Shown here: positions 1 through 4,325 of the stretch, one piece after another | How positions within the stretch are numbered: the stretch's first letter is position 1 | How the letters are laid out: each line of letters begins with the position of its first letter | From: a virus | Taxonomy: Duplodnaviria > Heunggongvirae > Uroviricota > Caudoviricetes | Reading direction: 5' to 3' (one strand) | Length of the DNA stretch: 4,325 nucleotides | Virus record (IMG/VR): IMGVR_UViG_3300018478_000173 | Position numbers and translations under genes: made by a program | The notes under the pieces: generated by a model | The model's database searches: none | Told to the model about the DNA's origin: nothing | What the model saw: the letters and a program-made list of their open reading frames with translations, nothing else

Positions 1-32
1 AAGACTATCACTTAAATAAGTGATATTGGTTG

Positions 33-82
33 TCTGGAGATTCAGGGGGCCAGTCTATCTGGAGATTCAGGGGGCCAGTCTA
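33..82. repeat. Perfect tandem direct repeat, 2 x 25 bp (TCTGGAGATTCAGGGGGCCAGTCTA at 33-57 and 58-82); each copy contains a short inverted repeat CTGG...CCAG
   Basis: Read directly from the sequence; both copies identical over 25 bp and exactly adjacent. Sits in an intergenic stretch where all three + frames hit stops within the first 21 nt of the window. Confidence 0.9.
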
Positions 83-335
83 ATAAAACATATCCTGTAT
101 ATTTATGTTGTTACATACAGGCGCTTTTAGTATCTGCCGCACGGCAGTTGTACTTCAGAATAAGATGCTTTTGTGACTGGTGGTGTTGTATCTGGGGTTA
201 GCCAGGAGGCAGGTTCAGAGAGTCCGGTGGTAATTATGTGTATGCAGTGGTTGTTGCTGTACCGTGGGCAAGTTCTGGAACTGGCTTCGTCCATTGTAGA
301 TGATTGTTAGCTGGATATCAGTTACCTCATGGAAA

Positions 336-344
336 TGTTAAATG
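336..344 (+). promoter_or_regulatory. Candidate extended -10 element (TGtTAAATG) for unit 1; weaker than the others because the last position is G
   Basis: TG at 336-337, hexamer TAAATG at 339-344; no convincing -35. The equivalent position in units 2-4 reads TAAATT. Confidence 0.2.
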
Positions 345-350
345 ACTCAC

Positions 351-569
351 AATTCGGTTGATGGACTATTGTCTGATCGATGGAAGTCTTGTAAAAACGA
401 GCCAGCATAGTGAATCCCCCTGTGCGGAGGGGCGTCTGACATGGTCTCCATAGCGATGGTCACAATACGCAGATTCAGTAGTCAGGCTGAATCTACCGGG
501 AGGCACCCGGCACTATGCTGCTTATGGTGTATACATAGCGATCGGCCCCTCTCCGGAGGGGCTTTTTTT
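351..569 (+). ncRNA. Unit 1 candidate structured small RNA (~219 nt): 5' leader, closing helix 404-412/511-519, hairpin 417-432 (CCCCT-GTGCGG-AGGGG), divergent core 433-495, hairpin 496-510 (CCGGG-AGGCA-CCCGG), tail, terminator
   Basis: Closing helix is 9 perfect base pairs (AGCATAGTG with CACTATGCT) and carries an A-T pair where the other units have G-C. The core contains a strong local hairpin AGATTCAG-N8-CTGAATCT (471-494). No conserved reading frame. Confidence 0.45.
545..569 (+). terminator. Intrinsic terminator of unit 1: 7-bp GC stem (GCCCCTC/GAGGGGC), loop TCCG, then T7
   Basis: Perfect hairpin 545-562 followed by TTTTTTT 563-569. Confidence 0.8.
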
Positions 570-595
570 GTGCGGGAAAAGGCTGTGTTGTTAAG

Positions 596-604
596 TGTTA
601 AATT
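596..604 (+). promoter_or_regulatory. Candidate extended -10 promoter (TGtTAAATT) for unit 2; hexamer is the same as I recall for the lambda pR' -10 (TAAATT)
   Basis: TG 596-597, hexamer 599-604; predicted start near A611 in the conserved CCTCACA context; no canonical -35, as is common for extended -10 promoters. Confidence 0.3.
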
Positions 605-610
605 CCTCAC

Positions 611-838
611 AGTTCAGATGGTTGATGCTTGCCTGTCTGAGGGGGAGTTGTTAAAAAAGTTCTGCATGGTGAATCCCCCTGTGCGGAGGGGCGACTGGTG
701 TGATTTGCATCTTTTCTGTTGTAGGCAATGCAAACGCGGGTTCAGGGACACCAGACTGGACTCACCGGGAGGCACCCGGCACCATGTTCATGATGATACA
801 GATACGCAGTGTCAGCCCCTCTCCTGAGGGGCTTTTTT
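611..838 (+). ncRNA. Unit 2 candidate structured small RNA (~228 nt): closing helix 664-671/780-787, hairpin 676-691, divergent core 692-764, hairpin 765-779, terminator 815-838
   Basis: Closing helix GCATGGTG with CACCATGT (one G-U pair). Core contains nested hairpins (CTGGTGT 697-703 with ACACCAG 749-755; TTTGCAT 706-712 with ATGCAAA 730-736). Confidence 0.45.
815..838 (+). terminator. Intrinsic terminator of unit 2: same 7-bp stem, loop TCCT, then T6
   Basis: Hairpin 815-832 followed by TTTTTT 833-838; the only change from unit 1 is in the loop. Confidence 0.8.
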
Positions 839-865
839 ATGCAGGAAAAACGCTGTGTTGTGAAA

Positions 866-874
866 TGTTAAATT
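866..874 (+). promoter_or_regulatory. Candidate extended -10 promoter (TGtTAAATT) for unit 3
   Basis: TG 866-867, hexamer TAAATT 869-874; same position in the unit as in units 2 and 4. Confidence 0.3.
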
Positions 875-880
875 CCTCAC

Positions 881-1098
881 AGTTCAGATTGTTGATGCTT
901 GCCTGTCTTACGGGGAGTTGTTAAAAAAGTTCTGCATGGTGAATCCCCCTGAGCGGAGGGGCATATCAGCGCAGGTGTTTCTACTCTATCCTTTCTGTGC
1001 GGGTTCAGGTGCTGATACTGAACTCACCGGGAGGCACCCGGCATCATGCATATGGTTAACAGACACGTAGCGAAGCCCCTCTCCGGAGGGGCTTTTTT
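881..1098 (+). ncRNA. Unit 3 candidate structured small RNA (~218 nt): closing helix 933-941/1042-1050, hairpin 946-961 (loop GAGCGG), divergent core 962-1026, hairpin 1027-1041, terminator 1075-1098
   Basis: Closing helix TGCATGGTG with CATCATGCA (9 bp including one G-U). Core has the stem TATCAGC...GCTGATA. Confidence 0.45.
1075..1098 (+). terminator. Intrinsic terminator of unit 3: same 7-bp stem, loop TCCG, then T6
   Basis: Hairpin 1075-1092 followed by TTTTTT 1093-1098. Confidence 0.8.
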
Positions 1099-1115
1099 AT
1101 GCAGGGAAAAGGCTG

Positions 1116-1124
1116 TGTTGTGAA
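1116..1124 (+). promoter_or_regulatory. Candidate extended -10 promoter (TGtTAAATT) for unit 4
   Basis: TG 1116-1117, hexamer TAAATT 1119-1124; same position in the unit as in units 2 and 3. Confidence 0.3.
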
Positions 1125-1130
1125 ATGTTA

Positions 1131-1349
1131 AATTCCTCACAATTCATGAGGTTGATGATTGTCTGATTGATGAGGAGTTTGTTAAAAAAAACGGGCATGG
1201 TGAATCCCCCTGTGCGGAGGGGTGATATCGTATCATTTCCTGTGTGGCCGACTGATATCACGGACATTTGTTCACCGGGAGGCACCCGGCACCATGCAGT
1301 ATACAGAGATTAGGCATACATCCAGGCTCCTCATCGCAGGAGCCTTTTT
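1131..1349 (+). ncRNA. Unit 4 candidate structured small RNA (~219 nt): closing helix 1195-1202/1290-1297, hairpin 1207-1222, shortened core 1223-1274, hairpin 1275-1289, non-homologous terminator 1325-1349
   Basis: Closing helix GCATGGTG with CACCATGC (8 perfect bp). The 5' conserved block carries small insertions relative to units 2 and 3. Core has the stem TGATATC...GATATCA. Confidence 0.4.
1325..1349 (+). terminator. Intrinsic terminator of unit 4: different sequence, same architecture (GGCTCCT-CATCGC-AGGAGCC then T5)
   Basis: 7-bp stem 1325-1331 with 1338-1344, T-run 1345-1349. Replaces the GCCCCTC hairpin used by units 1-3. Confidence 0.7.
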
Positions 1350-1355
1350 ACATGT

Positions 1356-1384
1356 AAAAAAAACCGCTCCTGGGAAGAGCGGTT
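1356..1384 (-). terminator. Opposing-strand intrinsic terminator: A8 on + (U-run on -) abutting the hairpin CCGCTC-N7-GAGCGG; with 1325-1349 it forms a back-to-back bidirectional terminator around the perfect palindrome TTTTACATGTAAAA (1346-1359)
   Basis: Stem 1364-1369 with 1377-1382, extendable by two A-T pairs; A-run 1356-1363 precedes it on the + strand. Confidence 0.45.
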
Positions 1385-1581
1385 GGCAAGGAAGCAAGGA
1401 ATAAATAACAAAACGTGAAGTAATTTATTCAGCACCCTAATAATACCTTAGAGTAATCACCTTGCGCAACTGTAAGGGCGTATTTCTTTTTTGCGGGCTG
1501 TTTTTCTGTGTGACTTTTGTGTTTCCGGAGGTCAGCCCGTGCCTTCTCTGACTCAGAACATTATCCCGGCCGGGAGGATTC

Positions 1582-3546
1582 ATGGCATTTAAACACTACG
1601 ATGTGGTCAGGGCGGCATCGCCGTCAGACCTTGCTGAACGACTGACACAAAAACTGAAGGAGGGCTGGCAGCCATTTGGCAGTCCGGTGGCCATCACGCC
1701 TTATACCCTGATGCAGGCCATTGCGGCGGAAGGTGATGTCACCACACCAGTGGCGGTGACCGGTAATGAGGGTAAGGCGGTGGCTGTCAGTGCCACCAGC
1801 GACCCGGAGTATTACTTTGTTGTGGTTCTGGCAGGGCAGTCAAATGGCATGTCGTATGGTGAAGGTCTTCCGCTGCCGGAGACATATGACCGTCCGGACC
1901 CGCGTATTAAGCAACTGGCGCGCCGCAGTACGGTGACACCGGGCGGTGTCGCCTGTAAATATAACGACATCATTCCGGCGGACCATTGTCTGCATGATGT
2001 GCAGGACATGAGCCGTCTTAACCATCCGAAAGCGGAACTGTCAAAGGGGCAGTACGGAACCGTGGGGCAGGGGCTGCATATTGCCAAAAAACTGCTGCCG
2101 TTTATACCGGCGAATGCGGGCATTCTGCTGGTTCCGTGCTGTCGTGGTGGTTCAGCGTTCACCACCGGAGCTGATGGCACATACAGTGACGCTGGCGGTG
2201 CCTCGGAGAATTCAGCGCGCTGGGGTGTGGACAAGCCGCTGTATAAGGACCTTATCGGTCGAACAAAAGCAGCACTGAAGAAGAACCCGAAAAATGTGCT
2301 GTTTGCCGTGGTGTGGATGCAGGGGGAATTTGATTTTGGCGGTACGCCGGCAAATCACGCAGCACAGTTTGGTGCGCTGGTTGATAAATTCCGTGCAGAC
2401 CTGACGGATATGGCAGGTCAGTGCGTTGGTGGCTCTGCTGGCGGTGTTCCCTGGATATGCGGGGACACGACGTATTTCTGGAAGCAGAAGAACGAATCCA
2501 CGTACCAGACGGTGTACGGCAGCTATAAAAACAAAACGGAAAAGAATATCCATTTCGTACCGTTCATGACGGATGAGAACGGGGTGAATGTGCCGACGAA
2601 CAAACCGGAAGAAGACCCGGACATTCCGGGTATCGGGTATTACGGTTCGAAATGGCGTGACAGCTCAGCCACCTGGACGTCACAGGACAGGGCGAGCCAT
2701 TTCAGCACCTGGGCACGCCGGGGGATTATTTCCGACCGTCTGGCAACGGCGATTCTGGTGCACGCCGGGAGAACCGCTGAATTCATTACCGGAAAACAGC
2801 CTGATATGGTGAGGCCCACCGTACCTTCCGGTGAAGGTCCGGAGAGAGAGGCGGAAGCCCCGGCCAGTAAGCGTACCCTGATGAGTCTGCTGGCATCCGG
2901 CGAAGACCTGGCATCACAGGGCTGGCGCTATTATCACAAACCGGCGGGCGGAGACAGTGTTAACAAAAACATTGCTGAAGCGGTGGTCAGTGATGCGGGG
3001 GCTACGGGAGGTAAGGCTCTGCAACTGAACAAACCGGAAAACCACATCTGGTTTCTGGAGCATGATGCAGCCGGACAGGGGGCGGAGTTACTGAAGAAGG
3101 GCGGACGTGTGAGCGTACGGTTTAAGTTGCCGGGTTCACTGGTGCCGAATCAGTTTGCCCTGGGCATTTACTGGCAGTTGTCGTCCCTGCCGGAGGGGGT
3201 GATGCTGTCAGGAGAAGGTAACGATATGCTGATGTCTTTCTTCCTGCAGACGGATACGACGAACCTGAACGCGATGCATCACAGGAAGCCGAATGCGAAG
3301 CTGGATACATTCGGGGTCTTTGATAACGGATGGCACACGCTGGCTTTTGAGTTTGCCGGAAACAACAGCATTCAGGTGACACCAGTACTGGATGAGAAAC
3401 GGGGAGCGGCGTTCACACTGGTGAAGTCACCGGCATCGGGGGCGGTGGACAAACTGCAACTGACCGATATATCAAAATCGGCGACGTATACGCTGCTGAT
3501 TGACAGCATTGCGGTGGAAGTGAACAGCACAGACACTGCGGCATGA
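1582..3546 (+). CDS. nanS-p: Prophage-encoded sialate O-acetylesterase (NanS-p-like), 654 aa: N-terminal DUF1737-like domain, SGNH/SASA esterase domain with the GQSN motif, and a long C-terminal domain
   Basis: Intact 1965-nt ORF. GGAGGA at 1573-1578 just upstream of ATG 1582. GQSN at residues 85-88 (nt 1834-1845), characteristic of the sialate O-acetylesterase branch of SGNH hydrolases. The N-terminus MAFKHYDVVRAASPSDLAERLTQKLKEGWQPFGSPVAITPYTLMQAIAAEG matches, from memory, the DUF1737 N-terminal domain of NanS-p proteins of EHEC lambdoid prophages. Function is from recalled homology, not a search. Confidence 0.9.
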   Translation: MAFKHYDVVRAASPSDLAERLTQKLKEGWQPFGSPVAITPYTLMQAIAAEGDVTTPVAVTGNEGKAVAVSATSDPEYYFVVVLAGQSNGMSYGEGLPLPETYDRPDPRIKQLARRSTVTPGGVACKYNDIIPADHCLHDVQDMSRLNHPKAELSKGQYGTVGQGLHIAKKLLPFIPANAGILLVPCCRGGSAFTTGADGTYSDAGGASENSARWGVDKPLYKDLIGRTKAALKKNPKNVLFAVVWMQGEFDFGGTPANHAAQFGALVDKFRADLTDMAGQCVGGSAGGVPWICGDTTYFWKQKNESTYQTVYGSYKNKTEKNIHFVPFMTDENGVNVPTNKPEEDPDIPGIGYYGSKWRDSSATWTSQDRASHFSTWARRGIISDRLATAILVHAGRTAEFITGKQPDMVRPTVPSGEGPEREAEAPASKRTLMSLLASGEDLASQGWRYYHKPAGGDSVNKNIAEAVVSDAGATGGKALQLNKPENHIWFLEHDAAGQGAELLKKGGRVSVRFKLPGSLVPNQFALGIYWQLSSLPEGVMLSGEGNDMLMSFFLQTDTTNLNAMHHRKPNAKLDTFGVFDNGWHTLAFEFAGNNSIQVTPVLDEKRGAAFTLVKSPASGAVDKLQLTDISKSATYTLLIDSIAVEVNSTDTAA

Positions 3547-3583
3547 TAAAAAAAGCCGCCAGTTACCGGAATGGACTGGCGGT
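3547..3583 (-). terminator. Strong hairpin right after the nanS-p stop, oriented as an intrinsic terminator for the minus strand (A7 on + before the stem, no T-run after it)
   Basis: A-run 3548-3554; stem GCCGCCAGT (3555-3563) with ACTGGCGGT (3575-3583), 9 bp including one G-U; 11-nt loop. It may still slow plus-strand transcription after nanS-p, but it lacks the U-tract of a classic + terminator. Confidence 0.4.
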
Positions 3584-3651
3584 GGTAATACCCATGGAGA
3601 AATATAAAGGAACGATACTTTCGTGCTCTGTTTTTTTAAATGAAAACAGTT

Positions 3652-3667
3652 CTTATTGTCAACAATA
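3652..3667. promoter_or_regulatory. Inverted repeat TTATTG-N4-CAATAA upstream of the small TM ORF; overlaps a perfect TTGACA hexamer on the minus strand (+ coordinates 3656-3661)
   Basis: Read directly; 6-bp arms with a 4-bp centre. Could be an operator or a divergent promoter element. No binding protein can be assigned. Confidence 0.25.
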
Positions 3668-3680
3668 ACGGTAAGAAATT

Positions 3681-3860
3681 ATGACTTTTATTCATCAGGT
3701 GATGCTGTACTTCTGTACGGCAGTCTGTGTGCTGTATCTCCTTTCGGGTGGATACCGGGCCATGCGTGACTTCTGGCGCAGACAGATTGACAAAAGGGCC
3801 GCTGAGAAAATCAGCGCCAGTCAGTCAGCCGGAAGCAAACCCGAAGAGCCGCTCATTTAG
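3681..3860 (+). CDS. Small predicted membrane protein, 59 aa, not in the supplied ORF track (below its apparent length cutoff): hydrophobic N-terminal helix then a basic/polar tail
   Basis: ATG 3681 to TAG 3858-3860. Translation MTFIHQVMLYFCTAVCVLYLLSGGYRAMRDFWRRQIDKRAAEKISASQSAGSKPEEPLI has about 20 hydrophobic residues followed by R/K-rich sequence, a plausible single-pass TM peptide. The Shine-Dalgarno is weak (AAGAAA), and the ORF overlaps, in another frame, the implausible N-terminal extension of the 3727 ORF. Confidence 0.35.
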   Translation: MTFIHQVMLYFCTAVCVLYLLSGGYRAMRDFWRRQIDKRAAEKISASQSAGSKPEEPLI

Positions 3861-3900
3861 CGGCAACTTTCTTAATCACACCTTTCGACGAGAAAATCCC

Positions 3901-4173
3901 ATGTCAGAAATTACATCCCTGGTCACTGCTGAAGCAGTGAAGGACGTCCTGCGCTCTGAAGAAGTCCTGAGCGCACTGAAACAGAAACTCCGCCATAAGC
4001 TGGAAGCACGTCTTGATGCAGAAGTGGATGCCATTCTGGATGAGCTGCTTGGTGTACAGGCAGAGCCAGCGACTGAAGCGGGAGATACCACCGCAGAGAG
4101 CGGTGAAGTTCAGCCTGAATCACCGGTCGCCGATGCGACTGAACCGCAACCCGAATCGGTCATGATGCTGTAA
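3901..4173 (+). CDS. Small hypothetical protein, 90 aa: predicted helical N-terminal half and an acidic, Pro/Glu/Thr/Ala-rich, probably disordered C-terminal tail
   Basis: Chosen start ATG 3901 (MSEITSLVTAEAVKDVLRSEEVLSALKQKLRHKLEARLDAEVDAILDELLGVQAEPATEAGDTTAESGEVQPESPVADATEPQPESVMML). The track ORF 3727..4173 is in the same frame, but its extra N-terminal 58 aa are Cys/Arg/Ser-rich and not protein-like. Stop TAA 4171-4173, followed by a terminator. Confidence 0.6.
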   Translation: MSEITSLVTAEAVKDVLRSEEVLSALKQKLRHKLEARLDAEVDAILDELLGVQAEPATEAGDTTAESGEVQPESPVADATEPQPESVMML

Positions 4174-4183
4174 CGGGGGTCAG

Positions 4184-4213
4184 GGCCATCAGTAAACTGC
4201 TGCTGGCCTTTTT
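4184..4213 (+). terminator. Candidate intrinsic terminator between the acidic-protein gene and the holin gene
   Basis: Stem GGCCA (4184-4188) with TGGCC (4204-4208), extended by CAG/CTG with one mismatch; followed by TTTTT 4209-4213. Confidence 0.5.
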
Positions 4214-4248
4214 CATGTTGTGAGCTTCCGGATTGCGGGAGACGGGGT

Positions 4249-4325
4249 ATGTACCAGATGGAAAAAATCACAACAGGTGTGTCATACACCACGTCAGCGG
4301 TGGGAACGGGCTACTGGTTCCTGCA
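4249..4325 (+). CDS. S: 5' end of a phage holin gene, S21-type (pinholin-like) class II holin with a dual-start motif; continues past the window end
   Basis: GGGAG at 4237-4241, 7 nt before ATG 4249. Translation MYQMEKITTGVSYTTSAVGTGYWFL... has Met1 and Met4 (the antiholin/holin dual start) and resembles, from memory, the N-terminus of phage 21 S ([23 protein letters not shown]...). Confidence 0.8.
   Translation, partial: MYQMEKITTGVSYTTSAVGTGYWFL

Follow-up and report, generated by a model that had tools for sequence, protein, structure and literature searches.

What are the four repeated units that lie upstream of the nanS-p gene in this prophage DNA, and do they represent small RNAs that had not been described before? 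An earlier note, made from the letters of the DNA, had read them as self-contained promoter / structured-RNA / terminator modules of ~220 nt each, with an implied novelty and with the caveat that they might correspond to already-described EHEC prophage sRNAs. We analysed the whole stretch of 4,325 nucleotides, referred to below as the window.

Four tandem STnc100 genes upstream of nanS-p

Positions 336-1349 of the window are made up of four head-to-tail units, U1 to U4, with a spacing of 259, 270 and 261 nt (Table 1). Tandem Repeats Finder reported an array of period 270 (545-1222, 81% matches, score 831). In the repeat search the second hairpin formed a four-copy family with a spacing of 269, 262 and 248 nt, and all units were linked by repeat families of 101-151 nt. 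Rfam cmscan matched the model of STnc100 (RF02076), a gammaproteobacterial prophage sRNA, four times on the plus strand, each time over model positions 1-206 of 206, at 376-571 (119.5 bits), 635-844 (140.8 bits), 906-1104 (141.7 bits) and 1166-1355 (141.3 bits). These scores are 2.5-3 times the gathering score of 47 bits, with E values of 1e-26 to 1e-32.

Judged by its sequence, each unit is a copy of a catalogued prophage sRNA gene, STnc100, of the EcOnc05/EcOnc27 type. The STnc100 matches, the folds and the terminator scan bear out the division into four modules, and the caveat was correct, the already-described type being EcOnc05/EcOnc27 = sRNA103 = STnc100. The implied novelty does not hold, since the family is already catalogued. 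The possibility that the units are tRNA remnants or REP or IS fragments found no support: ARAGORN gave no tRNA in the window, and IS-derived sequence is confined to positions 1-82. The locus thus adds new members to a known sRNA family; what is unusual is only that four of them, each with another variable region, follow each other head to tail, in a tandem layout that is recurrent yet undescribed. We consider it probable that the region consists of four tandem paralogous STnc100 sRNA genes in a lambdoid moron site, which act by the mechanism proposed below.

Table 1. Coordinates of the array units, of their parts and of the downstream features in the window
Feature	Position	Strand	Parts or basis
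U1	336..569	+	box TGTTAAATG 336-344; degenerate second box TTGTAAAAAC 389-398
U1 closing-stem arms	405-412; ~511-518	+	GCATAGTG; CACTATGC
U1 hairpins and core		+	first hairpin ~416-431; core 432-492; second hairpin CCGGGAGGCACCCGG 496-510
U1 3' end		+	linker 519-544; terminator 545-562; T run 563-569 (terminator scan)
U2	595..838	+	box TGTTAAATT 595-603; second box TGTTAAAAA 649-657; closing stem from 664
U2 inner parts		+	core 691-764; second hairpin 765-779; linker; terminator 815-832; T run 833-838
U3	866..1098	+	box TGTTAAATT 866-874; second box TGTTAAAAA 919-927; closing stem from 934
U3 inner parts		+	core 961-1025; second hairpin 1027-1041; terminator 1075-1092; T run 1093-1098
U4	1126..1349	+	box TGTTAAATT 1126-1134; second box TGTTAAAAA 1180-1188; closing stem from 1195
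U4 inner parts		+	short core 1222-1272; second hairpin 1275-1289; terminator 1324-1345; T run 1345-1349
Convergent sRNA candidate, EcOnc08/21/42 type	1354..1530	-	terminator stem 1384-1362; T run 1361-1354
Weak terminator-like hairpin (1460-1477) and T-rich tract	1460..1494	+	terminator scan
nanS-p-type esterase gene, 654 aa	1582..3546	+	Pfam DUF1737, SASA, DUF6645

Structure of the units and proposed mechanism

Common to the four units is a nearly invariant scaffold, in which an 8-bp closing stem is combined with two GC hairpins. Identity among U1-U4 amounts to 93-100% in the 5' scaffold and to 85-92% in the second hairpin with its closing arm, versus 51-59% in the core, in agreement with the conserved 5' region and two GC-rich hairpins around a divergent core that the earlier note had described; core and pre-terminator linker together span 51-68%. 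The units are 73-82% identical to one another and 75-79% identical to the Sakai Sp4 copy. The short core of U4 has its own long-range pairing. U1-U3 carry an EcOnc05-type terminator and U4 an EcOnc27-type linker and terminator, the 3' end of U4 being almost base for base that of the Sakai Sp5 STnc100/EcOnc27 gene in the alignment.

The STnc100 consensus structure, with a closing stem around CCCCU/AGGGG and CCGGG/CCCGG hairpins and then a terminator, is present in the array, and the same fold appears in each unit's own minimum-energy structure. The fold z-scores are modest (-0.9 to -3.6 across units; U1 -3.57, U4 -2.39), which counts against the favoured reading. In 180 distinct units, the closing stem presented 89% canonical-pair cells compared with 77% (maximum 79%) in 500 shuffles, and its positions 3-6 showed compensatory G-C, A-T, T-A and C-G types. 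Within the array, the U1 closing stem combines a G-to-A change in its 5' arm with a compensating C-to-T change in its 3' arm (G-C to A-U). The Rfam structure, the unit folds and this covariation together support a family of small structured RNAs, as had been suggested. From the MAFFT/RNAalifold analysis of 174 whole units, nothing but the 5' scaffold and the second hairpin emerged; the core and the terminator are too variable to align.

Conservation peaks in the structured hairpins and not in a single-stranded seed, a pattern atypical for Hfq sRNAs. Such hairpin-centred conservation makes a different protein partner possible and counts against the favoured reading.

A candidate extended -10-like box, TGTTAAAT(T/G), can be read in all four units. 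A second conserved box, TGTTAAAAA, present ~55 nt downstream of the first in every unit and degenerate in U1, is an alternative candidate -10 element. The TGTTAAATG box of U1 ends in G and is therefore weaker, so that both candidate -10 boxes of this unit are weakened, which likewise counts against the proposed reading. No plus-strand promoter was detected in the array by a classical -35/-10 scan, whose model does not include extended -10 boxes. When the 100 nt preceding 159 distinct units were profiled without gaps, no family-wide promoter conservation was seen; the promoter assignment therefore draws only on the E. coli relatives and on the Northern sizes. The terminator scan placed stems, with a T run after each of them, at 544-563, 814-833, 1078-1091 and 1324-1345, and counted 9 terminator-like sites in 1-1700 versus 1.5 ± 1.2 in shuffles.

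In the mechanism that we propose, all four copies would be expressed in the lysogen. A sigma-70 extended -10 promoter, likely TGTTAAATT, would drive each unit on its own and yield an RNA of ~220-230 nt; the second box could yield a ~155-175-nt form, as in PasD. Each transcript would end at its own intrinsic terminator and is predicted to fold into the 8-bp closing stem enclosing the two invariant GC hairpins. The single-stranded linker and the U-tailed terminator hairpin, 3' of this scaffold, would bind Hfq, and the variable core and linker may act as target-recognition modules, through which each RNA would pair with a separate set of mRNAs or sRNAs of the host or the prophage. Upon induction, Q-modified RNA polymerase from pR' would pass the four terminators into nanS-p and the lysis genes; this read-through can fairly be inferred from related genomes, in which Q and the lysis genes flank the array and its phage neighbours share its strand.

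For the array units, Hfq binding, transcript sizes and expression in the lysogen are presumed from papers on homologues, among them EcOnc05, EcOnc27, STnc100_4 and PasD. In O157 Sakai, STnc100 is represented by EcOnc05 (Sp4) and EcOnc27 = sRNA103 (Sp5, just 3' of stx2B), with Northern bands of ~222 nt and 235/247 nt, respectively, sizes that fit a start at the upstream box. Both are Hfq-CRAC clusters and are Hfq-bound in uninduced lysogens, with Hfq crosslinks in their 3' part, and the 247-nt form of EcOnc27 is destabilised without hfq. In EDL933, 11 of 11 STnc100 copies are transcribed (one Northern-verified), all of them dispersed. Overexpression of sRNA103 raises fimZ and espA; these indirect effects of one member are the only ones published for the family, which counts against the favoured reading. 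In a machine-learning prediction of haemolytic uraemic syndrome in O157, SNPs in EcOnc27 ranked with the best predictors (PMC12711010).

Genomic position and related sRNA loci

In related genomes, the array follows the Q/tRNA/moron genes and precedes nanS-p/holin/lysozyme, and it shares its strand with the phage genes around it. Q is ~5.5 to 7 kb upstream, a distance that varies with the presence of the IS. The earlier note had offered StxS-like products as an example of what the units could be. A StxS-type transcript would come immediately after pR' and Q and end at tR', whereas the array is placed at the above distance from Q, beyond the tRNA and moron genes, and an HMM of the units detected nothing similar between Q and the tRNA genes of Sakai Sp5; the example does not apply. 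The moron region of this non-O157 STEC prophage contains five STnc100 copies, four in tandem and one ~3 kb upstream.

The region can be aligned to Sakai Sp4 and Sp5. In Sp5, STnc100 (6423-6628 of locus L004) is tail to tail with AsxR (6630-6682), and the Sp4 layout is alike. U4 and a minus-strand sRNA candidate occupy the same site as the convergent pairs of Tree et al. 2014, in which an STnc100-type RNA is associated with AsxR, AgvB or EcOnc03: they face each other terminator to terminator between the moron CDS and nanS-p, downstream of Q/pR'. They differ from these pairs in that the partner is of the longer EcOnc08/21/42 type, not the 51-60-nt AsxR/AgvB, and in that the plus-strand member is present in four copies. 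The AsxR/AgvB anti-sRNAs have a conserved 42-nt 3' region. The Rfam scan gave no match to AsxR or AgvB (RF02703/RF02702) at E<=1 anywhere in the window; the identical scan gave AsxR with 88 bits in Sakai Sp5. AsxR or AgvB within or antisense to the units was also considered and rejected, the Sakai AsxR adjoining the STnc100 gene and not being inside it.

The hairpin at 1362-1384, previously counted as part of U4, has its T run on the minus strand and is read as the terminator of the putative convergent RNA, tail to tail with the U4 terminator (1324-1349). The array proper hence ends at ~1349-1355 and not at 1385. Positions 1290-1600 of the window are 81% identical to Sakai Sp4, where the Hfq-CRAC peaks EcOnc08 and EcOnc21 map to the strand equivalent to that of the candidate, and the published Sp4 probe sequence matches positions 1440-1475. 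As the Sp4 homologue is ~271 nt on Northern blots, the candidate would start near 1625, inside the first nanS-p codons. The weak hairpin that separates the sRNA pair from nanS-p has homologues in the second terminator of Sakai Sp5 and in the terminator of PasD2. The nanS-p gene itself, whose relatives are annotated in RefSeq as SASA family carbohydrate esterase, is a conserved phage ORF and forms the downstream border of the moron / convergent-sRNA site. The presence of PasA/PasC downstream of nanS-p was rejected, positions 3530-3700 aligning with Sakai Sp5 and not with the PasA region of E2348/69.

The units are like EcOnc05 and EcOnc27 in their full-length model matches, closing stem, two hairpins and terminator, and in their moron-to-nanS-p position with a tail-to-tail minus-strand sRNA partner, but the latter occur as one copy per prophage and the former as four head to tail. 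PasD1/PasD2 of EPEC E2348/69 (EcOnc13 in Sakai) share with them the 5' scaffold (GCATGGTGAATCC..., second hairpin), and a common ancestor of PasD and STnc100 has recently been proposed. PasD is a ~172-nt RNA starting at GCATGG, and the 5' end of PasD2 lies 7 nt after a TTAAAA box. PasD1/2 are Hfq-dependent, and their RIL-seq partners map to the 3' linker, with chimeras with many mRNAs. PasD2, however, reaches only 41.4 bits on the STnc100 model, under the threshold of 47; the PasD2 terminator is the counterpart of the second terminator beyond the pair and not of the unit terminators, and PasD copies are reported far apart and not in tandem. The PasD seed and 3' region (CCTTGTGAGTTCTGGCTGCGCATG) had 0 matches in the window at up to 3 mismatches. 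The units are not PasD members, the 5' scaffold being all that is common to both, and PasD is, on this comparison of sequences, a distant relative.

Adjacent paralogous sRNA genes with their own promoter and terminator and partly shared sequence are found as tandem multi-copy genes in OmrA/OmrB of E. coli, PrrF1/PrrF2 of Pseudomonas and LhrC1-4 of Listeria. These three systems consist of core-genome genes with a common seed that differ in regulation or flanks, whereas the array combines a conserved scaffold with divergent, presumed targeting parts on a mobile prophage and in variable copy number.

Distribution of the arrays and alternative readings

The exact four-unit array was found in ~70-87 of 5,426 complete E. 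coli genomes. Of these 5,426, the core of U1 is present in 87, that of U2 in 69, that of U3 in 436 (219 of them full length) and that of U4 in 81. The natural E. coli series comprises solo U3, as in O157:H7 strain 2571, U1-U4, as in JNEC-KY177, U1-U3-U4, as in P15-385, and U1-U2-U3-U4, as in O113:H21 FWSEC0010, O22:H8 strain 154 and RM10809-3; the two- and three-unit variants imply that no single unit is indispensable, which counts against the favoured reading. Arrays of 2-4 STnc100 genes were present in 71 viral contigs as well as in Pantoea, Superficieibacter and Leclercia. Among 119 viral loci with the motif, sampled without selection, single units (83) were far more frequent than arrays (4), and the view that an iterated array is uncommon in lambdoid late regions was a fair one. 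No two units exceeded 85% core identity in any of the 48 distinct arrays compared (48/48). Units were counted by Hamming distance and cross-checked with Rfam. The phage collection contained no record of a four-unit array and none covering at least 80% of the query, and no description of tandem STnc100 arrays was found in the literature.

It is unlikely that the array is chiefly an evolutionary by-product, in which scaffold and leader are homologous-recombination sites between lambdoid prophages and different alleles are stacked, and afterwards lost again, through unequal or inter-phage crossovers, without selection for four. The natural unit series, a two-unit variant whose junction is located within the conserved leader / first-hairpin segment, and units that are as unlike each other as they are unlike the Sp4 copy would all fit such a history. 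On the other hand, diverged arrays recur in the three other genera and in the viral contigs, and the lack of near-identical copies within any array suggests long retention. Moreover, this history accounts for the origin of the array and not for the function of the units, and is therefore compatible with tandem sRNA genes that act as proposed.

A role of the array mainly in cis, as a stack of terminators that shields nanS-p and the lysis cassette from upstream moron/IS transcription, grants passage only to Q-modified polymerase and makes the RNAs by-products, seems to us quite unlikely. Four canonical terminators in series and the fifth, weak one (1460-1477) are indeed all upstream of the late genes, with an IS3-family element and several plus-strand moron genes immediately upstream of the array. 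But one unit is enough in most phages, as the 83 single units against 4 arrays indicate, and the invariant non-terminator scaffold, the closing-stem covariation and the stable Hfq-bound accumulation of the homologues are left unexplained.

We regard as improbable that the two-hairpin scaffold is a platform for a protein other than Hfq (a phage factor, or a host factor such as ProQ or RNA polymerase), acting by sequestration or modification and not by base pairing. The strong hairpin conservation within the array (93-100%), the invariant blocks across the 174 aligned distinct units and the lack of a single-stranded segment with concentrated conservation point in this direction; the Hfq crosslinks in the 3' part of EcOnc05/EcOnc27, the Hfq-dependent mRNA chimeras of PasD and the absence of a consistently adjacent partner protein gene in the loci examined point away from it. 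Finally, small proteins encoded from the conserved ATG inside GCATGGTGAATCC are very improbable: open frames of 38-57 codons do start there in U2-U4, and ribosome footprints are known on some EDL933 STnc100 copies, but a start codon is found at this position in only 151 of 180 distinct units (U1 has ATA), the median ORF is 17 codons, the second hairpin is read in all three frames, ORFs crossing the units have no Pfam match, and the ATG forms an arm of an RNA stem that covaries.

Returning to four tandem sRNA genes as the preferred reading, a rather unlikely extension is that STnc100 arrays form a modular cassette system, in which the scaffold, serving stability or a protein partner, doubles as a recombination site for the gain, loss and inter-prophage exchange of targeting cores. 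If so, a lysogen could amass a custom battery of regulators or host-sRNA sponges, and the series from solo U3 to four units and the 3-5-unit arrays of Pantoea, Leclercia and Superficieibacter would be snapshots of the process.

For annotation, a 1-kb gap that is featureless in RefSeq records is fully explained by known RNA genes. Members of the STnc100 family adjoin stx2, and strains with one, two, three and four units constitute a natural allelic series, which could reveal whether core and linker set target choice and, hence, the role of STnc100 in Stx phages.

Four tandem STnc100 genes upstream of nanS-p

The iterated units that the earlier note placed upstream of the esterase gene nanS-p were confirmed as four (U1-U4). 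Tandem Repeats Finder gave a period-270 array at 545-1222 (81% matches, score 831), a repeat search of the window returned the second hairpin as a four-copy family (spacing 269/262/248) and families of 101-151 nt that also connect all four units, and anchoring on the two conserved hairpins gave unit spacings of 259, 270 and 261 nt. Every unit is closed by its own terminator, as had been claimed, with a G+C-rich hairpin and then a T run; window 1-1700 holds 9 terminator-like sites versus 1.5 ± 1.2 in dinucleotide shuffles. The T run of the hairpin at 1362-1384, previously counted with the array, is on the minus strand, and this hairpin is not part of U4. The extended -10-like box is present in 4/4 units, and a second conserved box, TGTTAAAAA, lies ~55 nt downstream of it in each. 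Whole units share 73-82% identity, distributed as 93-100% in the 5' scaffold, 85-92% in the second hairpin and closing arm, 75-94% in the leader, 65-96% in the terminator, 52-68% in the pre-terminator linker and 51-59% in the core. The architecture first described, conserved hairpins around a divergent core, is essentially right. Directly 5' of U1, 21 nt at 296-316 (GTAGATGATTGTTAGCTGGAT) are 76% identical to the U4 leader segment 1151-1171 and may be the remnant of an additional unit or a chance match.

When the window was scanned against all 4,227 Rfam families, a search the earlier note had proposed, all units matched STnc100 (RF02076) over its full length, scoring 119.5-141.7 bits (gathering score 47). 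The caveat that the units might be already-described prophage sRNAs was well placed; tRNA remnants, also considered there, were not the explanation, ARAGORN having found no tRNA gene in the window. In the Rfam structure, an 8-bp stem, GCAUGGUG / CACCAUGC, closes off a CCCCU/AGGGG hairpin, the variable core and a CCGGG-AGGCA-CCCGG hairpin, with linker and terminator after the stem; this structure was recovered in the minimum-energy fold of each unit individually. The fold z-scores are modest (-0.9, -3.6 (U1), -1.8, -2.4 (U4)), and the comparative pairing evidence is stronger. Among 180 distinct units collected from 203 fetched loci, 89% of closing-stem cells hold canonical pairs, versus 77% (maximum 79%) in 500 shuffles, with compensatory pair types at stem positions 3-6, e.g. 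TTGCTATG/CATAGCAA and GTCAGGTG/CACCTGTC. Within the window, the closing stem is GCATAGTG/CACTATGC in U1 versus GCATGGTG/CACCATGC in U2-U4.

Features of the array and of the convergent candidate (window coordinates; U1-U4 in order)
Feature	Coordinates	Strand	Basis
Extended -10-like box TGTTAAAT(T/G)	336-344, 595-603, 866-874, 1126-1134	+	read from sequence
STnc100 matches	376-571, 635-844, 906-1104, 1166-1355	+	Rfam scan
Terminator stems	544-563, 814-833, 1078-1091, 1324-1345	+	terminator scan
Minus-strand sRNA candidate, EcOnc08/21/42 type	1354-1530, possibly to ~1625	-	terminator and Sp4 identity

Genomic position and convergent elements

Of 5,426 complete E. coli genomes, 87 contain near-identical DNA; most are STEC of bovine or human origin (O22:H8, O113:H21 and O178:H19 included), and the array bears no annotated feature in the RefSeq records inspected. 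In these relatives the genes all lie on one strand: Q is followed by two hypothetical genes, a DNA methyltransferase gene, the genes for tRNA-Ile and tRNA-Arg and a TolA-like gene; next come a fifth STnc100 copy, the pseudogene of a methyltransferase and an HTH gene; and the four-unit array then precedes nanS-p, DUF1378, DUF826, holin and lysozyme. The array thus fills the slot held by stx in Stx phages, within the late transcription unit. The fifth gene (172 bits; 6011-6223 in the O22:H8 strain 154 locus, ~5320-5545 in L002 and L003) lies in the same prophage, ~3 kb 5' of the array, flanked by the TolA-like gene and the DNA methyltransferase pseudogene, which brings the moron region to five copies. 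Window 1-57 is the end of an IS3-family insertion element that, with its transposase gene, occupies the same spot in strain 154 and is missing in O113:H21 FWSEC0010; 58-82 is an exact second copy of the preceding element's last 25 bp (TCTGGAGATTCAGGGGGCCAGTCTA), single in strain 154.

At the 'moron' site, Hfq-bound sRNAs were found in convergent pairs (Tree et al. 2014, PMC4104026). Here, the minus-strand candidate has a strong terminator (1384-1362), and its RNA, ending at 1354, stands tail to tail with U4. Prophage Sp4 of O157:H7 Sakai shares 81% identity over window 1290-1600; its Hfq peaks EcOnc08 and EcOnc21 lie on the equivalent strand, and the published probe matches 1440-1475. EcOnc08/EcOnc21 of Sp4 measure ~271 nt on Northern blots (PMC4104026); at that length, the window RNA would be antisense to the nanS-p RBS and start codon (ATG 1582). 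Its body contains a direct repeat, GCAAGGAA twice (plus strand 1386-1401), giving UUCCUUGC twice in the RNA. The anti-sRNAs AsxR and AgvB were rejected as the partner, neither having an Rfam match in the window at E<=1. Right behind the nanS-p stop codon, a terminator hairpin with T run (3548-3621, minus strand) scores 25 bits as Esr41, below the threshold of 102, shows no alignment to PasA of E2348/69, and has a counterpart after nanS-p in Sakai Sp5 (28 bits); it may be a further convergent sRNA or merely a bidirectional terminator.

Relatives of the units and origin of the array

The prophage sRNA family to which the units belong is already catalogued and has been characterised in part. E. 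coli O157:H7 EDL933 has 11 STnc100 copies, dispersed and all transcribed, one of them Northern-confirmed (PMC5331693). In Sakai Sp5 (L004), the Rfam scan placed STnc100 at 6423-6628 (207.7 bits), 75 nt past stx2B and tail to tail with AsxR (6630-6682); once a 142-nt coordinate shift is corrected, the EcOnc27 Hfq cluster covers the 3' part of this copy. Overexpression of EcOnc27, also named sRNA103, raises fimZ and espA (PMC7873438, PMC12711010). Sakai Sp4 carries one unit, which is EcOnc05, with the same terminator as U1-U3, GCCCCTCTCCGGAGGGGC. Northern sizes of ~222 nt for EcOnc05 and ~235/247 nt for EcOnc27 (PMC4104026) fit a start just 3' of the upstream box; transcripts of U1-U4 beginning there are predicted to be 219-229 nt long.

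A common ancestor of STnc100 and the EPEC prophage sRNA PasD has been proposed in a 2026 preprint, according to which Pas copies lie far apart rather than in tandem (10.64898/2026.05.13.724894). PasD2 scores 41 bits on the STnc100 model, and its mapped 5' end is 7 nt past a TTAAAA box, which makes the second box of the window units a credible alternative promoter, with predicted forms of 155-175 nt. The PasD2 seed region and terminator (L005 4270-4330) align with window 1437-1494 and with L004 6690-6740, the second plus-strand terminator of Sp5, beyond AsxR, and not with the STnc100 terminator. PasD thus appears to be a fusion of the 5' scaffold of an STnc100 gene to the downstream terminator, through a deletion that removed the anti-sRNA gene together with the first terminator.

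An array pattern of two second-hairpin motifs 228-256 nt apart matched 71 IMG/VR viral contigs and, in a one-genome-per-species collection, 8 loci of Superficieibacter, Pantoea (one on a plasmid) and Leclercia; unit counting gave arrays of two, three and four. With the curated Rfam model, Superficieibacter electus has three tandem copies, a Pantoea plasmid and Leclercia have four each, and Candidatus Pantoea formicae has three plus two. In two of these genomes, other RNA genes sit between the STnc100 copies, namely a tRNA gene (Candidatus Pantoea formicae, L082 5682-5752) and an isrI match of 53 bits (Leclercia MAG, L084 5617-5713). The tandem layout is a minority arrangement, yet recurrent: an unselected sample of 119 motif-bearing viral loci held 83 single units and 4 arrays.

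All 48 distinct arrays have diverged units (mean within-array core identity 68%, <=85%). The Sakai Sp4 copy is 75-79% identical to the window units, versus 73-82% between them, so the array is old or was built from different alleles, and did not arise by recent duplication. The U1 core occurs in 87 E. coli genomes, the U2 core in 69, the U4 core in 81 and the U3 core in 436 (219 at full length). Natural variants comprise solo U3 (O157:H7 strain 2571), U1-U4 (JNEC-KY177) and U1-U3-U4 (P15-385); the junction of the two-unit form, within the conserved leader/first-hairpin segment, points to homologous recombination between units.

Proposed working and significance

With the identity, architecture and position of the units shown here, we propose that every unit is an independent sRNA gene, which in the lysogen would start at the extended -10 promoter and stop at its own terminator; expression of all four copies and the choice of promoter are inferred. 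The invariant scaffold would stabilise the RNA, and Hfq would be bound by the U-tailed terminator and neighbouring linker. Hfq binding, like transcript size, is taken over from homologues: Sakai crosslinks cover the 3' part of both RNAs, from the second hairpin to the terminator in EcOnc27 and from the core to the terminator in EcOnc05. Different pairing partners for each unit would follow from the variable core and linker; PasD seed and RIL-seq chimeras map to the equivalent linker. Upon induction, Q-modified polymerase would read through the array.

The first rival to independent sRNA genes is a purely cis-acting terminator stack. The second, a by-product of recombination, concerns origin and is compatible with our account. 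A platform for a non-Hfq protein comes third, and conservation concentrated in the hairpins speaks for it. Small ORFs are rejected: the stem ATG is a start codon in only 151/180 units, the ORF it opens spans a median of 17 codons, all three frames occur at the second hairpin, and ORFs crossing the units have no Pfam match.

The novelty is modest, and consists of three core variants that are uncharacterised and of a tandem layout of four genes, recurrent across Enterobacterales phages, for which a full-text literature search, covering few subscription journals, returned no describing paper. The natural variants in copy number could help to reveal the role of the stx-adjacent STnc100 family.

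Follow-up and report, generated by a model that had tools for sequence, protein, structure and literature searches.

The closing helix and the identity of the units

The window analysed here, by which we mean the whole 4,325-nucleotide stretch of DNA, carries four units of about 270 nt in tandem (TRF period 270, 81% matches), and in each of them two short complementary segments flank a pair of conserved hairpins. The question raised by this locus is whether these distant segments pair in an RNA and, if so, what that RNA might do. The long-range helix is real but has been catalogued before: it closes the RNAs of the STnc100/PasD prophage sRNA family and is drawn in the RF02076 consensus. The locus consists of four tandem STnc100 genes in an E. 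coli prophage, belonging to a known Hfq-associated sRNA family. Three features appear to be undescribed: an H-type pseudoknot in which the loop of the central arm pairs with the stretch that follows hairpin 1, the near-invariance of both hairpin loops, and multi-domain transcripts with 12-32-nt spacers in Pantoea and Erwinia prophages. We refer to the closing helix as P1, to the first hairpin as P2, to the central arm as P4 and to the second hairpin as P5. The strands of P1 are as follows.

404-412, plus strand: unit 1, 5' strand of P1, AGCATAGTG (RNA AGCAUAGUG); 9 bp with 511-519 in the MFE fold
511-519, plus strand: unit 1, 3' strand of P1, CACTATGCT (RNA CACUAUGCU); directly abuts P5 (496-510)
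664-671, plus strand: unit 2, 5' strand of P1, GCATGGTG (RNA GCAUGGUG); pairs with 780-787 in the MFE fold
780-787, plus strand: unit 2, 3' strand of P1, CACCATGT (RNA CACCAUGU); terminal G664·U787 wobble; abuts P5 (765-779)
934-941, plus strand: unit 3, 5' strand of P1, GCATGGTG (RNA GCAUGGUG); pairs with 1042-1049 in the MFE fold
1042-1049, plus strand: unit 3, 3' strand of P1, CATCATGC (RNA CAUCAUGC); G939·U1044 wobble; abuts P5 (1027-1041)
1195-1202, plus strand: unit 4, 5' strand of P1, GCATGGTG (RNA GCAUGGUG); pairs with 1290-1297 in the MFE fold
1290-1297, plus strand: unit 4, 3' strand of P1, CACCATGC (RNA CACCAUGC); abuts P5 (1275-1289)

The complementary segments of 8-9 nt that a preliminary description had placed on either side of the hairpins can be read directly in all four units, as can the A-T pair of unit 1 (A409:T514) at the position where units 2-4 have G:C and the wobble reported for unit 3. 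The two strands start 95-116 nt apart (about 100-115 in the earlier description), and in every unit an AA separates the 5' strand from hairpin 1, whereas no nucleotide lies between hairpin 2 and the 3' strand. From the composition of the window, eight of eight standard pairs at a fixed register have a probability of about 5e-4. The four units are paralogues, and consequently the window by itself holds only one compensatory event. P1 was recovered in all four single-sequence MFE folds, with modest folding z-scores (-1.5 to -3.3), and the fold would not have been established by thermodynamics alone.

The assignment to STnc100 follows from full-length matches to RF02076 in all four units (119.5, 140.8, 141.7 and 141.3 bits for units 1 to 4), which cover model positions 1-206 of 206 and exceed the curated gathering threshold of 47. 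Each unit contains the consensus helices of the family, namely the closing helix, the CCCCU/AGGGG hairpin, the central arm and the CCGGG/CCCGG hairpin, and each ends in a 3' Rho-independent terminator followed by a T-run. STnc100 is also known as EcOnc27 in Sakai and as sRNA103 in EDL933, and is related to PasD/EcOnc13. Northern blots and Hfq-CRAC have detected EcOnc27/sRNA103, and pairs of convergent sRNAs are located downstream of PR' (PMC4104026, PMC7873438). Eleven STnc100 copies are expressed in EDL933 according to RNA-seq and northern blot (PMC5331693), and PasD is Hfq-dependent and has RIL-seq targets (PMC8550237).

Covariation across homologues

The homologue set comprised 141 distinct sequences, collected by a search anchored on the two hairpins only, so that the P1 segments were unconstrained. 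Because the search pattern prescribed the stems of P2 and P5, their conservation is partly a collection effect; compensatory changes in both stems are present in diverged copies. A pattern match in Haloplanus (L015) was dropped as a chance match with different loops. Mucilaginibacter and Xanthomonas contigs with pattern matches look like enterobacterial contamination and were set aside.

Across the 141 homologues P1 is 93.4% paired and seven of its eight pairs have changed on both sides, one pair being GC in 75, AU in 56 and CG in 4 sequences and another CG in 46, UA in 43 and GC in 15. Compensatory changes have strongly conserved the helix. An alignment-free count gave the same picture for the inner 7 bp, which were 95.6% paired against 80.8 ± 0.7% with shuffled partners and only 16-19% after a register shift of ±1; across genera the homologues have 24 distinct P1 5' strands. 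For the whole structure, 87.1% of cells were paired, against 74.1 ± 0.4% after shuffling (reached in 0 of 500) and 38-47% with slid partners, and all whole-structure measures exceeded 500 of 500 shuffles. Covariation is heavy in P1 and in P4, which confirms the claim of the preliminary description that RNA structure is under selection, and RNAalifold recovers P1, in agreement with the four MFE folds. Wobble pairs are polarised, with 158 G·U cells against 8 A·C in P4 and 21 against 9 in the inner six pairs of P1, and this excess of G·U over A·C indicates that the RNA is read on the plus strand.

A cloverleaf-like topology had also been proposed for the domain. Its parts stand, since the closing stem, the AA linker, the hairpin, the central arm and the 5-bp hairpin are all present in the RNAalifold and Rfam structures, but a pseudoknot makes the fold more elaborate. 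The added statement that the domain is not a tRNA agrees with ARAGORN, which finds 0 tRNA genes.

The pseudoknot and the central arm

The elements assigned to the pseudoknot and to P4 in units 1-3, and their counterparts in unit 4, are listed below.

436-440, plus strand: unit 1, pseudoknot 5' strand CUGAC, after P2 (417-432)
471-494, plus strand: unit 1, P4 (471-479 with 486-494); its loop holds the pseudoknot 3' strand GUCAG (481-485)
695-701, plus strand: unit 2, pseudoknot 5' strand CUGGUGU, after P2 (676-691)
738-763, plus strand: unit 2, P4 (738-745 with 756-763); its loop holds the pseudoknot 3' strand ACACCAG (748-754)
964-970, plus strand: unit 3, pseudoknot 5' strand UAUCAGC, after P2 (946-961)
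1001-1025, plus strand: unit 3, P4 (1001-1008 with 1018-1025); its loop holds the pseudoknot 3' strand GCUGAUA (1011-1017)
1223-1229 with 1254-1260, plus strand: unit 4, helix UGAUAUC/GAUAUCA in the MFE fold
1262-1273, plus strand: unit 4, mini-hairpin GGAC/GUUC after the 1223-1260 helix in the MFE fold

In unit 4 the pairing equivalent to the pseudoknot of units 1-3 is nested instead in the MFE fold. Covariation supports the pairing between the strand after hairpin 1 and the loop of the central arm, and as nucleotides of the P4 hairpin loop pair outside their hairpin, this is an H-type pseudoknot. The pairing scored 6.42 against 5.13 ± 0.09 for shuffled partners, and 75 distinct duplexes occurred in a fixed register. 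With 83 non-redundant 5' strands the score was 6.06 against 4.57 ± 0.11 (z = 13), and intra-molecule and reversed controls reached 3.9-4.1; over both register-free tests z was about 13-15 relative to shuffled partners. A MAFFT alignment contained double changes at seven of seven pseudoknot pairs. The model-guided alignment A2 lost the pseudoknot register, so that the evidence for the pseudoknot comes from the register-free tests and the MAFFT alignment.

Promoters, linkers and terminators

Each unit can be read as a complete transcription unit.

369-570, plus strand: unit 1, -35 TTGTCT (369-374), -10 TAAAAA (392-397), predicted +1 A404; domain 404-519, linker 520-543, terminator 544-563, T-run to 570
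629-839, plus strand: unit 2, -35 TTGCCT (629-634), -10 TAAAAA (652-657), predicted +1 G664; domain 664-787, linker 788-813, terminator 814-833 and T-run
899-1098, plus strand: unit 3, -35 TTGCCT (899-904), -10 TAAAAA (922-927), predicted +1 G934; domain 934-1049, linker 1050-1072, terminator 1078-1091 (extended stem 1073-1094) and T-run
1159-1350, plus strand: unit 4, -35 TTGTCT (1159-1164), -10 TAAAAA (1183-1188), predicted +1 G1195; domain 1195-1297, linker 1298-1323, terminator 1324-1345 and T-run

A sigma-70-like promoter is predicted for every unit, with a putative transcriptional start at the first base of P1, as in PasD2, whose published 5' end (741157) is the first G of its P1. Of 136 homologues, about 106 have a -10 element whose end lies 4-7 nt upstream of P1; the background is 0-3 per offset. 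A strict promoter scan of the window made no call on the TAAAAA -10 element, in which the final consensus T is absent. The RF02076 model starts about 30 nt upstream of P1, in apparent promoter DNA. At the other end of the RNA, terminators lie 10-30 nt downstream of the domain, and the UGUGAG seed of PasD2 is located in the linker just before its terminator. The linkers of the window are mutually only 54-71% identical, and linker and terminator sequences are unrelated between lineages.

Genomic context

E. coli O22:H8 strain 154 matches the window at 100% identity, and there the order is tRNA-Ile/Arg, the array, a SASA esterase, DUF1378, DUF826, holin and lysozyme. The array thus lies in the prophage region that runs from the late promoter/Q region to the lysis genes, and several genera have a gene at the Q position, then an STnc100 RNA, then holin and lysozyme. 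Exceptions are copies downstream of lysis genes (L006) and, in Kosakonia, copies with non-phage genes as neighbours. A convergent minus-strand terminator lies after unit 4; for the minus strand in this region, an Rfam search for AgvB/AsxR gave only sub-threshold, chance-level matches and BLAST against the E2348/69 loci found nothing. A 25-nt direct repeat at 33-82 was considered as a phage Q-binding element and rejected: window positions 1-85 are the end of an IS3-family element, a sequence that occurs about 20,900 times across E. coli genomes.

Possible function of the RNAs

We consider it probable that the array consists of four independently transcribed STnc100 sRNA genes in which P1 is a stabilising 5'-end helix and the linker is the Hfq seed. 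In a lambdoid prophage the array would fill the 'moron' slot, which separates the late-promoter region from the genes for the esterase and lysis, and a sigma-70-type promoter would start each RNA at the first P1 base. The first 8-9 nt of the RNA would then pair with the segment abutting P5 and close a domain of 100-125 nt, in the order P1, AA linker, P2, pseudoknot strand, variable insert, P4 (its loop completing the pseudoknot) and P5. Next would come a single-stranded linker of 23-26 nt and an intrinsic terminator that ends in a U-tail. If PasD is a guide, this linker beside the terminator may be an Hfq-dependent seed for target mRNAs, and because the linkers differ among the four units the array would supply several specificities. 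For this account the window and its homologues provide the family membership, the helices, the promoter and terminator geometry and the genomic context; expression, Hfq binding, the position of the seed and the 5' end come from the literature on homologues. Beyond this we infer a seed role for these particular linkers and two consequences of P1, which would lock the fold and bury the 5' end, so that the RNA should be protected from 5'-end-dependent decay, and which may present the invariant P2 and P5 loops to a putative partner.

Two observations are not explained by this model. The P2 and P5 loops, left free in the search, are nearly invariant (U-R-N-GCGGA and AGGCA), and the junction bases AAU, GCG and YCA are invariant, whereas P1, P4 and the pseudoknot vary freely; the near-invariance of loops and junction spans Enterobacteriaceae and Erwiniaceae, and a passive-stabiliser role does not explain it. 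Since PasD works as an sRNA without P5 and without the GCGGA loop, these invariant elements must have another role. Both invariant hairpins contain GGAGG, which was considered as a candidate CsrA or SD-mimic site. The second observation concerns dense arrays. In Pantoea L013 only one terminator follows six model-detected domains, and a gap of 258 nt may contain a degenerate seventh; Erwinia L051 has three domains with one promoter and one terminator immediately before a holin gene. The domains are separated by 12-32 nt, which leaves no room per domain for a seed and a terminator, and the seed-plus-stabiliser model does not explain such transcripts. These arrays suggest a function of the domain itself that the E. 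coli literature has not considered.

It is possible, if only tentatively proposed, that the domain does more than stabilise an Hfq seed and is an autonomous, sequence-specific module, a pseudoknotted four-way junction with two invariant loops that is bound by a putative phage or host factor or undergoes tRNA-like processing. If so, prophages of Enterobacteriaceae and Erwiniaceae would use this module singly, as tandem genes or as transcripts of 3-7 domains just upstream of lysis genes. The rival reading that the 5' domain is an autonomous recognition module for protein, RNA or ligand and the main function of the RNA seems to us rather unlikely. Tandem genes and multi-domain transcripts would then be multivalent decoys or sponges, with the Hfq seed a secondary add-on. 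Such a role would suit the invariant loops and junction bases among variable helices, the single-terminator transcripts of Pantoea and Erwinia, and a pseudoknotted four-way junction more elaborate than the usual body of an Hfq sRNA. However, PasD is abundant without P5 and the P2 loop and has RIL-seq targets via its linker seed, and the conservation of the P2 and P5 stems comes in part from the search pattern, with variation in diverged copies.

That the units are cis-acting leaders of late transcripts, similar to riboswitches or attenuators, with P1 controlling the terminator and read-through to the esterase and lysis genes, is very improbable. The layout is aptamer-like, a P1-closed domain with a terminator 10-30 nt downstream, and the element precedes lysis genes in several genera, with the three Erwinia domains and their one terminator immediately before the holin gene; but each unit of the window has its own predicted promoter with +1 at P1, a convergent terminator follows unit 4, and the exceptional copies noted above lie downstream of lysis genes or beside non-phage genes. 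Neither the linkers nor the terminators are conserved in sequence, a search for a conserved alternative partner of P1, P2 or P5 found none, an Rfam search of the window gives no match to a riboswitch family, and homologues accumulate as discrete Hfq-bound RNAs. A riboswitch-type antiterminator was also considered, as the sequence GCCCCUC in the terminators of units 1-3 is able to base-pair with the 3' strand of P2, and was dropped because unit 4 and other genera have unrelated terminators.

We find it hardly credible that the domain is a tRNA-like structure, either excised from precursors by tRNA enzymes such as RNase P or serving as a tRNA decoy. The 7-8-bp P1 stacked directly on the 5-bp P5 would have the length of an acceptor/T minihelix (about 12-13 bp), but P5 has a 5-nt loop (AGGCA) and not a 7-nt T-loop, and no discriminator or CCA follows P1. 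The 2-nt linker after P1, the four-way junction and the GG in the P2 loop are also reminiscent of a tRNA, as are the dense arrays of tRNA arrays, and the element shares its phage region with tRNA-Ile and tRNA-Arg genes; against this, ARAGORN finds nothing and the 'anticodon arm' is a pseudoknotted, variable element. With the primary 5' end already at P1, 5' processing would be unneeded in gene-type arrays. Finally, a purely DNA-level reading, in which the complementarity is an inverted repeat where a protein binds or recombination occurs, or arose as a by-product when the units were duplicated in tandem (TRF period 270, 81%) and was inherited within the window, is effectively refuted by the covariation across genera with its 24 distinct 5' strands and by the strong preference for G·U over A·C on one strand, and it fits poorly with arms about 100 nt apart that enclose other covarying helices and with homologues detected as RNAs.

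STnc100/EcOnc27-type RNAs adjoin Shiga-toxin and lysis genes. A machine-learning study placed SNPs in one such copy among the top predictors of haemolytic uraemic syndrome (PMC12711010). The fold, with P1 from +1, the pseudoknot and two invariant loops, offers precise targets for mutagenesis, and sets the structurally selected parts apart from the variable linker, the probable determinant of target specificity.

Comparison with known systems

Among systems that might work in a similar way, CsrB/RsmZ resembles the dense arrays only. A conserved structured motif is repeated in one transcript, and the GGAGG/GGA motif is found in both invariant hairpins; however, GGA is partly inside stems and not in loops, and the repeat is a domain of about 115 nt and not a short hairpin. 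The domain resembles tRNA in its four-way junction, in a closing stem of 7-8 bp joined to the first arm by 2 nt, and in a last arm of 5 bp that stacks directly on the closing stem, but it has no T-loop or D-loop consensus, anticodon arm or CCA, and its central element is pseudoknotted. Terminating riboswitches and attenuators differ by the conserved competitor pairing, which was not found here.

PasD1/PasD2 (EcOnc13) of EPEC E2348/69 occupy the same slot (Q, DUF3927, sRNA, SASA esterase, holin) and have a TTGNCT/TAAAAA-type promoter, a mapped 5' end at the first P1 base, the same P1 (GCAUGGUG), P4, a linker and terminator, and the pseudoknot, AAUGAUC/GAUCAUU. In contrast to the window units, the P2 of PasD is capped by a CUUG tetraloop and not by the GCGGA loop, the P5 3' strand is missing, the linker is longer (45 nt), and the scores of 41.4 and 37.7 bits fall below the Rfam threshold of 47. 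The helices P1, P2, central arm and P5 are common to STnc100 (RF02076) and the window units, and so is the terminator. Both have the same place in the prophage, with the late promoter on the upstream side and the esterase and lysis genes on the downstream side, and the last unit is followed by a convergent terminator on the minus strand. Published descriptions are of dispersed single copies, whereas four tandem genes are found here, and the pseudoknot, the RNA start at P1 and the multi-domain arrays are absent from the Rfam model structure and apparently undescribed. In the window units the GCGGA loop is retained, P5 is intact, and UGUGAG is absent from the linkers; they are STnc100 proper, not PasD.

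Window layout and family identity

The window has a 100% identical counterpart in a prophage region of E. coli O22:H8 strain 154. Every one of its four tandem units matches the STnc100 small-RNA family (Rfam RF02076) over its full length, scoring 119.5-141.7 bits where the family's gathering score is 47. The features, in + strand coordinates, are as follows.

About 1-85: end of an IS3-family element, at the left end of the window
After the IS3 end: four tandem units of ~270 nt each (TRF period 270)
376-571, 635-844, 906-1104, 1166-1355: RF02076 matches of units 1-4
404-412 with 511-519: closing helix (P1) of unit 1, with A409:U514 in place of the G:C of the other units
664-671 with 780-787: P1 of unit 2, with a terminal G·U
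934-941 with 1042-1049: P1 of unit 3, with G939·U1044
1195-1202 with 1290-1297: P1 of unit 4
1582-3546: SASA-family (NanS-p-like) esterase ORF, after the units
Downstream of the esterase ORF: DUF1378 and DUF826 ORFs
Right end, after DUF1378/DUF826: class II holin, start only

At the left end, a perfect 25-nt direct repeat present twice (TCTGGAGATTCAGGGGGCCAGTCTA, 33-82) duplicates the IS3-family terminus (window 1-85), which has about 20,900 copies across E. coli chromosomes and plasmids. An IS transposase lies immediately upstream of the window in strain 154, and IS-free relatives align with the window from position 83 only.

Covariation of the closing helix

The preliminary description had placed a long-range closing helix in each unit, with a compensatory change in unit 1 and a G-U wobble in unit 3; read from the sequence, its coordinates and segments were correct, as were both substitutions. 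An 8-bp long-range helix, GcaUGGUG/CACCAugC, is already drawn in the RF02076 consensus structure line, and P1 is therefore a catalogued feature. Because the four units are paralogues, the window by itself provides one compensatory event only, and external homologues were therefore gathered. A search pattern in which the two hairpin stems were fixed, while the helix segments and both loops were left free, recovered 71 loci from species-representative genomes (given L-numbers below) and 120 viral contigs, yielding 141 distinct domain sequences.

The P1 flanks covary heavily among these homologues (e.g. GCATGGTG/CACCATGC, TGTGGTG/CACCACA, GGTGATG/CATCACC, TGCTATG/CATAGCA, TGCGGTG/CACCGCA and TGCAGCG/CGCTGCA). 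In an alignment-free count, the inner 7 bp were paired in 95.6% of cases versus 80.8 +/- 0.7% with shuffled partners, and in 16-19% after a register shift of +/-1. In the MAFFT alignment of the 141 domains P1 was 93.4% paired, with two-sided changes at 7 of 8 pairs, and all whole-structure measures exceeded 500 of 500 shuffles and every slid register. RNAalifold independently predicted P1, the first hairpin (P2), the central arm (P4) and the second hairpin (P5), and the minimum free energy (MFE) folds of all four units recovered the same helices. This covariation supports the earlier interpretation of selection on RNA structure. Since G·U wobbles far outnumber A·C mismatches in P4 (158 versus 8) and in the inner six pairs of P1 (21 versus 9), the RNA was assigned to the + strand.

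Copies of enterobacterial type in a Mucilaginibacter MAG (L022) and an 888-nt Xanthomonas pisi contig (L068), nearly identical and each on a very short contig, are probably contamination. A Haloplanus candidate (L015) was rejected as a chance pattern match, its loops being unrelated.

A pseudoknot and invariant loops

A strand lying 2-3 nt 3' of P2 complements the apical loop of P4, forming a pseudoknot (unit 3, UAUCAGC/GCUGAUA; unit 2, CUGGUGU/ACACCAG; L005, GCCAGUC/GACUGGC; L009, AACAAUC/GAUUGUU). Its best-duplex score was 6.42 versus 5.13 +/- 0.09 for shuffled partners, and the 75 distinct duplexes keep one fixed register. For 83 non-redundant strands it was 6.06 versus 4.57 +/- 0.11 (z = 13), with intra-molecule and reversed controls at 3.9 and 4.1. 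The MAFFT register has double changes at 7 of 7 pairs. The MFE fold of unit 4 has this pairing in nested form (1223-1229 with 1254-1260), with P4 shrunk to a mini-hairpin. This pairing is absent from the Rfam covariance-model structure and from the published account discussing the fold.

The P2 loop (U-R-N-GCGGA), the P5 loop (AGGCA) and the junction bases are essentially invariant, even though the search pattern placed no constraint on the loops. Within the same loci, a covariance model made from the alignment found 48 further copies, all diverged; this set contains compensatory changes in the P2 and P5 stems, so these stems are genuine helices whose sequence is constrained as well. The middle gene of a three-gene E. 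albertii array (L036:5116-5228, - strand; 24 bits with this model) keeps P1 as GUGAUG/CAUCAC and has GNRA-type tetraloops in P2 (GGAA) and P5 (GAAA), a natural loop-swap variant useful for probing the role of the invariant loops.

Transcription units and arrays

A sigma-70-like -35/-10 pair is found in about 106 of 136 homologues, the -10 ending 4-7 nt before the first P1 base (background, 0-3 per offset). The window promoters (TTG(T/C)CT, 17-18 nt, TAAAAA, 6 nt) have predicted +1 positions at 404, 664, 934 and 1195. Downstream of P1 lie a linker of 10-30 nt (median about 24) and then an intrinsic terminator, each of which varies by lineage; the four window linkers share 54-71% identity. A block of ~40 nt 5' of each -35 (325-368, 590-628, 860-898, 1120-1158) is conserved between the four units, with consensus (G)AAATGTTAAAT(T/G)(C/A)CTCACA(A/G)TTC; a UP element or regulator site are candidate roles. 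Kosakonia spp. (L004, L017, L019, L032, L035, L041, L044, L058, L060-L062) have one copy type in common, whose P1 is GGUGAUG/CAUCACC and whose promoter, TTGACC-17-TACCGT, is conserved.

Two kinds of array were found. In gene arrays the spacers are about 105-150 nt long, terminator included; the window array (145, 146 and 145 nt) is of this kind, as are arrays in Superficieibacter and E. albertii. Dense arrays, carried by Pantoea and Erwinia prophages and one Pantoea plasmid, have 12-32-nt spacers with no internal terminator, and therefore give multi-domain transcripts (L013:946-1992, - strand; L007:3112-4489, - strand; L033/L026/L030; L051:217-739, + strand; 3-7 domain copies). In the Erwinia L051 array a single strong promoter precedes three domains and a single terminator, and a P21-type holin comes next. 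Six model-detected domains precede the single terminator of Pantoea L013, where a gap may hold a seventh.

Function

The window units are best read as four independent genes, each encoding an Hfq-associated sRNA from a known family; for homologues, the literature supports expression, binding to Hfq and trans targets. In this reading P1 closes the 5' domain and takes in the 5'-terminal nucleotides. The linkers would then act as seeds and P1 would be protective. A substantial but less favoured rival is that the 5' domain itself acts as a recognition module, because the invariant loops and the multi-domain transcripts are hard to square with a purely passive domain, and because the related sRNA PasD functions although it lacks P5 and the GCGGA loop. 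The data fit poorly with a riboswitch or attenuator, with tRNA-like processing or with a DNA-level repeat. Three side results seem to merit follow-up: the pseudoknot, the P1 transcript start and the dense arrays of Erwiniaceae prophages.

Genomic slot and comparison with known systems

Across genera the gene order is NinG, Q or a DUF1133 protein, the RNA(s), holin, lysozyme and Rz, a slot seen in Escherichia, Klebsiella, Kluyvera, Superficieibacter, Erwinia and Pantoea. Enterobacter has additional copies downstream of the lysis genes. The Kosakonia L004 copy neighbours a non-phage peptidase M3 gene and may be a domesticated chromosomal copy.

On the minus strand, an intrinsic terminator in the 1354-1470 region (stem 1384-1362, T-run 1361-1354) converges on that of unit 4. 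This region has no Rfam family match and no similarity to the E2348/69 locus, and may encode an uncatalogued convergent sRNA; its position is that of the AsxR/AgvB-type short anti-sRNAs opposite STnc100-type genes. A second minus-strand region, 3548-3621, has a weak Esr41-like match (25.1 bits versus a threshold of 102, E = 0.12) and a clear terminator, GCCGCCAGU...ACUGGCGGC-U7, converging on the esterase gene. PasA, PasC or Esr41 have been reported in a preprint beside PasD in the equivalent slot.

In EPEC E2348/69, the RNA-seq-estimated 5' end of PasD2 (NC_011601:741157) coincides exactly with the first G of P1. PasD also keeps the pseudoknot pairing (AAUGAUC/GAUCAUU), and its RIL-seq seed, UGUGAG, lies within the linker, adjoining the terminator. 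The STnc100 slot as a whole agrees with the arrangement of convergent sRNAs at the 'moron site' described by Tree et al. 2014.

Follow-up and report, generated by a model that had tools for sequence, protein, structure and literature searches.

The window (the whole 4325 nt stretch of DNA that was analysed) carries four tandem units between positions 369 and 1352 on the plus strand, all of which are clear members of the STnc100 small-RNA family (Rfam RF02076). The best overall explanation, to which we assign a probability of roughly 0.6, is that they form an array of sibling small RNAs (sRNAs), in which the divergent core at the centre of each unit is mainly an arm conserved in shape, not a seed, and in which target pairing is more likely to involve the 3' tail. 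The region would thus comprise four self-contained STnc100/EcOnc27/PasD genes for prophage Hfq-associated small RNAs, placed in the 'moron' zone of a lambdoid (Stx-type) prophage, which is bounded by the late promoter and the lysis genes. As the product of a genome scan the finding is ordinary, the family being already known and the arrangement a usual tandem array of sibling sRNAs.

The original prediction had located the four units at these positions and had read them as genes for regulatory small RNAs in which the scaffold is constant and the centre varies, and both statements were borne out by matches of 119–142 bits to RF02076. Units 1 to 4 scored 119.5, 140.8, 141.7 and 141.3 bits, respectively, all full-length matches that exceed the curated gathering score of 47 bits by about 70–95 bits and lie far beyond chance (E values of 1e-27 to 1e-32). 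A fifth, degenerate unit was sought at 83–368, and nhmmer returned only the four copies at E <= 10. STnc100 is a known family of Hfq-associated small RNAs from lambdoid and Stx prophages (EcOnc27/sRNA103), with PasD as a relative; by analogy with the homologues EcOnc27 and PasD, the four units themselves may also associate with Hfq. The window was 99.8% identical to the late region of a prophage in E. coli O22:H8, in which moron genes lie on one side and genes for a SASA/NanS-p esterase, a holin and a lysozyme on the other, the late-region context (Q, moron, esterase, holin, lysozyme) of prophages in Enterobacterales. Relatives were present in at least 14 enterobacterial genera, from which 88 distinct representatives were compared for core structure. 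The four copies are presumably siblings built by recombination among prophage copies. A convergent terminator was located after the array on the opposite strand (1362–1384); comparison of the minus-strand candidate with Rfam gave sub-threshold noise only and no match to the AsxR or AgvB families.

Each gene would run from a sigma-70-like promoter through a structured 5' domain of 103–124 nt and a single-stranded variable tail of ~25 nt to an intrinsic terminator (Table 1). Units 1 to 4 each have a predicted promoter of their own and a predicted intrinsic terminator with a U tail, as expected of Hfq-dependent trans-acting sRNAs. The promoters have the form TTGNCT, 17–18 nt spacer, TAAAAA. The geometry of the unit 1 promoter was conserved across 119 distinct upstream regions of relatives, and the match to consensus was 7.24/12 at the fixed position compared with 4.3–5.4 in shifted controls. 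On the basis of this geometry the start of transcription was placed on the first G, the first base, of helix P1, where it probably lies in each unit; the 5' end of PasD1, as estimated from RNA-seq, coincides exactly with the first G of P1. Since the start is probably at P1, the Rfam STnc100 model may include promoter sequence, and its first ~29 positions, with the -10 TAAAAA, appear to be promoter and not RNA.

Table 1. Positions of the predicted gene parts and core elements of the four units within the window.
Feature	Position	Strand	Details	Basis
Unit 1 promoter	369–397	+	-35 TTGTCT 369–374; 17 nt spacer; -10 TAAAAA 392–397; start site predicted	
Unit 1 RNA, ~167 nt	405–571	+	P1 405–412/511–518; P2 within 416–432; P3 496–500/506–510	
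Unit 1 core, 62 nt	433–494	+	Pj C433-G469, G434-C468; insert 441–467	
Unit 1 pseudoknot	435–440/481–486	+	TCTGAC/GTCAGG, the latter in the loop of Pb (471–478/487–494)	
Unit 1 tail	519–543	+		terminator scan
Unit 1 terminator	544–563	+	followed by T run	terminator scan
Unit 2 promoter	629–657	+	-35 TTGCCT 629–634; -10 TAAAAA 652–657	
Unit 2 RNA, ~177 nt	664–841	+	P1 664–671/780–787; P3 765–769/775–779	Rfam, folds
Unit 2 core, 72 nt	692–763	+	Pj C692-G736, G693-C735; Pb 738–745/756–763	
Unit 2 pseudoknot	695–701/748–754	+	CTGGTGT/ACACCAG; insert hairpin TTTGCAT/ATGCAAA at about 702–734	
Unit 2 tail	788–813	+		terminator scan
Unit 2 terminator	814–833	+		terminator scan
Unit 3 promoter	899–927	+	-35 TTGCCT 899–904; -10 TAAAAA 922–927	
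Unit 3 RNA, ~166 nt	934–1101	+	P1 934–941/1042–1049; P3 1027–1031/1037–1041	Rfam, fold
Unit 3 core, 64 nt	962–1025	+	Pj C962-G999, A963-T998; Pb 1001–1008/1018–1025	
Unit 3 pseudoknot	964–970/1011–1017	+	TATCAGC/GCTGATA	
Unit 3 tail	1050–1072	+		terminator scan
Unit 3 terminator	1073–1094	+		terminator scan
Unit 4 promoter	1159–1188	+	-35 TTGTCT 1159–1164; 18 nt spacer; -10 TAAAAA 1183–1188	
Unit 4 RNA, ~156 nt	1195–1352	+	P1 1195–1202/1290–1297; P3 1275–1279/1285–1289	Rfam, fold
Unit 4 core, 51 nt (topological variant)	1223–1273	+	TGATATC 1223–1229/GATATCA 1254–1260; hairpin GGAC 1262–1265/GTTC 1270–1273	
Unit 4 tail	1298–1323	+		terminator scan
Unit 4 terminator	1324–1345	+		terminator scan

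The limits of the cores were taken between the invariant anchors ...GGAGGGG and ACCGGGAGGCACCCGG, and each core was thereby 1 nt shorter than the ~63, 73, 65 and 52 nt first estimated. Pairwise identity among the units was 0.93–1.00 in the 5' scaffold and 0.92–0.96 in the 3' scaffold, compared with 0.53–0.60 in the cores, against 0.53 +/- 0.04 in shuffled cores. As the scaffold is near-identical and the cores stand at the level of shuffled sequence, the cores are truly unalignable, in agreement with the earlier description of them as barely alignable. The short motifs said to be shared among them were only partly recovered: GGTTCAGG was found in units 2 and 3 (739 and 1002), while CTTTCTGT was exact in unit 3 only (991); the word TTTCTGT was present at 713 in unit 2 and at 992 in unit 3. 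The local stems that had been quoted exist, in unit 1 (AGATTCAG 471–478 with CTGAATCT 487–494) and in unit 3, and the centre does fold; however, the unit 3 pairing is a pseudoknot to the loop of the 3' hairpin and not a simple stem.

Across the 88 relatives the core contained a short closing helix (Pj), a hairpin of 8–9 bp (Pb) and a pseudoknot of 6–7 bp, in which the strand immediately after Pj pairs with the loop of Pb. All three were maintained through compensatory changes, and it is because the helices have drifted in this manner that the core sequences differ; selection is on the shape of the core, not on its sequence. The 5' domain would accordingly be a five-helix junction (P1, P2, Pj, Pb and P3) with a pseudoknot, or loop-docking helix, of 6–7 bp, and the 'divergent core' would consist of Pj, the pseudoknot strand, an insert of 12–45 nt and Pb. 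The insert is the only free part, and the core is probably for the most part an arm conserved in shape, in which a single site is free for insertion, and not a seed. The second Pj pair of unit 3 is A-U (A963-T998) where units 1 and 2 have G-C. In unit 4, GATATCA precedes the short hairpin and is not inside it, so the helix is nested and not pseudoknotted; relatives of this type co-vary (TGATACC/GGTATCA). The pseudoknotted topology is consequently not universal in the family.

The structure statistics were calculated from an alignment of 41 diverse sequences. In P1, 89.6% of cells were paired, with double changes at 7/8 pairs; the corresponding figures for Pb were 95.1% and 6/6, and P3 was 100% paired. 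The structure as a whole was 83.9% paired, compared with 71.6% after shuffling and 39–47% when the partners were slid. One Pj pair (30–82) was GC in 20 sequences, AU in 10, UA in four and CG in two, and Pj was recovered independently by RNAalifold. At a fixed register the pseudoknot was 54.7% paired, compared with 39.6 +/- 2.3% in shuffled alignments (0/500), a value that is only about 55% because the register shifts by +/-1. In a register-free test on the 88 representatives, the 5' strand scored 6.06 against its own Pb loop and 4.06 +/- 0.12 against permuted partners (0/10,000), while the negative control, pairing of the same strand with its own insert as a nested alternative partner, gave 3.91 compared with 4.06 when permuted. 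The strand occurred as 64 distinct sequences, most commonly forming helices of 6–7 bp, with a few variants of 4 bp only, and PasD retains the pseudoknot (AATGATC/GATCATT). Words of the CCAG/CTGG type are common to many of the pseudoknots, and the register-free test was restricted to the loop. The minimum free energy fold of unit 1 recovered P1, P2, Pb and P3. The sequences of P2, P3 and the junction are fixed, the two stem-loops and the junction nucleotides being invariant from Escherichia to Erwinia; the P2/P3 surfaces presumably contact a conserved partner, either Hfq or a different host factor. ARAGORN detected no tRNA or tmRNA genes (0), despite the cloverleaf-like layout of the domain, and searches of the 5' domain against other Rfam families gave sub-threshold noise only. 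The pseudoknotted five-helix fold appears to be undescribed in the accessible literature.

The original prediction proposed that the cores set target specificity in the manner of seed-bearing or guide-type RNAs. Such a target-recognition element might be formed by the variable insert or by the Pb loop, the latter as a 'masked seed' with a co-varying internal partner, and the units would then regulate different RNAs. The cores are wholly different among units with identical scaffolds, and they form discrete, widely shared classes that reassort; the Pb loops, at 6–10 nt, are elements of the sort that antisense RNAs use to initiate pairing, and a U/C-rich, TTTCTGT-like insert motif common to units 2–4 looks like the sequence that surrounds the PasD seed. 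Nevertheless, the variation in the loop is matched by an intramolecular partner, for which ordinary structural drift suffices, and Pb, which would hardly be taken for a seed, varies equally. The inserts lacked a family-wide motif: the CU-rich candidate was present in 14/88 inserts against 10.3 +/- 2.8 expected and was rejected, as was pairing of the insert with its own 3' tail (TCTGT/ACAGA; 5.65 for own tails, 5.51 +/- 0.10 permuted, 397/5000). The complement of the PasD target motif is absent from the PasD core; it lies, as the predicted seed UGUGAG, in the single-stranded 3' tail. PasD is the only relative with interactome data, and its seed prediction is statistically weak (MEME E-values of 2.4e3 and 6.5 in the supplement). 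Furthermore, 99 of 265 pairs with the same core carried unrelated 3' tails, and the same core also occurred with unrelated promoters; the three modules, promoter, core and tail, are reshuffled independently of one another. A core-borne specificity element of this kind is therefore considered unlikely, although a lineage-specific seed may reside in the insert or the Pb loop; by analogy with PasD, target pairing would more likely be found in the 3' tail.

A further reading, offered originally as the alternative, is that constraint is relaxed and the centre is a dispensable, neutrally evolving arm with incidental stems. The insert, variable in length and devoid of a conserved motif, is compatible with this, as are the modest z-scores from single-sequence folding (-1.6 to -2.6), but many independent double changes in at least 14 genera have preserved Pj, Pb and the pseudoknot, and relaxed constraint can apply to the insert only; for the core as a whole it is improbable. 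Comparison across strains, measured from collinear alignments only, showed no acceleration of core evolution, with 1/1245 core sites differing among five close relatives compared with 1.14% in the adjacent esterase gene, which also speaks against relaxed constraint. The cores and the non-coding flanks did not differ significantly in divergence among close strains, and recombination history rather than selection may explain why the array as a whole diverges so little among them. The complex, pseudoknotted fold with its invariant loops and junction nucleotides, often immediately upstream of a sialate esterase gene, might also suggest a cis-acting, riboswitch-like aptamer that senses a ligand or protein and controls terminator read-through into the NanS-p esterase and lysis genes. 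In units 1–3 the 3' arm of P2 and that of the terminator are both CGGAGGGGC, yet only members of the E. coli type show this identity, and the alternative pairing was rejected. Different members of the family have unrelated tails and terminators and hence no alternative pairing that is conserved, and an aptamer and expression platform with mutually exclusive pairing were not found; the units occur in arrays or upstream of differing genes, this array is followed by a convergent terminator, PasD is a discrete RNA of 172–173 nt that is Hfq-dependent on Northern blots, and no riboswitch family in Rfam was matched. A cis-acting role is thus very improbable. The least credible reading is that the units are guide or scaffold RNAs of a mobile-element or defence effector (CRISPR-like, TnpB/IscB omega RNA, IS110 bridge RNA or type III antitoxin array). 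Tandem units with a constant scaffold and variable internal segments have that appearance, and an IS3 element adjoins the array in the closest genome; the element is missing from other relatives, however, every unit carries a promoter and a terminator of its own, and the variable segments pair together within one RNA. Within +/-3.5 kb of 113 loci no conserved effector, nuclease, recombinase or toxin gene and no other conserved protein partner was found; the clustered neighbours were confined to genes such as those for holin, esterase, Q, lysozyme and methylase.

STnc100-type RNAs flank the genes for Shiga toxin and NanS-p in pathogenic E. coli, and a 2025 study reported that HUS is predicted by sequence variants that overlap the copy linked to stx2a. 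Three points should change how the family is studied: its centre is a covarying, pseudoknotted arm and not an unstructured seed, transcription probably starts at P1, and promoter, core and tail are exchanged separately. With these taken together, target searches would be redirected to the 3' tail, a better structural model would be available for annotation, and the question is raised of what binds the invariant P2/P3 surfaces. It is conceivable, and we suggest it only tentatively, that the 5' domain of the STnc100/PasD RNAs serves as a dedicated module, five helices with a pseudoknot, for the binding of a ligand or of one specific factor from host or phage, giving 'adaptor' sRNAs with exchangeable promoters, cores and tails, in which the variable pseudoknot and insert tune co-resident copies or make them orthogonal.

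EcOnc27/sRNA103, an RNA bound by Hfq (Hfq-CRAC) and visible on Northern blots, corresponds to the STnc100 copy that lies downstream of stx2B. The array described here shares the niche of EcOnc27/sRNA103 in EHEC Stx2 prophages, downstream of the late promoter and moron genes and upstream of nanS-p and the lysis genes, and also its terminator and size class, but consists of four head-to-tail copies that differ from one another in core and tail. The Rfam STnc100 consensus, unlike these units, has weak nested central stems without Pj or the pseudoknot. Convergent sRNA dyads, EcOnc27/AsxR and EcOnc06/AgvB, have been described in lambdoid prophages (Tree et al., 2014); the arrangement here is similar, a forward STnc100-type gene with a convergent terminator after it on the opposite strand, although the minus-strand candidate does not match the Rfam families of AsxR or AgvB. 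PasD has been reported as a structural homologue, and its link to Hfq comes from Northern blotting and RIL-seq (PasD1/PasD2, EPEC E2348/69; Pearl Mizrahi, 2021; Zhu, Shabalina and Storz, 2026, preprint). PasD1 and PasD2 share with the present units P1, P2, Pb, the pseudoknot, the 5' end at P1, the single-stranded tail before the terminator and the prophage position, and the PasD promoter is of the same type (TTGACT, 18 nt spacer, TAAAAA). Unlike these units, PasD has no 3' arm of P3, and its score of 38–41 bits falls under the Rfam threshold; its tail and terminator are unrelated to theirs. OmrA/OmrB of E. coli and LhrC1-4 of Listeria are adjacent paralogous sRNA genes with their own promoters and terminators, tandem siblings in which the ends are conserved and the centre is divergent, and the four units resemble them in each of these respects. 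OmrA and OmrB are simple RNAs whose seed is the conserved 5' end, whereas the conserved part of the units described here is a large pseudoknotted junction, and their divergence is compensatory.

Tandem Repeats Finder resolved positions 300-1360 of the window as a tandem array with a period of 270 nt, and a four-way alignment of the units gave an unalignable centre between near-identical flanks. With core limits set by the invariant anchors ...GGAGGGG and ACCGGGAGGCACCCGG, the scaffolds were 0.92-1.00 identical between units and the cores 0.53-0.60, the level of shuffled cores (0.53 ± 0.04). These data confirm the original prediction of four units with a conserved scaffold and a divergent core, and the stems that it quoted were found at 471-478/487-494 and 964-970/1011-1017. 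All four units were full-length matches to Rfam RF02076 STnc100 (119.5-141.7 bits; gathering score 47 bits); no other Rfam family came close to this score for the units, and neither tRNA nor tmRNA was found in the window. The coordinates of the features are listed in the table.

Coordinates of predicted and observed features in the window
Feature	Position	Strand	Remarks
Unit 1 core	433-494	+	62 nt, between anchors
Unit 2 core	692-763	+	72 nt, between anchors
Unit 3 core	962-1025	+	64 nt, between anchors
Unit 4 core	1223-1273	+	51 nt, between anchors
Unit 1 predicted promoter elements	369-374/392-397	+	start 405
Unit 2 predicted promoter elements	629-634/652-657	+	start 664
Unit 3 predicted promoter elements	899-904/922-927	+	start 934
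Unit 4 predicted promoter elements	1159-1164/1183-1188	+	start 1195
Terminator 3' arms matching P2 3' arms	555-563, 825-833, 1084-1092		
Convergent intrinsic terminator	1384-1362	minus	faces unit-4 terminator
Possible promoter	TTGCGC 1469-1464, TATTAT 1445-1440	minus	18 nt spacer; by eye
8-nt repeat, GCAAGGAA x2	1386-1401		upstream of minus-strand terminator
SASA/NanS-p-type esterase gene	1582-3546		

Relatives were sought by scanning IMG/VR with the 18-mer of helix P3 and GTDB genomes with the P2 motif, yielding 154 instances, 118 distinct domains and 88 representatives. Genome matches fell in Escherichia, Citrobacter, Klebsiella, Enterobacter, Pantoea, Erwinia, Superficieibacter, Atlantibacter, Franconibacter, Trabulsiella, Phytobacter, Lelliottia, Mangrovibacter and Rosenbergiella. 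Most of the collected loci held a single copy (120, with six pairs, six triples and one quadruple); arrays are therefore a minority arrangement, and the sole quadruple is that of the window.

When 41 diverse domains were aligned with MAFFT (A1), 83.9% of cells in the named structure were paired; the shuffles gave 71.6% (0/500) and slid partners 39-47%. Double changes were seen in 7/8 pairs of P1 (89.6% paired) and in 6/6 pairs of hairpin Pb (95.1% paired), and P3 was almost invariant (100% paired, one compensatory C-G to U-A change). A short helix, Pj (A1 pairs 30-82 and 29-83), closes the variable segment and was also predicted independently by RNAalifold; pair 30-82 was GC in 20 sequences, AU in 10, UA in 4 and CG in 2 (G-C in units 1 and 2 and A-U in unit 3 of the window), and pair 29-83 was CG in 39 and UA in one. 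Single-sequence minimum free energy folds of all four units contained P1, P2, Pb, P3 and a hairpin in the insert, with both pseudoknot strands unpaired. The register of P2 is ambiguous (A1 columns 12-28; window 416-432 in unit 1), with two rare variants supporting either 13-28/14-27/15-26/16-25 or 12-27/13-26/14-25 plus 15-23/16-22 with A24 bulged; the latter frees G28 to extend Pj via the invariant C84.

In a listing of the cores, a strand starting 2-4 nt inside the core was reverse-complementary to the loop of the core's 3'-terminal hairpin, and the two vary in concert across relatives (CCAGTC/GACTGG, CTGGTG/CACCGG, ACTGGATA/TATCCAGT, AAGCCACA/TGTGGCTT, AAGTCACA/TGTGACTT, CAGCTA/TAGCTG). In one fixed register 54.7% of the A1 pseudoknot cells were paired (shuffles 39.6 ± 2.3%, 0/500; slid 27-45%), a signal blurred by register shifts of ±1. 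Free of register, the best helix that a 5' strand formed with the Pb loop of its own sequence averaged 6.06, against 4.06 ± 0.12 with the loops of other sequences; the observed average was reached in 0/10,000 permutations, and the result was unchanged with one sequence per pseudoknot class. The control pairing of the 5' strand with its own insert showed no complementarity (3.91 versus 4.06). The pseudoknot strands comprised 64 distinct sequences, with helices mostly of 6-7 bp. A variant is seen in unit 4 and its relatives, where the partner of the 5' strand directly precedes a shortened hairpin, so that the helix is nested; this helix also co-varies (TGATATC/GATATCA versus TGATACC/GGTATCA).

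The divergent core thus consists of Pj, a pseudoknot strand, an insert and Pb, and its only free part is the insert of 12-45 nt. The original prediction proposed that the core may set target specificity; the variability it described is there, but the specificity reading is mostly unsupported because most of that variability reflects compensatory changes within a pseudoknotted arm. No family-wide motif was found in the inserts, CU-rich words occurring in 14/88 versus 10.3 ± 2.8 expected; the enriched k-mers (ATGCA, AATGC, ATTGC, GACGC, AACGC) match the ...ATGC/...ACGC/...TTGC that, as read from the listing rather than from a positional test, ends most inserts just before Pb. In PasD, a relative from EPEC, the predicted seed UGUGAG, complementary to the RIL-seq target motif CUCACA, sits in the single-stranded tail that leads up to the terminator; nothing in the PasD core matches. 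By analogy, the tail would be the more likely place for a target-pairing seed, an option put no more firmly because the PasD motif is weak (MEME E-values 2.4e3 and 6.5). Tails and terminators are unrelated across the STnc100 family, which argues against a riboswitch-type platform. That the conserved 5' domain is a dedicated factor-binding module seems improbable.

Neutral or rapid core turnover left no sign among five close relatives, in which cores differed at 1/1245 sites, scaffolds at 0/1040 and the esterase gene by 1.14%; the contrast between core and non-coding flank divergence was not significant, as the array in its entirety is either young or homogenised. Modules of STnc100 genes reassort: across the family, 99/265 same-core pairs had unrelated 3' tails and 12 same-flank pairs had different cores.

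A sigma-70-like promoter was found at a fixed place in 119 distinct, otherwise unrelated upstream regions (match 7.24/12; shifted controls 4.3-5.4), its -10 element ending 3-9 nt before P1, with 4 nt the commonest distance. In each unit the predicted promoter would put the start of transcription on the first G of P1, and in PasD1 the RNA-seq estimate of the 5' end (NC_011601 1060260) falls exactly on that G; Rfam model positions 1-29, including UUAAAAAA, are therefore probably promoter. An intrinsic terminator follows each of the four units, and each unit is, from these predicted signals, a putative gene. A conserved block, ATGTTAAAT(T/G)(C/A)CTCACA(G/A)TTC, lies upstream of each -35 (338-352, 597-612, 867-882, 1127-1142) and of many E. 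coli-type relatives; it includes CTCACA, the motif reported in PasD targets, and may represent either a regulator site or the start of a short ORF (MLNSSQF...) that lacks an obvious ribosome-binding site. In units 1-3 the P2 3' arm (424-432, 683-691, 953-961) repeats the terminator 3' arm (CGGAGGGGC or nearly), an identity that the terminators of other family members do not share. Each RNA also carries two or three GGAGG/GGGAGG motifs resembling a Shine-Dalgarno or CsrA-type site.

At 99.8% identity, the window matches a lambdoid prophage of E. coli O22:H8; its identity to many further STEC prophages is 97-99%. Moron genes (methylase, tRNAs, TolA-like gene, HTH gene, IS3) lie 5' of the array, and the esterase gene, DUF1378, DUF826, holin and lysozyme 3'; across 113 loci, only ordinary late-region genes co-occurred with the RNA. 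A fifth STnc100 copy in the same prophage (NZ_CP067426.1, locus L001 3019-3220) precedes the array by ~3 kb; it follows a TolA-like moron gene and comes before a methylase pseudogene and an HTH gene. Window 33-82 consists of a 25-nt sequence duplicated exactly in tandem (TCTGGAGATTCAGGGGGCCAGTCTA x2), a point that the IS3 element abuts in the closest genome. The duplication resembles part of an STnc100 core hairpin, because it includes AGATTCAG (also at 471) and then a GGCCAGTC-like stretch. A weak Esr41-like match (3548-3621, minus; 25 bits versus a threshold of 102, E 0.12) with its own terminator lies between the esterase gene and DUF1378, where PasA/PasC/Esr41-type sRNAs have been described in related prophages. 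The minus-strand candidate at ~1355-1470 matched neither the AsxR nor the AgvB family, but its layout agrees with the convergent sRNA dyads of Tree et al. 2014.

The array is a tandem sibling arrangement of an sRNA family that is already known from the literature: the STnc100 copy 3' of stx2B overlaps EcOnc27/sRNA103, an Hfq-bound sRNA visible on Northern blots, whose overexpression raises fimZ and espA; many Sakai prophages carry such sRNAs at the moron site downstream of PR', often as convergent dyads; and PasD has been described as a structural homologue of STnc100 (2026 preprint). Apparently new relative to the Rfam consensus and this literature are helix Pj and the covarying pseudoknot, the five-helix junction in which P2 and P3 are invariant, the position of the promoter, and the reassortment of modules. 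Three IMG/VR contigs (L030, L052, L056) combine a full STnc100 5' domain, including P3, with a PasD-like promoter and 3' tail/terminator (GGCTGCGCATGGCGCGGCC), intermediates that link the two named families. PasD retains P1, P2, Pb and the pseudoknot (AATGATC/GATCATT).

Follow-up and report, generated by a model that had tools for sequence, protein, structure and literature searches.

A Shine-Dalgarno-like GGAGG followed by an ATG recurs four times in a 4,325-nucleotide stretch of DNA from a Caudoviricetes record (the window, which here means the whole stretch that was analysed), raising the question of whether the repeat marks four small genes or is retained for another reason. The motif GGGAGGCACCCGGCAYYATG has four exact matches on the + strand (498-517, 767-786, 1029-1048 and 1277-1296) and none in any of 200 dinucleotide-preserving shuffles of the sequence, which confirms the original prediction that the pair is kept in four units. 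The ATGs lie at 515-517, 784-786, 1046-1048 and 1294-1296; two of the positions first reported (784 and 1046) were exact, and the other two (514 and 1293) were one nucleotide too low. GGAGG and ATG are separated by 11 nt (e.g., 504-514) and not by the 10 nt initially given. Successive ATGs are separated by 269, 262 and 248 nt, and no distance is a multiple of 3, in line with what had been claimed for the lengths of the units.

The repeat is the folded core of a known prophage small RNA (sRNA) and not a protein start; the earlier reading, which ascribed retention of the motif to RNA reasons rather than to a peptide, was correct and is supported by an Rfam match, by covariation and by the lack of a conserved peptide. 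Specifically, we put at about 0.88 the probability that the four GGAGG-N11-ATG motifs belong to the structure of four STnc100 copies, arranged in tandem and transcribed independently of one another. Since the motif belongs to a known sRNA fold and starts no protein, the finding is an ordinary one, and annotation of the Shine-Dalgarno-plus-ATG repeat as four small genes is unwarranted.

The four units are tandem members of STnc100, an already known sRNA family that includes PasD1/PasD2, EcOnc13 and EcOnc27, and are related to PasD/EcOnc13. Units 1 to 4 score 119.5, 140.8, 141.7 and 141.3 bits against the Rfam model RF02076 (gathering threshold 47, exceeded about threefold), and all four matches are untruncated, covering model positions 1-206 of 206. 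STnc100 is known as an Hfq-associated sRNA family of lambdoid and Shiga-toxin prophages, and one member, STnc100_4, has been detected by Northern blot in EDL933 (PMC5331693). A search anchored on the 5′ hairpin alone recovered 126 unique units from at least 14 Enterobacterales genera and from phage contigs, and 89 of 5426 complete E. coli genomes carry the full four-unit array, O113:H21 and O22:H8 STEC strains among them. At E ≤ 1, the remaining Rfam families, known ribozymes and riboswitches included, gave weak noise only (istR, rli32, snoZ30 and Esr41, the last with 25 bits on the minus strand). Mimicry of tRNA or tmRNA, suggested by the resemblance of GGUGAAUCC to a T-arm, was rejected: ARAGORN finds no genes in the window, and the GGUG pairs with CACC by covariation. 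Likewise, IpeX, which occupies a similar position in the K-12 DLP12 prophage, is not a family member, as NC_000913 572000-579000 contains no Rfam match. The sRNA family behind the four units had gone unrecognised in the original prediction.

The window represents a prophage late region, between the antiterminator gene Q and the sialate esterase and holin genes. A genome region 99.9% identical to window positions 300-1400 is flanked by Q, tRNAs, esterase, DUF1378, DUF826, holin, lysozyme and terminase genes; Q lies upstream, and the ~5.5 kb between its end and the array hold a methylase gene, tRNAs and other genes. The 363 matching phage records are mostly Stx-converting. In 56 of 147 loci, an esterase gene begins ~400 nt past a unit; prophages of Atlantibacter and Superficieibacter have a unit directly between Q and the holin gene. 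A PasC-position element was also noted on the minus strand of the window, just after the esterase gene. The features are listed below.

369-397, + strand: unit 1, promoter-like; -35 TTGTCT at 369-374, 17-nt spacer, -10 TAAAAA at 392-397 (putative, from alignment)
405-570, + strand: unit 1, putative sRNA transcript of ~166 nt; RF02076 119.5 bits over 376-571, fold with helices P1-P4
405-412, + strand: unit 1, P1 5′ strand GCAUAGUG, pairing with 511-518
436-440, + strand: unit 1, CUGAC, 5′ half of the pseudoknot; its partner GUCAG (481-485) lies in the P3 loop (P3: 471-479/486-494)
496-510, + strand: unit 1, P4 CCGGG-AGGCA-CCCGG, holding GGAGG 499-503
511-518, + strand: unit 1, P1 3′ strand CACUAUGC, holding ATG 515-517; P(unpaired) 0.00 for all three bases
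519-543, + strand: unit 1, variable spacer from P1 to terminator; putative target-pairing region by analogy with PasD
545-569, + strand: unit 1, intrinsic terminator; terminator-like site 544-563 and T run
629-657, + strand: unit 2, promoter-like; -35 TTGCCT at 629-634, 17-nt spacer with TGT, -10 TAAAAA at 652-657
664-840, + strand: unit 2, sRNA of ~177 nt; RF02076 140.8 bits over 635-844, fold z-score -2.57
664-671, + strand: unit 2, P1 5′ strand GCAUGGUG (Rfam alignment and folds)
695-701, + strand: unit 2, CUGGUGU, 5′ half of the pseudoknot; its partner ACACCAG (748-754) lies in the P3 loop (P3: 738-745/756-763)
765-779, + strand: unit 2, P4, holding GGAGG 768-772
780-787, + strand: unit 2, P1 3′ strand CACCAUGU, holding ATG 784-786
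788-813, + strand: unit 2, variable spacer; putative seed region by analogy with PasD
815-838, + strand: unit 2, intrinsic terminator; terminator-like site 814-833 and T run
899-927, + strand: unit 3, promoter-like; -35 TTGCCT at 899-904, -10 TAAAAA at 922-927
934-1099, + strand: unit 3, sRNA of ~166 nt; RF02076 141.7 bits over 906-1104
934-941, + strand: unit 3, P1 5′ strand GCAUGGUG (Rfam alignment and folds)
964-970, + strand: unit 3, UAUCAGC, 5′ half of the pseudoknot; its partner GCUGAUA (1011-1017) lies in the P3 loop (P3: 1001-1008/1018-1025)
1027-1041, + strand: unit 3, P4, holding GGAGG 1030-1034
1042-1049, + strand: unit 3, P1 3′ strand CAUCAUGC, holding ATG 1046-1048; one G.U pair
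1050-1073, + strand: unit 3, variable spacer; putative seed region
1075-1098, + strand: unit 3, intrinsic terminator; terminator-like site 1078-1091 and T run
1159-1188, + strand: unit 4, promoter-like; -35 TTGTCT at 1159-1164, 18-nt spacer, -10 TAAAAA at 1183-1188
1195-1350, + strand: unit 4, sRNA of ~156 nt; RF02076 141.3 bits over 1166-1355
1195-1202, + strand: unit 4, P1 5′ strand GCAUGGUG (Rfam alignment and fold)
1275-1289, + strand: unit 4, P4, holding GGAGG 1278-1282
1290-1297, + strand: unit 4, P1 3′ strand CACCAUGC, holding ATG 1294-1296
1298-1323, + strand: unit 4, variable spacer; putative seed region
1324-1349, + strand: unit 4, intrinsic terminator; terminator-like site 1324-1345 and T run
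1582-3546, + strand: SASA-family (NanS-p-type) carbohydrate esterase gene; an open reading frame corresponding to RefSeq CDS L001 10283-12247 in the matching genome

The promoter elements of units 1-4 align column for column with those of PasD1 of enteropathogenic E. coli (EPEC; TTGACT-N18-TAAAAA). A promoter scan reported no + strand promoter at the four units, because TAAAAA fails the rule of the scan for position 6 of the -10 hexamer.

In each unit, an 8-bp closing helix, P1, encloses P2, a variable insert, P3 and P4 within a 5′ domain of ~110 nt. ViennaRNA folds of all four units contain P1-P4, and the fold of unit 3 has a z-score of -3.63, with 0 of 200 shuffles folding as well. The STnc100 closing helix GCAUGGUG/CACCAUGC and the hairpins CCCCU/AGGGG and CCGGG/CCCGG form in these folds and are supported by covariation. 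The ATG was correctly placed inside the closing helix by the original prediction: in the Rfam alignment and the folds it forms part of the P1 3′ strand, and the AUG has a P(unpaired) of 0.00 in all four units. Pairing of P1 reaches 94% across 78 distinct sequences, and both sides change in 5 of its 8 pairs, a level of covariation reached by none of 500 shuffles; when the partner strand is slid, only 41-52% of positions pair. The pairs that hold the ATG bases themselves switch, from A-U to G-C in 27 of the 78 sequences, from C-G to U-A or G-C in 17 and from U-A to C-G in 6. Within the window, a G-to-A change in the P1 5′ strand of unit 1 is offset by C-to-U at 514. In a set of 207 unique units anchored on P4, the triplet at this position is ATG in 85, ACA in 62, GCA in 15 and ACG in 11, and P1 is fully paired (8/8) in 126. 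One natural variant has UGUGG/CCACA in place of CAUGG/CCAUG. Since the 5′ partner changes to match the triplet, the conserved feature is the helix and not the start codon. The description of the ATG as conserved holds for E. coli-type copies only; of the 207 unique relatives, 41% have it.

RNAalifold, applied to 26 diverse sequences, recovered P1, P2, P3 and P4 independently; compensatory changes occur at 15 of the 26 pairs. For P3, pairing reaches 92% and every one of the 8 pairs covaries; P2 covaries visibly in the P4-anchored set alone. The segment that directly follows P2 in units 1-3 pairs with the P3 loop to form a covarying pseudoknot, which was evaluated by register-free own-versus-swapped and permutation tests. 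Counted by MAFFT alignment columns, pairing of the pseudoknot drops to 55%, owing to register shifts of 1-3 nt from one sequence to the next. This covarying pseudoknot goes beyond the Rfam consensus line and the published RNAalifold models. Unit 4 carries a variant core in which a nested helix (1222-1229/1254-1261) and a short P3 (1262-1265/1270-1273) replace the pseudoknot. Both P1 and the pseudoknot contain G.U pairs, which assign the structure to the + strand RNA. Kissing of the P2 and P4 loops (UGC/GCA) was rejected, as the P2 position is U or A while A42 of P4 is invariant and no covariation results.

Conservation of the GGAGG itself is of a different kind. Within the CCGGG/CCCGG hairpin, the first two G residues belong to the stem and A-G-G begins the loop AGGCA (P(unpaired) in unit 1: 0.00, 0.01, 1.0, 1.0 and 1.0), so that the original placement of the GGAGG in a hairpin loop was right for its last three bases and wrong for its first two. 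The loop AGGCA and the closing G-C pairs are invariant in the 78 distinct sequences, whereas P1, P3 and the pseudoknot covary freely. The near-invariance of GGGAGGCACCC most likely stems from a contact that depends on the sequence, be it tertiary or with a protein. The conservation of GGAGG exceeds the needs of a 5-bp hairpin and counts against a purely structural explanation. The second GGAGG, on the P2 3′ strand, varies (GGUGGGG, GGCGGGG), and a CsrA-type arrangement binding two GGA motifs was rejected for lack of conservation of the P2 GGA.

The P4 hairpin might be read as a binding site, either for the 30S subunit through the anti-Shine-Dalgarno sequence (a "decoy") or for an RNA-binding protein, with the 5′ domain serving a second function. 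Besides the invariance of P4, this reading draws on the distant PasD branch, in which GGAGG and a nearby AUG persist at a spacing of 4 nt even though the P4 stem has shrunk to 3 bp, and on the elaborate pseudoknotted 5′ domain, which is unusual for a simple Hfq sRNA. It also draws on the abundance of PasD, which is independent of Hfq (log2 fold changes of +0.5 and -0.2; PMC8550237, Table S2), and on ribosome footprints on some STnc100 copies (PMC5331693). However, the partner is hypothetical, only A-G-G of the GGAGG is unpaired, and the P2 3′-strand GGAGG is not conserved, which weakens a two-site model of the CsrA kind. Moreover, ribosomes far outnumber any sRNA, making ribosome titration implausible, and the decoy reading in the original prediction found no support. 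We consider such a binding function unlikely. The 5′ domain of STnc100 and PasD is a compact, pseudoknotted four-helix fold; that it exceeds the role of a passive scaffold, with the nearly invariant GGGAGGCACCC hairpin as a specific docking site for a protein or the 30S subunit, is likewise doubtful; if true, these prophage RNAs would be two-module molecules, combining a fixed binding domain with an exchangeable pairing segment, and tandem arrays would be sets of differently addressed copies of one effector.

Very unlikely is a dual-function RNA, in which E. coli-type copies would mask a real ribosome-binding site and opening of P1 and P4 would permit translation of a small peptide. The spacing GGAGG-N11-ATG is workable, though long, and in PasD1 the GGAGG-N4-AUG leads into a 36-aa hydrophobic ORF. 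The frames in the window are unrelated, as originally described: unit 1 encodes MLLMVYT* (7 aa), the frame of unit 3 (25 aa; 1046-1123) runs through the terminator, and the ATGs of units 2 and 4 lie in frame within ORFs 700-924 and 1222-1404, both of which pass through terminators. Among relatives, the peptides are again unrelated (M*, MQ*, 7 aa or >35 aa), the terminator falls in either of two reading frames, and no ATG, GTG or TTG start codon is present in 35 of 91 unique tails. The ATG is missing from 59% of unique family members, with compensatory changes. Variant codons within subfamilies are almost all nonsynonymous (nonsynonymous to synonymous 10:1, 3:1 and 5:1), with no third-position excess. 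No conserved start codon, conserved peptide or coding substitution pattern was thus found among the relatives. In tails that bear an ATG, its frame is open for a median of at least 35 codons against 4 and 24 in the other frames, but this statistic is dominated by near-identical copies.

Accessibility and expression also bear on this dual function. In the predicted folds, the ribosome-binding site is inaccessible, with a cost of 17-22 kcal/mol for opening GGAGG through AUG+10 (a thermodynamic prediction only), and RefSeq annotates no CDS under the array in the genome 99.9% identical to window 300-1400. In ribosome profiling of EDL933, 11 STnc100 copies showed inconsistent coverage, from 0 to 3.2, overlapping that of classic non-coding sRNAs (PMC5331693). 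Four of the 11 exceeded 1.5, and several lay at 1.5-3.2, so ribosome association of some copies is possible; five others, however, gave 0-0.24, and RyhB, OmrA, CyaR and MicA show similar or higher coverage (PMC5331693).

A leader or attenuator, vestigial or active, in which a short ORF over the terminator would control read-through to the next unit, the esterase and the lysis genes, would fit the position of each ATG 26-30 nt before an intrinsic terminator, the passage of 3 of 4 ORFs through it and the placement of the units in the late operon in the orientation of the esterase and holin genes, but its probability is close to nil: the fold implies that the ATG pairs with a strand transcribed ~100 nt earlier, leaving no window for ribosome loading before P1 forms, the ORF from the ATG is not conserved (the vestigial leader of the original prediction is also without support), the relatives' units are separate sRNAs, each with a promoter of its own, and in lambdoid phages late-operon terminator read-through is provided by Q, which is encoded upstream of the array.

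Returning to four independently transcribed sRNAs, a guide to how they might work is PasD. PasD1 and PasD2 of EPEC E2348/69 are homologues of EcOnc13 (Pearl Mizrahi 2021, PMC8550237). PasD1, an RNA of 172-173 nt, was detected by Northern blot and in Hfq RIL-seq chimeras, and the PasD seed was mapped to UGUGAG (PMC8550237). The PasD1 5′ end (Table S6 of PMC8550237) coincides with the first G of P1, and its seed falls between P1 and the terminator; a location of the seed within the variable insert of the core was accordingly excluded. By analogy, each unit in the window would be transcribed from a TTGNCT-N17/18-TAAAAA promoter, starting at the first G of P1, which would bury the 5′ end in a helix. 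The folded 5′ domain may then provide a stable scaffold; the role of target-pairing (seed) region would fall to the short, variable single strand that separates P1 from the terminator, and that of Hfq-binding end to the terminator with its U tail. Start site, Hfq binding and seed position are transferred here from PasD and from the literature on other strains. The stretch originally seen as unrelated reading frames would thus be the counterpart of the PasD seed region. As the variable stretch after the ATG corresponds to the mapped PasD seed, the four tandem copies are probably differently targeted regulators, and their different variable parts may address different mRNAs.

Several known systems invite comparison. 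Dual-function sRNAs, such as SgrS/SgrT and the claimed RyhB/RyhP, share a Shine-Dalgarno-like sequence, an AUG and an open frame with the units, but in STnc100 conservation extends to neither start codon nor frame nor peptide, and two helices lock up the site. PasA/PasC, Esr41 and AgvB/AsxR, also prophage late-region sRNAs, occupy the same neighbourhood, whereas their sequence and fold are unrelated and they form no part of the GGAGG-ATG motif. The pR′ leader RNAs (lambda "6S"; StxS) are likewise small, terminated late-region RNAs downstream of Q that are read through when Q acts. In contrast to these, the array lies ~5.5 kb from Q and each unit has its own promoter-like elements; in the matching genome, this distance speaks against a start at the Q-dependent late promoter immediately downstream of Q, and adjacency of a unit to Q was observed in other genera only.

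A closer relative is EcOnc27/sRNA103, the STnc100 copy downstream of stx2B in O157:H7, which shares the Rfam family and the late-region place, after the stx/moron position and upstream of the esterase. It differs in being a single copy beside stx2, whereas the window has four copies and no stx. EcOnc27 is reported to bind Hfq (PMC12711010; PMC12370729), and its overexpression reportedly raised fimZ and espA. The STnc100 member beside stx2 has also been linked to virulence-gene expression and clinical outcome (PMC12711010).

PasD1 and PasD2 (see also the 2026 preprint by Zhu, Shabalina and Storz) share with the units P1, the AAU junction, P2, the pseudoknot with the P3 loop, P3, the GGAGG hairpin and an AUG in the P1 3′ strand, followed by a single-stranded spacer and terminator, as well as an aligned promoter and a position near Q and the esterase. 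PasD1 nevertheless scores 37.7 bits against RF02076, below the threshold of 47. Its P4 is cut to GCG-GGAGG-CGC (a 3-bp stem), a reduction that yields the spacing GGAGG-N4-AUG; CCUC-CUUG-GAGG forms its P2, and the seed UGUGAG lies in a longer, C/U-rich spacer. The PasD spacer was not found in the window spacers 519-543, 788-813, 1050-1073 and 1298-1323. The window units are a different branch from PasD, and the fold is shared.

The nearest match is STnc100 itself (RF02076), with which all four units have in common the closing helix, the two conserved hairpins, the terminator and the prophage setting. As this is a curated sRNA family widespread in Shiga-toxin and other lambdoid prophages, the finding mostly closes the question raised by the repeat. 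The pseudoknot, the invariant GGAGG hairpin and the seed correspondence are by-products for work on prophage sRNAs of pathogenic E. coli. Compared with the Rfam consensus line, the window adds a covarying pseudoknot in units 1-3 and an arrangement of four differently "programmed" copies head to tail.

The window contains a 20-nt motif, GGGAGGCACCCGGCAYYATG, with exactly four matches in a pattern search, all on the plus strand, and none in 200 dinucleotide-preserving shuffles. The original prediction had described it as GGAGG-N10-ATG, a look-alike of a ribosome-binding site and start codon conserved for RNA reasons. Two of its ATG positions (784 and 1046) are exact; the others (514 and 1293) are each one base low and become 515 and 1294, and the gap is 11 nt rather than 10. 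The repeat beneath the motif has a period of ~270 nt with 81% matches (Tandem Repeats Finder). With the Rfam covariance model of RF02076 (STnc100, 'Gammaproteobacterial sRNA'; gathering score 47), four end-to-end matches were obtained. The four units belong to a curated sRNA family that is already known, and they stand in tandem in the late region of a lambdoid prophage. Such membership makes the finding ordinary; the tandem four-copy array, a pseudoknot and an invariant GGAGG hairpin extend the family description modestly.

Features of the four units (window coordinates) and of the RF02076 consensus structure
405-570, 664-840, 934-1099, 1195-1350, plus strand: units 1 to 4
376-571, 635-844, 906-1104, 1166-1355: RF02076 matches, 119.5 to 141.7 bits
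498-517, 767-786, 1029-1048, 1277-1296, plus strand: exact matches to GGGAGGCACCCGGCAYYATG
519-543, 788-813, 1050-1073, 1298-1323, plus strand: spacers between P1 and terminator, equivalent to the PasD1 seed region
436-440/481-485: pseudoknot of unit 1, CUGAC/GUCAG
695-701/748-754: pseudoknot of unit 2, CUGGUGU/ACACCAG
964-970/1011-1017: pseudoknot of unit 3, UAUCAGC/GCUGAUA
Consensus P1, closing helix: GCAUGGUG / CACCAUGC
Consensus P2, hairpin within P1: CCCCU/AGGGG
Model, between P2 and P3: variable stretch
Consensus P3, hairpin: GGGUUCAG/CUGAACUC
Consensus P4, hairpin: CCGGG-AGGCA-CCCGG

Because GCAUGGUG and CACCAUGC pair in the model, the ATG makes up three positions in the 3' strand of P1, just as its proposed place in the closing helix implied. 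The GGAGG had been assigned to a hairpin loop, which is true of its last three bases, the first three of the P4 loop, but not of its initial GG, the last two bases of the stem. An intrinsic terminator lies 3' of the P1-enclosed domain. P1-P4 appear in the ViennaRNA folds of all four units, computed from P1 to terminator; the probability that the AUG is unpaired is 0.00, only A-G-G is unpaired within GGAGG, and forcing the stretch from GGAGG through AUG+10 open is predicted to cost 17-22 kcal/mol. Further folds of units 3 and 2 gave the same structures (z-scores -3.6 and -2.6).

Relatives were gathered with a pattern, GTGAATCCCCCTGNGCGGAGGGG, that spans the 5' hairpin only and places no constraint on the 3' motif. 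The 26 loci found in species-representative genomes come from Atlantibacter, Pantoea, Superficieibacter, Citrobacter, Klebsiella, Franconibacter, Trabulsiella, Phytobacter, Erwinia, Lelliottia, Mangrovibacter, Enterobacter, Rosenbergiella and Escherichia species; 120 phage contigs were also found, and the two sets together hold 126 unique units. Across these units, P4 is nearly constant, the place of the ATG is frequently taken by ACA, GCA, ACG, GTC or ATC, and the P1 5' strand changes with it (CAUGG/CCAUG, UGUGG/CCACA, UGCGG/CCGCA, CGUGG/CCACG, GAUGG/CCAUC). Among 78 distinct sequences aligned without gaps, P1 is 94% paired, with both-side changes at five of eight pairs. The pair holding the A of ATG is U-A in 67, C-G in 5, U-G in 5 and A-U in 1; that holding the T is A-U in 48, G-C in 27 and other in 3; and that holding the G is C-G in 44, U-A in 13, G-C in 3, U-G in 2, A-U in 1 and other in 15. 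Neither the percentage paired nor the covariation score was reached by any of 500 shuffles, and sliding the 3' strand by 1-3 columns left only 41-52% pairing. A compensatory pair occurs even inside the window, where unit 1 has CAUAG/CUAUG and units 2-4 have CAUGG/CCAUG. RNAalifold, applied to 26 diverse sequences including PasD1, independently predicted all four helices, P1 to P4, and 15 of the 26 pairs show compensatory changes.

A second collection, anchored on P4 alone and pooled with the earlier loci, brought the number of unique units to 207. Of these, 85 have ATG as the triplet, 62 ACA, 15 GCA and 11 ACG; all eight pairs of P1 form in 126, the AAU junction follows P1 in 199, and one unit has its entire P1 replaced (CAAGCC/GGUUUG). 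G.U pairs in P1 assign the structure to the plus-strand RNA. A divergent subfamily (L150, L151, L154, L158, L159, L160 and others among the collected loci) differs in P2, AAUGCGGCUCAGCGCACGC, but has P1, P3, the AAU junction and the pseudoknot in place, with P4 identical; phages thus hold a wider range of the family than the exact search with the 5' hairpin indicates.

As originally described, the frame of unit 1 ends early (MLLMVYT-stop) and those of units 2-4 cross the terminators: unit 3 opens a 25-aa ORF (1046-1123), and the ATGs of units 2 and 4 lie in frame inside ORFs 700-924 and 1222-1404. With ATG-to-ATG distances of 269, 262 and 248 nt, successive ATGs never share a frame. Among 91 unique 3' tails, 35 lack ATG, GTG or TTG at the position; the remainder encode M-stop, MQ-stop, a 7-aa peptide, or frames of 19 to >35 aa across the terminator, which is read in two frames (...SPSPEGL... 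or ...PLSGGAF/PLRRGFF...). In this set, which is dominated by near-identical copies, frame 0 stays open for longer than either of the others. In the three subfamilies with enough variation, nonsynonymous and synonymous variant codons stand at 10:1, 3:1 and 5:1, and no third-position concentration of changes was found. The P1 covariation, the lack of a conserved peptide and the closed site in predicted folds bear out the view that the motif is kept for RNA reasons and not to encode a protein.

Ribosome profiling of other copies, in EDL933, gave coverage values of 0 to 3.2 for 11 STnc100 copies, four exceeding 1.5 and five at or below 0.24; the classic non-coding sRNAs RyhB, OmrA, CyaR and MicA fall within the upper STnc100 range (PMC5331693). 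These data lend no support to a specific peptide and are compatible with ribosome contact.

Most members of the STnc100/PasD family have a covarying pseudoknot, in which 5-9 nt after P2 are complementary to the P3 loop. Other pairs among relatives include ACUGGAUA/UAUCCAGU, AAGCCACA/UGUGGCUU, CCAGUC/GACUGG, UUCCAGAA/UUCUGGAG and many more. At least six contiguous pairs form in 57 of 68 unique cores; the longest helix averages 6.6 when the strands are cognate and 4.6 when they are swapped. When each of 38 distinct loops is represented once, the mean is 6.42 (permuted partners 4.35, sd 0.19), a value that none of 2000 permutations reached. P3 itself has 45 distinct strand pairs, 98% paired versus 71% when permuted, and all eight of its pairs covary in a MAFFT alignment. 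A column-based count of the pseudoknot in the MAFFT alignment gives only 55% because the register shifts by 1-3 nt between sequences; the register-free tests therefore constitute the evidence. Unit 4 lacks the pseudoknot and has instead a nested helix (1222-1229/1254-1261) and a 4-bp P3. The contact is absent from the structure line of the Rfam RF02076 alignment.

P1, P3 and the pseudoknot covary freely, as does P2 in the P4-anchored set (CCCCC/GGGGG, CUUUC/GAAAG, CCCAUC/GAUGGG, CUCACC/GGUGGG). The P4 loop AGGCA and inner G-C pairs, by comparison, are invariant in the 78 sequences, which were not selected for P4, and PasD retains GGAGG. A simple two-GGA protein site is argued against because the second GGAGG, on the P2 3' strand, is not conserved, being replaced by GGUGGGG or GGCGGGG. 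Ribosome binding by the P4 GGAGG, the 'decoy' of the original prediction, is possible but unsupported. The computational searches found no partner for P4; as a guess, its invariance is most economically put down to a contact with a protein or to a tertiary one.

Of 5426 complete E. coli genomes, 89, mostly STEC (e.g., O22:H8, O113:H21), carry window 300-1400 at 99.8-99.9% identity, with no annotated features beneath it; portions occur in 3098 genomes of the set. Phage records matching the window number 363, mostly Stx-converting phages. One matching genome places the array in the late region of a lambdoid prophage: RusA, antiterminator Q, methyltransferase, tRNA-Ile, tRNA-Arg and an HTH protein precede the array, and a SASA-family esterase, DUF1378, DUF826, then holin, lysozyme and terminase follow. 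Throughout 147 unit-bearing loci, the unit is co-oriented with neighboring Q-type, esterase and holin/lysozyme genes; a Q-type gene lies upstream in 49, an esterase start ~400 nt downstream in 56, and holin or lysozyme genes downstream in about 50 or more. In Atlantibacter and Superficieibacter (L002 3724-4879, L017 788-2626, L011), the unit or units lie directly between the Q-type antiterminator gene and the holin gene, the position at which lambda makes its short pR' leader transcript; the family may conceivably be connected with such late-promoter leader RNAs. Three tandem members with a period of ~253 nt occur in metagenomic phage contigs (L165 460-980, L179 1813-2333, L206); arrays of differently 'programmed' copies are thus not peculiar to this E. 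coli prophage.

Other elements were observed around the array. An exact 25-nt direct repeat, TCTGGAGATTCAGGGGGCCAGTCTA, occupies window 33-82 as two tandem copies and is intergenic, downstream of the HTH-protein gene in the matching genome. On the minus strand at 1362-1384, a strong terminator-like hairpin, AACCGCTCTTCCCAGGAGCGGTT, followed by T8, stands back to back with the unit 4 terminator, which suggests convergent transcript ends. A probable small RNA gene lies on the minus strand at 3541-3680, in the gap that separates the esterase stop codon from DUF1378; its features are a promoter-like hexamer, TTGACA, a run rich in C and U, and a terminator (GCCGCCAGU...ACUGGCGGC then U7). The element holds the same position as EPEC PasC/PasA, to which it aligns at its ends only, and matches Esr41 weakly (25 bits, E 0.12).

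STnc100 copies are transcribed in EHEC, where a Northern blot shows STnc100_4 (PMC5331693). The copy downstream of stx2B corresponds to the Hfq-bound EcOnc27/sRNA103, whose overexpression raises fimZ and espA transcripts (PMC12711010), and STnc100 RNA has been detected in outer-membrane vesicles (PMC12370729). EPEC PasD1 and PasD2 are 172-173 nt long, Northern blot-detected, present in Hfq RIL-seq chimeras and homologues of EcOnc13 (PMC8550237). Zhu, Shabalina and Storz (bioRxiv 10.64898/2026.05.13.724894) conclude that they have a fold and an ancestor in common with STnc100 and are neighbors of Q and esterase genes.

PasD1 of E. coli E2348/69 (L149) scores 37.7 bits against RF02076, below threshold, yet follows the same plan as the window units. 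P1 is CGCAUGG/CCAUGCG, with the AUG in its 3' strand, and the AAU junction is present; P2 is CCUC-CUUG-GAGG, P3 is GAGUUCUG/CAGAACUU, and P4 is shortened to GCG-GGAGG-CGC. The pseudoknot contact recurs as AAUGAUC/GAUCAUU (L149 190-196/229-235, approximate). GGAGG and AUG both persist, although 4 nt apart rather than the 11 of the window units. From GGAGG-N4-AUG runs an unannotated 36-aa hydrophobic open frame, MRTSLMLFPSIIFLVSSGCAWRGLFFMTCHWQMVIL (L149 256-366), which spans the seed and terminator and is probably incidental to the C/U richness around the seed. The upstream regions of PasD1 and the four units align as TTG(C/T/A)CT, a 17-18-nt spacer and TAAAAA, with the P1 G 6-7 nt on, suggesting that each unit may be its own transcription unit; a generic promoter scan of the window did not report these promoter-like sites. 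PasD1 is reported to start at the first G of P1, and its predicted seed, UGUGAG, is complementary to a CUCACA target motif (PMC8550237). This seed falls within the unpaired spacer that separates P1 from the terminator. The four corresponding window spacers are the 'unrelated reading frames' of the original prediction, and their divergence is what would be expected of target-pairing segments of paralogous sRNAs; by analogy with PasD, they are putative target-pairing segments.

Follow-up and report, generated by a model that had tools for sequence, protein, structure and literature searches.

Four tandem STnc100-family small RNA genes in the late region of a lambdoid prophage, each preceded by a putative CRP-type site

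Small RNA (sRNA) paralogues arranged head to tail, each with its own promoter and terminator, are known from OmrA/OmrB, PrrF1/PrrF2 and LhrC1-4, which occupy chromosomal core-genome loci and have a shared scaffold as well as shared upstream regulatory sites. The prophage sRNAs STnc100/EcOnc27/sRNA103/EcOnc05/EcOnc06 of E. coli O157:H7 form a family whose published copies are found within the late operon region of lambdoid prophages; the nanS-p esterase gene and the lysis genes lie downstream of them, and an sRNA on the minus strand faces them in convergent orientation. Tree et al. 2014 (PMC4104026) described such a convergent pair at the moron sites of lambdoid prophages as a 'dyad', and for family members of EHEC and EPEC both expression in lysogens and Hfq binding have been reported (PMC5331693; PMC4104026; PMC8550237; bioRxiv 10.64898/2026.05.13.724894). 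Structural relatives of STnc100 (41 bits) are PasD1 and PasD2 of enteropathogenic E. coli, for which an Hfq-dependent interactome and the likeness to the STnc100 family have been described; PasD2 is a 172-nt RNA according to RNA-seq coverage and Northern blot, with its 5' end at NC_011601:741157 (PMC8550237). The pasD copies are on average more than 1.5 Mb apart, and their multiplicity was attributed to repeated acquisition (bioRxiv 10.64898/2026.05.13.724894).

We analyzed a stretch of 4,325 nt of viral DNA (the window) and found that four consecutive units of about 260 bp are, with near certainty, tandem copies of a prophage sRNA gene of the STnc100/EcOnc27 family. All four match Rfam RF02076 (STnc100) over the full length of the covariance model (positions 1-206) with 119-142 bits, the gathering cut-off being a covariance-model score of 47 bits: unit 1 at 376-571 (119.5 bits), unit 2 at 635-844 (140.8 bits), unit 3 at 906-1104 (141.7 bits) and unit 4 at 1166-1355 (141.3 bits). 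With 5' ends placed by homology to PasD2, the plus-strand RNAs would extend over 405-569 (sRNA 1, ~165 nt; terminator hairpin 544-563, T run 563-569), 664-838 (sRNA 2, ~175 nt; terminator 814-833, T run 833-838; in the fold, helix P1 closes the 5' domain), 934-1098 (sRNA 3, ~165 nt; terminator 1073-1093, T run 1093-1098) and 1195-1349 (sRNA 4, ~155 nt; terminator 1324-1345, T run 1345-1349). By terminator scan, the strand of the late genes has a good intrinsic terminator at the end of each unit, and the closing helix, internal hairpins and 3' terminator of the STnc100 structure were all found in the units by folding, RNAalifold and terminator scan. Tandem Repeats Finder (TRF) gives a period of 270; by alignment the units are paralogous and measure ~260-270 bp, with 70-76% identity among the four copies. 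Two segments that vary between the copies are probably the target-pairing regions.

The array shares with the published copies their place in the prophage and the scaffold GCAUGGUG...CACCAUGC, and unit 4 additionally has an EcOnc27-like 3' part, which can be aligned at almost every base to the copy that follows stx2B in EDL933 and is homologous to Sakai EcOnc27. For sRNA 3, single-copy genes with 99.4% identity are present on other viral contigs. E. coli O22:H8 strain 154 (NZ_CP067426) is one strain that carries the array. In contrast to the published STnc100 copies, four diverged copies stand head to tail here, with internal variable segments that are not the same as in Sakai. Among 121 copy runs counted in the IMG/VR viral loci, 109 were single, 12 were double and none was longer, and the single-copy homologues of many phages are placed after tRNA genes, stx2B or ordinary coding sequences; a tRNA scan of the window itself returned neither tRNA nor tmRNA genes. 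Genome contigs were scanned with a 15-base pattern, which was too short and gave mostly chance matches, a single locus (L176) being the only family copy among those inspected. Compared with PasD, the units are only 64-66% identical, although both have the same 5' GCAUGGUGAAUCC and both lie upstream of the same esterase gene; unlike the array, PasD directly follows a DUF3927 coding sequence, lacks an upstream dyad and has a consensus-like TTGACT -35. In contrast to OmrA/OmrB, PrrF1/PrrF2 and LhrC1-4, the array belongs to the late operon of a lambdoid prophage, with copies that are strongly diverged in the putative pairing regions. The 66-nt prophage sRNA HnrS (PMC13502914) is unrelated. While the STnc100 family itself is known, the four-copy array and its CRP-like site appear to be undescribed.

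As in published copies, a transcription unit on the opposite strand converges with the array. Promoter and terminator scans and EDL933 starts delimit a candidate EcOnc08-like sRNA on the minus strand at 1356-1588, with a promoter-like ATGCCA, 17 bp, GATAAT at 1588-1560, a predicted start at ~1550 and a terminator at 1384-1362 whose T run ends at ~1356, convergent with the plus-strand terminator at 1324-1345. The cap-mapped minus-strand starts 1356630 and 1356640 of EDL933 (PMC10469882) map to window positions 1540 and 1550, and by eye the region resembles the EcOnc08 region of Sakai Sp4. This agrees with the published arrangement, in which plus- and minus-strand sRNAs converge between moron genes and a conserved esterase ORF downstream of pR'. 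The anti-sRNAs AsxR (RF02703) and AgvB (RF02702) gave no match in the window at E-values up to 1.

At the head of each unit stands a repeated motif, TGtTAAATT, which the original prediction had taken for an iterated late-promoter -10 element. The hexamer that it assigned to lambda pR' is correct, as lambda has TTGACT, 17 bp and TAAATT immediately after Q. Exact search of the window located TGTTAAATT on the plus strand at 596-604, 866-874 and 1126-1134 and, as predicted for unit 1, the TAAATG variant TGTTAAATG at 336-344, also on the plus strand; the positions given for units 1-3 were correct, whereas unit 4 had been placed 10 nt off, at 1116-1124, where the sequence reads GTGTTGTGA and lacks the motif. 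The region CCTCACA(G/A)TTCA that was said to follow the motif is present in units 2-4, while unit 1 has GACTCACAATTCG instead. TGTTAAATK has four plus-strand matches, compared to 0.07 expected from dinucleotide shuffles, and 0 of 200 shuffles reached four; as the motif is carried by four paralogous units, however, this excess reflects common descent and not four independent events. Conservation across the wider STnc100 family, rather than recurrence within the array, is the informative test of the motif. There, only 7 of 21 distinct versions have T as the last base of the hexamer, which would be -7 in a -10 element, and three of these seven are the window's own; the T and A of the motif are kept together with a downstream TCACA. 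Instead of a -10 hexamer, the family conserves a dyad, TGTTA-N6-TCACA, centred at -61.5, of which TGtTAAATT is the left half-site plus spacer.

The position of this dyad is counted from the RNA start, and we consider it probable that the main start is the G of GCATGGTG. The published 5' end of PasD2 is the G of GCATGGTGAATCC and aligns to this G, so that by homology start sites would lie at 405, 664, 934 and 1195, ~53 nt downstream of the start implied by TGtTAAATT as a -10. In an RNAalifold consensus of 16 diverse family members (33 pairs, 10 of them with compensatory changes, including G-C to A-U in P1 of unit 1), helix P1 is formed by nt 1-8 of the RNA and begins at the same G. In contrast, the 55-nt stretch from dyad to G, which was searched by RNAalifold for a structured leader, has 0 predicted conserved pairs. 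Transcription would accordingly begin at the G of GCAT(G/A)GTG, and the first 8 nt would close a multi-helix domain. The PasD2 end rests on RNA-seq coverage and could therefore be a processed end; in the literature covered, we found no mapped 5' end for the array or any dyad-bearing homologue. In EDL933 (NZ_CP008957), the corresponding positions would be 900996 (PasD-type copy) and 1356289 (copy downstream of stx2) for the G start, and ~1356235 (copy downstream of stx2) for the TAAATT-type start; among the starts listed in the EDL933 Cappable-seq tables (PMC10469882), those of nanS-p and of the antisense strand were recovered. In Sakai (NC_002695.2), the G start would fall at 1268451 (Sp5) and 1179774 (Sp4).

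Upstream of the G, each unit has a predicted plus-strand core promoter. It consists of TTGTCT (369-374), 17 bp and TAAAAA (392-397) in unit 1; of TTGCCT (629-634), 17 bp and TGtTAAAAA (649-657) in unit 2; of TTGCCT (899-904), 17 bp and TGtTAAAAA (919-927) in unit 3; and of TTGTCT (1159-1164), 18 bp and TGtTAAAAA (1180-1188) in unit 4. By approximate sigma-70 scoring these TTGYCT/17-18 bp/TGtTAAAAA sites take ranks 1-4 among the plus-strand positions 1-1600 (units 2 and 3 tied at rank 1, unit 4 at rank 3 and unit 1 at rank 4), compared to ranks 24-40 for the TAAATT sites and rank 167 for the TAAATG of unit 1. These elements may act as promoters, although a consensus promoter scan returned 0 plus-strand promoters in the array and the proposed -10, TAAAAA (TAAAAG in many homologues), does not have the near-universal T at -7. 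Dyad-less family copies have a near-consensus -35 (TTGACT or TTGATT), whereas dyad-bearing copies have TTGTCT or TTGCCT, and such a weak -35 is expected for activator dependence. Inverted repeats around the -35 vary and sit in different registers among the family copies. An RpoN signal has been reported at Salmonella STnc100; a sigma-54 promoter was dropped for the array, since GGCAC is present inside the RNA but by eye there is no TTGC at the required spacing.

The four dyads on the plus strand read TGTTA-AATGAC-TCACA in unit 1 (336-351, centre -61.5 from G405) and TGTTA-AATTCC-TCACA in unit 2 (596-611, -60.5 from G664), unit 3 (866-881, -60.5 from G934) and unit 4 (1126-1141, -61.5 from G1195). 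Each agrees with the CRP core TGTGA-N6-TCACA in 9 of 10 positions, and they are the only four window matches with at least 8 of 10. With the start taken from PasD2, the array's -60.5/-61.5 lies near the -61.5 of class I CRP promoters such as lac P1, which likewise combine a dyad of the TGTGA-N6-TCACA type at -61.5 with weak core elements; -71.5, -82.5 and -92.5 are further class I positions. In 50 unique family upstream sequences in which our script found a TCACA-type half-site, the centre lies at -61.5 in 34, at -62.5 in five and at -60.5 in five; in the remaining six the script took an earlier TCAT-type match, and by eye five of them have TCACA at the usual position and one has TCTCA. The dyad position is kept in the diverged members L088, L069 and L006, and copies with a diverged sequence between dyad and start still have the centre at -61.5, although this constant distance could come partly from shared ancestry rather than selection. 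Comparing the 21 distinct 22-mers with the CRP consensus, we obtained means of 14.5 of 22 positions overall and 8.5 of 10 core positions, and a mean dyad symmetry of 5.5 of 8. Most of the variation falls within the spacer, whereas 19 of 21 versions have TCACA as their right half, all have C at box position 13, and AAATGT and ACA(A/T)TT form symmetric flanks. The CRP-box consensus, cyaA as a listed CRP target and the importance of the G at box position 4, which is key to high affinity, are given in PMC3105977. In every family member this G is replaced by T, so the left half is degenerate throughout and a CRP site here would have no more than moderate strength. In E. coli K-12, the sequence before cyaA, TGTTAAATTGATCACG, is identical to the array dyad at 13 of 16 positions and has the same left half and 9-mer. 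In the searchable literature we found no link of CRP to the EcOnc/STnc100 family and no cya site sequence, and STnc100 is not mentioned in the Salmonella ChIP-exo supplements.

Judged from sequence, we see an even chance that the dyad is a CRP-type activator site, and the repeated motif is more likely half of such a site than a lambda-style late promoter. As at lac P1, the dyad would then act as a class I cAMP-CRP site, with all four sRNAs under one catabolite control via CRP. Each unit appears to be an autonomous gene composed of dyad, weak -35, 17-18-bp spacer, extended -10, sRNA and Rho-independent terminator. For the explanation as a whole, that is sRNA array, downstream starts and class I cAMP-CRP site, we consider the balance to be slightly in favor.

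Among the alternatives, the best surviving one, which we nevertheless regard as unlikely, is that TGtTAAATT works as an extended -10 with starts at ~611, 881 and 1141 and 5'-extended isoforms of ~210-230 nt; such an element could operate side by side with the downstream promoter, and CRP could occlude it. The TG at -15/-14 together with TAAATT gives the best -10 score of the array (5.8 bits, compared to 1.2 for TAAAAA), and TG, A-11 and T-7 are all present in units 2-4, whereas the TAAATG of unit 1 fails at T-7. At 15-19 bp, however, there is no -35 partner, the best candidates (GGGAAA, AAAACG) scoring -3 to -4 bits; the scarcity of T at -7 in the family also speaks against it, as does the fact that the conserved bases are the arms of the dyad and not the hexamer. 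Transcript sizes can be read in both directions. The Rfam model reaches 29 nt upstream of the G, and Northern blots gave ~235/247 nt for EcOnc27 and ~222 nt for EcOnc05 (PMC4104026), 50-75 nt more than the lengths from G to terminator (171 nt and ~158 nt); the ratio of Northern size to G length is 1.37-1.40 in these two dyad-bearing Sakai homologues versus 1.09-1.14 in three dyad-less ones. But where the hexamer would stand, the long-band homologues themselves read TAAATG or AATCTG, conserved structure is absent from the would-be leader while the conserved fold begins at the downstream G, and the long bands are equally compatible with a start ~50 nt further upstream, with 3' read-through or with cross-hybridising paralogues, such as a paralogue of 194 nt in which the target of the EcOnc05 probe recurs. 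TAAATT may still serve as a weak second promoter, because the identical 9-mer TGTTAAATT occurs upstream of cyaA in K-12, where it reportedly holds the P2 -10, overlapped by a CRP site (Aiba 1985). CRP occludes cya P2, and it represses at cya since its site overlaps the promoter.

It is rather improbable that the dyad is functional but unrelated to CRP, being the site of another host or phage regulator, an A/T-rich upstream element or a conserved junction sequence that travels with recombining sRNA modules. In its favor are the missing key G and a conserved TTGAC(A/T) between dyad and -35; moreover, the T run of the terminator before the dyad simply makes up the T-rich left arm in many copies. 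Against this stand the near-invariant TCACA with its fixed C13, the symmetric flanks and the constant centre described above, and also the presence of the dyad in many phage contexts without any common phage regulator gene.

We hold it to be very improbable that the units have no active promoter and that their sRNAs are cut from upstream transcripts, the array being mainly a fourfold terminator barrier by which nanS-p and the lysis genes are kept Q-dependent. The four good late-strand terminators and the consensus scan without a canonical plus-strand promoter agree with such a barrier, but family members are abundant in uninduced lysogens, PasD2 has TTGACT, 17-18 bp and T(T)AAAA(A) immediately before its 5' end, an IS element lies just upstream of the array, and as each unit is preceded by a terminator, upstream transcripts would need read-through to feed the next unit. 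In EDL933, one of the cap-mapped starts falls between the sRNA gene and nanS-p, at 99 nt from the latter (PMC10469882), which makes a strict antitermination dependence of nanS-p doubtful. The barrier that the original prediction offered as its second reading holds only in the sense of any lambdoid late operon needing Q: during lytic growth, Q-modified polymerase from pR' would pass the four terminators, as established for such operons.

Finally, the units are hardly conceivable as iterated pR'-to-tR'-like late-promoter modules answering the phage Q antiterminator: apart from TAAATT, which is identical to the lambda pR' -10, and the intrinsic late-strand terminator at each unit's end, which recall the short constitutive transcripts of lambda pR'-6S RNA-tR' and StxS, the unit head looks unrelated to lambda pR' by eye, TTGACT at 17 bp is absent, the bases +1 to +6 after a TAAATT-type start (AGTTCA or AATTCA) poorly match a -10-like pause element by eye, no Q gene lies within 4-6 kb upstream (methyltransferase, tRNA and helix-turn-helix genes and the IS intervene, unlike the Q adjacency in lambda), the single-copy homologues occur in the varied contexts noted above, and the transcribed part, probably starting 53 nt downstream of the hexamer's predicted start, belongs to a different RNA family, a known structured Hfq-binding sRNA and not a 6S/StxS-type leader. 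In late promoters of the lambda type, the Q-binding element differs from one Q protein to the next. What stood of the predicted four modules is a promoter-to-terminator-like unit in four copies, and behind the apparently exotic 'iterated late promoter' stands a known sRNA gene in a tandem array that had not been annotated.

The regulation of STnc100-family prophage sRNAs is essentially undescribed, and reviews regard the reason for the sRNA arrangement at the late-promoter 'moron' site as unclear. Shiga-toxin-producing and enteropathogenic E. coli contain family sRNAs in abundance, and the mRNAs with which these interact include those of virulence and of core metabolism. A SNP 90 bp and a T deletion 103 bp downstream of stx2B predict HUS (PMC12711010); by our own count in the Sakai sequence, these positions fall in the extended -10 and in the -10-to-start spacer of the predicted EcOnc27 promoter, from which we infer that both polymorphisms may bear on this promoter. 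Our broadest proposal is tentative and, in our view, somewhat more likely to fail than to hold: an array of four Hfq sRNA genes, each with a class I cAMP-CRP promoter, the same box being used across most of the family including EcOnc27 downstream of stx2, with the box acting as a CRP-occluded extended -10 in units 2-4 and the HUS polymorphisms being promoter mutations. If true, the box in units 2-4 would switch between long and short isoform, and a whole class of sRNAs of Stx phages and lambdoid prophages would be under catabolite control. If the dyad is a CRP site, phage-borne regulation would be tied to carbon availability in the gut, and four copies with diversified pairing regions would give one prophage several target specificities under one signal.

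An exact search of the window located TGTTAAATT at 596-604, 866-874 and 1126-1134 and its unit 1 counterpart TGTTAAATG at 336-344, while the motif count expected by chance from shuffled sequences was 0.07; the original prediction had placed the motif correctly in units 1-3 but ten bases off in unit 4 (1116-1124). In every unit the motif is followed directly on its 3' side by (C/A)CTCACA(A/G)TTC. As all four motifs reside in paralogous units of ~260-270 bp each, their recurrence is by descent and does not reflect four independent events. Searching the window against Rfam yielded four full-length matches to RF02076 (STnc100) on the plus strand, at 376-571, 635-844, 906-1104 and 1166-1355 for units 1-4, with scores of 119-142 bits (gathering score 47 bits). 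STnc100 is a family of prophage Hfq-binding sRNAs named in E. coli O157:H7 after EcOnc27/sRNA103, the copy just downstream of stx2B, and by sequence EcOnc05 and EcOnc06 are members as well. EDL933 has eleven family copies, expressed in uninduced cultures (PMC5331693), and the EPEC sRNAs PasD1 and PasD2 are related to the family (2026 preprint, bioRxiv 10.64898/2026.05.13.724894). The sRNA family of the array is already known. A transcription unit present four times, as originally proposed, is borne out because the units are sRNA genes. Lambda pR' does have the proposed -10 hexamer (TTGACT, 17 bp, TAAATT downstream of Q), but the reading of each unit as a module resembling pR' and tR' found no support.

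PasD2 is a 172-nt RNA whose start was placed at NC_011601:741157 by RNA-seq coverage and Northern blot (PMC8550237). This base is the G of GCATGGTGAATCC, a 13-mer present in units 2-4 and changed to GCATAGTGAATCC in unit 1, so that the homologous G lies at 405, 664, 934 and 1195. From this homology we infer that the sRNAs start at these positions, although the PasD2 5' end could be processed. The RNAs of units 1-4 would then measure about 165, 175, 165 and 155 nt from the G to the T run. In single-sequence folds nt 1-8 base-pair with CACCAUGC in a helix (P1) that closes a multi-helix domain, and RNAalifold predicted the same helix from nt 1 for 16 diverse family members, with 33 pairs, 10 of which show compensatory changes; among these is the replacement of G-C by A-U in unit 1. 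At window positions 409 and 514 unit 1 has GCAUAGUG...CACUAUGC in place of the GCAUGGUG...CACCAUGC of the other units, in the predicted fold a compensatory double change in P1 within a single array. No conserved structure was found in the 55 nt between the motif and the start G.

The PasD2 promoter comprises TTGACT, 17-18 bp and T(T)AAAA(A), ending 7-8 nt upstream of the PasD2 5' end, and the predicted core promoter of the window units reads TTGTCT or TTGCCT, 17-18 bp and TAAAAA, with TG at -15/-14 in units 2-4. Using an approximate sigma-70 scoring based on hexamer frequencies, applied to plus-strand positions 1-1600, the TTGYCT-type/TAAAAA sites of the four units took ranks 1-4, the TAAATT sites ranks 24-40 and the unit 1 TAAATG rank 167. 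TAAATT alone is the better -10 hexamer but is without a -35 partner, and in a consensus promoter scan neither promoter passes; TAAAAA is without T at -7 and TAAATT without a -35. Judged by eye, diverged homologues keep a -10-like hexamer that spans -12 to -7 relative to the start G (AATAAT, AAAAAT or TATTTT; TTGACT-17-TAAAGT in Superficieibacter). Another conserved hexamer, TTGA(C/T)N, occurs at 622-627, 892-897 and 1152-1157 (about -43 to -38 of each unit), its counterpart being TTGACA or TTGACT in most homologues (family-bearing loci L004, L008 and others). At 24-25 bp upstream of the -10 it is too distant for a -35 role, and no -10 follows it at 17 bp; a second factor site and an alpha-CTD contact are conceivable roles.

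The reading we favour on sequence grounds is that the motif belongs to a conserved CRP-type site, located at -61.5 in the sRNA promoter. TGTTA (596-600), six bases and TCACA (607-611) share 9 of the 10 core positions with the CRP box TGTGA-N6-TCACA, and the four unit dyads are the only sites in the window with at least 8 core matches. Relative to the inferred start the dyad centre lies at -61.5 in units 1 and 4 and at -60.5 in units 2 and 3; -61.5 is the classical class I position, as in lac P1. We assembled a set of 62 unique upstream sequences of family members, most of them taken from 120 IMG/VR viral loci. Our script found a TCACA-type half-site in 50; of these, 34 have the dyad centre at -61.5, 5 at -62.5 and 5 at -60.5. 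For the remaining six it chose an earlier TCAT-type match, and by eye five of these have TCACA at the usual position and one TCTCA. The position is kept even in members whose intervening sequence has strongly diverged. For the 21 distinct 22-mers, which vary in the central spacer, mean agreement with the CRP consensus was 14.5/22 (core 8.5/10, dyad symmetry 5.5/8), and T at the would-be -7 of the TAAATT hexamer occurs in only 7 versions, three of them the window's own. The -35 is near-consensus in dyad-less copies and weaker in those with the dyad, a pattern usual for activator-dependent promoters. In K-12 the stretch upstream of cyaA, TGTTAAATTGATCACG, is the classical cya CRP site and contains the P2 -10 as well, so the 9-mer it shares with our motif can act in both capacities. 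The cyaA gene is a listed CRP target, and G at box position 4, always absent from the left half of our dyad, is important for affinity (PMC3105977). The right dyad half with its flank at 605-612 and 875-882 (CCTCACAG) is identical to CUCACAGG, a motif enriched in PasD2 targets (Pearl Mizrahi et al.); this is probably a coincidence, and it would matter only if transcripts include these positions, as they would after read-through or initiation at the upstream promoter.

A second, weak promoter at TGtTAAATT appears rather unlikely to us, and Northern sizes bear on it. Three dyad-less Sakai homologues run at about 177, 187 and 222 nt (Tree et al., PMC4104026) with predicted G-to-terminator lengths of 159, 172 and 195 nt (ratios 1.09-1.14), while the dyad-bearing EcOnc05 and EcOnc27 run at about 222 and about 235/247 nt (same study) with predictions of about 158 and 171 nt (ratios 1.37-1.40). 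This excess would be accounted for by a start about 50 nt upstream, and likewise by 3' read-through as far as the convergent terminator or by a 194-nt paralogue sharing the EcOnc05 probe target; the weak promoter thus stays a live rival to the CRP-type site. Downstream of the stx2B stop, a SNP at +90 and a T deletion at +103 are HUS-predictive (PMC12711010), and by our own count in Sakai Sp5 (locus L244) the predicted EcOnc27 promoter contains them in its TG/-12 region and in the spacer between -10 and start, respectively. To match the current Sakai record, the peak coordinates published for EcOnc27 and AsxR must be raised by 142 bp (Sp4 without shift), and EcOnc27 would end up in the wrong place in overlays of the old numbers on that record.

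Convergent sRNA pairs have been described between moron genes downstream of pR' and a conserved esterase ORF (Tree et al., PMC4104026). This is the layout of the window, where the array is followed by a convergent minus-strand terminator (1384-1362), a nanS-p-type SASA esterase gene (1582-3546), DUF1378, DUF826 and holin. Each unit ends on the late strand in a strong hairpin and T run, so late transcription must pass four terminators, which is ordinary in lambdoid late operons because Q-modified polymerase ignores them. As for the proposed terminator barrier, nanS-p is probably not strictly Q-dependent: an EDL933 cap-mapped start (1356573, stationary phase, Cappable-seq) lies 99 nt upstream of the homologous gene and maps to window ~1489 (plus strand). 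There it precedes the ATG by 93 nt and closely follows a hairpin and T-rich stretch (1460-1477), suggesting that the esterase gene has a start independent of Q. Two EDL933 minus-strand cap-mapped starts just upstream of that gene map to 1540 and 1550. A candidate convergent sRNA on the minus strand (1356-1588) has promoter-like ATGCCA, 17 bp and GATAAT (1588-1560) and the terminator at 1384-1362. By eye it is similar to the EcOnc08 region of Sakai Sp4 and unlike AsxR and AgvB. Positions 1386-1401 hold an 8-bp tandem duplication (GCAAGGAA twice). In the interval that separates the esterase stop from the DUF1378 gene, a minus-strand element (3548-3665) shows TTGACA, 17 bp and TTAAAA, then about 85-90 nt and a strong terminator (GCCGCCAGT...ACTGGCGGC and T run). 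It agrees with PasA of E2348/69 in position and strand but only weakly in sequence, and its similarity to Esr41 is weak (Rfam 25 bits, cut-off 102). At the other end, window 1-57 is the end of an IS3-family element, presumably IS2, with the transposase gene immediately upstream, on the minus strand, in strain 154. Its terminal 25 bp (TCTGGAGATTCAGGGGGCCAGTCTA) are tandemly duplicated at 33-57 and 58-82 and single in strain 154, and IS-less relatives join directly at window 83.

The four RNAs share 70-76% pairwise identity, differing among themselves as much as they do from the Sakai paralogues. Single-copy genes elsewhere match unit 3 at 99.4% identity. Conservation is focused in the dyad, promoter elements, P1, two hairpins and terminator, and two internal segments are variable. 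At least 80% of the window is present in 79 of 5426 complete E. coli genomes, the closest matches being bovine and human STEC. Since 109 of 121 counted copy runs in IMG/VR loci were single, 12 double and none longer, a four-copy array is uncommon, and we found no description of one in the literature. The array and its putative catabolite control are both modestly new and easy to test.

Follow-up and report, generated by a model that had tools for sequence, protein, structure and literature searches.

Two facing hairpins between an STnc100 array and nanS-p: a predicted meeting point of convergent small-RNA genes in a lambdoid prophage

Why would a tandem array of small-RNA genes in a prophage end in two hairpins that face each other across a perfect palindrome, upstream of a sialate esterase gene? 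The question is raised by positions 1324-1384 of a 4,325-nt stretch of viral DNA (the whole of which is called the window here), which we would place in the 'moron' region of a lambdoid prophage of E. coli O43 RM10042 that has Q, tRNAs, the array, nanS-p and holin, and no stx. In the window, nanS-p occupies 1582-3546 of the plus strand and encodes a SASA carbohydrate esterase of the NanS-p type (654 aa, WP_039264423.1 in RefSeq). A preliminary description proposed that the array is closed by a foreign terminator and insulated from nanS-p in both directions. It is quite likely, we think, that 1324-1384 is instead the meeting point of two convergent small-RNA (sRNA) genes, predicted in this strain.

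Two facing hairpins of the intrinsic-terminator type are indeed there, as a terminator scan and folding both bear out. The one described in unit 4 of the array (terminator 1, 1324-1349, plus strand) reads GGCTCCT (1325-1331), CATCGC, AGGAGCC (1338-1344) and T5 (1345-1349), and direct reading, the scan (site 1324-1345, tail TTTTTACATG) and the fold agree with what had been reported. Its complete stem-loop, AGGCTCCT/CATCGC/AGGAGCCT, spans 1324-1345, the last stem base being also the first base of the T5 run. Under the definition used here (a GC-rich stem of at least 5 bp, a short loop and a U-rich tract directly after), this is an intrinsic terminator, with eight pairs (five G-C), a loop of six and then TTTTT, folding on the plus strand at -13.5 kcal/mol (z -4.9, equalled by none of 200 shuffles). 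On the minus strand it has no U-run, and it is preceded by CATACATCC.

The second hairpin was said to lie at 1364-1382 behind eight A and to be of a type that terminates on the opposite strand, which proves correct by reading, scan and fold alike. Direct reading gives A8 (1356-1363), CCGCTC (1364-1369), CTGGGAA and GAGCGG (1377-1382); on its own, minus strand this terminator 2 of 'type I' (1356-1384) is AACCGCTC/TTCCCAG/GAGCGGTT from 1384 to 1362, with a U8 tail from 1363 to 1356 that overlaps the last two stem bases, and the scan lists it at 1384-1362 with the tail TTTTTTTTAC. It has ten pairs (five G-C) if G-U is allowed and eight if the stem is strictly Watson-Crick, a loop of three and then TTTTTTTT, and folds at -13.6 kcal/mol (z -4.1, again with none of 200 shuffles equal). 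The plus-strand sequence after it is UUGGCAAGG, which makes it one-directional. The two stems are 16 nt apart. The window as a whole has 15 terminator-like sites, compared with 3.6 +/- 1.8 when it is shuffled.

To which gene does each hairpin belong? For the first, the answer departs from the earlier claim that unit 4 carries a hairpin non-homologous to that of units 1-3. The window contains four cmscan matches to STnc100 (RF02076), and unit 4, the fourth copy of the tandem array (1166-1355, plus strand), aligns over the whole model, terminator included (positions 1-206, 141.3 bits against a gathering score of 47). Its terminator columns are in register with the consensus at high posterior probability and every pair is canonical, the stem differing from the consensus by one compensatory pair (C-G to U-A) together with changes in the loop. 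Judged from this alignment, hairpin 1 and the STnc100 terminator are homologous, hairpin 1 being the allele of EcOnc27 type that is common in Stx phages. The northern probe for EcOnc27, reverse-complemented, matches 1295-1330, and unit 4 is a plus-strand dyad member of the EcOnc27/sRNA103 type. Its RNA probably extends from about 1195 (GCAUGGUGAAUCC) to about 1352, because the mapped 5' and 3' ends of PasD2 fall on homologous positions, the latter being the end of the PasD2 T-run (Pearl Mizrahi et al. 2021, PMC8550237).

For the second hairpin, the sequence argues for a minus-strand sRNA gene in the interval from the array to nanS-p, with the hairpin at its 3' end. An nhmmer profile, built from 27 type II (Sp4-type) sequences only and with its first ~9 positions inside the bait used for collecting loci, matches the minus strand from 1568 to 1357 (97.2 bits, E 2.1e-30, model positions 1-208 of 209). 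The homology to the EcOnc08/21/42 family, which has no Rfam model, and to the EPEC sRNA 'E2348C_1409.E2348C_1408.IGR' thus extends over the full length and lies on the strand opposite nanS-p. The predicted long form (1356-1553, 5' end estimated at 1541-1553) would be antisense to the whole nanS-p leader; as a whole it has no unusual structure (z -1.3). A promoter-like site for this form, with a -35 ATGCCA (1588 to 1583) overlapping the nanS-p start codon, a 17-nt spacer and a -10 GATAAT (1565 to 1560), lies at 1560-1588 in the very stretch that served as bait, so that its conservation is not informative.

A short form of ~78 nt (1356-1433) is also predicted, consisting of a 5' hairpin, a single-stranded CUUGCUUCCUUGCC stretch, the terminator and U8, and folding at -20.6 kcal/mol (z -4.9). 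It would probably start from a conserved internal promoter, since the mapped start of AsxR is analogous. This sigma-70-type candidate (1440-1469, minus strand) has a -35 TTGCGC (1469 to 1464), an 18-nt spacer and a -10 TATTAT (1445 to 1440). All 47 unique sequences collected have TTGCGC followed after exactly 18 nt by TATTAT (90 loci) or by TAAAAT (28 loci), the latter in the AsxR, AgvB and EcOnc03 types; the -35 is invariant in the alignment and the -10 of AsxR falls in the same columns. The internal promoter as the sole start was rejected: the published EcOnc08/21/42 probe sits upstream of it and of the predicted start of the short form, so a longer RNA is made in Sakai and EPEC.

Several known sRNAs were considered for the minus-strand partner and set aside. 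It matches no Rfam family, its sub-threshold matches to unrelated sRNAs (rli32, RsaOG, OmrA-B and GcvB, the last at 13 bits) all being anchored on the terminator. AsxR and AgvB (RF02703 and RF02702) are recognized by a covariance-model match that includes a ~42-nt conserved 3' region (...GUAUCUCAUGC..UUGCCCGAACCCAYUCGGGC), and no such match was found in 1330-1620 at E values up to 10; three control loci (L053, L005 and L048) scored 56-88 bits with the same models. The northern probes for PasA and PasD have no match in the window with up to six substitutions, and PasA lies downstream of the esterase, not upstream. HnrS (EcOnc10-12) was likewise discarded as the element present, being ~5 kb away from the dyads in Sp9 and Sp10.

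Shiga-toxin-type prophages of E. coli have been reported to carry convergent sRNA dyads in the interval from the late promoter to the lysis genes (Tree et al. 2014, PMC4104026; Sy and Tree 2021). These dyads are found downstream of Q/PR', between moron genes and a conserved ORF that precedes the lysis cassette, and in the RefSeq context of the window the order is Q, tRNAs, an HTH gene, the array, the SASA esterase, DUF1378, DUF826 and holin, nanS-p being the 'conserved hypothetical phage ORF' that follows the dyad. The two members, on opposite strands, have facing terminators within a few tens of nucleotides, as they do here, and the junction is another example of this already described arrangement. 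In Sp4, the end of EcOnc05 (plus) is 24 nt from EcOnc08 (minus) (Table S2, PMC4104026). Strand, Hfq binding, RNA sizes and 3' ends have all been determined for such homologues and may apply here by analogy. Expression and Hfq binding of EcOnc05, 08, 21, 27 and 42 were established by Hfq-CRAC and northern blots (PMC4104026), and the Sakai Hfq-CRAC peak EcOnc08 maps onto hairpin 2, starting at the end of the terminator 2 U-tract. The EcOnc08/21/42 RNA is of the strand opposite to nanS-p, since its probe is of the nanS-p-sense strand (PMC4104026), and the EPEC homologue has its RNA-seq 3' end at the last base of the U-tract and behaves like an sRNA in RIL-seq chimeras (PMC8550237). The sizes of the homologous RNAs disagree, with ~271 nt on the Sakai northern (PMC4104026) versus 182 nt in EPEC coverage.

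The closest systems resemble the window in different parts. In Sp4 (EcOnc05/EcOnc08-EcOnc21) and the Stx1 phage Sp15 (EcOnc42), the dyads occupy the same position between the moron region and nanS-p in the same orientation, with an STnc100 match as the plus member, a minus member homologous over its whole length (E 2e-30) and the same internal promoter motif. However, their hairpin 2 stem is GCCCGCG/CGCGGGC rather than CCGCTC/GAGCGG, the distal part is only ~70% identical, and the window differs in having an EcOnc27-type terminator 1 and a plus member amplified to four tandem copies. Conversely, in AU5Stx1 (KU977419), AU6Stx1, SH2026Stx1 and the Shigella phages POCJ13 and Ss-VASD, the counterpart at the stx1B/acetylesterase junction shares terminator 1, hairpin 2 and the distal part (93-97% identical) but has another cassette between the internal -10 and hairpin 2 (CGTTAATTAATTGTTCATATTG...), a single STnc100 copy and stx1 upstream. 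EcOnc27 (sRNA103)/AsxR downstream of stx2B in Sp5 and the AgvB and EcOnc03 dyads have the same convergent layout, the same terminator-1 family and, in the minus-strand promoter, the same -35 TTGCGC with 18-nt spacing; in the Stx2-type loci even the TTTTTACATGTAAAAA junction is identical. Unlike AsxR and AgvB, the window has a different cassette and terminator stem, and neither CACAACA nor the FnrS-pairing 5' region.

How general is the layout? Comparing the junction across related prophages, as the preliminary description had suggested, recovered it in 112 of 114 nanS-p upstream regions (an STnc100-type terminator, 6-11 nt, A6-A10 and a hairpin), a sample gathered with a 26-mer from the nanS-p start and made up of close relatives, so that conservation is partly shared ancestry. 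Hairpin 2 occurs in 17 unique variants, each of which folds (-7 to -19 kcal/mol) and has a tail of at least six U. For most variants of types I and II the minus-strand fold is the more stable of the two, and the Stx1c variant has G.U on the minus strand where the plus strand has C.A; this strand evidence is thin, favouring minus in types I and II and being neutral or slightly reversed in type III. In type III loci, which served as positive controls for Rfam, only 0-2 nt separate STnc100 from AsxR or AgvB on the other strand. The consensus that RNAalifold gave for 37 long-form sequences aligned with MAFFT lacked even the terminator; the alignment is poor, terminator types differing in register, and folds of individual variants were used in its place. 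The dyad seems not to be a general property of STnc100: among 137 STnc100 boxes in other genomes, taken at one genome per species and with a crude detection of terminator 1 (50 scored as 'noT1'), only 4 have a facing A-run and hairpin.

The suggestion that the junction is a recurrent module boundary is supported by its mosaicism. Four hairpin-1 alleles are freely recombined with three or four hairpin-2 types (three unrelated stems) across the 112 loci, and in a spread sample of 25 of the 358 matching E. coli genomes, 16 matches end at window positions 1361-1365, the boundary between the A-run and hairpin 2. The junction is present in full in 97 complete genomes. Farther along, an exchangeable cassette of the EcOnc08/42 type (1391-1439) is 92.5% identical to Sakai Sp4/Sp15 and 69% to AU5Stx1a, to which its flanks are 93-97% identical. 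The GCCCCTC allele of units 1-3 adjoins hairpin 2 in 83 of the 112 loci, and almost all of these 83 have just one STnc100 copy; the end of an array therefore needs nothing special.

For this strain we infer expression, start sites and termination, with a role for Hfq and read-through under Q, along the following lines. On the plus strand, terminator 1 would end the last of four tandem sRNA genes of the STnc100/EcOnc27 type; on the minus strand, terminator 2 would end an sRNA of the EcOnc08/21/42 family, whose gene would start near the nanS-p start codon to give a long form of ~190 nt antisense to the nanS-p leader, with a probable second start for the short form at the conserved internal promoter. 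Each hairpin with its U-tail would be a Rho-independent terminator and also an Hfq-binding 3' module, as in other Hfq-dependent sRNAs. In the lysogen, the two terminators together would stop transcripts of either sRNA gene from entering the other, and transcription of unit 4 from entering nanS-p. Once the prophage is induced, polymerase coming from PR' and modified by Q would pass all the plus-strand terminators and reach nanS-p and the lysis genes.

Could the pair rather be a dedicated two-way insulator that closes the array, with a foreign terminator in unit 4 and the palindrome as a recombination joint? Two facing terminators do exist and the boundary is a real one for recombination, but terminator 1 is a homologue of the family consensus and its allele is common among loci with a single copy, the same layout accompanies a single STnc100 copy in 105 loci, the palindrome is not conserved, and the region to the right of hairpin 2 is homologous to an experimentally detected minus-strand sRNA. 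Insulation in both directions fails on orientation as well: because nanS-p is on the array's strand, a minus-strand terminator cannot shield the array from its transcription, and the co-directional gene yields no minus-strand transcription to block. The comparative data thus largely refute the insulator, which we hold to be improbable. Marginally less probable still is that hairpin 2 only stops pervasive antisense transcription arising within or downstream of nanS-p and belongs to no dedicated sRNA gene. Read-through from an Esr41-like gene (3548-3621) is a possible source of such transcription, a second minus-strand terminator and a candidate sRNA lie just past the nanS-p stop codon, and the long form is without strong overall structure. 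However, the homologues give discrete Hfq-CRAC peaks, a northern band and sRNA-like RIL-seq chimeras, the promoter hexamers keep a fixed 18-nt spacing across six otherwise unrelated cassettes, and AsxR, AgvB and EcOnc03, which occupy the same slot, have mapped primary 5' ends (PMC4104026).

There remains the palindrome. It had been described as 14 bp long (TTTTACATGTAAAA, 1346-1359); this sequence is present, but the perfect palindrome is 16 bp, TTTTTACATGTAAAAA at 1345-1360, belonging to neither strand and made of the T-run of terminator 1, ACATGT and part of the A-run. It is the longest in the window and its length is only marginally unusual: when the window was dinucleotide-shuffled 1000 times, 22% of the shuffles contained a perfect palindrome of 14 bp or more and 5.1% one of 16 bp or more. 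In unit 4, ACATGT corresponds to the 3' tail of the STnc100 model, where ACAUGU is aligned with the consensus UaUaugc. The palindrome arises as a by-product where T-run, STnc100 tail and A-run meet, which would have been joined by chance, and is no independent element. It is not conserved, being perfect in 10 of the 112 loci with a centre that varies (ACATGC, TATGGAC, TGTGGGC). A bidirectional intrinsic terminator between convergent genes is a single hairpin with an A-tract on one side and a T-tract on the other; the junction is similar in serving both directions within ~60 bp with facing A/T tracts, but has two separate hairpins, each with a one-sided tract, and CATACATCC before hairpin 1 and TTGGCAAGG after hairpin 2. 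That the palindrome is functional (as a protein-binding or recombination site), or that the hairpins form one bidirectional terminator, is thus exceedingly improbable: its length relative to shuffles and the identical 16-mer at the EcOnc27/AsxR junction of Stx2-type loci speak for a function, but the variable centre, the match to the STnc100 tail, flanks that are obligatory U-tracts and the lack of any RNA fold (0 kcal/mol) speak against it, and each hairpin is without a U-tract on its other side.

Reading 1324-1384 as the meeting point of a convergent dyad has consequences for annotation and for the biology of these prophages. Among the matching records listed, RefSeq annotates nothing under the junction, and the minus-strand partner has no Rfam model, so readers will keep rediscovering the hairpins. 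A non-Stx bovine E. coli prophage can now be credited with a likely Hfq-dependent regulator that is antisense to the nanS-p (sialate esterase) leader, and the dyad is shown to travel with nanS-p and not with stx. The terminator-allele mosaic, the six cassettes and the fixed promoter spacing are the data that this reading brings. A broader reading, which we put forward as no better than tentative and more doubtful than not, is that the interval between nanS-p and STnc100 is a 'plug-in' slot for seed cassettes. The slot may combine an invariant minus-strand promoter (TTGCGC, 18 nt, TATTAT or TAAAAT) with interchangeable terminators and recombining bodies of 30-55 nt, at least six of which may be unrelated (AsxR, AgvB-like, EcOnc03, EcOnc08-type, AU5-type and the window's own). 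The sRNA of the window may then be an un-named chimera, an EcOnc08/42 cassette on an AU5Stx1a backbone, with a trans activity that relies on its GU-rich single-stranded region and a cis activity as antisense RNA of the nanS-p leader. If this is true, the 'anti-sRNA' design of Tree et al. would extend from the AsxR/AgvB group to all nanS-p-linked dyads, and retention of the dyad might be explained by shared flanks that make the seeds exchangeable.

Direct reading of the window confirmed all the coordinates of the preliminary description of this junction. Hairpin 1, on the + strand, consists of the stem GGCTCCT (1325-1331)/AGGAGCC (1338-1344) followed by T5 (1345-1349), and hairpin 2, on the - strand, lies behind an A8 run (1356-1363) with the stem CCGCTC (1364-1369)/GAGCGG (1377-1382). 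A terminator scan picks up both sites, one per strand; the window has 15 terminator-like sites versus 3.6 +/- 1.8 in shuffles. The two RNAs fold at -13.5 kcal/mol (z -4.9, + strand) and -13.6 kcal/mol (z -4.1, - strand), with 0/200 shuffles as good in either case, and these are thus two stable, oppositely oriented terminator-like hairpins. Since neither is accompanied by a U-tract on the opposite strand, they are one-way terminators facing each other, which rules out a single bidirectional terminator. This facing layout recurs across related prophages. Among 120 IMG/VR loci gathered with a 26-mer from the start of nanS-p, 114 had enough upstream sequence to be compared, and the succession of an STnc100-type terminator, 6-11 nt, A6-A10 and a hairpin was found upstream of nanS-p in 112 of them.

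The significance previously attached to a 14-bp palindrome between the hairpins was not upheld. The palindrome (TTTTACATGTAAAA, 1346-1359) is perfect and correctly placed, its true extent being 16 bp (1345-1360), the longest perfect one in the window. It is composed of the terminator 1 T-run, the STnc100 tail and the terminator 2 A-run, and as RNA it forms no structure by itself (0 kcal/mol). Perfect palindromes of 14 bp or more appear in 22% of dinucleotide shuffles of the window, and those reaching 16 bp or more in 5.1%, so that by itself it is weak evidence. The perfect 16-mer is present in 10/112 loci and its centre varies (ACATGT in the window and Stx2-type loci, ACATGC in AU5 and Stx1c types, TATGGAC or TGTGGGC elsewhere); a function as an element in its own right has no support.

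Hairpin 1 had been viewed as a non-homologous substitute, but cmscan alignment identifies it as a homologue of the STnc100 terminator. Unit 4 aligns to the full STnc100 model (RF02076), its terminator columns with high posterior probability and 0 non-canonical pairs, and its stem (CAGGCUCCU/AGGAGCCUU) departs from the consensus (aagGcccCu/aGgggCcuu) in its loop and in a single compensatory pair, U-A replacing C-G. The ACAUGU 3' of its U-run aligns with the 3' tail of the model ('aUaugc'), a tail that closes an outer helix. The 3' module of the unit (ATGCAGTATACAGAGATTAGGCATACATCCAGGCTCC...) is of EcOnc27 type throughout: the northern probe published for EcOnc27, once reverse-complemented, matches it, and it shares 97% identity with the sRNA next to stx1B in phage AU5Stx1. 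The allele abutting hairpin 2 is GCCCCTC, that of units 1-3 of the window, in 83/112 loci, GGCTCCT in 19/112 and GGCCCCT or GGCCTCT in 10/112. STnc100 is single-copy in 108 of 112 nanS-p-linked loci, with two copies in one and four in three (the window and comparison loci L036 and L049). The stem of unit 4 thus differs as alleles ordinarily do, and a role as an array-closing device is rejected.

The array itself comprises four tandem STnc100 copies on the + strand (376-571, 635-844, 906-1104 and 1166-1355; cmscan, 120-142 bits versus a gathering score of 47). A promoter-like site is present in the STnc100 units, in unit 4 at 1159-1195, with a -35 TTGTCT and an extended -10 TGTTAAAAA (TG at 1180-1181, hexamer TAAAAA at 1183-1188), and the putative start at ~1195 (GCAUGGUGAAUCC) coincides with the 5' end that RNA-seq gave for PasD2, a related RNA, so each unit is probably an independent gene. 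Upstream of the array, at 33-82, TCTGGAGATTCAGGGGGCCAGTCTA occurs twice in tandem as a perfect direct repeat with a 25-nt unit. In other genera, box positions suggest tandem STnc100 triplets, e.g. in Candidatus Pantoea communis (locus L204, spacing ~250 nt) and likewise on a Pantoea plasmid (locus L173). The window matches, at 100% identity, a lambdoid prophage of E. coli O43 str. RM10042 (NZ_CP028122.1), whose genes run in the order RusA, Q, a DNA methyltransferase, tRNA-Ile, tRNA-Arg, a TolA-like gene, an HTH gene, 1.9 kb without annotation, the SASA carbohydrate esterase nanS-p (window 1582-3546), DUF1378, DUF826 and holin; no stx gene is present.

What, then, does hairpin 2 terminate? nanS-p and the array are on the same strand, which leaves the proposed insulation of the array from nanS-p in both directions unsupported, since a minus-strand terminator requires a minus-strand transcript. 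Convergent sRNA genes were described in Sakai prophages Sp3, 4, 5, 9, 10, 11, 15 and 17, as for EcOnc27, which faces AsxR after stx2B (Tree et al. 2014, PMC4104026). In Sp4, EcOnc05 (+, 1179806-1179914) lies 24 nt from EcOnc08 (-, 1179938-1180010), itself adjoined by EcOnc21 (-, 1180016-1180101) (PMC4104026, Table S2), and the Sp15 (stx1) copy is named EcOnc42 and is encoded on the other strand from stx1; on northerns, EcOnc08/21/42 measure ~271 nt (PMC4104026). Mapped to the Sakai sequence, the EcOnc08 peak starts at the A-run and spans the hairpin. The EcOnc08/21/42 probe is of the nanS-p-sense strand, and the RNA is hence antisense to nanS-p. An EPEC homologue was detected by RIL-seq ('E2348C_1409.E2348C_1408.IGR', minus strand, 1444797-1444978, 182 nt; PMC8550237); its 3' end is the final U-tract base and its 5' end falls 41 nt before the ATG of the esterase gene. 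This RNA comes from E2348/69 prophage PP6 (L123 3300-3330/L125), where an ISEc13 (IS4-like) insertion has truncated STnc100 in its 5' part upstream of the esterase, lowering the match to 75.5 bits, and left the minus-strand partner intact.

Across loci, hairpin 2 takes the form of three unrelated stems: type I (CCGCTC/GAGCGG), the form of the window, of which Stx1c phages have a variant, type II (GCCCGCG/CGCGGGC), the most frequent and that of EcOnc08, and type III (GCCCGA/TCGGGC). For the 17 unique variants, folding energies range from -7 to -19 kcal/mol, and on the minus strand each runs into a tract of at least U6. A profile HMM built from 27 unique type II sequences only matches the window from 1568 to 1357 on the minus strand, over its full length (97.2 bits, E 2.1e-30). 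Together with the homologue data, this argues that hairpin 2 terminates a predicted sRNA gene of the EcOnc08/21/42 family, which would fill the interval separating the array from nanS-p, in antisense to the leader of nanS-p.

Type III loci match Rfam AsxR or AgvB, 0-2 nt from the opposite-strand STnc100 match. An Rfam search of the window returned neither even at E up to 10, which places its minus partner outside these families; it has their design in common, but not family membership. Each of the 47 unique sequences (118 loci) has TTGCGC, exactly 18 nt and TATTAT or TAAAAT on the minus strand, the -35 being invariant in the alignment of related loci and the -10 being TATTAT in 90 loci and TAAAAT in 28, every one type III. 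The AsxR -10 occupies the same alignment columns as the TATTAT of the window. Primary 5' ends have been mapped for AsxR, AgvB and EcOnc03 (Tree et al., PMC4104026), and the 54-nt length of AsxR is consistent with a start 6 nt after this -10. By analogy, the window would also yield a short RNA of 78 nt (~1433 to 1356), in addition to the long form (1356-1553), with a predicted fold (-20.6 kcal/mol, z -4.9) comprising a 5' hairpin, single-stranded CUUGCUUCCUUGCC, the terminator and U8. The published EcOnc08/21/42 probe lies upstream of its predicted start and could not detect it; the boundary between the Sakai EcOnc08 and EcOnc21 CRAC peaks coincides with this candidate internal promoter. The minus strand at 1400-1433 is GU-rich (CACGUUUUGUUAUUUAUUCC), and cmscan gives a sub-threshold GcvB match at 1355-1477 (13 bits, E 1.1), probably by chance; were it GcvB-seed-like, this sRNA would stand opposite to the AgvB sponge in its role. 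A + strand hairpin (CCTTGCGCAACTGTAAGG, 1460-1495), with a T-rich run 7 nt further, includes the -35 of the internal promoter and could attenuate non-antiterminated + strand transcription before nanS-p; its type II equivalent (CTGCGCAATAGCGCGG then CCTTTTTCG) looks a better + strand terminator.

STnc100 boxes are widespread in Enterobacterales, but when a single genome from each species was scanned, a facing A-run and hairpin were found at 4/137 occurrences (one E. coli-type locus, two in Enterobacter whose hairpin differs, and one further locus). No facing hairpin follows PasD2 in EPEC prophage PP2, whose esterase has a 5' region unlike that of the window nanS-p. On these comparisons, the dyad, i.e. 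the two convergent sRNA genes, is thus tied to the specific module upstream of nanS-p rather than to STnc100 itself. At the edges of nanS-p, a 12-bp palindrome (TCCCGGCCGGGA, 1564-1575) lies directly upstream of and overlaps the Shine-Dalgarno (GGGAGG) as well as the -10 GATAAT of a candidate distal minus-strand promoter; it is inside the 26-mer bait, so its presence across loci says nothing on conservation. A strong terminator (GCCGCCAGT...ACTGGCGGC, then T7) abuts the stop codon, and a second minus-strand sRNA candidate (3548-3621) has a weak Esr41-like match (cmscan, 25 bits versus a gathering score of 102, E 0.12). In Sakai Sp4 this position is taken by EcOnc52, and in EPEC PP2 by the terminator of a minor PasA isoform of 236 nt, the body of the window candidate being unlike either.

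The suggestion that the junction marks recombination between modules fared better. Four terminator 1 alleles combine with the hairpin 2 types in seven ways, the left part of the junction is matched in 358/5426 complete E. coli genomes and the whole in 97, and 16/25 matches of a spread sample end at query 66-70 (window 1361-1365), the A-run/hairpin 2 boundary. The minus-strand gene is mosaic too: terminator 1, hairpin 2 and the distal part are 93-97% identical to AU5Stx1a, whereas the exchangeable cassette (1391-1439) shares 92.5% identity with Sakai Sp4/Sp15 and 69% with AU5Stx1a. An 8-nt tandem duplication (GCAAGGAA GCAAGGAA, 1386-1393 and 1394-1401) lies exactly at the join of the AU5Stx1a-like and Sp4/Sp15-like parts and looks like a footprint of the recombination that created the chimera. 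The cassette slot holds six clusters at 80% identity. Of the preliminary interpretation, the facing terminators and the module boundary thus stand, while the non-homologous hairpin, the nanS-p insulation and the significance of the palindrome do not.

Each flanking gene is, by sequence, a homologue of an experimentally detected sRNA, with strand, Hfq binding, sizes and 3' ends coming from literature data on these homologues (PMC4104026, PMC8550237). RM10042 would be expected to make both RNAs, each hairpin and U-tail possibly doubling as an Hfq-binding module. In the lysogen, the terminator pair would stop each sRNA transcript from entering the other gene, and would also bar unit 4 transcription from nanS-p. 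After induction, Q-modified polymerase would read through the + strand terminators, as is general in lambdoid biology. The long form could act in cis on nanS-p. Such an architecture has been described before, as the convergent sRNA 'dyad' of lambdoid prophages; particular to the window are a rare four-copy plus member and an unannotated chimeric minus member, and the cassette-slot pattern is a modest comparative contribution.

Follow-up and report, generated by a model that had tools for sequence, protein, structure and literature searches.

Organisation of the nanS-p locus

The window, as the whole stretch of DNA analysed here is called, comprises 4,325 nucleotides of a Caudoviricetes record (IMG/VR IMGVR_UViG_3300018478_000173) and shares 99.8% identity with a lambdoid prophage in E. 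coli O22:H8 strain 154 (locus L001). The gene order of this prophage is Q, methylase, tRNA-Ile/Arg and other genes, STnc100, nanS-p, DUF1378, DUF826, holin, lysozyme, terminase and capsid, with nanS-p downstream of Q, the antiterminator gene, and ahead of the holin/lysozyme lysis cassette. In the window, nanS-p (1582-3546, plus strand) is an intact, ATG-initiated ORF for a prophage sialate 9-O-acetylesterase of 654 residues, preceded by a ribosome-binding site that can be read from the sequence (GGGAGG, 1572-1577). Two small ORFs on its 3' side are conserved neighbours: a DUF1378 ORF of 59 residues between nanS-p and the holin gene (3681-3860, plus strand; L001 15624-15803) and a DUF826 ORF (3901-4173, plus strand, within an enclosing ORF at 3727-4173; L001 15844-16116). 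The lysis cassette starts with a class II holin gene S, of which the window holds the 5' part (4249-4325, plus strand; L001 16192-16407); the match is 100% identical from position 4249 and is cut by the window end.

At the other end of the window, positions 1-82 are the end of a minus-strand insertion sequence of the IS3 family, which we take to be IS2 from its terminal sequence and which is context, not part of nanS-p. Its transposase gene lies upstream, also on the minus strand (IS3-family CDS at L001 10706-11934). The terminal 25 bp, TCTGGAGATTCAGGGGGCCAGTCTA, are present twice in tandem (33-57 and 58-82), and window positions 1-57 and 58-82 both map to the same IS end at L001 11969-12025. 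A search of IMG/VR for the duplicated junction returned zero exact matches, and complete E. coli genomes gave none beyond the single-copy form in strain 154.

Domain architecture of the esterase

An earlier note on this DNA had described an intact three-domain esterase of the NanS-p type with a DUF1737 N-terminus and a GQSN core, and matches in Pfam and the PDB bear this out. The DUF1737 domain (1588-1731, plus strand; residues 3-50; Pfam PF08410, E 9e-16) has a loop of type A (GSPVAITPYTLMQ). It is followed by a NanS-like SGNH/SASA catalytic domain (1792-2757, plus strand; residues 71-392), which in a PDB sequence search matched E. coli NanS/YjhS (3pt5, E 7e-116) with both catalytic motifs aligned; the Pfam SASA model (PF03629, E 5e-11) covers residues 80-276. 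The motif GQSN occupies residues 85-88, with the nucleophile Ser87 encoded at 1840-1842, and RASH occupies residues 370-373, with His373 encoded at 2698-2700. SGNH block IV of NanS-p proteins reads RASH or RSSH (PMC10462455). The third domain is a lectin-like jelly-roll (2971-3528, plus strand; residues 464-649) that matched the C-terminal domain of NanS-p (PDB 6yp6, E 3e-61), and Pfam DUF6645 (PF20350, E 3e-40) covers residues 504-617. An NCBIfam scan of the protein returned zero family matches. No signal peptide was found, the N-terminus MAFKHYDVVRAASPSDLAERL having no hydrophobic leader, and DUF1737 stands where a signal peptide would be.

The protein is 76% identical to NanS-p of phage 933W over the alignment (71.6% by tblastn), and the catalytic domain reaches 95%. 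Since the 933W enzyme has been characterised and its catalytic domain is this close, the window protein is predicted to act as an esterase on Neu5,9Ac2 or on the O-acetylated sialic acids of mucin. The C-terminal domain is a variant that shares 57% identity with the type crystallised from 933W/phi24B. Of the four aromatic positions proposed to bind sugar, as defined by the phi24B residues in PMC10462455, three are still aromatic (F525, Y530 and F554), and the fourth position (F611 in phi24B) falls inside a one-residue deletion; thus, substrate targeting may differ. The allele differs by three residues from WP_062892286.1 of strain 154. As a whole, positions 1582-3546 are best explained as a functional copy of nanS-p from an stx-negative prophage, one of the multi-copy esterase genes that lambdoid prophages of pathogenic E. 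coli carry in their late operon; we regard this explanation as probable.

The STnc100 array and the nanS-p leader

The earlier note had also reported an array of RNA modules upstream of the gene, which the Rfam search confirmed. Four tandem, full-length STnc100 (RF02076) sRNA-like units make up the array on the plus strand between 376 and 1355 (376-571, 635-844, 906-1104 and 1166-1355), with Rfam scores of 119-142 bits against a gathering score of 47. Every unit ends with a G+C-rich hairpin followed by a T-run (544-563, 814-833, 1078-1091 and 1324-1345). The nanS-p leader proper (1356-1581, plus strand) holds further hairpins and the ribosome-binding site. Its first hairpin (1362-1384) resembles a terminator when read on the minus strand and matches the position of the antisense sRNA AsxR in 933W (L002 11796-11848, minus strand), and a second, conserved plus-strand hairpin with a T-run lies at 1460-1477. 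The hairpin core GCGCAACTG and the region of the ribosome-binding site and ATG are conserved in an alignment with 933W, BP-4795 and locus L053. No Rfam match at E = 1 or better to an AsxR, AgvB or PasA-type sRNA was found in the window, and a match resembling Esr41 stayed below threshold (25 bits against a gathering score of 102). Similarly, PasA/PasC, AsxR and AgvB had no Rfam-level match between the esterase and holin genes.

This array had been read as present instead of stx, an interpretation contradicted by the wider distribution of the units. At least one STnc100 unit lies within 1.5 kb upstream of nanS-p in 123 of 126 non-redundant loci, including all 26 of the stx-positive ones, and in 933W one unit is found between stxB2 and nanS-p. 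Thus, the array does not replace stx. A single unit ahead of nanS-p is the norm and the four-unit array is confined to a few lineages; the four units are an expansion of the standard single leader element. Since STnc100 normally forms the leader of nanS-p whether stx is present or not, it is no marker of stx loss, a point of use for annotation.

The stx-negative context

The absence of stx next to the gene, claimed earlier, holds: tblastn searches with StxA2 and StxB2 found nothing in the window, and StxA/StxB searches of the 13.5 kb upstream in the strain 154 prophage were also empty. The layout given earlier for Stx phages, with tRNA genes, stxAB and nanS-p in that order, is right for 933W; neither the window nor the strain 154 prophage has stxAB directly 5' of nanS-p, and the position of stx is taken in the latter by an ORF annotated as 'TolA', a methylase fragment, an HTH gene and IS2. 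The claim that tRNA genes are missing stands for the window, in which ARAGORN found none, and fails for the prophage, in which ileZ/argN/argO-type tRNA genes do lie downstream of Q/pR', outside the window. These are a tRNA-Ile and a tRNA-Arg gene at L001 8036-8196, about 5.3-5.5 kb upstream of the nanS-p ATG, so that their absence from the window is partly an effect of where the window starts. Nor does the array fill the slot between the late promoter and nanS-p, as had been suggested, since the same stretch of the strain 154 prophage also holds a methylase gene, the two tRNA genes, the 'TolA' ORF, a fifth STnc100 unit, the methylase fragment, the HTH gene and IS2.

The locus had accordingly been called an stx-negative variant of the Stx-phage locus. 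Synteny agrees to the extent that this is the Q-to-lysis region of an stx-free lambdoid prophage; 'variant' is the wrong word for a state that is both the majority and published. We counted 2744 copies of nanS-p in 1055 of 5426 complete E. coli genomes (median three, maximum seven per genome), and stx lay upstream in only 27 of the 115 non-redundant IMG/VR loci sampled. Genes for nanS-p in an stx-negative context have been described repeatedly (PMC10462455; PMC8065619; bioRxiv 10.64898/2026.05.13.724894). Since the stx-free context is the usual one for nanS-p, the finding itself is ordinary and matters little: such prophage genes are common, published and functionally characterised.

Late expression and release

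We propose that nanS-p would be transcribed as a late gene, with Q-modified RNA polymerase passing the terminator hairpins that lie in the STnc100 units and in the leader. Q-modified polymerase typically passes terminators, as in lambda. At least five terminator-like hairpins lie ahead of nanS-p, and a crude consensus search, which weak or non-sigma-70 promoters could escape, found no sigma-70-like promoter on the plus strand in the 1.5 kb upstream. The cytoplasmic enzyme would be freed only by lysis of the induced fraction of lysogens. Outside the cell it would remove the 9-O-acetyl group from Neu5,9Ac2 on mucin glycans, the C-terminal sugar-binding domain targeting the enzyme, and the Neu5Ac released could then be used by surviving siblings. 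The 933W gene z1466 belongs to those with the strongest induction by norfloxacin (PMC8065619), and nanS-p expression goes up when phages are induced (PMC10462455).

The strongest competing explanation regards nanS-p as pure lysogenic-conversion cargo (a 'moron'), an accessory metabolic hitch-hiker with no role in the virion or the life cycle, whose expression in the lysogen may not depend on late transcription. NanS-p alleles are active and allow EHEC to grow on Neu5,9Ac2, which extends to alleles from stx-negative prophages (PMC8065619; PMC10462455), and the gene sits in the classic moron position 3' of Q, beside stx in Stx phages. Furthermore, its catalytic and C-terminal segments are freely shuffled among phage types, as would be expected of exchangeable cargo. 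However, the hairpins and the result of the promoter search described above argue against independent expression, and a living lysogen cannot export a NanS-p that has no signal peptide.

DUF1737 and the phage head

The homologue in phage phi24B, gp84, is an abundant virion protein that decorates the capsid through DUF1737, which forms hexamers on the capsid hexons (bioRxiv 10.64898/2026.04.10.717836, a 2026 preprint). According to the same work, the binding site is a hexon specific to the T=9 capsid, the protein sits on the capsid faces and not on the tail, and the anchoring loop of DUF1737 carries a tyrosine 'tooth', Tyr42. In the window protein this loop is three residues shorter than in 933W and has a tyrosine at position 41, which MAFFT does not align to Tyr42. 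The partner capsid also differs: instead of a capsid of the 933W/phi24B type (Phage_capsid_3, T=9), the strain 154 prophage encodes an S78-protease/HK97-type capsid fusion (PF04586 and PF05065; L001 22253-24190) with a PF04860 portal, an HK97-like head designated type II.

Across loci, the N-terminal type follows the type of head. The scan covered lambda gpE-type, HK97/S78-fusion, ClpP-fusion and 933W/phi24B heads, and the combinations of N-terminal type and head type were A-I (24 loci), A-II (10), C-III (16) and B-IV (10), with three exceptions in all: L161 (A-III), L181 (B-II) and phage NC_004913 (type C with head IV, the 933W type). The association forms an island confined to codons 1-80. 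Adjusted mutual information (AMI) with head type is 0.66-0.80 at codons 34-58, compared with at most 0.25 for the upstream flanks and leader and at most 0.17 for the catalytic, C-terminal and downstream (700 nt) segments. Simple physical linkage is therefore ruled out as its cause, because the catalytic, C-terminal and downstream segments separate the DUF1737 codons from the head genes and yet show so little association. That each DUF1737 type goes with exactly one head type is likewise ruled out by the pairing of type A with heads I and II and by the three exceptions. The two heads paired with type A have unrelated major capsid proteins, one of the lambda gpE type and one the S78-protease/HK97 fusion, neither of which belongs to the phi24B family. 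BP-4795 exemplifies phages with a type A NanS-p and head type II, and PhiR12_2_star those with head type I. A scan of GTDB species representatives yielded only five loci (E. albertii, one E. coli, a DUF1737-only Xanthomonas fragment and two SASA-only proteins), too few for the head-type analysis to be extended beyond Escherichia.

By analogy with gp84, these patterns lean towards DUF1737 tethering the enzyme to the product of the phage's own head module, a reading we favour by a modest degree. If the tether holds, the protein is virion-associated and not pure lysogenic-conversion cargo. The cargo explanation has no place for an abundant capsid-bound protein such as gp84, and hitch-hiking fails to predict that only the segment coding for DUF1737, and not its flanks, follows the head type; we regard it as unlikely, and the label 'cargo' used earlier for this gene as doubtful, given a capsid-decorating homologue and the specific coupling of the DUF1737 segment to the head module.

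More generally, NanS-p might consist of exchangeable enzyme modules carried by a capsid anchor, with loop variants A, B and C matching the esterase to its own head across at least four unrelated head architectures, and with catalytic and lectin-like modules recombining freely among prophage copies in the same genome. The type A protein of the window would, on this view, bind to or decorate the HK97-like head encoded by its prophage. This broader proposal, to which we give slightly less than an even chance, is unproven, given that type A pairs with two capsid families and that three recombinants break the pattern. It extends a cryo-EM preprint on a single phage.

Possible effect of the IS2 insertion

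The second competing explanation is that nanS-p is a silent relic, with an intact ORF that is not expressed in this strain because the prophage is defective and IS2 separates the gene from the late promoter. The element does separate the Q/tRNA region from the STnc100 array, its transposase being encoded on the other strand, and among 5426 complete genomes an IS at this site was found only in the strain 154 lineage. IS2 could reduce or block late transcription in this lineage, and its prophage may be defective. Disrupted copies of nanS-p are known elsewhere (L049, L050, L065 and PhiR5_2). However, the ORF in the window is full length with every catalytic motif present, the lysis and head genes downstream of it in the strain 154 prophage are annotated as intact, and the passage of Q-modified polymerase through terminators would apply here as well. 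IS-free copies at 98-99% identity are also widespread, with 79 genomes covering at least 80% of the window; strain JNEC-KY202 is one IS-free relative. A silent relic thus appears improbable.

It is more doubtful still that the esterase is an adsorption or receptor-modifying enzyme acting on O-acetylated bacterial O-antigen or capsule instead of host mucin, a possibility left open in a review (PMC8065619) and compatible with virion display in phi24B as a sign of action during infection, given a catalytic domain about 95% identical to that of NanS-p enzymes active on Neu5,9Ac2 and mucin O-glycans, its close kinship to the chromosomal sialate esterase NanS, and the location of the phi24B protein on capsid faces and not on the tail.

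Returning to a NanS-p tethered to the phage head, the label of the family may need to change from 'metabolic moron' to virion-associated enzyme. In that case, its role in EHEC colonisation would be a matter of phage behaviour in mucus and not of lysogen nutrition, and DUF1737 would be a candidate portable anchor for capsid display.

Comparison with known systems

A block of pasD/STnc100, sialic acid esterase, pasA/pasC, holin and lysozyme is common in E. coli chromosomes and rarely lies beside stx (Zhu, Shabalina & Storz, bioRxiv 2026). The window resembles this block in having an STnc100/PasD-family sRNA directly 5' of the esterase and a holin/lysozyme operon on the 3' side, and differs from it in its four tandem STnc100 units and in the lack of an Rfam-level PasA/PasC match.

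The closest characterised relatives are NanS-p of 933W (z1466 / L0105) and vb_24B_21 (gp84) of phi24B. They share with the window protein DUF1737, SASA and a lectin-like C-terminal domain, a catalytic domain that is 95% identical with GQSN and RASH kept, and a position between Q and holin S behind the same STnc100 leader. The gene order of 933W is that of the strain 154 prophage, except that stx2AB has been inserted ahead of a single STnc100 unit. In contrast, the window has no stx upstream and four STnc100 units instead of one. Its DUF1737 loop is of type A and not type B, with residues 34-74 only 23% identical and the tyrosine loop three residues shorter, its C-terminal domain shares 57% identity and has no counterpart of F611, and its prophage has an HK97-like (type II) head where 933W and phi24B have a podovirus head.

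The window falls into the same category as the alleles of stx-negative lambdoid prophages such as CP-933 of EDL933 and those of O104:H4, which belong to the same gene family and have an stx-less late region. Those alleles are experimentally active, whereas the activity of the window allele is predicted, and its four-unit array is found in few lineages. Chromosomal NanS (YjhS), whose gene belongs to the nanCMS operon, is a periplasmic enzyme that has a signal peptide and consists of a single domain. The window protein has a homologous SGNH/SASA domain (3pt5) in which the aligned catalytic serine and histidine are conserved, but it is encoded by a prophage and carries an N-terminal DUF1737 and an additional lectin-like domain at its C-terminus.

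The nanS-p gene and its product

The gene at 1582-3546 (plus strand, ATG start, 654 aa) is preceded at 4 nt by the ribosome-binding site GGGAGG. It had been read in the earlier note as an intact three-domain NanS-p esterase, and this identification was borne out. Pfam places DUF1737 at aa 3-50, SASA at aa 80-276 and DUF6645 at aa 504-617, and in PDB sequence searches Escherichia coli NanS/YjhS (3pt5) was matched by aa 71-392 at E 7e-116 and the crystallised C-terminal domain of NanS-p (6yp6) by aa 464-649 at E 3e-61. The catalytic motifs are GQSN with Ser87 and a RASH block with His373, the NanS-p versions of the SGNH blocks (PMC10462455). The gene shows all testable defining features of the NanS-p family, and it is an ordinary gene whose identity was correctly recognised.

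Comparison with the NanS-p of the reference Stx2a phage 933W indicates a mosaic protein, in which a strongly conserved enzyme is flanked by two variable modules. Identity is 91% over aa 1-33, 23% over aa 34-74 (the second half of DUF1737 and the linker), 95% over the catalytic aa 75-397, 32% over the linker at aa 398-463, and 57% over the lectin-like aa 464-654. Three of the four sugar-binding aromatics proposed for the phi24B homologue are still aromatic (Tyr510, Tyr515 and Tyr540 paired with F525, Y530 and F554), and the position of the fourth, F611, falls on a one-residue deletion in the window protein.

Genomic setting

The chromosome of E. coli O22:H8 strain 154 matches window 58-4325 at 99.8% identity (locus L001; subtracting 11943 from an L001 position gives the window position), and 80% or more of the window is covered by 79 complete genomes. 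Six of the seven differences from strain 154 crowd into 39 bp of the catalytic domain (window 2193-2231; L001 14136-14174) and alter three residues (G205S, A212T, D217G), with strain 154 carrying the 933W-type residue at the first two. This cluster resembles a short tract of gene conversion between nanS-p paralogues.

L001 is a stx-negative lambdoid prophage with nanS-p within the late operon. The gene order is Q, two hypothetical genes, a DNA methyltransferase, tRNA-Ile and tRNA-Arg; then an ORF annotated 'TolA', one STnc100 unit (Rfam RF02076, sRNA-like), a methyltransferase fragment, an HTH gene and an IS3-family element; then four STnc100 units, nanS-p, DUF1378, DUF826, holin, lysozyme and spanin; and finally terminase, capsid, portal and tail genes. 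The claim that tRNA genes were absent holds within the window, where ARAGORN found none, but not for the locus, as the two tRNA genes of L001 lie ~5.4 kb upstream of the nanS-p ATG, beyond the window edge. The 142-aa 'TolA' ORF (L001 8475-8903) lies just after them, at the position of stxAB in 933W.

The window begins with an IS end (1-82), which we take to be IS2 from its terminal sequence, and the terminal 25 bp (TCTGGAGATTCAGGGGGCCAGTCTA) are doubled in tandem. Among 5426 complete genomes this IS occurs at this site in strain 154 only, with a single copy of the 25 bp. The doubled junction, which had no exact match in IMG/VR or in any other complete E. coli genome, may be either a genuine variant or an assembly artefact. 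The upstream IS2 may weaken or block nanS-p expression in this lineage.

The STnc100 leader and expression

The RNA-module array reported upstream of nanS-p was confirmed as four full-length Rfam matches to STnc100 (376-571, 635-844, 906-1104 and 1166-1355). STnc100 is the regular leader of nanS-p: of the 126 non-redundant loci whose sequence extends 1.5 kb or more upstream, 123 carry one or more cores no further than 1.5 kb from the ATG, with one copy in 108 loci, two in 10, three in 1 and four in 4. On this census the four units of the window are a rare expansion. Arrays of three or four units are confined to L184 and the window's own lineage (four in L001, L006 and L008; three in L005). A fifth unit of L001 (9011-9223), 3.3 kb further upstream, flanks the methylase fragment, HTH gene and IS insert, which suggests recombination between units. 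The synteny of a STnc100/PasD-family sRNA, sialic acid esterase and holin/lysozyme has already been described, and its chromosomal copies rarely adjoin stx (bioRxiv 10.64898/2026.05.13.724894).

On the minus strand the hairpin at 1362-1384 resembles an intrinsic terminator, and it lies exactly at the AsxR position of 933W, though with a different stem sequence. Window 1356-1410 (minus strand) gave no Rfam match to AsxR/AgvB; the region may encode an antisense sRNA that has diverged in sequence but kept its position. Directly after the nanS-p stop, 3548-3621 (minus strand) has a sub-threshold Esr41-like match (25 bits; gathering score 102). PasD/STnc100 loci often have Esr41 nearby, and PasA/PasC are located between esterase and holin genes (bioRxiv 10.64898/2026.05.13.724894).

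A terminator-like hairpin closes each STnc100 unit, another hairpin, conserved and with a T-run, is found at 1460-1477, and a consensus scan of the plus strand found no sigma-70-like site. NanS-p homologues are induced alongside stx under phage-inducing conditions (PMC8065619; PMC10462455). The window nanS-p would be a late gene transcribed by Q-modified polymerase. Since its product carries no signal peptide, release through phage lysis would be expected, and the freed enzyme would, by analogy, de-O-acetylate Neu5,9Ac2 on mucin, as demonstrated for homologues (PMC8065619).

DUF1737 type and head type

The NanS-p of phi24B, gp84, is reported to be an abundant virion protein, in which DUF1737 hexamers plug the central pore of capsid hexons via a Tyr42 loop and the remainder is cleaved away over time (2026 preprint, bioRxiv 10.64898/2026.04.10.717836). 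The DUF1737 loops of 189 fetched loci fall into three types: A (…ITPYTLMQ…; the window), B (…AGYGAEF…; 933W, phi24B) and C (…YTDDGAAL…). Four head types were distinguished: I (lambda-like, gpE capsid protein), II (S78-protease/HK97 capsid fusion; L001, BP-4795), III (ClpP/capsid fusion) and IV (933W/phi24B type). Non-redundant pairs were A-I 24, A-II 10, C-III 16 and B-IV 10. These counts include six separately fetched phage genomes, all of which fit the pattern (BP-4795, PhiR12_2_star, phage 86, Stx1a_11KH263, PhiR5_2, Stx2_12E129_yecE). There were three exceptions, namely A-III (L161, ClpP-fusion head), B-II (L181, HK97-type head) and phage NC_004913 (L093/L095; type C with the 933W-type head IV), which would be natural test cases for capsid binding by a mismatched anchor.

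Adjusted mutual information with head type was 0.11-0.25 for three upstream segments (-700 to -1), 0.52-0.68 for codons 1-33 at 90-95% identity thresholds (one cluster, 0.00, at 80%), 0.66-0.80 for codons 34-58, 0.36-0.58 for codons 59-80, 0.05-0.17 for the two catalytic halves, 0.09-0.15 for the C-terminal domain and 0.04-0.11 for the 700 nt past the stop codon. At protein level the N-terminus reached 0.74, against 0.04 for the catalytic and 0.13 for the C-terminal domain. The association is thus limited to the DUF1737-coding segment. Simple linkage does not account for this island, because the head genes lie 4-8 kb away and weakly associated segments separate them from the DUF1737 codons. 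Selection for compatibility of DUF1737 with a product of the head module would account for it.

The prophages sampled are relatives from a single genus, type A is found with two unrelated capsid families, both different from that of phi24B, and the phi24B binding site is peculiar to its T=9 lattice (bioRxiv 10.64898/2026.04.10.717836). For these reasons virion association of the window protein is rated as plausible, with an even chance or somewhat better. That the DUF1737 variants are head-specific anchors is a more tentative proposal, falling just short of an even chance; if true, NanS-p would be a modular enzyme displayed on the capsids of several head architectures. The esterase assignment stands, but the label "cargo" is questionable given the virion location of gp84 and the tracking of head type by DUF1737.

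Comparison with stx-linked loci

The Stx-phage synteny given in the earlier note was upheld in 933W, where Q is followed by pR', three tRNAs, stx2A, stx2B, a 486-bp spacer, nanS-p, S and R. The window was correctly described as free of stx (tblastn with StxA2 and StxB2 gave no match). However, the view that the array sits there instead of stx is wrong: the 933W spacer downstream of stx2B holds one STnc100 unit (208 bits) with the antisense sRNA AsxR after it, and one or two units are present in every one of the 26 stx-positive loci, so the RNA module is not a stand-in for stx.

Nor is the locus a special stx-negative variant, as nanS-p without stx is not unusual. Of 5426 complete E. coli genomes, 1055 contain catalytic-domain DNA, at 2744 places in total (median 3 per genome, maximum 7). 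Among non-redundant IMG/VR loci that extend 2.5 kb or more upstream, stx was present in 27 of 115, a sample biased by the use of the 933W protein as one of three queries. EDL933 is known to have seven or more NanS-p genes and O104:H4 five, with active enzymes (PMC8065619), and stx-free prophages also encode NanS-p (PMC10462455). In L049, L050, L065 and L092 (PhiR5_2) nanS-p has an early stop at 62-165 codons, with the remainder in another frame or ORF, and the gene is therefore dispensable in some prophages and phages. In L004 (8269-11962) and L007 (8270-11962) stx1AB is directly followed by a 98%-identical allele, with only one STnc100 unit intervening, so the window allele is not specific to stx-negative phages. 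Compared with the stx-nanS-p locus, the window locus lacks the defining feature, stx; it belongs with the NanS-p genes of stx-negative lambdoid prophages, a class already described.

Follow-up and report, generated by a model that had tools for sequence, protein, structure and literature searches.

The window analyzed here, a 4,325-nt stretch of phage DNA, carries a nanS-p-type sialate O-acetylesterase gene on the plus strand (1582-3546; Pfam domains DUF1737, SASA, and DUF6645), followed by two small genes of the same orientation, both with an ATG start: one for a 59-aa protein of the DUF1378 family (3681-3860) and, after a spacer of 40 nt (3861-3900), one for a 90-aa protein of the DUF826 family (3901-4173). 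The gene for a class II (S21-type) holin, S, starts at 4249 on the same strand, 75 nt beyond the end of the DUF826 gene, and is cut by the window end (4249-4325). Its product ("class II holin family protein" in RefSeq) begins with MYQMEKITTG..., which provides a dual start at M1/M4 (N-terminus MYQMEK), and its first 25 codons were identical in most related loci. The 59-aa ORF was present in a mechanical ORF scan, and RefSeq annotates both small genes, the identical 59-aa protein being called "DUF1378 family protein". Both small ORFs are real: they are late genes, oriented alike, of a prophage that is lambdoid (Stx-phage-like). In E. coli, the order of the cassette is nanS-p esterase, DUF1378, DUF826, terminator, with the small pair as its distal part; in lambdoid phages, the cassette lies directly upstream of the S21-type holin gene, which is followed by that for an endolysin with an N-terminal SAR-like segment.

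The 59-aa product matched DUF1378 (PF07125) from end to end (residues 1-59 on profile positions 1-59; E 3.2e-38, 130.1 bits, against a Pfam gathering cut-off of 25 bits, which is also that of DUF826) and phrog_494 (PHROG 494; E 9.6e-40). It is a typical member of this family of ~50-64 aa with an N-terminal transmembrane (TM) helix, does not differ from it, and contains its signature LYF..V..LYL.(S/A)GGY. The N-terminal TM helix and basic tail ascribed to it in the preliminary description were borne out by hydropathy (Kyte-Doolittle 19-residue maximum of 1.93 in the window starting at residue 3), by the composition of residues 25-59 (pI 9.98, 8 K+R), and by an AlphaFold2 model consisting of a single helix (residues 2-50; pLDDT 87-89 in the first 20 residues). 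DUF1378 is, thus, predicted to be an N-out/C-in single-pass inner-membrane peptide with a TM segment at residues ~3-24, a basic cytoplasmic juxtamembrane tail, and a periplasmic part of just ~2 residues, the topology being assigned by the positive-inside rule. Conservation of the frame in related loci, proposed earlier as a check, was complete: a frame of 59-64 aa was intact in all 73 related IMG/VR loci with enough flanking sequence. Variable sites were distributed 23/11/35 over the three codon positions, and dN/dS, 0.18 in frame, rose to 1.72 and 2.75 when the two alternative frames were read. Thirteen positions were invariant from E. coli to Stenotrophomonas phages (L9, Y10, F11, V15, L18, Y19, L20, G23, G24, Y25, R29, D37, and K43), and a TM helix so invariant in phages with such distant hosts points to a specific partner within the membrane. 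No holin family was matched by DUF1378 in the Pfam search. A function as o-spanin (Rz1-like) was considered as well, but no lipobox Cys was found; DUF1378 of Stenotrophomonas phages contains no Cys at all, and the residues preceding each Cys of the E. coli protein, as read from the sequence, do not fit a lipobox.

The ORF located 40 nt downstream had been described as encoding a helical head and an acidic, proline-rich tail, and coordinates, composition, and structure prediction all agreed with this. The product matched DUF826 (PF05696; residues 1-68 on profile positions 1-70 of 75; E 2.8e-27, 95.1 bits) and phrog_311 (PHROG 311; E 5.6e-36), and is likewise a typical member indistinguishable in kind from its family, with which it shares a conserved helical head and a variable acidic tail. 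An exhaustive profile search of 1.84 billion proteins yielded just 55 cluster representatives, and the distant homologues P0247 and P0258 lie on short contigs that offer little context. The protein has a net charge of −13.4 and a pI of 4.17; its tail (residues 52-90) contains 9 D+E, 5 Pro, and no K+R. In the AlphaFold2 model, helices at residues 10-17 and 20-49 (pLDDT 83-96) precede a disordered region (55-84). DUF826 is, therefore, predicted to be a cytoplasmic protein with a conserved helical head of ~50 residues (1-51) and a variable, disordered acidic tail. The head has a dN/dS of 0.10, the tail one of 0.53. The tail ends with M-M-L, and an ML or MM terminus is kept in long-tailed homologues. 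Judged by these codon statistics, both DUF1378 and DUF826 are under purifying selection; every indel within the two genes had a length divisible by three, which did not hold for the intergenic region upstream. A Foldseek search of the PDB with the DUF826 model, essentially one long helix plus disorder, gave nothing at E ≤ 0.001. Searching the sequences of solved structures with profiles of DUF1378 and DUF826 returned chance matches alone (E ≥ 0.2), and neither protein had a significant match in NCBIfam. No recognized DNA-binding or antitoxin domain was found in DUF826 by the Pfam, solved-structure, and NCBIfam searches.

An annotation that competes with this gene pair exists in the databases. 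The 933W RefSeq record has one 447-nt CDS here (ST933Wp43) and lacks a DUF1378 gene, and the databases contain many "DUF826" entries of 128-141 aa, which would fit a single 148-aa ORF with a GTG start (3727-4173) as the sole real gene, the 59-aa frame being no gene. The comparative data refute this reading, which is scarcely conceivable: in the upstream extension of the 148-aa ORF, variable sites are distributed 8/24/16, which is the wrong periodicity for that frame and the pattern of the DUF1378 frame, and dN/dS is 0.87 compared with 0.18 for DUF1378. Furthermore, the DUF1378 protein is conserved out to Stenotrophomonas phages, and the DUF826 start (MSEI/MTE) is conserved in every lineage. 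By the same measures of codon periodicity and dN/dS, the long versions of DUF826 in the databases (128-148 aa) and phrog_8301 were dismissed as artefacts of start-site choice or frameshifting. A DUF1378-DUF826 fusion, or a programmed frameshift between the two genes (phrog_8301, P0128, and P0096), was also rejected, the alternative frame being without purifying selection; the two fusions inspected, P0128 and P0096, were interpreted on reading as frameshifted products.

Between DUF826 and S, an intrinsic-terminator-like hairpin followed by U5 is predicted on the plus strand (4184-4213), both from its fold and from comparison of spacer variants. A hairpin with a T-rich run was present downstream of DUF826 in all 20 distinct spacer variants, the run being weaker in a few, and the stem changes on both sides among these variants. 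Also in a Mu-like prophage, DUF826 is followed by a hairpin and a T-rich run. This terminator probably marks the end of the cassette of esterase, DUF1378, and DUF826, and Q antitermination would allow readthrough. A second conserved hairpin (CUUCCG...CGGGAG; 4225-4241, plus strand), found in 18 of the 20 spacer variants, immediately precedes the ribosome-binding site of S and may have a role in controlling S translation. A sigma-70-like plus-strand promoter was looked for upstream of the pair and of the esterase gene, and none was found.

On the minus strand, the region between esterase and DUF1378 contains a candidate antisense sRNA unit (3548-3662) for a transcript of ~80 nt, with −35 hexamer TTGACA (3662-3657), −10 hexamer TTTAAA (3640-3635), and terminator stems (3583-3575 and 3563-3555) followed by U7 (3554-3548). 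The −35 hexamer was present in 36 of 37 distinct upstream variants (TTGACT in three), a terminator hairpin whose stem varies on either side in 30 of the 37, and the minus-strand fold had a z of −2.55. Position, strand, and the layout of promoter and terminator are common to this unit and the published prophage sRNAs PasA and PasC of E2348/69, and alignment with them showed the shared architecture; blastn with word size 7 gave chance-level matches alone to either of the two. An Rfam match to Esr41 (3548-3621, minus strand) scored 25 bits compared with a gathering score of 102. It was rejected because no locus reached the gathering score and because Esr41 is encoded on SpLE1 (PMC5286369).

The two families adjoin in three unrelated genomic settings, which supports the earlier proposal of a genuine two-gene module of a membrane peptide and a soluble acidic partner. 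DUF1378 precedes DUF826 in all lambdoid loci, as it does in Sp18, a Mu-like prophage, and in relatives of Sp18; the order is reversed, with a DUF826-like gene before DUF1378, in three loci (L159, L160, and L162), where the genes lie between a tail-fibre-assembly gene and dam. DUF1378 without DUF826 was found in at least 29 loci, and DUF826-like genes also occur alone. A profile scan of contigs with the DUF1378 alignment gave a single locus, in Cedecea neteri. In every lambdoid variant examined, very divergent DUF826 alleles included, the S21-type holin gene comes next. All 24 loci of the Stenotrophomonas type have the order S21-like pinholin, SAR lysozyme, Rz-like gene, and DUF1378 as last gene, the ATG of which overlaps the stop codon of the Rz-like gene, with which it is translationally coupled. 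This lysis cassette is homologous to that of E. coli phages. Its lysozyme has the N-terminus KLSAAMLALIAAGASAP and the E. coli Stx-phage endolysin GLSAAVLALIAAGASAP, and the two are nearly identical; residues 3, 4, and 6 of the endolysin are basic. A crude simple-pattern search for an o-spanin with a lipobox embedded in the Stenotrophomonas-type Rz-like gene found none. One further locus, L163, has different holins and a different endolysin, yet there, too, an Rz-like gene is followed by a 74-aa gene and, next, by DUF1378. Thus, DUF1378 adjoins or sits inside lysis cassettes in three contexts, and SAR-type endolysins are encoded near it in the lambdoid and Stenotrophomonas contexts. In Mu-like prophages, DUF1378 has no such position at a lysis cassette; the right-end cargo region, with no lysis gene adjacent, is where the genes lie in Sp18 and in other prophages of the Mu-like or P2-like kind, which speaks against a role in lysis.

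Three roles had been proposed in the preliminary description, namely modulation of lysis timing, a toxin/antidote-like pair, and defence or anti-defence cargo, and of these the lysis-related one found the best comparative support, in the Stenotrophomonas-type and L163 cassettes. The literature search revealed no experiment or functional study on either family; the one paper found to name either of them in this context gives "unknown function". By inference from these contexts and by analogy, the pair may be an accessory module of pinholin/SAR-endolysin lysis, built as though the Mu gp25 "releasin" had been split in two; this is considered plausible, if short of probable. The 99 residues of Mu gp25 are arranged N-out/C-in, four of them periplasmic, with a basic motif at the boundary of membrane and cytoplasm and a cytoplasmic domain that is anionic. 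Its gene lies a few genes away from that of a SAR endolysin with basic N-terminal residues, for the release of which gp25 is required (Chamblee et al. 2022, PMC9239132). Together, DUF1378 and DUF826 as predicted would reproduce the layout of this protein (DUF2730), a resemblance in apparent mode of working alone: alignments of DUF1378 and DUF826 with gp25 had hhalign probabilities of 0.15% and 0.07%, which gives no homology, and Pfam DUF2730 was not matched at E ≤ 1. In contrast to gp25, which is one protein, membrane anchor and acidic moiety belong to two separate proteins here, and the DUF1378 tail is itself basic; moreover, Mu lacks a pinholin, whereas the phages considered here encode one.

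In the accessory lysis reading, DUF1378 and DUF826 would cooperate at the cytoplasmic face of the inner membrane, the acidic DUF826 docking on the basic DUF1378 tail; such a partnership is suggested by their complementary charge (pI 9.98 for the tail versus 4.17) and by their adjacency in either order. The pair would then be a dispensable accessory of the pinholin/SAR-endolysin system that tunes the timing or efficiency with which SAR endolysin, pinholin, or both leave their inactive membrane state. Comparable in layout are the antiholins RI and RIII of T4, a small membrane-anchored and a small helical cytoplasmic protein that jointly control holin triggering. The likeness lies in the pairing of a membrane-anchored with a helical cytoplasmic protein; neither Pfam, PDB-sequence, nor fold searches gave any similarity of RI or RIII to DUF1378 or DUF826, RI acts via a periplasmic domain, whereas DUF1378 has ~2 predicted periplasmic residues, and the class II pinholin encoded here is unrelated to the holin of T4. 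Another point against the lysis reading is the conserved terminator located between DUF826 and S, since it sets the pair apart transcriptionally from the lysis cassette. Furthermore, ~70% of closely related E. coli S holin copies are without the pair (8,831 versus 2,653 places), one example prophage has the holin and lacks the pair, and phages of the esterase-holin type without the pair also exist; any role in lysis must, therefore, be non-essential. A more far-reaching version is possible and rather doubtful: DUF1378 would be an unrecognized, widely conserved component of pinholin/SAR-endolysin cassettes from Stenotrophomonas siphophages to E. coli Stx phages and DUF826 its acidic cytoplasmic partner, together forming a two-piece releasin/anti-releasin that times SAR endolysin, lysis, and Shiga toxin release.

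In E. coli, the pair tracks the nanS-p esterase rather than the holin. Identical copies of the pair were found in several complete E. coli genomes, and both families are annotated in about 1000 complete genomes, approximately a fifth, often in multiple copies. Among 5,426 E. coli genomes, the pair was present at 2,653 places in 1,015 genomes, the esterase at 2,732 places in 1,055, and the holin at 8,831 places in 2,435. Records in the phage collection were similarly balanced, with 309 and 306 for the two pair genes and 302 for a closely related esterase. In most sequenced Stx phages, the pair is located between stx/nanS-p and the lysis genes. This match in copy number and genome distribution, as well as in phage records, would be expected if the pair were an accessory of the esterase operon, involved, for example, in membrane tethering, regulation, or release of NanS-p and unrelated to control of holin or endolysin. 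In addition, esterase, DUF1378, and DUF826 have moved as an intact trio into Sp18, where they lie between gin and com/mom with no holin adjacent, one prophage with a truncated esterase also lacks the pair, and the terminator conserved after DUF826 makes the three genes look like a single unit. Nevertheless, an esterase-related function is quite unlikely. In EPEC E2348/69 (PP2 and PP5) and in an Stx1a phage, esterases of this architecture are not accompanied by the pair, DUF1378 occurs, alone or with DUF826, without any esterase (Stenotrophomonas phages, Cedecea, and the L159-L170 loci), and co-variation of the alleles of the esterase C-terminal domain with those of the DUF826 tail was looked for and not found. 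The linkage could be mere block inheritance.

The pair occupies a variable cargo slot between esterase and holin, in line with its earlier placement in a moron hotspot. This variability would also suit moron-type cargo, in which the DUF1378 TM helix binds a conserved host inner-membrane protein (for example a transporter, an enzyme of the cell envelope, or a route of DNA entry) and inhibits or modulates it, and DUF826 serves as cytoplasmic regulator, resulting in superinfection exclusion or host takeover. Such a role is unlikely, despite the high invariance of the helix in phages of E. coli, Cedecea, and Stenotrophomonas, the cargo positions that the genes occupy in Mu-like or P2-like prophages (after tail-fibre genes or near dam/mom), and the terminator that bounds the unit; an array study that listed ECs1211 among the transcripts changed at growth transitions in uninduced cultures adds weakly to these points. 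Like morons of the Hendrix type, which are autonomous units of cargo within late operons, the pair is an optional block among conserved late genes that ends with an intrinsic terminator and is present or absent in similar prophages; unlike them, it has no detected plus-strand promoter of its own. The genes are, moreover, always co-oriented with late genes, no known defence or exclusion family was matched, and DUF1378 of Stenotrophomonas phages is translationally coupled within a lysis cassette. Defence or anti-defence cargo was not borne out either, as PADLOC gave no family at E ≤ 1 for DUF1378, DUF826, or the esterase. The proposed toxin/antidote-like pair fared no better. Small membrane toxins have a size and a layout (TM helix plus charged tail) resembling that of DUF1378, the two genes lie close together whichever comes first, and the disordered DUF826 tail with its conserved hydrophobic end could act as degron of a labile acidic antidote to a membrane-damaging peptide. 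However, DUF1378 is encoded alone in many phages, DUF826-like genes also occur alone, DUF826 has no recognized antitoxin or DNA-binding domain, the PADLOC models that went unmatched include those of the toxin-antitoxin type, and the genes occupy a late-operon position rather than one behind an autoregulated promoter, which together makes this explanation very improbable.

Neither gene is new; DUF1378 and DUF826 were already catalogued and annotated, and as a sequence feature the pair is ordinary. If it tunes the pinholin/SAR-endolysin step, it would influence the timing with which induced cells burst and, by affecting lysis, the amounts of phage, Shiga toxin, and NanS-p esterase released. The comparative picture, which comprises a partnership in either gene order, linkage to the lysis cassette in Stenotrophomonas phages, a terminator-bounded esterase cassette, and an architecture like that of a split Mu releasin, turns "two DUFs" into a few cheap and decisive experimental questions.

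The window comes from an E. coli prophage, lambdoid and Stx-phage-like, and lies in its late region; the segment 3540–4325 is 100% identical to several complete genomes, O22:H8 strains among them. Arranged on the plus strand are four STnc100-type sRNA units in tandem (Rfam family; 376–1355), a nanS-p-type esterase with DUF1737, SASA, and DUF6645 domains (1582–3546), the two small genes considered here, and a class II (S21-type) holin gene, S, of which the first 25 codons are present (from 4249). The small genes lie where the preliminary description had placed them, at 3681–3860 (59 aa) and 3901–4173 (90 aa) on the plus strand, 40 nt apart. The STnc100 copies scored 119–142 bits apiece, each with its own terminator; an Rfam scan of 15 related lambdoid loci found one copy upstream of the esterase in 12, two in one (L065), and none in two. 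According to a Storz-lab preprint, the STnc100 family is related to PasD.

Both products matched Pfam families with scores far above threshold, the 59-aa product DUF1378 over its full length (E = 3.2e-38; PHROG 494) and the 90-aa product DUF826 (E = 2.8e-27; PHROG 311). RefSeq routinely names them "DUF1378 family protein" and "DUF826 domain-containing protein", and their counterparts in prophage Sp5 of O157 Sakai are ECs1210 and ECs1211. Sequence analysis bore out the N-terminal transmembrane (TM) helix and basic tail proposed earlier for DUF1378 (highest Kyte-Doolittle mean over 19 residues 1.93, starting at residue 3; tail pI 9.98), and AlphaFold2 predicted a single helix. For DUF826, the AlphaFold2 model (helices 10–17 and 20–49, pLDDT 83–96; disordered tail) and charge calculation (net charge ∼−13) agreed with the helical N-terminus and acidic, Pro-rich tail that had been described. 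This tail (residues 52–90; window 4054–4170) varies strongly in length and sequence, with in-frame indels of 6–24 nt, but in long-tailed homologues it remains acidic and rich in Pro and still ends, at the C-terminus, in hydrophobic ML/MM. The persistence of these features despite this variability suggests a short terminal motif displayed by a flexible linker.

The DUF1378 frame was intact (59–64 aa) in all 73 IMG/VR loci with enough flanking sequence. When 59 different DNA versions of this region were compared, variable sites were distributed 23/11/35 over its codon positions, with a dN/dS of 0.18 in frame and of 1.72 and 2.75 in the other two frames. The corresponding values were 5/5/29 and 0.10 for the helical head of DUF826 and 21/26/31 and 0.53 for its tail, where every indel was in frame. 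Both genes are real, but ordinary members of two already catalogued DUF families. A GTG-initiated ORF of 148 aa (3727–4173, plus strand) extends DUF826 upstream over the 3′ half of DUF1378 in a different frame; it is the annotated CDS ST933Wp43 of phage 933W, and the long form also occurs among database "DUF826" proteins (128–141 aa) and underlies phrog_8301. It was rejected as a start-site artefact, because the extension shows the periodicity of the DUF1378 frame and is noncoding by codon periodicity and dN/dS. Two DUF1378–DUF826 fusion proteins that were inspected were read as frameshifted products.

When 5426 complete E. coli genomes were searched by megablast, the pair was found at 2653 places (1015 genomes), the esterase SASA domain at 2732 (1055 genomes), and the holin at 8831 (2435 genomes). 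By tblastn, DUF1378 was present in 309 and DUF826 in 306 records of a phage collection, and the esterase in 347 (302 of them at >80% identity). The Mu-like prophage Sp18 of Sakai (L101; NC_002695 5075438–5078087) carries the esterase–DUF1378–DUF826 trio (ECs4993–4995), flanked by the gin invertase and com/mom in a neighbourhood that lacks a holin. In the window, a terminator-like, GC-rich hairpin with a T-rich run (U5; 4184–4213, plus strand) separates DUF826 from S and is kept in 20 of 20 distinct spacer variants, both arms of the stem having changed; a comparable hairpin and T-rich run follow DUF826 in the Mu-like context. The E. coli unit therefore consists of the esterase, DUF1378, DUF826, and the terminator. 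A sigma-70-like plus-strand promoter for the three genes was looked for and not found, which fits the reported increase of nanS-p transcription upon mitomycin C induction (PMC10462455).

The esterase of the Mu-like block (L101, L084–L087) is devoid of the DUF1737 domain, and DUF1378 is found in this context as two rather different alleles. A second conserved hairpin (4225–4241, plus strand), within the 75-nt DUF826–S spacer, abuts the ribosome-binding site and dual start (MYQM) of S and may control translation of the holin/antiholin forms.

Antisense to the late operon, a candidate sRNA gene of ∼80 nt (3548–3662, minus strand) lies in the interval that separates the esterase stop codon from DUF1378. 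Its −35 (TTGACA, 3662–3657), on the strand opposite to DUF1378 and 18 nt ahead of the ATG of that gene, precedes a −10 (TTTAAA, 3640–3635), and its predicted end is a hairpin with U7 (3583–3548) right after the esterase stop codon. Among 37 distinct, very divergent upstream variants, the promoter hexamer is retained in 36 and the terminator, with both stem sides changed, in 30. The published prophage sRNAs PasA/PasC occupy the same place and strand; BLAST-level similarity to the E2348/69 PasA/PasC sequences was not found, and alignment with them revealed a common layout. Identity with Esr41 was rejected, the Rfam match being sub-threshold only. In E2348/69 PP2 (L104; NC_011601 743266–743712) and L107, two tandem minus-strand sRNA-like units replace the pair, one being PasA and the other located directly 3′ of the esterase stop codon, and a plus-strand terminator precedes the holin.

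Distant relatives were sought by a profile-guided IMG/VR scan and in the phage collection. Both families are small: an exhaustive search through 1.84 billion proteins yielded only 55 cluster representatives for DUF826, and among GTDB species-representative genomes DUF1378 was found in one only, Cedecea neteri. DUF1378 also occurs in Stenotrophomonas phage vB_SmeS_BUCT709 and 23 IMG/VR loci (L106, L108–L130; Pfam E = 6e-17), as the last gene of a cassette comprising an S21-like pinholin, a SAR lysozyme, and an Rz-like protein, its ATG overlapping the stop codon of the Rz-like gene. Both the pinholin, 49% identical to that of E. coli, and the lysozyme's SAR segment, which nearly matches the one in the Stx-phage endolysin (LSAA.LALIAAGASAP), are clearly homologous to their E. 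coli Stx-phage counterparts. A simple pattern search of the Rz-like gene found no embedded lipobox-containing o-spanin. Locus L163 differs in its holins and endolysin, yet there too DUF1378 comes after an Rz-like gene, with a 74-aa gene in between. In L159, L160, and L162, a DUF826-like gene precedes DUF1378, opposite to the E. coli order, between a tail-fibre-assembly gene and the dam methylase, without esterase or holin. DUF1378 stands alone ahead of dam in L164–L166, L170, and Cedecea, and one distant DUF826 occurs by itself, with a lysis cassette on one side and terminase genes on the other. Thirteen DUF1378 positions, mostly within the TM helix, are invariant over all lineages compared.

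The two families adjoin in either order and in three settings unrelated to one another, which suggests that they work together; since their charges are opposite, the basic tail of DUF1378 could offer DUF826 a docking site on the cytoplasmic side of the membrane. Of the roles considered beforehand, lysis-timing modulation fared best: judged by gene context, an accessory role in lysis is the best-supported reading for DUF1378, because it recurs in or beside lysis cassettes and, in phages that infect two distant hosts, accompanies a pinholin and a SAR endolysin that are homologous between them. The proposed defence or anti-defence function found no backing, as PADLOC matched no known defence system.

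Other readings place the pair outside lysis. It could be an accessory of the esterase, with which it nearly coincides in the E. coli counts and with which it is also missing where the esterase is cut down to a DUF1737 stub. However, the two can be separated: EPEC E2348/69 PP2 and PP5 and one Stx1a phage encode an esterase of the same architecture but not the pair (PP2 and the Stx1a phage still have a holin), and the dam-linked pair lacks an esterase; this reading appears improbable. Somewhat less improbable, but still unlikely, is cargo directed at a host membrane protein; the invariant TM helix and the loci near dam or mom speak for it, and the coupling of DUF1378 to the Stenotrophomonas-type lysis cassette speaks against it. 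A toxin/antidote pair, as suggested earlier, stays as a rival of very low probability; the families adjoin repeatedly, and each also occurs alone. Searches for structural relatives, solved or predicted, returned none (solved-structure profiles for both families; Foldseek for the DUF826 model), and no experiment on either family was found in the literature.

For the accessory lysis role, the closest characterised analogue, in the sense of a works-like analogy only, is the releasin of Mu, gp25. This protein of 99 aa has an N-out/C-in topology, exposes four residues to the periplasm, and carries a basic motif where it leaves the membrane; its cytoplasmic domain is anionic, and it is required to free a SAR endolysin with a basic N-terminus (PMC9239132). 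DUF1378 and DUF826 resemble this architecture divided over two polypeptides, and the Stx-phage endolysin likewise has basic residues (3, 4, and 6) before its SAR segment. In contrast, profile comparison of gp25 with DUF1378 and DUF826 was negative. The TM/cytoplasm boundary reads VVAGGAVWAMRR in gp25 (Mu locus L188, 2219–2518) and LLSGGYRAMRD in DUF1378, a resemblance of few residues to which hhalign gives no statistical support. The releasin analogy is concrete and testable, and the comparative case made here is for a coupled, dispensable module associated with lysis and the inner membrane and carried along, in E. coli, with the nanS-p esterase.
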